From a virus (lineage: Duplodnaviria; Caudoviricetes), in the IMG/VR virus record IMGVR_UViG_3300020045_011112, positions 1 to 31,967 of that record: a DNA stretch of 31,967 nucleotides; one strand, given 5' to 3'. Both the position numbers and the translations under genes were made by a program. Every line of letters starts with the position of its first letter. The stretch's first letter is position 1. The notes beneath the pieces were generated by a model that was not told where the DNA came from, ran no database searches, and was given only the letters and a program-made list of their open reading frames with translations. Positions 1 to 31,967 of this stretch are shown here, piece by piece.

Positions 1-58
1 TTTTATCCGCGGCGGATTTAAGCGGGCGAATCCTTATCTTGGACCGGAGTATAATCGG

Positions 59-75
59 CAAAACAAAAAGTACAA
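59..75 (+). repeat. End motif CAAAACAAAAAGTACAA, putative transposase-binding site
   Basis: Exact reverse complement at 31883-31899; 16-bp direct copy at 31272-31287. Confidence 0.7.
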
Positions 76-122
76 TTTTTTCAGGCAATGGAAGCACCCT
101 GCAAATGTAGATTTTTATCGTT

Positions 123-461
123 TCATTGCTTAGGTTTTGCGTCCTTCTGAAGATGTTCTATCTCAACCCCATGCCGGACCTGCTTTTTATCGATGCACCT
201 TATTGCCTTAGCGTGAGCGTTAAGCCTCTCTGTTACAACTTTTTTGTCTTCTAAATAGGAAGCTTGGGAGGCTTCTATGCGTTCAAATAACAATTTTGAT
301 GACTCATGCAGGTTTGATATGGCGTCCGACGTCTCTCTCTGGGTAGCATTCATCTTAACTATCCATCCTTTAACTATCCACCATATTAATATAACAACAG
401 CTGAAATTCCAGCTAATGTTAATCCTTCAGACATTGTATTTGTAATTTGACACAGTGACAT
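123..461 (-). CDS. Membrane-anchored coiled-coil protein (possible holin-like/lysis accessory)
   Basis: N-terminal hydrophobic helix LAGISAVVILIWWIV followed by a heptad-rich helical region. Confidence 0.55.
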   Translation of the reverse strand: MSLCQITNTMSEGLTLAGISAVVILIWWIVKGWIVKMNATQRETSDAISNLHESSKLLFERIEASQASYLEDKKVVTERLNAHAKAIRCIDKKQVRHGVEIEHLQKDAKPKQ

Positions 462-479
462 TTTTGATCCTCCAAATCG

Positions 480-782
480 TTAACTAAAATTATAACACTC
501 TCCATTCTTAATAATTGTGGTCTTAAAAGGCAGATCATCCACCGGCACTTGCTGTATGGTACTGATTAAGATGTCTGAACCGGTGAAAACAACATATTTT
601 ATTCCATTCAGCTCAATCTGAAGATGTAGGCATTTGCCTGATCTGTTTTTGGGGTACTTAGTATCTTCAACCTTGTAGGCCAGCACAATAATCGGCACAT
701 TCAGGATCTTAGCCATCTTGATTTTATCTCCTGAGAACGGCTGACACTTGTTTTCGATACCTAGTTCACTAAAGGATCTCAT
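480..782 (-). CDS. 100-aa protein translationally coupled to the DGR RT; candidate DGR accessory factor
   Basis: Its ATG (780-782) overlaps the RT stop as TAATG; beta-rich sequence, not Avd-like. Confidence 0.7.
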   Translation of the reverse strand: MRSFSELGIENKCQPFSGDKIKMAKILNVPIIVLAYKVEDTKYPKNRSGKCLHLQIELNGIKYVVFTGSDILISTIQQVPVDDLPFKTTIIKNGECYNFS

Positions 783-1744
783 TAGCACACCTTTCTTATT
801 AAATTACAACTGTTTGAATATTTCAACCAGCCCCAATACGAAGCCAGGGACCGGTAATTATCAGGGCTTTGTACGGCTTTATACTTCTTAATTGCCTTGA
901 TGAATCGCTTTTTTATTGACTTCCTTATCAGCGTGTGAGTCGGATAAAATACGAACCCCACAAAGTCAACACCGGTATCAACCGGGAATACTCTCCAATC
1001 CTTTTTAACGGTCAATTTAAGGGCTGATAAGTAGTCGGTTATCTCAATAAGAAGGGCATGCAAAAAGGCTTTATCGTGGTGGAATATCACCATGTCATCA
1101 CAGTATCTGAAGTAATGGCGCACGCCCTTAACCTCTTTGATCCAGTGATCAAACCCGGATAGGAACAGGTTGGCGAATGACTGGCTCAGGTAGTTACCAA
1201 TGGGTAATCCTTTTGCAGAATCAATGATCTCATCAAGCAGCCATAACAGCTCATTATCTTTGATTTTGCGCCTGATAATGGATTTTAGCACCTCATGATC
1301 CACTGAAGGGTAAAACTTCTTCACATCGAGCTTGAGCACATAATCAGCACCCGGTTGGCGTATGGCATATTTAACCTTTTCAGCTGCACTATGGATGCCG
1401 CGGCCCTTAATGCATGAATAGGTGTCAGCAGTAAGGGTATTGTAAATAATCGGCTCAATAATGTTCATAATGGCATGATGCAGGATACGATCCGGGTAAT
1501 AGGGTAGCCGGTATATTTCCCTCTCTTTACCGCTATCCACAACCTTCTTAAAAACGTGATATTTACTCGTTTTAAAGGTCTTATTAAGCAGCATGTTTTG
1601 CAGCTTCAGGAGAAGTTCATCTCTATTTTCATCAAACGCCTGAATTTCGCGTTTACACTTTTTACCTAACCTCGCTCTTTTATCTGCCAGTGTCAGGTTT
1701 TCGATTGAGATGATTTTTTCAAACAGGTTGCCGTGTCTTTTCAT
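782..1744 (-). CDS. DGR reverse transcriptase (320 aa from MKRHGNLF)
   Basis: Motifs KEREIYRLPYYPDRILHHA, LKLDVKKFYPSVDH, GLPIGNYLSQ (DGR-type SQ), YFRYCDD, GVDFVGF; lies next to the TR. The ORF-track extension to 1969 is the TR read in frame. Confidence 0.95.
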   Translation of the reverse strand: MKRHGNLFEKIISIENLTLADKRARLGKKCKREIQAFDENRDELLLKLQNMLLNKTFKTSKYHVFKKVVDSGKEREIYRLPYYPDRILHHAIMNIIEPIIYNTLTADTYSCIKGRGIHSAAEKVKYAIRQPGADYVLKLDVKKFYPSVDHEVLKSIIRRKIKDNELLWLLDEIIDSAKGLPIGNYLSQSFANLFLSGFDHWIKEVKGVRHYFRYCDDMVIFHHDKAFLHALLIEITDYLSALKLTVKKDWRVFPVDTGVDFVGFVFYPTHTLIRKSIKKRFIKAIKKYKAVQSPDNYRSLASYWGWLKYSNSCNLIRKVC

Positions 1745-1845
1745 TTGCTGGATCTTTACGGAGTCTTCGCTTTCGCTACCAACACCGGTTTGATTTATTT
1801 TATTTTTTACCAAGTGGTAAGGTTTGGACATTCCAAAATTATTCC
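1745..1845 (-). ncRNA. Structured TR-RT spacer, likely the 3' part of the DGR template RNA
   Basis: Hairpins TTTGGA-3nt-TCCAAA (1823-1837) and TTACCA-2nt-TGGTAA (1807-1820), plus GC-GAAA-GC near 1768-1777, all directly 3' of the TR. Confidence 0.55.
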
Positions 1846-1957
1846 AGTATAGCTGAGAACCGATATTCGTATTCGCATCCGAAGCCTCGTTATTCGAGTT
1901 AACGTTACCGAAGCCTGCATTCGCGCCATTATTCGCATTACCACTAACGATCGGAGC
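1846..1957 (-). repeat. DGR template repeat (TR)
   Basis: 112-bp ungapped match to 2037-2148 and to 29700-29811; every mismatch is at a TR adenine (T on the + strand); rich in AAY codons; 30 adenines counted. Confidence 0.97.
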
Positions 1958-1996
1958 CTCCATATCCACAACCTGTTATTTTTTTTTAAAAATTTC

Positions 1997-2031
1997 CTCG
2001 CTTACGCGAGAGATCCGGGGTCTTAAGACCC
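1997..2031 (-). other. Hairpins just 3' of VR1 (candidate DGR target-recognition stem-loops)
   Basis: CTCGC-GTAA-GCGAG (1997-2010, minus strand) and the 14-bp palindrome GGGTCTTAAGACCC (2018-2031) spanning the stop codon. Confidence 0.6.
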
Positions 2032-3312
2032 AAAAAAGCAAAGCCGAGAACCGATAGACGTAAACGCATCCGAAGCCTCGTGATACGAGTAAACGGTACC
2101 GAAGCCCGCAGGCGCGCCATAAACCGCATTACCACCAACGAACGGAGCATACCAACCCGCAGTACCAACTGGTTGAGGTGTATAGAAGTAGTCGGGCCAT
2201 TGGCCACTACCACCAGTGGCAGAGGGTAACAGATCTCCATGCGCGCCAAAAATCACGCTTGATACCCATCCAGAACTATAGCTCAGGCTCAATACTGCCC
2301 GTGCCTTGCCTAAATTTACCGCCCCGTCTGAAAAATAATTAGGATTATCAATGATGTACACATAGGAGGCTGCCGGAGTTACGCTGTGATAAATGCTTAT
2401 TCCGTCCATCCACTCCCAGATGTCGCCAAATGGTGACTCAATGCCCCTGTAGCGAGGTATCTTAACCTCCATATTGGTGGTTAGTACGGTCGTAGTCCAG
2501 GCAACCTCACCGTTATAATTACCCAGGCTATTGGACTGGCCACACGGAGCAACCGGTCTATAGCCGTTTTGATCCCAATTGGCCAAATTGGTTAATCCGT
2601 TACCTAGCCCACCAGTTTGATATCCTGATCCATCCGGACTTCCAACGGCCGCCTGACAGTCACGATTTGCGTATTCTATAACATACAGCCAAAATTCAGT
2701 CTTCCAAGCCTGGTAGCTCAACATTGACCAGTTAGCCCCGCGGTTCCGGGCATAAACCCTAAAGTTAGTCCGGGAGATTACTGTAGCCGGATAACCAGCA
2801 TAAGTGGCGTTATTATCAGCACCATAATAGTCAGCCGAGGTATTTACCACACTGGATAACTTCAAAGTTGTCCGGTTTAGTGCTGCCTTATAGGCTGATA
2901 TGTAAATCTTTGGCACATACTTAAAGCCCGCTTTATAGGTTAGGCTGAACTTTACATAATTCCAGCCGGCCACCGTTTCAAAAAATTCATAGTGAGCCGG
3001 AATTTCTACCATTACCTGGCCTTCAGCCCCGGTCAAATTAGAGGCTCCACCGGCTTCCTTTGCGGTCCAATCTGTTGGATTAAGATAATAGTTAACTACG
3101 CCATTGTCAAGCAACAGACAGCCTCGCATGAGGTTCTGAATCGGCAAATTGGTTGCCGCATGGATGGTTAAATCATCATCCTCAGCGATGCGGGTGACCG
3201 CTGGATTTGTTGATGTTATCTCATACTTTATACCATACCATTTATTCATGTACTGCCCTTGCGAGGCTACCCCGATGGCGAGGGTAATAAGGATAAAAAG
3301 TAGCTTTTTCAT
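2023..3312 (-). CDS. DGR target 1: C-type-lectin (FGE-like) fold, receptor-binding/tail-fibre-like protein with N-terminal signal peptide
   Basis: C-terminal VR1; GDIWEW and GSRLCF motifs typical of DGR CLec targets; located at the end of the tail module; N-terminus MKKLLFILITLAIGVASQG-Q. Confidence 0.88.
   Translation of the reverse strand: MKKLLFILITLAIGVASQGQYMNKWYGIKYEITSTNPAVTRIAEDDDLTIHAATNLPIQNLMRGCLLLDNGVVNYYLNPTDWTAKEAGGASNLTGAEGQVMVEIPAHYEFFETVAGWNYVKFSLTYKAGFKYVPKIYISAYKAALNRTTLKLSSVVNTSADYYGADNNATYAGYPATVISRTNFRVYARNRGANWSMLSYQAWKTEFWLYVIEYANRDCQAAVGSPDGSGYQTGGLGNGLTNLANWDQNGYRPVAPCGQSNSLGNYNGEVAWTTTVLTTNMEVKIPRYRGIESPFGDIWEWMDGISIYHSVTPAASYVYIIDNPNYFSDGAVNLGKARAVLSLSYSSGWVSSVIFGAHGDLLPSATGGSGQWPDYFYTPQPVGTAGWYAPFVGGNAVYGAPAGFGTVYSYHEASDAFTSIGSRLCFFGS
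2037..2148 (-). repeat. Variable repeat VR1
   Basis: 19 mismatches versus TR over 112 bp, all at TR adenines. Confidence 0.97.
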
Positions 3313-3830
3313 AATATAATTTGAATGTTAAATTGTTGCGATGCAAATGCGCCCGGTATAGGCTCAATGGTGTATCTGTTATCGTTGCCCGATCGACCCA
3401 TGAAAGGCCATGCTAACCAGCAATGCGGTACGGTTAAATTAACAGCAGCGAGTAGCCGACCATCCAACCGCCACATGAGAGTATCGGTATCTAGGATCAG
3501 TTCATACCATGTATCCGGTTGTAATTCGACTTTAAACTGGCTTAACTCATGCAGTTTGTATAAGCCTGATTTGATCGGTTCGTAATAGCGAGGCCACAAA
3601 AATACCTGATTGCCCTCTTTGCCGATTCCCCAATTTGCACCGCCCTCATGATAGTTTAACTTTCCCAATGTCATCAGTTTGCAGCCGTATGGCTTCGGCT
3701 CTGTCAATACATCACAATCCCACCAAGTGCTGTCTAACTTCATTCGGAATTTCAAACGACTGGAAAACCACGGTATAGCGGGTAACTGCGGTCTGAATAT
3801 GTTTTCTCCTTGCTTTACTATTAGTTTCAT
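3309..3830 (-). CDS. Hypothetical tail-module protein, possibly ConA/LamG-like beta-sandwich (start MKLIVKQ)
   Basis: TAATG coupling at 3828-3832 and ATGA overlap at 3309-3312; Trp-rich with motif TWYELILD...WRLDG. Confidence 0.6.
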   Translation of the reverse strand: MKLIVKQGENIFRPQLPAIPWFSSRLKFRMKLDSTWWDCDVLTEPKPYGCKLMTLGKLNYHEGGANWGIGKEGNQVFLWPRYYEPIKSGLYKLHELSQFKVELQPDTWYELILDTDTLMWRLDGRLLAAVNLTVPHCWLAWPFMGRSGNDNRYTIEPIPGAFASQQFNIQIIL

Positions 3831-4879
3831 TATTTTGATGCTGAATAATTCATATATACACATCTTGCCCCGGTTGTTAATGCATCCCACGTAGTTTGAT
3901 CTTGTTCCTCCGGTATGCTGGTTCCATCATTATAGTACCGACATTTAAAATTGGAGGTTGTCCAAACTTGGTTGCCTATTTTAACGCAAGAGTAAACATT
4001 ACCGTCATAATCCGTAACCGTAGAAACTAATGTAGCATCGTCTTTAATTAACCGAAGAGAGGCGCCTTGATAAGTGTACATACCAACCTCTCTTATAGTA
4101 GGATTATAAGCCTCAAGAAACTTTACTAGTGTTATACTTCCGCTCAAATAAGTTGTATGATACAAGCCTTCCTCTGTAATATATTTAAACGTGTTTGAAT
4201 TATGGCTTCTAGCTCCTGATGGAGTTGCGGAAAATCCTGTTGAATTATTTGTTGACGGATCGTTTCCGGGCGCTCCTGAAAATACAGAATAAGACCAATT
4301 TGTGGTAGTGCAAATAGATTTAGCACTATTTGATACTGCTGTTATAAGTTCATCCCATTCAGCTCTGCTAGGAACGTGCCAACCTGTGGGCGCTATTTCC
4401 TTTTCTTTAACTCCATCCCCGTTTGTGTCTCCGTTAATAGCGAACCAATTATATAAATATCCATTTCCTGAAGAACCCAAAGGCCCGCTGATTTGACGAA
4501 TTTTGCTATTATATACATCTATAATTCGTTGCCTATACCACACATTTCCATATTCAGTTAAATAATATCCATTTGCCAAATAATCACAAGAAGTTCCAAT
4601 ACCATACCAAACAGTATCACCATAATTAATGCCGCGAGCTTCGCTATATTCAACATACTCTTCTGTGTATTCGCCCATCACAAACCCATAGAAAGCGTCG
4701 TGTGCGTTTTGGAAAGACCCGGTGAAATTGTAGTCATCCATATAACTACCGAAATCAATAGTTATTAATCCGGTCGGGCGGCATGAACTTGCTGAACTAT
4801 GCGCCCAGAAAAAGGAATTAAATTGTGCTTGCAGATTAACACTACATACCACAAAAAGCAATAAAATAAATCGTTTCAT
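3830..4879 (-). CDS. Secreted protein with a circularly permuted Fibrobacter succinogenes major paralogous (Fib_succ_major) domain
   Basis: GYLYNWFA, APTGWHVPSRAEW, NSTGFSA, GASLRLIKD followed by TDYDGNVYSCVKIGNQVW; signal peptide MKRFILLLFVVCSVNLQA-Q. Confidence 0.8.
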   Translation of the reverse strand: MKRFILLLFVVCSVNLQAQFNSFFWAHSSASSCRPTGLITIDFGSYMDDYNFTGSFQNAHDAFYGFVMGEYTEEYVEYSEARGINYGDTVWYGIGTSCDYLANGYYLTEYGNVWYRQRIIDVYNSKIRQISGPLGSSGNGYLYNWFAINGDTNGDGVKEKEIAPTGWHVPSRAEWDELITAVSNSAKSICTTTNWSYSVFSGAPGNDPSTNNSTGFSATPSGARSHNSNTFKYITEEGLYHTTYLSGSITLVKFLEAYNPTIREVGMYTYQGASLRLIKDDATLVSTVTDYDGNVYSCVKIGNQVWTTSNFKCRYYNDGTSIPEEQDQTTWDALTTGARCVYMNYSASK

Positions 4880-4880
4880 A

Positions 4881-7412
4881 TTAATTAAGGTTTTTAGTTC
4901 CTGCCCATGCTAATATATTTCCATCATAATACCAACTATAAATATCTGTTGTCGTGCCGCCTGAACAGATCATCTGATTGGCTGCCGACCTGATCGAAGG
5001 GCTTATTTTATTAGTGTATCCTGCCAGAGTAATTGTATAGGCAGTTGCCGGGTTGGTAATTGTCAGGTTGCCACTCATTCCGGCCACCAGATTACTCAGC
5101 GTGACGGTTGTATTGGCCCCGATTGTCATGGTGGCGTGCAATCCTGCCGATACGTCATAGGTGCGTGAAGTAGTACCCGTCAATGCTTGCACGCCGGGTT
5201 TGTCGGCTTTCAGTGCCAGTGCGCCAAATACTGCGTCTTCATTCGGAGACCGGGTCGTAACCCCGTCAGTGATATAGGGCGAAATTATTGATACATCATT
5301 AACCTGGTAGGTTTTTCCGGTTGGAATATTAACTCCCGTTGGAGTGGTTCCAAATTGCTGGTGGTTATCAGCATCGAAAAAAGAATGATAGTTACCGCTA
5401 CTATAATAAACCATTCCATCATTCCACTTAATATATCCTTCGCCACCATTACCAAACACTACCTTTTTGTTAGTATTTAATGCCAGGTCACCGGATAAAC
5501 GACCACCAAACACTGGCAGTCTTGGAATGTCTGTACTATCACCCTGTCTTTTTGTTGCAAAAGCGCTAAGATCAGCATAGGCAGCACTACCCGCCAATAA
5601 CGCAAAATCTCTGATAGGATCAGCGGCTAACCACGGGGTAAATATTGGATCGACCTCGCTGGTTAGGTAGATGCCCGTGTGATTGTGACTGTCGAGGGAA
5701 TAGGATCGTAAATCGCTGATCTGACTCTCCGTAATGCTGATGCCTGTTGATTTATTCCAAGCGCTGAATATTGGATCTGTCTCACTGGTTAGGTAAATAC
5801 CTGCGTGATCATGTGAGGCCGATGCAAAATCACTTAATCTGGCATAGGCAGCAGACCCAAGCAACCTGGTTAAATCTGATACAGGATCCTTAGCTAACCA
5901 CGGGGTGAATATTGGATCAACCTCACTAGTTAGATAGGTACCCGTGTGATTATGGCTGTCGAGGGAATAAGATCGTAAATCGCTGATCTGACTCTCTGTA
6001 ATGCTGATGCCTGTCGACTTATTCCAAACAGTAAATATTGGATCAACCTCACTGGTTAGGTAGATGCCCGTGTGATTGTGACTGTTGAGGGAATAGGATC
6101 GTAAATCACTGATCTGACTCTCTGTAATGCTGATGCCTGTCGACTTATTCCAAGCAGTAAATATTGGATCAACCTCACTGGTTAGGTAAATACCTGCGTG
6201 ATCATGAGCAGCCGATGCAAAATCACTTAATCTGGCATAGGCAGCAGACCCAAGCAACCTGGTTAAATCTGATACAGGATCCTTAGCTAACCACGGGGTG
6301 AAAATTGGATCAACCTCACTAGTTAGATAGGTACCCGTGTGATTGTGGCTGTCGAGGGAATAAGATCGTAAATCGCTGATCTGACTCTCTGTAATGCTGA
6401 TGCCTGTTGTCTTATCCCATGCGGTGAAAATCGGATCAACCTCACTAGTTAGGTAGGTGCCTGTGTGATTGTGGGTGGCGGTTGCAAAATCTGTGTCATG
6501 CTTCCCATTTAATAAATCAACATTTAAGTTGGCAACCTTTATTTGACTTGCTACACTAAAAGGCGCTCCGTTTGTTACAGACGACGTTATTGGTACAGTT
6601 ACCGCTATACTTATAATGCCAACCGTCATTTTTAAACCCGAATTAACATATAACTTTATTGGCAAGGCGTCAACTGCTGATGGTGAGCCTATTGCAATAT
6701 CTGTTCCCGGAATCCACCTAATTATGTCGCTTCTAAATTGCGTTCCGGCATACCCCGACCAGCCGAAACCATCCATTCCGTTGATATACCCAAATTTCGT
6801 TTTGCTTTGTACTCCAATACCGTTTGATGTTTGAAATTTCCATTGCTCCAAATATGAATTATCAACGTCGGATAATAAGTTAAACCCCGAATATTTATTA
6901 TATAGAGTCCCTTTATTGTTTACTTCCAAGTAAACCTCATTATGCAATGTTGACGGGGAAATGCTTGTCATATTCCTGTCGGTAACTTCACTTCGACCCC
7001 AAATACTTACTGTTTCATTTTGATAAGCAAACTTTGGCGAAGATGATAATAGATTCCATGTACCGCCAGAACCTAAAAATGGAATAGCTCCGTATTGTGA
7101 TGATGGAATAAATAACCCTCCATTTATGGTCAGCCCCTGGTTGATCGTTTGCCCCCCAATCTTACCAGACGAAGTAATATAATCATTTGCGTCGATATCG
7201 GTTAGTACCCTTCTATGCGTTAGCGAGCTGTCTGTAAGCCAAATATCATTTAAATAATCTGTAAACTTGATTCCTCGTGTTGGATGTGTTGGTAAGGCCG
7301 TGAGCGGATTGAGCTTAATCGTATCCACGATTATTCGCTTTTCATAAATCTGTCCGAAAGTTAAGTTCACAATCGAACTGGCCACCAACGCCAGAAGAAT
7401 TACTTTTTTCAT
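4881..7412 (-). CDS. Tail-fibre-like repeat protein with HxH motifs and signal peptide
   Basis: Seven 42/47-aa repeats starting H(N/D)H; VANLNVDLLNGKH fibre-type motif; follows the tail hub gene. Confidence 0.75.
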   Translation of the reverse strand: MKKVILLALVASSIVNLTFGQIYEKRIIVDTIKLNPLTALPTHPTRGIKFTDYLNDIWLTDSSLTHRRVLTDIDANDYITSSGKIGGQTINQGLTINGGLFIPSSQYGAIPFLGSGGTWNLLSSSPKFAYQNETVSIWGRSEVTDRNMTSISPSTLHNEVYLEVNNKGTLYNKYSGFNLLSDVDNSYLEQWKFQTSNGIGVQSKTKFGYINGMDGFGWSGYAGTQFRSDIIRWIPGTDIAIGSPSAVDALPIKLYVNSGLKMTVGIISIAVTVPITSSVTNGAPFSVASQIKVANLNVDLLNGKHDTDFATATHNHTGTYLTSEVDPIFTAWDKTTGISITESQISDLRSYSLDSHNHTGTYLTSEVDPIFTPWLAKDPVSDLTRLLGSAAYARLSDFASAAHDHAGIYLTSEVDPIFTAWNKSTGISITESQISDLRSYSLNSHNHTGIYLTSEVDPIFTVWNKSTGISITESQISDLRSYSLDSHNHTGTYLTSEVDPIFTPWLAKDPVSDLTRLLGSAAYARLSDFASASHDHAGIYLTSETDPIFSAWNKSTGISITESQISDLRSYSLDSHNHTGIYLTSEVDPIFTPWLAADPIRDFALLAGSAAYADLSAFATKRQGDSTDIPRLPVFGGRLSGDLALNTNKKVVFGNGGEGYIKWNDGMVYYSSGNYHSFFDADNHQQFGTTPTGVNIPTGKTYQVNDVSIISPYITDGVTTRSPNEDAVFGALALKADKPGVQALTGTTSRTYDVSAGLHATMTIGANTTVTLSNLVAGMSGNLTITNPATAYTITLAGYTNKISPSIRSAANQMICSGGTTTDIYSWYYDGNILAWAGTKNLN
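5550..6473 (-). repeat. Intragenic tandem repeat array A-B-A-A-B-A-B (A = 126 bp, B = 141 bp)
   Basis: First HxH starts at 6473, 6347 and 6206 (spacings 126 and 141 bp); the DNA copies are near-identical. Confidence 0.92.
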
Positions 7413-7414
7413 AA

Positions 7415-9721
7415 TTATCTATTTATCATTACTGTATACACAATACTCACACTATAAGGCACCTTAAAATCGATTTGAAAACTTGTTTTTGTGATGTTAT
7501 AGGGAATTGCCGATATGGCGTTTTTAACGTTTTCTTCGTCAGTATAAACCCCCCAGATTACAGGATCAAGTGAAAAGACATCAGTATCTAAAAACTCCTC
7601 CATGAAGGCAATTGTTTGAGGCCCTGGAGCAACTACAACGGCATTACGACGGTACTCGATGAGTGGCAGGGTGCCGCCTTTAAGTATCCGGCCAGTAACA
7701 CTATCGTATGAGTATCCTTCAGCGCCTTCAAAGTCGCCTCCTTGCTTAAATTGTAGTTGACCATCGGCCCCGCCAGGCTGAGCAACCAACCCCTGACCGG
7801 ATTGCACGCTTCCACCCTTAAGCGATCTTGATTTGAGTGATATGGTCCCTGATCCTTCGCCTGGATCTTCACTCTTAATTTCGATAAATTCACCTTCGAT
7901 TATGTTGTCACACAGATCAATCTCAACATCATTAAGTATGAGAATCATACCACCCTGATCAATGAATTTGATGGTGTTATGAAAGTCAAGAGCACCCCAA
8001 AACGAACCCCTGAATTTTTTGTTGGCTGTGTAATATTGCCACCCCCAGCTATCGGGAATATGCCCCCAAACTGAACCTGAGTGTGATACCAATGGCATAG
8101 GCGTTGAACTTCCAACCAGTGACTTTTTTACCCAGGTGCGGGATCCATGGTTACCTACCTTGATAAACCCTGTGTAATAGGGTAACAGGGCATCATCACC
8201 CAACCCATCAGAAAAGCGAATTTTGGCAGGATCCGGGATAAAGTTGGTATTGTCGCTGATTGAGACGTTAAAGGTTTGGCCATCGAGATAATTGTCACCA
8301 ATAACCGCGGCAAAACTGCCTGTTATTTTGATTTCAGTGAAGTAGAAGTAATCATCACTCCCAGCAGCATGAGCCCTGAATGGTGCATACACACGAAGAC
8401 TCAGGCTACCATTTGCCGGAATGTTTTTAATGGTCAAAGATTGAGCAACCAGCTCATCAATACTGCCGACTTTAGGAAAGTGCAGACCTGAAATAAAAGT
8501 GCCAGCACTGGTACTCCATGATTCACTACTGTCATCATAATAGGTGGTTTCAGTCTCACCTACCAGGACAATTTTAACATAACAAAAGGGCTTATAAAGC
8601 CAGGCATTATTGGTTTTACCAGTCTTTATGATCAGGCTGAGCTCGGAGGCAATTGAAGTGAGAACAGAAGGAGTCTCCACGAATAAATCAGGGTCAAAAT
8701 CTTCCCGATTATAGGTAGTTGCTGCCAGTATGTTGCCTGATAGCGCCTTCATACGGCCCCAAATTGCGCCTGGATTATCCCATCCGGATATGTTTGTGTC
8801 AGTTATAAATATAGAGTCAGGTAAGGCGTAGGAAGGTATTAAGGATGATCTAAGCCCGTAATCTACCTCGATATTACGTTCCTTCCAGCCGGATTCATAG
8901 GCGATAATCCCACCGGCCAATACGATCAAATCGTCTCCGGTTTCAATCTGAGGCGTGCAAACATCATGGCTAACATAGTCACCTAAGGCATCAAACTCAC
9001 GATAATCTACGCTGGCGTCAGCCAATTCAGAAACTCTCTGGATCCACCAGACGCCATCTGATTGTAATATCCGGCACTGAGCGCCTAAAATGTCCTCTAT
9101 TACTGTTTTACAACTCTCAGCCGTCAGATCATCATTGATCCACCGGTCCTGATTATAGAGGGCCTGATCAAAAGGATCATCAGTATCACCCATGTTCATG
9201 GTGGTTTCAAACAGATTGGATGCCACCCTGATATTGAGCGATAACCCTGTTTTTGACAGGCAATTAGCGATGATTTTAATAGCTTTTTGATAGCCCATTG
9301 GTGAAACGGCTGGATTACCGAATGAGTACGGCCGGACATCCAGCATGCCGATCTGATCATTAGCGATCAAACTGATAAATCCTATCTCGGCATAATCCTC
9401 CTGGTATTGATCCACCAATACAAATCCACTCCATTTGAGGACGCCCTGAAGCTTGATAATTACCAGGAATTTACGATCGTCATTGGTATATAGCCAGGAG
9501 AAGTTATCGCCGTCCATTATTGCGATATTTACCTCACACTCCTCACCCTTAATAATGGCATATTTGTCACCACTATTACCCATGCGGATCTTAAAGGCTG
9601 GTGATCCCAAATACACTTCAGAAGCTGCACCGGTATACAAATTCTGATGAATCTCAACGTCAAGCTGATAATCTGTACCAGTTTGAGCAACCTGCCCGTA
9701 TATGCGTTTACTGTATGCCAC
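7415..9721 (-). CDS. Tail tip/baseplate hub-like structural protein
   Basis: 768 aa, acidic, immediately downstream of the tape measure gene; contains CRILQSDGVWWI. Confidence 0.65.
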   Translation of the reverse strand: MAYSKRIYGQVAQTGTDYQLDVEIHQNLYTGAASEVYLGSPAFKIRMGNSGDKYAIIKGEECEVNIAIMDGDNFSWLYTNDDRKFLVIIKLQGVLKWSGFVLVDQYQEDYAEIGFISLIANDQIGMLDVRPYSFGNPAVSPMGYQKAIKIIANCLSKTGLSLNIRVASNLFETTMNMGDTDDPFDQALYNQDRWINDDLTAESCKTVIEDILGAQCRILQSDGVWWIQRVSELADASVDYREFDALGDYVSHDVCTPQIETGDDLIVLAGGIIAYESGWKERNIEVDYGLRSSLIPSYALPDSIFITDTNISGWDNPGAIWGRMKALSGNILAATTYNREDFDPDLFVETPSVLTSIASELSLIIKTGKTNNAWLYKPFCYVKIVLVGETETTYYDDSSESWSTSAGTFISGLHFPKVGSIDELVAQSLTIKNIPANGSLSLRVYAPFRAHAAGSDDYFYFTEIKITGSFAAVIGDNYLDGQTFNVSISDNTNFIPDPAKIRFSDGLGDDALLPYYTGFIKVGNHGSRTWVKKSLVGSSTPMPLVSHSGSVWGHIPDSWGWQYYTANKKFRGSFWGALDFHNTIKFIDQGGMILILNDVEIDLCDNIIEGEFIEIKSEDPGEGSGTISLKSRSLKGGSVQSGQGLVAQPGGADGQLQFKQGGDFEGAEGYSYDSVTGRILKGGTLPLIEYRRNAVVVAPGPQTIAFMEEFLDTDVFSLDPVIWGVYTDEENVKNAISAIPYNITKTSFQIDFKVPYSVSIVYTVMINR

Positions 9722-11810
9722 CGGTGCGAGATTGAAAGTTATTATCAGCGCGTAATGCGATCGCGATATCTCTATTTTTCAGTCGAATATCACCCGTTAC
9801 CCTTACCATTGCCGGTTGCATATTTTGACCACCAAAAATGCCCTTCAACTTGCTTAACGGTGAAATAACCTCGGGATCAGCCATTGCGTTAGGATAGTCT
9901 CCGACAATCACTGAGGTTAATCCGGTTGCCACACCTCCATTAGCCATTTTAGGCATACTCTTGAAGGTGGCAAACAAACCAATAACACTAGCAGCAGCCC
10001 CGATCATGGCAGCGATATTGGCCGGGAATGGCAATACTGCTGCACTGGCAACTGCACTACCGGCCGCCTCAGTCTGTTTGCCTGCTGTAATAGTCATGGA
10101 TGAGGCTAACTGTGAGTTAGTCAGAGCAACGATCTGAGAGATAATCTGAGGGATCTGAGACAATACCCGACCGGCAAATTCCATCCATGATCCGGTGGCT
10201 CCACCAATCGCATCTCCAATGGTGGAGAATACAGATGATATGCTTTGAGCGCTCGATGCCACCGCATCAGCGTAACGATTGTGCTTTTCAATCAAACCCT
10301 CCATAAGAAGGTTATTATCAACAATAATAGTGCTCGTTTTAACCAGGGATGGAACCGGATCGATGCCCGTTACCTTATCGGTTTTAGGCCGCGCCAACTT
10401 GGTTATTTTATTATCCCTGGAGAGATTTAACTGTGATAGCGTCATCCCTTTTTCAATACCCTTACCCATTGCCATGCCAGCGGTTACTCCAGCTGCTTCT
10501 GCCTCAGCGCCACCAATGGTGATCAGACTGATTTTTTTACGGGGGGTTAATGTGTTTTCAATGGCTTTATTAAATGCTTCGCCAGTCTTTACCCCACCAG
10601 CGTTAAACCCATTTACAAGGTCTCCAAAACCACTATCCAATGCAGATTTAACTCCTTTAAAATCGAGCGTGAAAACGGCTTTAAGGAGCTTTCCGGCGTT
10701 CTTCAAAAGGTCAATGAATCCAACCACAAGAAACTTACCAGCTTCAAATACCGCTTTTACAACCGCTCCAATACCTTCGATCACTCCACGAAAGAGCATG
10801 GATTCATTGTACAGATCAATAAAGTAATTAGCCAGGCTAACCACCCCTTTAATCCCTGCATTAACCATGTCCAGGAGTCCAGTTTTGATCTTCATGATCA
10901 TGGTTCCGGTGCCGCCAAATACACTGGCCCCAACGGTATGAAATGTTTGCTGCGCCTCGGCCCACTTCATCTGCGCTTTACCGGCATCAGTCATGGTGGC
11001 CATGACGTTATCGATATTCAGATCCATCGTGCCGAGCATCTTGATATACTCCAGGCCGGCATCTTCACCCGGACCGCCAAATATGTCAGCAATGGCGGTT
11101 CCTACCTTAGCCGTTGCTGCCGGAAACTCACCCAGTTTATTGGCTACCTGTTGCATAGCCTGGAAGATGGTAATATTGCCCTGAGCGAGATCCCTCTGCA
11201 TTTTATCAGAATCAACGCCAATACCTTTCATGGCGTCTGAGGTGGTAGAAGTCATCTCCCGGATCCGGAGCATCCCTTCTTTAATCACATCAGCCCCTTT
11301 ATCATCAAAAATGCCTTTACCGCCTGCATTCGACATGGCAGTAATCATATTGCCAGCCTCTAATCCGGCTGATTTGAACTGGGGAGCATACTCTTTTACC
11401 TGGTTCAAAAAGTCGCCATTCACGTTCGCGCTGGAGGCCAAACCCTGTTTAACCTTCTCCAGGGAATCCTCCATGTTAATGCCAAATTGCTTGGAGATCG
11501 TATTAGCGGCAAGCATTACCTCATTCACATCCTGACCAAAGGCATTACCAATGGCCTGCACGGCACCGGTTGTTTTATTCAGACTGGCTCCACTCAAACC
11601 GGTTAACCCTTCGATATTATTCTTAAGTGCTGATATCTGGGTAGCATAATCAAAAACTGCTTTACCAGCTTGTATGATCTGATCAGCAGCAAACAAAGCG
11701 CCGGCAGCGACAGCAACCTTTTTGAAGGTTGCCTGCATGCCGGACACTTTTTCTTCAGCGGCCTTTGTATCGCCGTTAAACTTGAGTATGTATTCGAAAG
11801 TCTTGCTCAT
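9708..11810 (-). CDS. Tail tape measure protein
   Basis: 700 aa, Ala/Gly-rich and helical; IFGGPGEDAG motif; C-terminal MANGG...GDYP...PEVISPL; follows the chaperone pair. Confidence 0.9.
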   Translation of the reverse strand: MSKTFEYILKFNGDTKAAEEKVSGMQATFKKVAVAAGALFAADQIIQAGKAVFDYATQISALKNNIEGLTGLSGASLNKTTGAVQAIGNAFGQDVNEVMLAANTISKQFGINMEDSLEKVKQGLASSANVNGDFLNQVKEYAPQFKSAGLEAGNMITAMSNAGGKGIFDDKGADVIKEGMLRIREMTSTTSDAMKGIGVDSDKMQRDLAQGNITIFQAMQQVANKLGEFPAATAKVGTAIADIFGGPGEDAGLEYIKMLGTMDLNIDNVMATMTDAGKAQMKWAEAQQTFHTVGASVFGGTGTMIMKIKTGLLDMVNAGIKGVVSLANYFIDLYNESMLFRGVIEGIGAVVKAVFEAGKFLVVGFIDLLKNAGKLLKAVFTLDFKGVKSALDSGFGDLVNGFNAGGVKTGEAFNKAIENTLTPRKKISLITIGGAEAEAAGVTAGMAMGKGIEKGMTLSQLNLSRDNKITKLARPKTDKVTGIDPVPSLVKTSTIIVDNNLLMEGLIEKHNRYADAVASSAQSISSVFSTIGDAIGGATGSWMEFAGRVLSQIPQIISQIVALTNSQLASSMTITAGKQTEAAGSAVASAAVLPFPANIAAMIGAAASVIGLFATFKSMPKMANGGVATGLTSVIVGDYPNAMADPEVISPLSKLKGIFGGQNMQPAMVRVTGDIRLKNRDIAIALRADNNFQSRTGGIQ

Positions 11811-12136
11811 TGTAACCGTTTTACCAGTGCTCTAAATCGCTCTTCAGTGGAGCGTGTTTGCTCTCTTACCACTTTTTCTTCAGGGAACTCCAGGAGATCA
11901 GTTAAACTGATCTGTTTTTTGTTTGGCGGGCAGAGTGTACGCCAAACCTGCCATCTTGCAACCTCAAATTTTAGCCGGTAATCAGCCTCCATTTGCTCAC
12001 CTGTAGTTTTGCAATAGTGTTCATACAGGTCGTTAAATTCAGCTGGGGTAAGGCACAAGAAATCAGAACGACTGATCCGTAAATCGATCAGCGCTATGCT
12101 TTGGCACTGCCTGATGCTGAGCTCCCGGCCTTGGGC
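11807..12136 (-). CDS. Tail assembly chaperone, -1 frameshift extension (gpGT-like C-terminal part)
   Basis: The -1 frame is open from the slippery site and continuous with the ORF 11807..12058 (…FLCLTPAEF…). Confidence 0.8.
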   Translation of the reverse strand, partial: AQGRELSIRQCQSIALIDLRISRSDFLCLTPAEFNDLYEHYCKTTGEQMEADYRLKFEVARWQVWRTLCPPNKKQISLTDLLEFPEEKVVREQTRSTEERFRALVKRLQ

Positions 12137-12414
12137 TTTTTTTCGTCGGGCTGCACATCATTGAGTTCACCCATTTTCTTGATCAGATCAGGGTCCACCT
12201 GGTTCAGGAACTCCTCAAAAGACATATCAAAAGCCCTGTTTTCGCGATTACAAGCGCCTTTAACGATGCAAAATCCAGCAAAGCACAACGACCTTACTGA
12301 TTCTGCATTGATGGCTGCTTTTGCATGTTCGCTCTCATCCAGGAGTACACTGCTCATCATCGTGCGGAAAAAAGGATACTCTTTTCCACCGATATTAATG
12401 GTGTTTTTAGCCAT
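12094..12414 (-). CDS. Tail assembly chaperone (gpG-like)
   Basis: Lies between tail tube and tape measure genes; slippery heptamer near its 3' end. Confidence 0.85.
   Translation of the reverse strand: MAKNTINIGGKEYPFFRTMMSSVLLDESEHAKAAINAESVRSLCFAGFCIVKGACNRENRAFDMSFEEFLNQVDPDLIKKMGELNDVQPDEKKPKAGSSASGSAKA
12136..12142 (-). promoter_or_regulatory. Programmed -1 ribosomal frameshift site A AAA AAG
   Basis: GAA AAA AAG in the correct phase; the -1 frame reads AQGRELSIRQCQSIALIDLRISRSDFLCLTP with no stop. Confidence 0.85.
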
Positions 12415-12415
12415 C

Positions 12416-12898
12416 TTAAGCGCCTCCGGCTACCGTTTTGATCTCTGTTGCGCCATCGATAGTGATCTCCACGGAAAAGGTTGAGTTATTGTCGTGTGGA
12501 TCATCCTTGCTAAGTGAAGCAATGTATCCGTAACCTTCCTCATATTTGTCACCAACTGCCTCCAATACCTCAACATATCCGGTATCGCCTGTTGGCCGGC
12601 CAGAGATCTTAAACTGGATGCGACTGAAACTGTCGCGAAGACCTTTCAGAGTATAGTAATTAGCCCCGTCGTAGGTTGCTAACCCTGATACAGAGAGTGA
12701 GCTGAGACCGTGTTTACCAGGGCGCACGTTTGTATTTTTTCCGGCCGTTTTTGAAGCAATTTCCCTCATGGAGGTTGGGTGCTTAATGCCGTTACTGGTA
12801 GCATGTGCAATGGGGGTCCAAACCGGAACCAATACGGTCCCCGAGTTGTACGACAAAATCATGTCGTTTCCGTGAATAGTACCTGCGTTTGCTGTCAT
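12416..12898 (-). CDS. Major tail (tube) protein
   Basis: 160 aa; IAHATS, YEEGYGYIASLS and STFSVEITIDG pattern typical of siphovirus tubes; position in the tail module. Confidence 0.85.
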   Translation of the reverse strand: MTANAGTIHGNDMILSYNSGTVLVPVWTPIAHATSNGIKHPTSMREIASKTAGKNTNVRPGKHGLSSLSVSGLATYDGANYYTLKGLRDSFSRIQFKISGRPTGDTGYVEVLEAVGDKYEEGYGYIASLSKDDPHDNNSTFSVEITIDGATEIKTVAGGA

Positions 12899-12910
12899 TT
12901 CATTTTGATT

Positions 12911-12947
12911 TTAAAAAGGGGTCCCAAATCAGATCCGGGACCCCTTT
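12911..12947 (-). terminator. Rho-independent terminator-like hairpin
   Basis: AAAGGGGTCCC (12915-12925) pairs with GGGACCCCTTT (12937-12947); T-run follows on the minus strand. Confidence 0.7.
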
Positions 12948-12967
12948 AGGTTATTGTTTAATGTTCG

Positions 12968-13414
12968 CTATTTTTTCTGCTGTGATTTGACCAATGGAAC
13001 GATAACCCCTCCCCCGGTTTTTCGGTTAGGGAATATCAGGTTGATGATCTTGGTAATCCAACTGATTATACTATTGTCAATGGTAGTGGGCGTAAGTCGG
13101 GCAATGATCTCCCAGAACGCCAGCAGACCAAACAATAACTCCAGCCAATTGCTTTTAATAAAGTCGAAAAAGCCAGGGGTTTCAGCTGGGTCAGTAACAT
13201 CGGTTTGAGGCAATGAGATACCGGGAGACTCTGAGATAACATAGGTTGAAACCTCAGAAGTTGCTGAATTATCAGCCAAAAGGATCGGGGCAACATCGCT
13301 TGTAGTCATAACGATGGGCGGACCTTCAGTGTCGTTTGCCGACACATAGGAGGGTTGAAACATAACCAGGACAACTACAACCAGAAAAGACAAAAGAAAA
13401 CTCACTTTTTTCAT
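12968..13414 (-). CDS. Membrane protein next to the endolysin (holin/lysis-accessory candidate)
   Basis: N-terminal signal-like segment, acidic Ser/Thr/Pro linker, and C-terminal hydrophobic segment WLELLFGLLAFWEIIARLTPT. Confidence 0.6.
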   Translation of the reverse strand: MKKVSFLLSFLVVVVLVMFQPSYVSANDTEGPPIVMTTSDVAPILLADNSATSEVSTYVISESPGISLPQTDVTDPAETPGFFDFIKSNWLELLFGLLAFWEIIARLTPTTIDNSIISWITKIINLIFPNRKTGGGVIVPLVKSQQKK

Positions 13415-13453
13415 GATAAATAGAATTAATAAATACTGTGAATAACTGTGATA

Positions 13454-13936
13454 TCAAGGTTTGTAAATGTTTTTTGGCGCAATGCCATTAGCCTTAAGGA
13501 AGCGCGATACATTGAATGACGGGCAGGCTTTACCCGGATTCAAATCATGATGTGCGGCTACTTTGATGCCTGGATACTGCTTGATCATTCGCACGCAATA
13601 AGACAGGATAGCAGCCATTTGGGCCTGTGTGCGCGTGTCAGTTGGCACTCTGTTCTTAGAAGCTCCACCAACATAAACCACATGCCTGGAGACTGAGTTA
13701 AACCCGGTTGCTCCATTGGTGATCTCCCATGGATCCACCTCATCATCCTGATCATAAGGGACCAGGTTTTCAATGGATCCATCCAGGTGAATCATATCGC
13801 TATACCCAACCTGTTTCCATCCACGACCATCAGGCGGGGCATCGGTATGCCAGTGCCGGATGTCTTCAGAAGAAACCTCCCGACCCTCGGGAGTATCCGT
13901 GCAGTGAATTACGAGCAGGGTGAGTTTTTTGGACAT
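13454..13936 (-). CDS. Endolysin, N-acetylmuramoyl-L-alanine amidase (T7-lysozyme/Amidase_2-like)
   Basis: LVIHCT, GWKQVGY, YVGG, AHHDL and KACPSF zinc-amidase motifs. Confidence 0.93.
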   Translation of the reverse strand: MSKKLTLLVIHCTDTPEGREVSSEDIRHWHTDAPPDGRGWKQVGYSDMIHLDGSIENLVPYDQDDEVDPWEITNGATGFNSVSRHVVYVGGASKNRVPTDTRTQAQMAAILSYCVRMIKQYPGIKVAAHHDLNPGKACPSFNVSRFLKANGIAPKNIYKP

Positions 13937-13964
13937 GGTTTAGTTTGGTTTGGTCAAGCTTCAA

Positions 13965-13993
13965 AGGGCCTCCGGACTAAGCCGGAGTACCCT
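13965..13993 (-). terminator. Stem-loop after the capsid gene (possible terminator or mRNA stabiliser)
   Basis: CTCCGG-6nt-CCGGAG (13970-13987) flanked by AGGG/CCCT; weak T-tail. Confidence 0.4.
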
Positions 13994-14024
13994 AAGAACC
14001 TTGCTTCCATTATCAACATTATGC

Positions 14025-14957
14025 TTATACTACTTCGACAATTGCTGCGGTTCCGATACCATCGGCGCGGCAAATTTCAGCTCCAAAACGCACGGATGCG
14101 TTGATGATCGTACCCATGTACTCAGGACGGTCGGCACTGATGTAAGCTTTTGGGAAAGCTTCAGCATGGCAAACTAAACCTGAATGCCAGAACAGGTTAG
14201 CCGGGCGGTCGGTAGCGGCAGTATCGATGGTGCGGACCTTACCGTTTGCGGCGGTATACCAGGCACCAATATGGCCCTTACTGTAGGCCGAGCGAACCAT
14301 GATGTTAAATCCGAGGATCTTACCTAAAATGCCCAATTCCAATTTTGAGGCATTACCGGTTTTGTCGTAGTCTGAAAACTCGGCAATAGCCAGCAAGTCA
14401 TTATAAGCATCAGGGGTCAAAAGGGCGTACAATTCGCCTGGAACTTCCAGTGCGTTAGCCTTCATCAGTTTGGCTTTTACAGCCAACAGATCGGCCTTGG
14501 TGAGCGCCTTACGGTTACCGGTGAGTCCGGTTTGATTAGTCGCCCTGGCAGCACCCGTGGAAACCACGATATTAGCACTGGCCGAAGCCGGTAACCACTG
14601 ATAAGCAGCGTAAGTACCTGCCTTAGACGACAACGTAGCGGCCTGCTGTTTTTGCTTTGCAGTCCGTTTGTCATAATTGGTAGTGATCTCATTCTCATCC
14701 GTGATCACGATCGGAGAGCAATATAATTGCTTCATGGTACCGGTTACCTTGGTGTCTTCAGACACGACAACCTTCAGGGGCAATGTGGTAGGCTTACCTT
14801 CCGAGGCATCATCGATGTCGGAGAGGTTAGGAATCTCGAAGGTATCGGCGTCGGCGGCGATACCGGTTTCAGCGATCGAATTTTTGTAGAAATCCGATTT
14901 CGGAAAGAGCTGCTCCTGGAGCTGCTGACTGTACCGTACGTTTATCTGTTCTGCCAT
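14025..14957 (-). CDS. Major capsid protein
   Basis: 310 aa, downstream of protease/scaffold; LLTPDAYNDLL and GILGKILGFNIM resemble HK97-fold capsid motifs. Confidence 0.8.
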   Translation of the reverse strand: MAEQINVRYSQQLQEQLFPKSDFYKNSIAETGIAADADTFEIPNLSDIDDASEGKPTTLPLKVVVSEDTKVTGTMKQLYCSPIVITDENEITTNYDKRTAKQKQQAATLSSKAGTYAAYQWLPASASANIVVSTGAARATNQTGLTGNRKALTKADLLAVKAKLMKANALEVPGELYALLTPDAYNDLLAIAEFSDYDKTGNASKLELGILGKILGFNIMVRSAYSKGHIGAWYTAANGKVRTIDTAATDRPANLFWHSGLVCHAEAFPKAYISADRPEYMGTIINASVRFGAEICRADGIGTAAIVEVV

Positions 14958-14984
14958 TTGATTGATAGCTTGTTAGTGACTGGA

Positions 14985-15326
14985 TTAGTCGAGCTGTACC
15001 TCAGCGCCCATCTGGACGAAATTGGTACCGTCGTACATCAAACTGACCGTTTTGGTCTTACCGGCAACACCGGTGCTTACAGGAGCCGTGCAACCGGTTC
15101 CAAAGGTTAAGGTCTCCACGGCGTTGGATTTCGACTTAACGAAAATCATTGCGCCGGCTTTTACACCCCCTCCGATCGTGAGATTCAGCGTACGGTTCCC
15201 GGTTGCCTGGGTGGTAACGCCATCAATGATCGTGAGTTCGTTGTTGATTGTAACGGCCTGGGCACCAGTTGCGCTTAACGAAGCGGTTCCAGCTGCGCCA
15301 AAAGGCCATTTAATTACTTCTGCCAT
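14985..15326 (-). CDS. Putative head decoration/auxiliary capsid protein
   Basis: 113 aa, Gly/Thr-rich beta protein between protease and capsid genes. Confidence 0.55.
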   Translation of the reverse strand: MAEVIKWPFGAAGTASLSATGAQAVTINNELTIIDGVTTQATGNRTLNLTIGGGVKAGAMIFVKSKSNAVETLTFGTGCTAPVSTGVAGKTKTVSLMYDGTNFVQMGAEVQLD

Positions 15327-15351
15327 TGGTTATCTGTTTTTGAGTTAATGA

Positions 15352-16434
15352 CTACTTAGCATCTTCACCCCAATACTCCTTGAATGCGGCGGAATATTCA
15401 GCTGGTTTTTCCTGTTTCCAGGCAGCCAAAGCCTGAGGGCCTTTTTTCTCCATTTCGGCAAACAGGTCTTTTCCAACCTTAGCCACAGGAGCACCACCAG
15501 CAGCGGCCAACTTAGCCACTACCTCAGAGAGTCTGATTTGGTCCTTGGGATCCACCCCGGCAACAGGAGCCTTTTCCGGAGCGTTGACCTGAAAGAGGTC
15601 CAAAAAGAGATTAAGATCAGTACCGGCCAGCTTTTTCATGGACGGTTCGGTAGCATCGGTGATAGTCCCGAGCGTTTTGCCGACAGCGATCAGCTTATCG
15701 ACCACCAGACCGATTTTAGTATCGGATGCCTGGAGTTTTTCAACTGCTGCAACAACCGTGGATTCATCGGCTGTCTCAGGCAATTTGAGGGCTGCAATAA
15801 CTTTTTTCATATCTGCTATATCAATTTTAGTGTGCTCATTTTGAAGGGCTGCAACCAGCCGTTTAGGATCAAGCGAGGCCATTTCAACCTTCCGGCCAGT
15901 GGTGATAATCCGATCCACCAATTTTGCAGCGAGCGCCTGATCAGCGTTGAACCAGGTGTCCTCAATCATCATTTTTCTGACCGTTGCTTCTGGGATCCCG
16001 CGCTTAGTTAAGAGTTGAACCATGCTATTTTTCAGATTCGTAAGCACGATCTGATCTTTGGGAGAGAGATTCTGAATCCGTTCGTCATTATCATCCTGAT
16101 AGTAGGGTGAGTGGATCATGATCAGGCCAAAATCATTGATCGTTACCTCATCGGCACCGGCAACAAACAAGGCTGCAATCGAAGCAGCTACCCCGTCGAC
16201 CTGAACAACAATACGGGCCGGACTAGCCATCATGGTAGCCAGGATACCAAACCCATCGGTAACACATCCACCGTTTGAGTTAACCCGGATACAGACCTCC
16301 TGATAGTTCTTGCAGAGCCAATCCAGTTCCCGGGCAAACATGCCCCCGTCGATCTCCTCTCCGAGCAACCCGTAAAAGAGCATCTCCACCCGATTGGTTT
16401 CCTGAGCAACTATTTTTGAGTATTTGAGATCCAT
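15352..16434 (-). CDS. ClpP-like prohead protease with C-terminal scaffold region (start MDLKYSK)
   Basis: RVNSNGG, DGVAASIAA, IMIHSP and TWFNADQA are S14/ClpP motifs. Confidence 0.9.
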   Translation of the reverse strand: MDLKYSKIVAQETNRVEMLFYGLLGEEIDGGMFARELDWLCKNYQEVCIRVNSNGGCVTDGFGILATMMASPARIVVQVDGVAASIAALFVAGADEVTINDFGLIMIHSPYYQDDNDERIQNLSPKDQIVLTNLKNSMVQLLTKRGIPEATVRKMMIEDTWFNADQALAAKLVDRIITTGRKVEMASLDPKRLVAALQNEHTKIDIADMKKVIAALKLPETADESTVVAAVEKLQASDTKIGLVVDKLIAVGKTLGTITDATEPSMKKLAGTDLNLFLDLFQVNAPEKAPVAGVDPKDQIRLSEVVAKLAAAGGAPVAKVGKDLFAEMEKKGPQALAAWKQEKPAEYSAAFKEYWGEDAK

Positions 16435-16592
16435 GCCCTGAAAATTTGTTTTTGTCGATTTGATGATCCAAATTTGCAGGATCAAAACCACGTAACCAAT
16501 TAATATATATACCGTTAGAAGATTCTGGTTAAGCCTTTAGTAGTTCCTTTTGATTGGTCGGCAGATGATTGACATTTGAGGCAAAAAGGAAC

Positions 16593-17054
16593 ATGCTTGA
16601 AAGAAAAGAAGCCGCATTTATTTTGTACCGCGAAGGAATGTCGGGTACCGAAATAGCCTCCATGCTCAAGGTTTCCGAGAAAACAGTCTCCACCTGGAAG
16701 ACCGCCGGCGACTGGGATAAAAAGCGCTGTCACTTTGAAATGCACCAGCAAACCGCATCAGATCAGGTGTGGAAATTGATTCAGTATCAACTCGTCAGGC
16801 TCAACAGGCTCACAGAGTTGTATGAAAAAGAGGAAGCAAATGACCCAACCTCGATCAAACTGATCTCCAAAGGTGATATCGATGCCCTTCAGAAACTCTT
16901 TACCACGGTCCGGAAAAAAGAAACTGAGTGGAGCGACCTGGTACGCATCCTACGCGACTACATGGCATGGCTTCGCCTGGAAGATCAAGAACTGGCTAAA
17001 AGCAACGTTGTCCCTATTGAGCGGTATCTTAACGAACAGCGGAGAAACGCGTAA
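16593..17054 (+). CDS. HTH protein, putative terminase small subunit
   Basis: GMSGTEIASMLKVSEKTVSTWK HTH; TAATG-coupled to the large terminase gene. Confidence 0.75.
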   Translation: MLERKEAAFILYREGMSGTEIASMLKVSEKTVSTWKTAGDWDKKRCHFEMHQQTASDQVWKLIQYQLVRLNRLTELYEKEEANDPTSIKLISKGDIDALQKLFTTVRKKETEWSDLVRILRDYMAWLRLEDQELAKSNVVPIERYLNEQRRNA

Positions 17055-18631
17055 TGAGCAGGCGTGAATTATCGGTAAAGGAGCGCCGGGAATGGCAGGA
17101 ATGGCAGATCGAAAAAAAAGCCATTATCACCGCTTTACCGATCGAAAACGAAACGGTTGAGGCCAAAAAAATCAGGATAGAATCCCTGCTTAAGGATCCC
17201 GTTAAGTACGGGCACTATTACTTTCCTCACCTGGTAACCAGTGAATTTGGCTGGTTCCACAAAAAAAGCGGACAGTACTGCCTGGATTATCCCGACTGCA
17301 TGATCGGTGCCGAGTGGCCGCGTGAGCACGCTAAATCCATCTATTGGGATGTTATTATGCCACTCATGCTCAAGTCACGCGGTGAACTTACGGGCATGAT
17401 GATTGGCAGTGCCAACGAAGATAAGGCTCAGGGACTGCTAGGTGATATCCAGGCTGAATTGATGTTTAACGAGCGTTACATCAATGATTACGGTCAGCAA
17501 CATACTTTAGGAGAGTGGAAGAGTGGGTATTTTGTTACCGTGGATGGCATTGGATTCTGGGCATTTGGACGCGGGCAATCTCCAAGGGGCACCCGTAAGA
17601 GCGCCAACCGGCCTAATTACGGGGTTATTGATGATATCGATGACGCTGTTATCGTTCGGAGCATTGCACGGGTATTAGAGGCCGTTGATTGGGTATTGGG
17701 CGACTTTTTCGGAGCCATGCCAAACAAAGGATCAAGGCTAGTTATCGCAGGTAACCGTATCCATAAATACAGCATACTCGCTCACCTGATGGGTGACGTT
17801 AACCCGGGAGATCCGGATCGGCCAAACCTTTACCATAGCAAGGTATTTGCCTTAGAAAACCCCAAAACTCACAAAAAGGACCTGAGCGATAAGGGTGTAC
17901 CAGCCTGGAAGGAAAACTTCACCAGGGAAGATATCTTGAAAAAGATGTCAAAACAAGGTACCCGGATCGGCCTCAGAGAGTTTTTTCATGAGCACGTAGT
18001 AGTTGGCCGGATCTTTAAAGAAGCCGATTTACCCTGGGTACCAGTACTGGATTTAAGCGCTTATGATCAGGTGGTCACCTATTGCGACCCCTCCTATAAG
18101 GATACCAAGTTTAGTGACGGCAAAGCGATCGTATTGATCGGCCGTAAAGGACGCTATTACGACATTATTAAGGTGTTTAACAGACAGTGTAACACGGGCG
18201 TTATGGTTCGTGGGCACTACAATATAGCCTCATTGGTCCCCGACCGGTTAGCCTGTCGGCATTACATGGAGACCGGATTTATACAGGATCTTATGCTGGA
18301 GGAATATTACCAGGAAGGGGACCGGAGGGGTTACTATTTACGAATCAGGGGTGATGATAGGAAAAAACCCGAGAAAACATCAAGGATCGAAAACTTGAGT
18401 CCGCTTACTGAGCAGCGTTTTATCCGGTTTAACCAGGCAGAAAAACACGATCCGGACATGCAGCTGCTGAGGGATCAGTTTTTAGGATTCCCGGACCTGG
18501 AGCATGATGACGGTCCGGACGCCGTTGAGGGTGGGATATGGAAAATGACCAAGAGCCTGAAACACGGCAAATCAGACAGTAAGGCGGTAGCGTACGGTGG
18601 TTTTACACGTAATTCATCAAGGAGGTGTTAA
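17054..18631 (+). CDS. terL: Terminase large subunit
   Basis: Walker A variant WPREHAKS, Walker B VIDDIDD, nuclease motifs YCDPS and HDDGPDAVEG. Confidence 0.92.
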   Translation: MSRRELSVKERREWQEWQIEKKAIITALPIENETVEAKKIRIESLLKDPVKYGHYYFPHLVTSEFGWFHKKSGQYCLDYPDCMIGAEWPREHAKSIYWDVIMPLMLKSRGELTGMMIGSANEDKAQGLLGDIQAELMFNERYINDYGQQHTLGEWKSGYFVTVDGIGFWAFGRGQSPRGTRKSANRPNYGVIDDIDDAVIVRSIARVLEAVDWVLGDFFGAMPNKGSRLVIAGNRIHKYSILAHLMGDVNPGDPDRPNLYHSKVFALENPKTHKKDLSDKGVPAWKENFTREDILKKMSKQGTRIGLREFFHEHVVVGRIFKEADLPWVPVLDLSAYDQVVTYCDPSYKDTKFSDGKAIVLIGRKGRYYDIIKVFNRQCNTGVMVRGHYNIASLVPDRLACRHYMETGFIQDLMLEEYYQEGDRRGYYLRIRGDDRKKPEKTSRIENLSPLTEQRFIRFNQAEKHDPDMQLLRDQFLGFPDLEHDDGPDAVEGGIWKMTKSLKHGKSDSKAVAYGGFTRNSSRRC

Positions 18632-18632
18632 T

Positions 18633-19055
18633 ATGAGATACTTATCAGCAAGTGATTTTAACGGTGTTCTGTCAGCCAATGCCTTATCCCAACTCAGGGG
18701 AACCGCTGACGTTAACCTGATATCAGCAGAGCAAAACGCGATCTCTGAACTGGATCCACTCCAGGGCAGATATGAAATTGAGGCAGAGTTAAGCAAGACT
18801 AGCAGCGACCGGAATATCTCTATGATCCGGATTGTAGCCAACCTAACGGCTTACTGGCTATACAACACCTCGGCTGATGTTGATATCCCGGAACGAATCT
18901 CTGAGAACTACAAAACCGCACTGAGGGATATCGAATCGTTTGCAACCGGCAAAAAATCTACCACTCTGACGGCCAAAACCGACACTGAAGGAGAGACCAA
19001 AACCAAGTTCGCTTATGGGTTCGATACCAAGCGGCAAAACAATCCATTTAATTAA
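18633..19055 (+). CDS. Mu gp36/DUF1320-like head-tail adaptor
   Basis: LQGRYEI, LTAYWLY and ENYKTALRDIE...TGK pattern; position next to the portal gene. Confidence 0.75.
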   Translation: MRYLSASDFNGVLSANALSQLRGTADVNLISAEQNAISELDPLQGRYEIEAELSKTSSDRNISMIRIVANLTAYWLYNTSADVDIPERISENYKTALRDIESFATGKKSTTLTAKTDTEGETKTKFAYGFDTKRQNNPFN

Positions 19056-19101
19056 GCCTCGAAAAACCTTTTAAATATACTTTAAGCTAACGACTGACGA
19101 C

Positions 19102-21048
19102 ATGGAAGATCAAAAACGATTAATCCCCCGTCTTTTGGGATGGGGTCAAAATAAGGCCTTAAATAAGGCTTTGGCAGCCGATAATTCAACCGGCTCAAAA
19201 AAGCGCCGTTTAACAGAAGAAATTGCCCGCCGGCCGTTTGACAGGATCAAACTGGAAATGGGTACTTTGAAAAATGCGATCGACAGTGCGAAAAATACCT
19301 ATTCACCTATCCGGCACGACCTTTATTTATTGTATGATGAGGCGATAACAGACTCTGAAGTGAGAAGCCAGTCGCGTACAGCCGCCAGTAAATTGGTTGG
19401 CGAGCCGTTCTCAATCACTGTAAACGGCGTGGACAATCCTGCCCTGGCTGATTATTTTCACCGCCCGTGGTTTGAGAAAGTTCTGAAGCAGGTATTTTGG
19501 AGTGAAATGTACGGATATACCCTGATGGAGTTTGATCGGATCCAACCGGGTGGAGAGTTTAAGGATTGTAATACGTTTCCAAGGATCCACGTGAGGCCGG
19601 AGCGTAAGGAGATCCTGATCGATCCATTTACCCTGACCGGTATTCCGATCGGGGACATCATGAAACCTTTGGGGTTGATTGAGATTGGTGATCCTTCAGA
19701 TTTAGGCGTTATGGAAACTATTACAAGGGAGGTGATCTGGAAGAATTTCAGCCGGTCCGACTGGGCAACCTACTCTGAGAAGTTTGGCAACCCGCTGATT
19801 ACACTTAATACGGATGCTGATGGTGCCGACCTGGATAAACGTATTGCCATGCTCCGGAACTTTGCTTCATCAGGTTGGGCAATTGGTGACAAAGACTCTG
19901 ACACTTTTGACCTGAAGGAACCAGCCAGCCGTAGCGGTGCTCACATGCTGTTTATGGAGAATATTAAGATGGCTGATCAGAACATTGGAAAACTGATCAA
20001 CGGACAAACCGGTACCGCTAACAACGAAGCCTGGGCCGGTACAGCAGGCGTGCATGAGCGTATTATGAACGACTACCATGATTCCCGACTGAGGACCGCT
20101 ACCAATTTAATCAATTATGAACTGATCCCATTTTTGATTTACTGGGGTTACCCTCTCCAGGGCGCCTCGTTCCGTTTTCAAGCCCTGGATAATTCAGGCG
20201 ATATCAAGCCCAATGCCGATCAACTTCCTGACGCCGGGAAGACGATCGAAAAAACCGATCCACAGGCCCAATTAAACCCTCCAGTTAAAAAAAAACGGCC
20301 GGTAGCAGCCAGCGCTATTGACCGGATGCTAGAAAGTTACCTGAGGCGGGTATATGACGGTCAAGATGGGATCGACCCAACCATCTGGAGGCACAATTTC
20401 GATTCCTTAACCCGTGCGATACTGGATGCCGGGATGGACTTTAAAACCAAAAGTCCGCTATTCAGCCTGGCAAACGACCTCAGAACCAATGCCGGTACCT
20501 TTGCAGCGTTTAAAAACCACAAAGAGCGGTTGGATTTACTCGATTTATTAATCGATAATAAGGGCGTTTTAAGGCCATTTTCAGAGTTTAAGAAGGTGGC
20601 CATGCCGGTAACTCAGCAATATAACATTAACTGGCTGCAAACAGAGTACACCAATGCCGTTGCAAGTGCCCAGATGGCTAAAAAATGGAGCGATTTTGAG
20701 GAAAACAAAGGCGATTTTCCAAACCTGGAGTACCGTGCGGTTATGGATTCACAAACACGGCCGGCACATGGCCGCCTCGATGGCCTGATACTCCCGATCG
20801 ATGATCCGCGCTGGAACAAGATATACCCTCCTAACGGCCATAACTGCCGGTGTAGCGTAACTCAAACCAGCAAGCCGGTGAAGGATCTGCCAGTGGCAAA
20901 AGAATATGTACCGGAGCCAGGGTTTGACCATAACCCGGGTAAGGATCGTAAGTTGTTCTCAAAGACCAACTCTTACCAGGTGGATTACTCCGCAAAAGAG
21001 CAGGTCGCCATCGAAAAAGAGGCCGAAAAACTCATGAAAGATGCCTGA
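19102..21048 (+). CDS. Portal (DUF935/Mu gp29-like) fused to a Mu gpF/SPP1 gp7-like head morphogenesis domain
   Basis: N-terminal WATYSEKFGNP and LINGQT; C-terminal LEYRAVMDSQTRPAH and PPNGHNCRC. Confidence 0.88.
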   Translation: MEDQKRLIPRLLGWGQNKALNKALAADNSTGSKKRRLTEEIARRPFDRIKLEMGTLKNAIDSAKNTYSPIRHDLYLLYDEAITDSEVRSQSRTAASKLVGEPFSITVNGVDNPALADYFHRPWFEKVLKQVFWSEMYGYTLMEFDRIQPGGEFKDCNTFPRIHVRPERKEILIDPFTLTGIPIGDIMKPLGLIEIGDPSDLGVMETITREVIWKNFSRSDWATYSEKFGNPLITLNTDADGADLDKRIAMLRNFASSGWAIGDKDSDTFDLKEPASRSGAHMLFMENIKMADQNIGKLINGQTGTANNEAWAGTAGVHERIMNDYHDSRLRTATNLINYELIPFLIYWGYPLQGASFRFQALDNSGDIKPNADQLPDAGKTIEKTDPQAQLNPPVKKKRPVAASAIDRMLESYLRRVYDGQDGIDPTIWRHNFDSLTRAILDAGMDFKTKSPLFSLANDLRTNAGTFAAFKNHKERLDLLDLLIDNKGVLRPFSEFKKVAMPVTQQYNINWLQTEYTNAVASAQMAKKWSDFEENKGDFPNLEYRAVMDSQTRPAHGRLDGLILPIDDPRWNKIYPPNGHNCRCSVTQTSKPVKDLPVAKEYVPEPGFDHNPGKDRKLFSKTNSYQVDYSAKEQVAIEKEAEKLMKDA

Positions 21049-21508
21049 TCCATTTAATGGCGAGCTGAAACGGATTAACGACCAGATTAAAAAAGGTTTG
21101 GTTAGGATTCCGGGAGCCATTAAGGTGGTTGGATTGGAATTTATTGCCGATAACTTCGCAAAACAGGGCTTCGAGAAGTCGACCGGATCGGTTGATACGT
21201 GGAAAAAACGTAAAGTAGTTGTTCTTAAGGGCAAAAAAGCCAAGAAAAAGGGACGCTCCGGACGAAACGTATTAACCGATAAGGGGTTTTTGAAGCGATC
21301 GTGGGCCGGAGACTCCAATACCAGTAATGAGGCTGTTGCTTTTCGCTCTCATTTGCCCTATGCAGCAGTCCATAACGAGGGATTACAGGCCGGGAGAGGT
21401 TCAGGTTTTATTATGCCCGAGCGTAAGATGATCGGCGACTCTGAGGCACTTGTACAACGTGTAAAAACCGAGGTTGACCGGATTGTCACCGAATCATTAA
21501 ACTTTTAA
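21041..21508 (+). CDS. Phage virion morphogenesis protein (Mu gpG-like)
   Basis: LTDKGFLKRS, YAAVHNEG and MPERKMIG motifs. Confidence 0.85.
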   Translation: MPDPFNGELKRINDQIKKGLVRIPGAIKVVGLEFIADNFAKQGFEKSTGSVDTWKKRKVVVLKGKKAKKKGRSGRNVLTDKGFLKRSWAGDSNTSNEAVAFRSHLPYAAVHNEGLQAGRGSGFIMPERKMIGDSEALVQRVKTEVDRIVTESLNF

Positions 21509-21510
21509 CT

Positions 21511-21930
21511 ATGCTATCACCCATTTACTTAGCAGTTAAAGCAAGACTCCAGGCAGCCAACACCGGAGTAAATGCAATCCAGTGGTTTAACATGCAGTAT
21601 GATGCAACCATCACCCAAACCACCGCAATACTGATCGAATTTCCTGAAAAGATTCCATTTCCGAGGGCTGATAACAAACAAAAATCTGGGCAAATCATTG
21701 TCAGGATACATGTGGTGAGGCAATTTATCTCTGATGCTGATGGGTCAGTACCAGACAGCATAGTAGCCGAGCATGATCAACTGGCCGAGGCCGTAAGAAC
21801 AGCCCTGGAGCGGTTCCATCCTGCCGATAACTGCACCGGTACCCTGCAATTTGCCGGATGGCAACCCTGGCAAAAGCAAAAGGGCATGATGCTATCACTC
21901 CTGGACTTTGAGACTACCAAGGTATTATAA
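21511..21930 (+). CDS. Putative tail terminator/completion protein (Mu gp37-like)
   Basis: Size, position, and IQWFNMQ...AILIEF pattern. Confidence 0.55.
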   Translation: MLSPIYLAVKARLQAANTGVNAIQWFNMQYDATITQTTAILIEFPEKIPFPRADNKQKSGQIIVRIHVVRQFISDADGSVPDSIVAEHDQLAEAVRTALERFHPADNCTGTLQFAGWQPWQKQKGMMLSLLDFETTKVL

Positions 21931-21964
21931 CAAAAAACCCCGGTGAATGCCGGGGTTTTTTGTT
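21929..21964. terminator. Bidirectional rho-independent terminator between convergent operons
   Basis: Perfect 15-bp inverted repeat AACAAAAAACCCCGG-6nt-CCGGGGTTTTTTGTT. Confidence 0.92.
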
Positions 21965-21976
21965 GGTGAAATCACA

Positions 21977-22138
21977 CTACCAAATGTGGCCACACTTGTA
22001 GCAAACTGAATTTTTACGGCCAGCAAGCAAAGTTAAAAGGCCGATAGGAAAAAGAATAATTGAAAATAGAATCTGCCAGAATCTGTAGCCGCCTTTTTGC
22101 GCTACGTTGCCACATTTAGGACATGAAGTAATTGCCAT
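21977..22138 (-). CDS. 53-aa CxxC-hydrophobic-CxxC membrane zinc-ribbon protein (LITAF-like architecture), absent from the ORF track
   Basis: Translated by hand: MAITSCPKCGNVAQKGGYRFWQILFSIILFPIGLLTLLAGRKNSVCYKCGHIW; ends just before the terminator. Confidence 0.8.
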   Translation of the reverse strand: MAITSCPKCGNVAQKGGYRFWQILFSIILFPIGLLTLLAGRKNSVCYKCGHIW

Positions 22139-22190
22139 AATGATAAGTTTTAATGTTGATAATTAGGGTGTTTTGTTAAGATGTCGCAAG

Positions 22191-22544
22191 CTATAGAAAA
22201 GCATAATGACCGTAATCAGCAGAAATAGATACCTTTCTTTCAGTGATGATCGGATCGGATATTTTGGCTCTATAAAAATGAACCAAGAAAGGGATATCTT
22301 TTACAAAGTAGGTTGCCTGAGCCAGGTCAGGCCTATCATCACATCTGCAATTTAATTCAACAAAGGATAACATGGCGAATCTGTCTTGAAACTCAAGCCC
22401 CTTTCTTTTTAACCCTTCGATTATGATATCCTCTAGTTGATTATTAAGCCTGGAAGAAATCTTATCGATAGCATTCGTAAGAAGTAGCGATGAGTCTTTT
22501 GGTAAATCAAGGTTCATGGAAGCTAATTTTATTTGTGATTCCAA
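22191..22544 (-). CDS. Hypothetical protein (start uncertain)
   Basis: Fills the operon gap on the coding strand. Confidence 0.5.
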   Translation of the reverse strand: MESQIKLASMNLDLPKDSSLLLTNAIDKISSRLNNQLEDIIIEGLKRKGLEFQDRFAMLSFVELNCRCDDRPDLAQATYFVKDIPFLVHFYRAKISDPIITERKVSISADYGHYAFL

Positions 22545-22565
22545 TATAAAAGTAATCGTAAATCA

Positions 22566-22805
22566 TTACAGTTTCACGATAATATGAGTACCGCCGATCA
22601 ACTTTACTTCAGTTACCCGGCGCTGGGTCTTTTTGGTAGCATAATAACCGGCATCGTATAGAACGATCATATCGCCATAAACCTGATAGTCGCGGCAAAG
22701 TATGCCATCAATGGAATAAACCATTTTTACCGGCTGTGAGACGCGCTGGTAAGGGGAGCAGGACAGGGCCAATACGGCCAAAACAACAATTAACAAAGTT
22801 TTCAT
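22566..22805 (-). CDS. Small lipoprotein
   Basis: MKTLLIVVLAVLALS-C lipobox. Confidence 0.7.
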   Translation of the reverse strand: MKTLLIVVLAVLALSCSPYQRVSQPVKMVYSIDGILCRDYQVYGDMIVLYDAGYYATKKTQRRVTEVKLIGGTHIIVKL

Positions 22806-22816
22806 GATTAGTAGAG

Positions 22817-23161
22817 TTAGTGAGTTTTCTTTTTTGTTTGTAATTCAAAAATCATTCGAGGTGTATAGTTTCTTATAAAGCCACCAGGAGCCATTTTAAA
22901 TAGCTTACAAAGCCTTAATTCAATCGTTTTAGTAAGGGTAAACCCAACGGCCGGCACCATCACAACGGGGGTAATAAATCGCCTGGTAGGATTACTCCAG
23001 CCAATCTCCGGAGCCAGCAACAAACTGGCCGAGATCTTAACAACCTTCAGTTCCAAAGTGGCAACCTTTACGTATTCCTTCAGATATTCCTGGCGGGTAA
23101 ACTGAGCCACCGAATTAGCATACGGCCAGCAAATAACCAATAGCATCAGTGCCTTTTTCAT
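22817..23161 (-). CDS. Hypothetical exported protein (start MKKALML)
   Basis: ATGA overlap with the upstream gene; signal-like N-terminus ending SVA-Q. Confidence 0.55.
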   Translation of the reverse strand: MKKALMLLVICWPYANSVAQFTRQEYLKEYVKVATLELKVVKISASLLLAPEIGWSNPTRRFITPVVMVPAVGFTLTKTIELRLCKLFKMAPGGFIRNYTPRMIFELQTKKKTH

Positions 23162-23415
23162 TGGAAAAGGGATTTTTGCTTGATGCACGGGTTTTCCTTT
23201 TCTGCCAGCTGGGCCGCCTCAATCTCCTTAATTTGCTTTTTTGCCGGGATGCTGAGGTAATTGTAAAAGGTTCCCATGCTGATGAAATATTTATCCCGGA
23301 TCATGTTTCTGAAGATCCATACATCGGTATGACCCTTACCATTTCGGTTATATTCATTCCAAATCTCCTGGATCTCTAACACTTTTTTCAGATGGTTTAA
23401 TCGGTTGTAGGCCAT
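23158..23415 (-). CDS. Small HTH-like protein, possible middle/late regulator
   Basis: YFISMGTFYNYL recognition-helix-like segment; lies after the GemA-like gene, where Mu has mor. Confidence 0.55.
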   Translation of the reverse strand: MAYNRLNHLKKVLEIQEIWNEYNRNGKGHTDVWIFRNMIRDKYFISMGTFYNYLSIPAKKQIKEIEAAQLAEKENPCIKQKSLFQ

Positions 23416-23425
23416 GATCGTTGAT

Positions 23426-23872
23426 TTAGTTAAGGAAAAATCCGGTGAATTTCAATCTTGATTTTTTGGAAGGGTACTGAGTATTATGAGCACTGATACC
23501 GCGGAACTGTTTAATCAGTTCATCGAGTTCCATTACTGTATACTCATTCAGTGATTTTTTGTAAACCGATCGGGAGGCCATAAAGGCGTTAAATTTATCC
23601 CAGCCATCAACCTCCTTAATGCCCTGCTCAGATGCCAGCTTGAGAACGATCGACCTTTTTTTACGGATCTCATCATCCACGTTGGCCTGTAATGCCACAT
23701 GAGCATTAAACTGATTTTCAAACTTCCAGCAAATATCCCTTATCTCATCATCGGTAAGGTCCTTGGTGCTGGAGGTACGGCCATTGGTCCAGATATATAC
23801 CAGTTCATGACGCTGATTGTCGTCGATTCCGGCCTTACCCAGTAACGCCATCAGATGTTTATGCGAGGTCAT
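23426..23872 (-). CDS. GemA/DUF1018-like protein (start MTSHKH)
   Basis: GRTSSTKDLT and LNEYTVMELDELIKQF resemble Mu gp16/GemA. Confidence 0.65.
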   Translation of the reverse strand: MTSHKHLMALLGKAGIDDNQRHELVYIWTNGRTSSTKDLTDDEIRDICWKFENQFNAHVALQANVDDEIRKKRSIVLKLASEQGIKEVDGWDKFNAFMASRSVYKKSLNEYTVMELDELIKQFRGISAHNTQYPSKKSRLKFTGFFLN

Positions 23873-24257
23873 ATTTGTATTTTTTATCGGTTGTTGCCGG
23901 AATCTCACTGAAGATAAGGCCCTCCAATTCGGCCATGATAGCCTGGATAATCGGACCGTAAACAGGATCATTATAATACCTGGTGCGGATCTTCTTACGC
24001 CCGTAAACTACTACCGAATGATTACGGCCAATCTCGGCAGCAATCTCATGTAGCGACAGAGGTGTAAATTCCCGGAGTGCTGTAGCCAGGGTAAATCGCC
24101 TGACAATGTCCGGACGGTGCGGGGCCTTCACATCAACCATGCCAGCGAAGTGGCGGTTAACCACTTCGCGGCAATGATCGATAGACTTACGCTCGACCTT
24201 CATGATCACTGAGCGATAAGCACGCCACCAAGTTTTAAAAGCGTTTTCTGCTTTCAC
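23859..24257 (-). CDS. Protein with DnaA C-terminal-like HTH
   Basis: LREFTPLSLHEIAAEIGRNHSVVVYGRKKI resembles DnaA domain IV (SLxEIGxxFGGRDHTTVxHAxxKI). Confidence 0.7.
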   Translation of the reverse strand: MKAENAFKTWWRAYRSVIMKVERKSIDHCREVVNRHFAGMVDVKAPHRPDIVRRFTLATALREFTPLSLHEIAAEIGRNHSVVVYGRKKIRTRYYNDPVYGPIIQAIMAELEGLIFSEIPATTDKKYKYDLA

Positions 24258-24487
24258 TACTTTTCGGATAATTCGGTGAAATGAAGCACATAAGTCTTAT
24301 CGGTAATGAAACCGCGTAGAATTTCGCCGGTAGGATCAGTGATCACCATCTGGCATTTAGGATCAATTTCACGGGTTTTAGCGCCCGTCTCCGAGTCGGT
24401 AAACTCAGGCACCAGGACTACTTTTTTAGCCCCGGTTTTCTCATCCTTTGTGGATGATTTACAGATAAACTTTGCATTTTCAGACAT
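24257..24487 (-). CDS. Hypothetical protein
   Basis: Coupled within the early operon. Confidence 0.6.
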   Translation of the reverse strand: MSENAKFICKSSTKDEKTGAKKVVLVPEFTDSETGAKTREIDPKCQMVITDPTGEILRGFITDKTYVLHFTELSEK

Positions 24488-24502
24488 AATATTTGATTTA
24501 GA

Positions 24503-24811
24503 TTAACGTGTTTTACTTGCTTTGCGCTGCAAAAACCTGAGTTCAGCGCGGTTGCTGGCCAACTCCTTGATATTATTAAGATGGAGATCAGCAATATTGA
24601 TACTTATCGGGCGGTAAACACCTTCAGCATCGCGCTTGTAAACGATGCTTCCATGCTTTTCGCGAAATGCGTCGAAGATGTTTTTCACGATCATCACGTC
24701 GAACCTTTTGCGTGCGAGTTCAAAAGCGAATTTTTCACCAGTCAGACCAATAACCATTACCTTGATTTTGGTGGCCTTTACAGGCGATTTGGCGGGGTTT
24801 TTTGCTTCCAT
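24503..24811 (-). CDS. Hypothetical protein
   Basis: In the operon; alternative TTG start at 24844. Confidence 0.55.
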   Translation of the reverse strand: MEAKNPAKSPVKATKIKVMVIGLTGEKFAFELARKRFDVMIVKNIFDAFREKHGSIVYKRDAEGVYRPISINIADLHLNNIKELASNRAELRFLQRKASKTR

Positions 24812-24840
24812 AGTCTTGTTATTTACGCACTCTCCGTTCT

Positions 24841-25164
24841 TCAATTTCTACCCCCCCCCAATGCGGAAAAAACATGAGGATCAATACCTTTCAATTCAAG
24901 GCCGGATTTAAATACCAGACCCCGGTCGATAGTCTTGGTAACCAGGTGAAGCGGTGCTGATCCAGCGCGAGTTTCAAACTCGGCAATATATCGGACCCTT
25001 TTGGCTACGCCGTCATTCTGAATCAGGTCGAATAACATTACCCTGTCGGATGGTAGGTGTACGGGAGTCAACCGGGCGAGAATTATGCCCTTCTTTTCCT
25101 CCGGATGCTCCAATCTTTTCATTGAAACAACCAAGTTTTTAGATAATCTTTCAGTTTTCTTCAT
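24841..25164 (-). CDS. Hypothetical protein (start MKKTERL)
   Basis: ATG follows an AT-rich leader; the ORF-track extension overlaps the tRNA. Confidence 0.6.
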   Translation of the reverse strand: MKKTERLSKNLVVSMKRLEHPEEKKGIILARLTPVHLPSDRVMLFDLIQNDGVAKRVRYIAEFETRAGSAPLHLVTKTIDRGLVFKSGLELKGIDPHVFSALGGGRN

Positions 25165-25184
25165 TTTATTAGAGTTAAATCTTG

Positions 25185-25256
25185 TACTCCCGACCGGACT
25201 CGAACCGGTGTGATCAGCGTGAAAAGCTGACATCCTAACCACTAGATGACAGGAGC
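25185..25256 (-). tRNA. tRNA-Glu(UUC)
   Basis: Acceptor stem GCTCCTG/CGGGAGT, D-loop TAGTGGTTAG, anticodon arm TCAGC-TTTTCAC-GCTGA, T-arm ACCGG-TTCGAGT-CCGGT; CCA not encoded. Confidence 0.92.
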
Positions 25257-25263
25257 AATACGC

Positions 25264-25938
25264 CTACTCGGCAGGATCAGGAACCGGTTCATCAATAACC
25301 GGCAAACTGGCAAATGTTAAAGGGATTAGAGCATCCTTGCTGATGTCGTTTTTCTTGTAAAAGGCTACATTCATGCTGATTAAGATCGTATTATGAGCTT
25401 CTTTAAACAGCTGCATGGCCTTTTTCCAGCGGGCATCATCATACAGATTCTCTTTGCTGATCAGAGTCTGGATATTGGCGGGGTTAAATTCCCCCTTATC
25501 TCCACGCTGAAGTAAGGAGGTTACCAGTTCAAACGTCTTCAGGTTACGCCGCTTAACCATATCGGTTAAAAACTCCCTGATCAATTGCTCACCCAAATTG
25601 GCACGCTCATCATACTCCTGCTTGGTGTTACGTTCCAGGGCAACACGCATCATTCCATCGGCTGATCGCAAAGCAAACCCACCTTTTGAATTGCTCCGGA
25701 CATCGCCGTACTGATCAGCCATCGATCGGAAATTCATGAGCCTGGTAAAGGCTTTTTGCTTAAACTTGATCATGGCCTCACTTAATGCCTGAGCCTCGTT
25801 AGTCAGCTGACTAACAATCTGCTCACGGGTGGCTTCATAGTCCTCCCGTTTTTGTTGCTCAGCATCATGCTGAGCTTGCTCGCGGCGCTTTAATTCCGCT
25901 TTCAGTTCCTCATCTGATAATTGCTTAATTGTATCCAT
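25264..25938 (-). CDS. DUF3164-family Mu-like phage protein
   Basis: SKGGFALRSADG, YDERA and RWKKAMQLFKEA pattern; follows the MuB-like gene. Confidence 0.8.
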   Translation of the reverse strand: MDTIKQLSDEELKAELKRREQAQHDAEQQKREDYEATREQIVSQLTNEAQALSEAMIKFKQKAFTRLMNFRSMADQYGDVRSNSKGGFALRSADGMMRVALERNTKQEYDERANLGEQLIREFLTDMVKRRNLKTFELVTSLLQRGDKGEFNPANIQTLISKENLYDDARWKKAMQLFKEAHNTILISMNVAFYKKNDISKDALIPLTFASLPVIDEPVPDPAE

Positions 25939-25944
25939 TTCTAT

Positions 25945-26346
25945 TTAATTTTTAGGGAAAACATTGTCGATAACCCATCCACATGGCAGGGCGTTATAGG
26001 TGTTCAAATAGTATTCTAAGTCGGTACGGGATAGGATCGAGGACCCTAATTCCTGACAAATCAGTTTTAATACCCGCGCCCACCAGTCCCAAAAAACAGG
26101 ACTCTCCTGGATGCGCGCAAAAACCTCGGTAACCGTGCATTTTTTAAAGGATTCACGACGCATTACATCGCCAAAAACCTCATGAAATACACTCCAACGG
26201 CCCACTTTTAAGCGAAGATGATCCATGTACTGGCACCCGCTCTCATACCACAGGTTCACCATTTGATCATCCTTCATGGCAACCTTAGTAGCCACACCCC
26301 GAACTGCCGGAGCTGCAATCCTTGCGGATATTACGACTCCAGACAT
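25945..26346 (-). CDS. Hypothetical protein
   Basis: In the operon; contains SPVFWDWW. Confidence 0.6.
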   Translation of the reverse strand: MSGVVISARIAAPAVRGVATKVAMKDDQMVNLWYESGCQYMDHLRLKVGRWSVFHEVFGDVMRRESFKKCTVTEVFARIQESPVFWDWWARVLKLICQELGSSILSRTDLEYYLNTYNALPCGWVIDNVFPKN

Positions 26347-27260
26347 GGCACTGGTTGTTTAGTTTTATACTTGATAACTTCACGAGATACGGTCCTCAGA
26401 TCCATTTGTCCGTTACGATTTACCATCTTCATGATGCTCCGGATCTCTGAGTCCTGTGTAATACCGTTAGCCGATATGATACTAACGGCCATTTCGTTCA
26501 TGATCTGCCGCTTATCATCCGGTCCACCGGCCACATGTTTGCTGGATCTCTTACCCATACGGGAAAAAATCTCAGTCCAGCCAACCTTTTCCCGTGCGAT
26601 GTTCTTTTCAATCTTCCTTCTCAGTCCATCAGCACCCACCACATAAAAGCCACAGATGCCCTCCAGGTTATTATACAGGCGCTTCAATTCAAGGAATGCA
26701 CTGTCAGCCAGATCACCGGCCTCATCCAATATAATGAGCGGATTTTCGGTCAGTTGGATGGCATAAATTGCTTCTTCCATCAGGTCATCAATGCCGTTTG
26801 ATACGCCATCCACACCAACAGCCTTAGCCAGGGCTTTCACAAAGCGACCACGTTGACGGGAGTTGGAGCAATCGATATAATAAACATGTGGGCGCTGATG
26901 AGCGTAGTTTTTGCAGGCAAAGGTCTTACCGGTACCGGCATCATCCACCAATATGGAGGTAAAATGATACTGTTGGCACACCGAAAGTTGGCGATCAATG
27001 AACTGTTTCATCGAAGTTTCAGCCGTTTTCCAACGCATTTCATCGTTACGGGTAAATCCTACAATGCGGGCTATACGAATCCACTTGGAATCACCAATTA
27101 ACTGGGCGTTTTTAACCCAGTTTTCGTGCCTGATATTCGATAAATCGGCACTGTTTAAGCCTACCGAACGAGCAAACTGAGCCTGATTCATGCCCTTTGC
27201 TCCCTGTAATTTAATCAGGGCCTGTCCGATTGCTTGTTTTTCTTTCTGATTTAAGTTCAT
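26331..27260 (-). CDS. MuB-like AAA+ transposition ATPase
   Basis: N-terminal HTH, Walker A DAGTGKT, Walker B IILDEAG, EIFSR arginine finger. Confidence 0.9.
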   Translation of the reverse strand: MNLNQKEKQAIGQALIKLQGAKGMNQAQFARSVGLNSADLSNIRHENWVKNAQLIGDSKWIRIARIVGFTRNDEMRWKTAETSMKQFIDRQLSVCQQYHFTSILVDDAGTGKTFACKNYAHQRPHVYYIDCSNSRQRGRFVKALAKAVGVDGVSNGIDDLMEEAIYAIQLTENPLIILDEAGDLADSAFLELKRLYNNLEGICGFYVVGADGLRRKIEKNIAREKVGWTEIFSRMGKRSSKHVAGGPDDKRQIMNEMAVSIISANGITQDSEIRSIMKMVNRNGQMDLRTVSREVIKYKTKQPVPCLES

Positions 27261-27287
27261 AACTTTGTATTTACGATTTAAGTAGAG

Positions 27288-29543
27288 TTAGATCTGATCA
27301 AAGGCGTCCTGTGCGGGGTCCTTAAACGGAACCCGGGGGGCGCTTTTCAATTCAACATCATCAAAATCATAGGTCACCCGACCAACACCATTAAGCACCT
27401 GATCATACTCCTCTGCAATCTCTTCCTTTGGGTGCTTCAGATACGTATCGGTTAACTTTAGGGCATAAGGATCCATATTGGATAGATCATAACTGGTGGG
27501 ATCTACAGCAGCCCCAATTTCCAGGCGATGCTTTACATCCTTTACCGATTCTTCAAAATCAACAGCGATCTTAAGCGTTCGGGCCTTACGTTCATTATGA
27601 TGGGTTTCAGCAAAGCGATGGTCTACCGTTTTTTCAGCCTCTGATTTTCCGGCCAGTACTGCCGATTGACAGGTCAGGATATACTCTCCCTTAGGGGTAT
27701 ACAGATCGCAGTAATCAGCATCAGCACAAACATGTACCGGGAGTTGCGTGCTATGTCCGAGCATCCGGGAGATCCGATCCATGCCGGTAGTTTCATATTC
27801 GGGAATTTCATACCGGGTAACCTTCTTTTGTCCACGAATCACCCGGGTAATATTCACAAATCCACGGCCTGAACTGATATCGATATCGGTTTGATGTCCG
27901 AACAGGTAGCGACGTAATTTGTCGTCGATAGGTTTACAGTCAGGGTGTTTGAGTTCGAACAATTCGGCAGGAGTTACCCCGCTCGGCATGGGTGAGTTAT
28001 TCCAATCTTCGGCCACCTGAGAGAATTGAGCAATTACCTCCTGATAGGTTGGCAAATCTTCATTCTTAAGCACATGATCAGGGTTTGCCTGTCCCTCAAT
28101 ACCGCCTGTAAACGACGTACGAAGGAAGTTTGAACACTGCTTCAATGCCTGTTTTAGCAGTCTGAAATGAGTCTCCGCATCGTTAGCCTGGGAGTTACCC
28201 GGGGCAATGGTGCGAACGCGGTTAAATACACTATTCAAGAACGTCGTTGATACAGCACCCGTAAAGGCGCCGTGGTTATCACTCACAATCTCGAACATGG
28301 TTTGATTACCCCCGTTTTCAACGGCCATCTGTACGGCCTTATGAACCATATCAGGGGTCTCCTCATGATAACCTTCAGGTGATGGTGCCCATCCAGCGAT
28401 AAACTTACTGGCTACATCAGTAACCGTAATCACATACAGGTTCATGCGTCGGCATTTACCTTGTTTATCGTAGTATTTATACAGGAATGTTGCCGATCCG
28501 TCGGCAGCAAAAAGGCTGTGTGCGTACTTTAATTTGTCGCCAGGGACGTATGTAAGCACATGTTTACGATAATAATCCTGACCATGACGGGCCTGATCCA
28601 TCCGGATACGGGCCGGCCACCGGCTTACATGGTGATCAAATGCCCTCTCAGTTACCGGTTCAACGCCAAAATCACGGCAACTATCCACATACTGCTTGTA
28701 CATTTGAGTCTTCGATAGCTTAACGGGGCTATCTGGATTCATATATAGATAGTATATGATCTCCTGGTGAATATCAAAAGAGAGCAGTTCACCGGTATCG
28801 GGATCCATCAGTTTATTAAGACCCACCTTGAGGGCGTTATGATTACCGATATTATGATGCAACAGGTATTGACGTTGGATAACTGGATCACCTGGAAGCG
28901 CTGTAATTTTACGCCTCAGGTAGGCCGGAGAGGCAACACGCAATCCCTTTAACCCCTTTTTGATCAGGATATCGGCACAAATATTCAGGTACGTACCCTT
29001 ATTCCGTATGCCAACCTCAATCGTACGGTCGCTGATATAATAATCGTTCATCATCCGGAGCCATGCCAGGGCTTCTGATAGGTCCTGAGCGATTGAAGTC
29101 GGGTAAGTTTGAGGCGATTCAAAACGATACCAATCAGTATCAGCCTTATTAACGTATGATTTAACCATACCCTTAATGCGATCGGAAGCCGATTTTAAAG
29201 TATCCTGTTCCAGTTCTACCTCAGCAGCGTTCAGTCCTCCGAGTATTTCGGCCTCTGAAGGAAAGCGATCGCGGTACATTTGAGGGGCCTTGTTCGGAAT
29301 CCGTTTCAAATCATAAAAAAACCGACCGTTCACATGTGCCCAGCGCCATCCTTTGCCCGTGTCGGGCATGAATTTGTGGTGTTGGTATTGTGCGGAAACG
29401 GTCATTTTATATCGTCTTCTTAAGTCTCTGAAATATTCTTCACTAACCTCGCACACCTGCCTTACCAGCTCCTGGCTTACCCAAATGGTACGGCCGGAGG
29501 CATCGGTTTTGATCAGGATATCGGCAGGGTTGATGTGCATCAT
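27288..29543 (-). CDS. MuA-like DDE transposase
   Basis: FAADGS, VTDVASKFIAGW, VSDNHG and ANDAETHF catalytic triad; upstream of the MuB-like gene. Confidence 0.9.
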   Translation of the reverse strand: MMHINPADILIKTDASGRTIWVSQELVRQVCEVSEEYFRDLRRRYKMTVSAQYQHHKFMPDTGKGWRWAHVNGRFFYDLKRIPNKAPQMYRDRFPSEAEILGGLNAAEVELEQDTLKSASDRIKGMVKSYVNKADTDWYRFESPQTYPTSIAQDLSEALAWLRMMNDYYISDRTIEVGIRNKGTYLNICADILIKKGLKGLRVASPAYLRRKITALPGDPVIQRQYLLHHNIGNHNALKVGLNKLMDPDTGELLSFDIHQEIIYYLYMNPDSPVKLSKTQMYKQYVDSCRDFGVEPVTERAFDHHVSRWPARIRMDQARHGQDYYRKHVLTYVPGDKLKYAHSLFAADGSATFLYKYYDKQGKCRRMNLYVITVTDVASKFIAGWAPSPEGYHEETPDMVHKAVQMAVENGGNQTMFEIVSDNHGAFTGAVSTTFLNSVFNRVRTIAPGNSQANDAETHFRLLKQALKQCSNFLRTSFTGGIEGQANPDHVLKNEDLPTYQEVIAQFSQVAEDWNNSPMPSGVTPAELFELKHPDCKPIDDKLRRYLFGHQTDIDISSGRGFVNITRVIRGQKKVTRYEIPEYETTGMDRISRMLGHSTQLPVHVCADADYCDLYTPKGEYILTCQSAVLAGKSEAEKTVDHRFAETHHNERKARTLKIAVDFEESVKDVKHRLEIGAAVDPTSYDLSNMDPYALKLTDTYLKHPKEEIAEEYDQVLNGVGRVTYDFDDVELKSAPRVPFKDPAQDAFDQI

Positions 29544-29625
29544 TTTTAATTAGTGCCCCGGCGGGTTCCGATGTCGACCGCTGGCTGATGGGTTGGATCC
29601 GGGGCTGAGGGAATTGAAAGGAGAA

Positions 29626-29991
29626 CTAGGATAACAAGTACTGTTCGTACAGGGGCAAAAACGTCCGTCCTGCGTATTCCGCCAACGCTCTCGTTTTATA
29701 GCAAAGCCGAGAACCGAGAGCCGTAATCGCAGCCGAAGCCCCGAGAGTCGAGTAAACGCCACCGAAGCCCGCATCCGCGCCATGATTCGCAATACCACTA
29801 ACGATCGGAGCATAGAACCAGGGGAAGTAACATCTTTCATCAGCTTTAGGTAGCCATCCTTCATTGAGGTGTTTAGCCAGGAAAAGAAGTTTAATTTCAG
29901 CCTCAATACGTGGGCGAAATTCAGCAGGAACAGCAGTTAAATCAGGCATTTCGATGCCCAATTCTTCAAAGGTTTTTGGTAATTCAGTCAT
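29626..29991 (-). CDS. DGR target 2: 121-aa cytoplasmic early protein with an internal variable region
   Basis: Contains VR2 in the same reading frame as VR1 (APIVSG...GSRLC), followed by ~23 invariant residues; no signal peptide or TM segment. Confidence 0.88.
   Translation of the reverse strand: MTELPKTFEELGIEMPDLTAVPAEFRPRIEAEIKLLFLAKHLNEGWLPKADERCYFPWFYAPIVSGIANHGADAGFGGVYSTLGASAAITALGSRLCYKTRALAEYAGRTFLPLYEQYLLS
29700..29811 (-). repeat. Variable repeat VR2 (remote target)
   Basis: 19 mismatches versus TR over 112 bp, all at TR adenines. Confidence 0.96.
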
Positions 29992-30014
29992 GTTGATAAT
30001 GTTTAAAGAGATTA

Positions 30015-30218
30015 TTAAAGGTTGATAAGTGCATTTTTAGCCATCTTCTGAGCCTCTTTTTTCGAGAGTACCGGTGTGGTATTTAAGCAGGCGTGTTTGT
30101 CGTTGATATAGATCCTCCAGCCATCAGAAAAGAGACTCACCTGAGCATGGTTTTTACCTTGATCAAAGCGCCAGGTACTGGCATTGATCTTTACCCAGTC
30201 AGTAGATTGATCTTTCAT
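30015..30218 (-). CDS. Hypothetical protein (start MKDQST)
   Basis: ATGA coupling at 30215-30218. Confidence 0.6.
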   Translation of the reverse strand: MKDQSTDWVKINASTWRFDQGKNHAQVSLFSDGWRIYINDKHACLNTTPVLSKKEAQKMAKNALINL

Positions 30219-30448
30219 GGCTTCTGATTTTTTTGTTTTTCGAGGGTTTTGGCAATCTGAAGGATGATGCCAAAAACAACATAGGCCAACATGGCACTGG
30301 TAAGACCGATCAGTGTGAGCGTTTGAAGCTTTAAAAAGTACCCAACGAATACTGAAATAATTCCGCCAAAGAACAGGAACGGAACTATGTACCATAACCG
30401 ATCGCCGGTGCGGGTTAAAGACTCTTTAGAATCAGTGATTTTTGTCAT
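30215..30448 (-). CDS. Two-TM small membrane protein
   Basis: Two hydrophobic helices; ATGA coupling at both ends. Confidence 0.65.
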   Translation of the reverse strand: MTKITDSKESLTRTGDRLWYIVPFLFFGGIISVFVGYFLKLQTLTLIGLTSAMLAYVVFGIILQIAKTLEKQKNQKP

Positions 30449-30681
30449 GATTGCGGATGATTTATGATATTGGTTACATTAAACTGGCACCGGAATGAGC
30501 CATAACTGAGCTTTACAATGGGGCGCTGACCTACAAATATAGAGTCCAGCGGTACCCGTTCACCAACATAGCATTCACCAAAAGGAAACGATGCCAGTAT
30601 TTCACCATCTGAGGCAAGATCCCACTCCAGGAAGTCCTGTCCGTGGTCTTCAAATTCGATTGTAAGCGCTTTATCTTTCAT
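30445..30681 (-). CDS. Hypothetical protein
   Basis: In the early operon; contains FEDHGQDFLEW. Confidence 0.6.
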   Translation of the reverse strand: MKDKALTIEFEDHGQDFLEWDLASDGEILASFPFGECYVGERVPLDSIFVGQRPIVKLSYGSFRCQFNVTNIINHPQS

Positions 30682-30715
30682 ATAACATTAGGTTTGTTTG
30701 GTCGTAGGATATCAT

Positions 30716-30913
30716 CTAGGTCATGTCGGATACACTCAGTACAGCCAGCACCTGAGATGCCTTAATACGAATTGCCCTGGTTGTTTTAGTATCGCGCAAA
30801 ACCTTGTCTCTCAGCACATCAGACACATACCTTTGGGAGCATCCGACCGCGCCGGCAATGTTGCTTGAGTTGCGTCGTAAAATTTTTTTTTCTGTATCAG
30901 AATATTTTAACAT
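30716..30913 (-). CDS. Ner/Cro-like HTH regulator
   Basis: IAGAVGCSQRYVSDVLR HTH; first early gene, divergent from the repressor. Confidence 0.8.
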   Translation of the reverse strand: MLKYSDTEKKILRRNSSNIAGAVGCSQRYVSDVLRDKVLRDTKTTRAIRIKASQVLAVLSVSDMT

Positions 30914-30936
30914 AGCTTTGTTCTGTTATTTCTGAA

Positions 30937-30968
30937 CAAATGTATAGACAACTTTCTACACTGCCAAA
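30937..30968 (-). promoter_or_regulatory. Early promoter, Bacteroidota sigma-A type
   Basis: -33 TTTG (30965-30968), 20-nt spacer, -7 TACATTTG (30937-30944); the spacer contains the palindrome TAGA-6nt-TCTA (30945-30958), a possible operator. Confidence 0.75.
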
Positions 30969-30988
30969 TAAAACATAGAAAATATTCA

Positions 30989-31732
30989 GTGATTATAGAT
31001 AGAATTAAACAGTTTATTGATTATCTTGGTGTTAGTAACAACGAGTTCACCAGGACTGTAGGTCTATCTAATGGATTTTTAACAAGCGGGGCTAATAATA
31101 AGCGTTCAATTGGATCAGATATCATAGAGAGAATTCTATGTCAATACCCGCAATTGGATCCAATGTGGATTTTAACCGGTAACGGTTCAATGATAATTTC
31201 AAAAAGTGTAAATAATGTGAGCATTTTAGAGGACGGTGAAAATGCTCACAAAAATGCTCACAACTTAGTGCCAAAACAAAAAGTACACAAAACGTTAGCA
31301 TTGGCAGAAGATTCAGCACCGTATAATTATTCACGCAACTCTGCAAATTTATTCATACCATACTTACCCTCCCGGACGTTTTCCTTTATAACCACAGAGC
31401 CAGACTTGACCCAGTTTGAGACCTATCGTATACCCGGCCTTAGGAACGCTGATTTCCTAATGCCGTACTATGGTGATGATATGCACCCAACGGTATCGGC
31501 AGGTAATATTATAGCAGGTAAAATCGTAAAGAAAGCGCCACTGTACACCTGGGGAAGGGTTCACCTTTTTGAACTAGAGGAAGTGGGGGTTATTATGGGA
31601 CGGCTCAGGCCCGGATCAGAGGGTCATACTGTTAGGTGTGAGCCTGAAAATCCATCATTTCAAGCAATAGAGTTTCCGGTTGAAAATATAATCGCGATTG
31701 CCATGCTGATGGCAGTGATTAAAATCCTGTAG
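30989..31732 (+). CDS. CI-like repressor: HTH plus S24-like domain lacking catalytic Ser/Lys
   Basis: FTRTVGLSNGFL HTH, LDPMWILTGNGSM, and C-terminal GDDMHPT...GRL...ENPSF. Confidence 0.88.
   Translation: MIIDRIKQFIDYLGVSNNEFTRTVGLSNGFLTSGANNKRSIGSDIIERILCQYPQLDPMWILTGNGSMIISKSVNNVSILEDGENAHKNAHNLVPKQKVHKTLALAEDSAPYNYSRNSANLFIPYLPSRTFSFITTEPDLTQFETYRIPGLRNADFLMPYYGDDMHPTVSAGNIIAGKIVKKAPLYTWGRVHLFELEEVGVIMGRLRPGSEGHTVRCEPENPSFQAIEFPVENIIAIAMLMAVIKIL
31204..31287 (+). repeat. Inverted repeat, left arm (inside the repressor linker)
   Basis: 84/84 identity to the reverse complement of 31884-31967. Confidence 0.95.
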
Positions 31733-31883
31733 AATTATGCACAATCGCATAGTTGTTTTGTATCAATTGTTACATTTAAGGGAATTTAAGTAGAAGCCAT
31801 TGCACCCAAAATTAGAACCTGATGCACACATCCTTAATAACGTTACCCACTGGTTTACAGTGGAGTTAATTAATAATCACTTT

Positions 31884-31967
31884 TGTACTTTTTGTTTTGG
31901 CACTAAGTTGTGAGCATTTTTGTGAGCATTTTCACCGTCCTCTAAAATGCTCACATTATTTACACTT
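31884..31967 (-). repeat. Inverted repeat, right arm (truncated by the window end)
   Basis: Reverse complement of 31204-31287. Confidence 0.95.

Follow-up and report, generated by a model that had tools for sequence, protein, structure and literature searches.

Phage DGRs have classically been seen as host-range devices acting on tail fibres. In these elements a mutagenic cDNA is made from TR RNA, with errors at adenines, and replaces the VR. Non-adjacent DGR targets are common in prophages (Wu et al. 2018, PMC5758913). In Quimbyvirus the second target, ORF80/84, is distal and apparently non-structural, with methyltransferase genes and a tRNA ligase gene in its vicinity (Benler et al. 2021, PMC8008677). 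Toutatisvirus has a second target, DUF6273, that belongs to the core genome and lies ~17.5 kb from the TR (Egorov et al., bioRxiv 10.1101/2024.10.15.618418), and further two-target phages have been described (PMC8143477). In four inducible gut prophage species a second VR is found far from the RT cassette, and this distal second VR has been read as part of a phage-host arms race (Dahlman et al. 2025, PMC12629997). The survey of Roux et al. (2021, PMC8144416), which could not see remote targets, lists the target cluster PC_00007 (‘Phage_other’) as viral, FCB-group, DGR clade 1 and non-structural or unknown, with 1.6% predicted structural. The accessible part of that paper gave no structure, neighbourhood or function for PC_00007, and it may hold a CLec call.

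The stretch of DNA analysed here (the window), a virus record of 31,967 nt, has a DGR at one end and a remote target at the other. A DGR-type reverse transcriptase with an intact YxDD motif, a TR beside it and VRs that differ from the TR at adenines only are all present, as in BPP-1-type DGRs. The RT gene (782..1741, minus strand; 319 aa from ATG, YCDD motif) matches RVT_1 (E 1.2e-17) and phrog_1423. The TR core (1846..1957, minus strand) has 30 adenines among its 112 nt, mostly in AAY codons, each of which can give 15 residues with no stop reachable, for a coding potential of ~4e16 sequences if every adenine varies. VR1 (2037..2148, minus strand) forms the C-terminus of the local target (2023..3312, minus strand; 429 aa), which matches the PHROG tail protein phrog_5302 (E 6.4e-98). 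This gene would encode the receptor-binding protein, a reading for which the tail label comes from PHROG only and which is to be set beside a signal-peptide-like N-terminus. Two 5-bp DNA hairpins 3' of VR1 (1997..2031, minus strand, at 2018-2031 and 1997-2010) are candidate target-recognition elements.

No Avd gene was found: the ORFs flanking the TR and RT have no Pfam match, and there is no room for such a gene between VR1 and the TR; DGRs without Avd are known (Wu et al. 2018, PMC5758913). Coupled to the RT stop is a ~100-aa ORF (480..788, minus strand; phrog_19665), which follows the RT in 47 of the 52 loci with enough flank (10 of these 47 ORFs had seeded the profile) and which occurs in early-region as well as tail-linked cassettes. 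A feature-level lead connects it to phi29-type SSB (score 0.92, 44% of that cluster’s members), and we regard it as a candidate accessory factor of Avd-less DGRs.

Some further observations concern the tail region. The products of three genes on the minus strand (2023-3312, 3830-4879 and 4881-7412) have basic-hydrophobic, signal-peptide-like N-termini followed by Gln, and they may be Sec-exported and not ordinary tail fibres. The gene at 3830-4879, close to the DGR, encodes a Fib_succ_major domain protein (E 6.7e-26) with no match to the window TR; DGRs of other Bacteroides phages have this domain as a target (PMC8143477). An 843-aa tail-region gene contains long direct repeats at 5556-6597, with spacings of 267, 126 and 267 nt.

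The remote target gene (29626..29991, minus strand) encodes an acidic protein of 121 aa (pI 5.35) that belongs to phrog_11581 (E 3.9e-18). Its VR2 (29700..29811, minus strand) aligns to the TR ungapped over 112 nt with 19 mismatches, all 19 of them opposite TR adenines (hypergeometric P 3.9e-14), and is identical to the TR at 82 of 82 non-A sites. VR1 likewise differs from the TR at 19 sites, all TR adenines. Of the 30 TR adenines, 12 differ in VR1 and VR2 alike, with the same new base at 8 of them and different bases at 4; 7 more are altered in VR1 alone, 7 in VR2 alone, and 4 stand unaltered in both. A preliminary description of this DNA had reported the same alignment and the same counts of singly and differently changed sites, and realignment returned both exactly. 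VR2 is in frame and covers residues 61-97; with 24 residues following, it is internal and not C-terminal, as had been described. When the window was scanned with its own TR, no VR was found beyond VR1 and VR2, and the next best site matched at 27 of 45 non-A positions. The VR2 allele retains the TR’s own 5' codons where homologues show a mutated form, which would be consistent with a recent long tract. No hairpin above shuffle level lies behind VR2 (z -0.08), whereas VR1 has two; the 3' signal of VR2 would therefore overlap the coding sequence, as in other internal VRs (Wu et al. 2018, PMC5758913). A 9-nt word common to the regions behind the VR1 and VR2 targets was considered as a cis-signal and judged to be a chance occurrence.

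The window contains Mu-type genes, namely a transposase, a MuB-like ATPase, a Mu portal and a divergent repressor. The MuA-like transposase gene (27288..29543, minus strand; phrog_310) begins 82 nt downstream of the remote target and is followed by the gene for a MuB-like AAA ATPase (26331..27260, minus strand; phrog_296). On the other side, a small ORF with a weak match to transcription regulators (30716..30913, minus strand; phrog_6831, E 0.0067) is the first gene of a putative early operon, and a CI-like repressor (30989..31732, plus strand; phrog_4) is divergent from that operon. The neighbours of the target are thus the repressor, small ORFs of no assigned function, MuA and MuB, with no methyltransferase, defence or counter-defence genes among them. 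The 82-nt gap between target and transposase contains a 7-bp GC-rich inverted repeat (29556-29605) that could be regulatory. The last 87 nt of the record (31881-31967) are an inverted copy, with 1 mismatch, of part of the repressor gene (31204-31290), probably an assembly artefact.

Taken alone, the distribution of changes between VR1 and VR2 also fits a frozen old copy of VR1, and relatives were therefore examined. Among the relatives with DNA, the nearest is a prophage (L088/L098) from a Bacteroidetes assembly, and from its 85%-identical RT we infer a Bacteroidota host for the window phage. The TRs of the two phages differ at three sites that are non-adenine in both, and in this comparison of three sites and two phages the remote VR of each phage has its own TR’s base at 3 of 3 sites. 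Four LoVEphage-type genomes vary at 20 of 30 TR-A and 0 of 89 non-A positions, and at 14 of 466 columns outside the repeat. In a 177-aa relative with 19 distinct alleles, variation affects 23 of the 26 TR-A columns and 5 of the 60 non-A ones, and between close protein homologues (69-74% identity) differences are greatest inside the VR. The proposed check of whether homologues track their cognate TR thus gave a positive answer, and the relatives exclude a frozen VR1 copy in favour of the independent rewriting that had been suggested. Judged from these alignments, the 121-aa gene is almost certainly a genuine DGR target. Diversification in the window phage itself is putatively ongoing, its signature being seen across the relatives.

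In the same relative (L088 9827-10330 and L098, G010:C123) the nearest remote target lies in a lambda-like early region and is accompanied by a near-identical DGR cassette (RT 85%, TR 106/112 nt, local target 63%, accessory ORF 90%), which suggests that cassette and remote gene may have moved together between unlike phages. A Mu-like prophage (L089, 7711-8802 and 12758-14002) has three tandem small targets before its TR and RT, and its homologue of the window’s tail-type target (39%) has no repeat match to the VR of the small target.

The flanks of 80 viral loci with homologues (the best 80 of 138) were surveyed, of which 43 have an RT in the flank; the surveyed loci include many near-duplicates and are not independent. 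The TR was chosen by position, as the best repeat per locus mostly gave tandem paralogues (273 A versus 508 non-A mismatches). In all 43 loci with an RT, a TR copy lies between the gene and the RT, just before the RT, and 546 of the 595 TR-VR mismatches fall at A, which makes up 29% of the TR. A second VR copy is found nearby in 40 of these 43 local cassettes. Where no RT lies near the gene, a distant one was sought in 11 records and found in 7, in which the TR matches the gene in 7 of 7 cases with 114 of 122 mismatches at A, and these 7 records also have a second, local VR beside the TR. The remaining 4 of the 11 had no RT match, two of them being rated 100% complete, so some copies of the family persist without a detectable DGR. 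These two (G004 and G005; L034, L038) encode the 177-aa target with a mutated VR, which would reflect either loss of the DGR or diversification in trans by another element.

The phrog_11581 family is large and belongs to Bacteroidota phages. A profile search returned 1,781 clusters (50% identity) at an E threshold of 0.001, and 562 at 1e-10. Pfam has no family for the target, with 4 scattered single matches among 133 members, and the ESM Atlas returned only viral clusters without names. No functional study of the family was found in the open-licence literature, and no mention of it was found in the accessible part of a Bacteroides DGR preprint (2024.11.15.621889). Ten records with a cassette beside a family gene, five of them rated 100% complete, were read end to end, each being scanned with its own 66-nt TR core at a threshold of at least 75% non-A identity. 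All 23 VRs found in the ten records lie in the family, 2-4 per record, in members of 122-196 aa with 23-27 residues after each VR. Since every VR is in the family and none of the 23 is in a tail gene, the family is the primary target of these cassettes and not a bystander. As far as can be read from the genomes, some phages keep a DGR for this family alone and others, such as the window phage, appear to serve the family remotely from a tail-linked cassette. On a tree of 37 scaffold rows with the VR removed, the remote label needs 4 changes, of which strongly supported branches force only 1, and a repeated origin of the remote arrangement is suggested. Twelve of the best 150 profile matches are fused doubles; together with the tandem genes, they suggest that the domain may work as a pair.

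The family also connects published reports. The LoVEphage protein AUSP0022_00089 (OY725593.1) is ~32% identical to the target over 74% of the query (E 1e-4), its gene is a remote VR of its own TR, and its neighbourhood is as in Quimbyvirus. This combination of homology, remote VR and neighbourhood makes the Quimbyvirus gene very likely the same, so that AUSP0022_00089 is very likely the counterpart of the Quimbyvirus target, Quimbyvirus being known here by its description. Three of five identifiers of genomes behind homologous loci were found in the accessible listing of Roux et al., and the DGRs listed for all three (the genomes of L015, L053 and L075) have PC_00007 targets. The window family thus appears to match PC_00007, by way of the genomes of homologous loci and not of the PC profile itself.

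Several observations bear on the nature of the protein. It has no hydrophobic N-terminus, which agrees with the earlier description of a product without an export signal; one is present in only 2 of 133 family members. A scan of 97 of the 139 listed neighbours at 20 loci (the remainder being RTs, paralogous targets and a few ORFs that are small or overlap others) gave annotations for 51 of the 97, which are replication, recombination, methyltransferase and regulatory genes, including primase, RecT, SbcC, SSB, methyltransferases, repressors and an antirepressor. None of the 97 had a structural best match, in keeping with the claim of a non-structural early gene, and the assignment of the target as a non-structural, early, soluble protein is supported by these sequence data. 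The adjacency to the transposase that the preliminary description had stressed is real in the window; its special significance did not hold, as a transposase is among the scanned neighbours at 1 of 20 loci, MuB-like genes are in the flank of 10 of 80, and the early region of L088 has a repressor and antirepressor in place of Mu genes. Because this linkage is so rare, the MuA adjacency is a property of the window genome and not of the family.

Homology between the target and the tail-type protein of the window covers the VR only (30 columns). The AlphaFold model of the target (pLDDT 77, pTM 0.71) has a long helix at residues 23-42 and two C-terminal helices. Within it the VR includes a short hairpin and is poorly predicted, with a pLDDT of 50-56 over residues 61-90; its display on the surface is therefore assumed. 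The minimal CLec fold that the preliminary description had raised was not recovered from the predicted structure, in which the VR is of low confidence: Foldseek gave 0 matches in the PDB, and the VIA-wide best match for the single domain was a small helical protein (Z 4.0, rmsd 3.2, 53 aligned). For a natural fused double, the VIA-wide comparison with solved structures gave generic helical matches only (best Z 3.9), and a PDB sequence search gave one chance match (E 0.19). In BFVD only uncharacterised proteins were matched, with phage proteins topmost and crAss-like ones included; the weaker structural look-alikes in crAss-like phage proteins hint that the scaffold may also exist outside DGR-bearing phages. 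On the model, a CLec fold is neither favoured nor ruled out and the scaffold is possibly non-lectin; the lack of matches does not by itself make the fold a new one.

We propose that the 121-aa protein is a second, remote DGR target that acts as a soluble early binder of a variable host protein, most likely one of defence or takeover, a reading to which we give about an even chance; its functional step rests on the position of the gene and on what DGR targets generally do. TR RNA would be reverse-transcribed with adenine errors and the cDNA would replace VR2 in trans, 28 kb away, at a 3' junction that would lie inside the coding sequence, without the hairpins that follow VR1. To judge from its position, the target would be expressed with the early operon behind a repressor-controlled promoter. 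A helical scaffold, probably paired, is predicted to display the 37-residue loop, which would bind a host protein that differs between strains, with variants selected host by host. In a more general and quite tentative form, Bacteroidota phages might keep an intracellular antibody-like repertoire, in which small helical non-lectin scaffolds carry a DGR-diversified loop that neutralises variable host defence proteins, and tail-targeting cassettes would have been re-wired to the family more than once.

The same targeting evidence would apply if the partner of a real target lay in competing phages or mobile elements, the protein being a hypervariable sensor or inhibitor for superinfection exclusion. 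A recognition repertoire would be in keeping with the two to four copies per genome, which are mutated differently, and DGR-diversified putative antigen sensors have been described in multicellular bacteria (PMC10907252). We consider this rather unlikely, however, since a lysogen should keep the operons that contain the gene repressed, and the protein has neither an effector domain nor a conserved effector neighbour.

Less likely again is a sensor that reads a host molecule or protein for a lysis-lysogeny or replication decision. The gene is a few genes behind the repressor in the window, between the repressor region and the antirepressor in L088, and directly after the repressor in L007, yet its position in the early region varies widely across loci (after primase, RecT or DUF3164-like genes) and the protein has no DNA-binding or signalling domain. 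We hold it similarly improbable that the protein belongs to the virion as a minor component or, like the tail target, works outside the cell as a decoy or adhesin that is released. The TR is shared with a PHROG tail protein in the window and in relatives, and PC_00007 could include uncharacterised structural proteins, as Roux et al. (2021, PMC8144416) point out. The gene is nevertheless never among structural genes in the 20 neighbourhoods scanned, its product is homologous to the tail protein in the VR only, many phages diversify this family alone, and independent rewriting would uncouple the specificity of the target from that of the tail.

VR2 as a frozen or bystander copy, taken once from VR1 or the TR and since then free of rewriting and selection, is a very improbable reading. 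Activity cannot be shown from one genome, 8 of the 12 doubly changed sites have the same base in VR1 and VR2, and no clear hairpin lies behind VR2. Against this, the non-A sites of VR2 match the TR without exception, remote VRs follow their own TR at the diagnostic sites, polymorphism in relatives is adenine-only, and 3 of the 8 shared changes are in the constant 3' end and recur in the VRs of other phages. The least probable role is the transposition-targeting factor of the preliminary description, which would steer transposition by binding MuA, MuB or target-site factors: the gene is immediately upstream of the transposase here and a family member is upstream of one in another Mu-like record (L007), but the family’s lack of ties to transposases weakens the idea, MuB-like genes are scarce in the flanks, and neither the closest relative with DNA nor LoVEphage shows Mu genes nearby.

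Remote non-structural DGR targets are already published (Benler 2021, Roux 2021, Wu 2018, Dahlman 2025), and to these the window adds one member. The additions made here are that one family stands behind scattered reports, that it is the sole target in some phages, that it is independent of the transposase, and that its scaffold is possibly non-lectin. DGRs routinely target the phrog_11581 family in early operons, and in some phages no other target is detectable. The binding partner of the family, if found, would reveal what selects strongly enough for a hypermutator to be kept, probably a defence or takeover interface of the Bacteroidota that is so far uncharacterised. Uniting Quimbyvirus, LoVEphage and PC_00007 in one family makes the question testable in LoVEphage, which is cultured and inducible. 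With ~120 aa, this soluble and variation-tolerant scaffold is perhaps the smallest fold used for DGR display, and it may be a non-lectin one.

Among described systems, BPP-1 of Bordetella (mtd-avd-TR-brt) and Hankyphage p00 share with the window an RT, a TR and an adenine-specific VR, and Hankyphage p00 is, like the window phage, transposable, a Bacteroidota phage with an active DGR (PMC12135933). In BPP-1 and Hankyphage, as far as they are described in the sources available, only the tail fibre is diversified, whereas the window also has an internal VR in an unrelated scaffold. BPP-1 further has Avd and a C-terminal CLec VR, whereas no Avd match lies beside the RT of the window, and VR2, with its 24 following residues, is not at the extreme C-terminus as in the CLec-type targets Mtd, TaqVP and FGE. 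The second target of Toutatisvirus, in the available account, has its VR at the C-terminus and a domain in common with the structural target; in the window only the VR is shared between the two targets. The second VRs of the prophages of Dahlman et al. are reported near counter-defence genes, unlike that of the window. The Quimbyvirus target has been called a C-type lectin (Benler, PMC8008677), whereas the window target has no CLec match, and the gene of Quimbyvirus and LoVEphage lies among methyltransferases, whereas that of the window lies in front of a transposase in a Mu-like phage. LoVEphage is like the window in that one TR is common to a tail-region gene and a distal gene, the latter with an internal VR and a helical tail.
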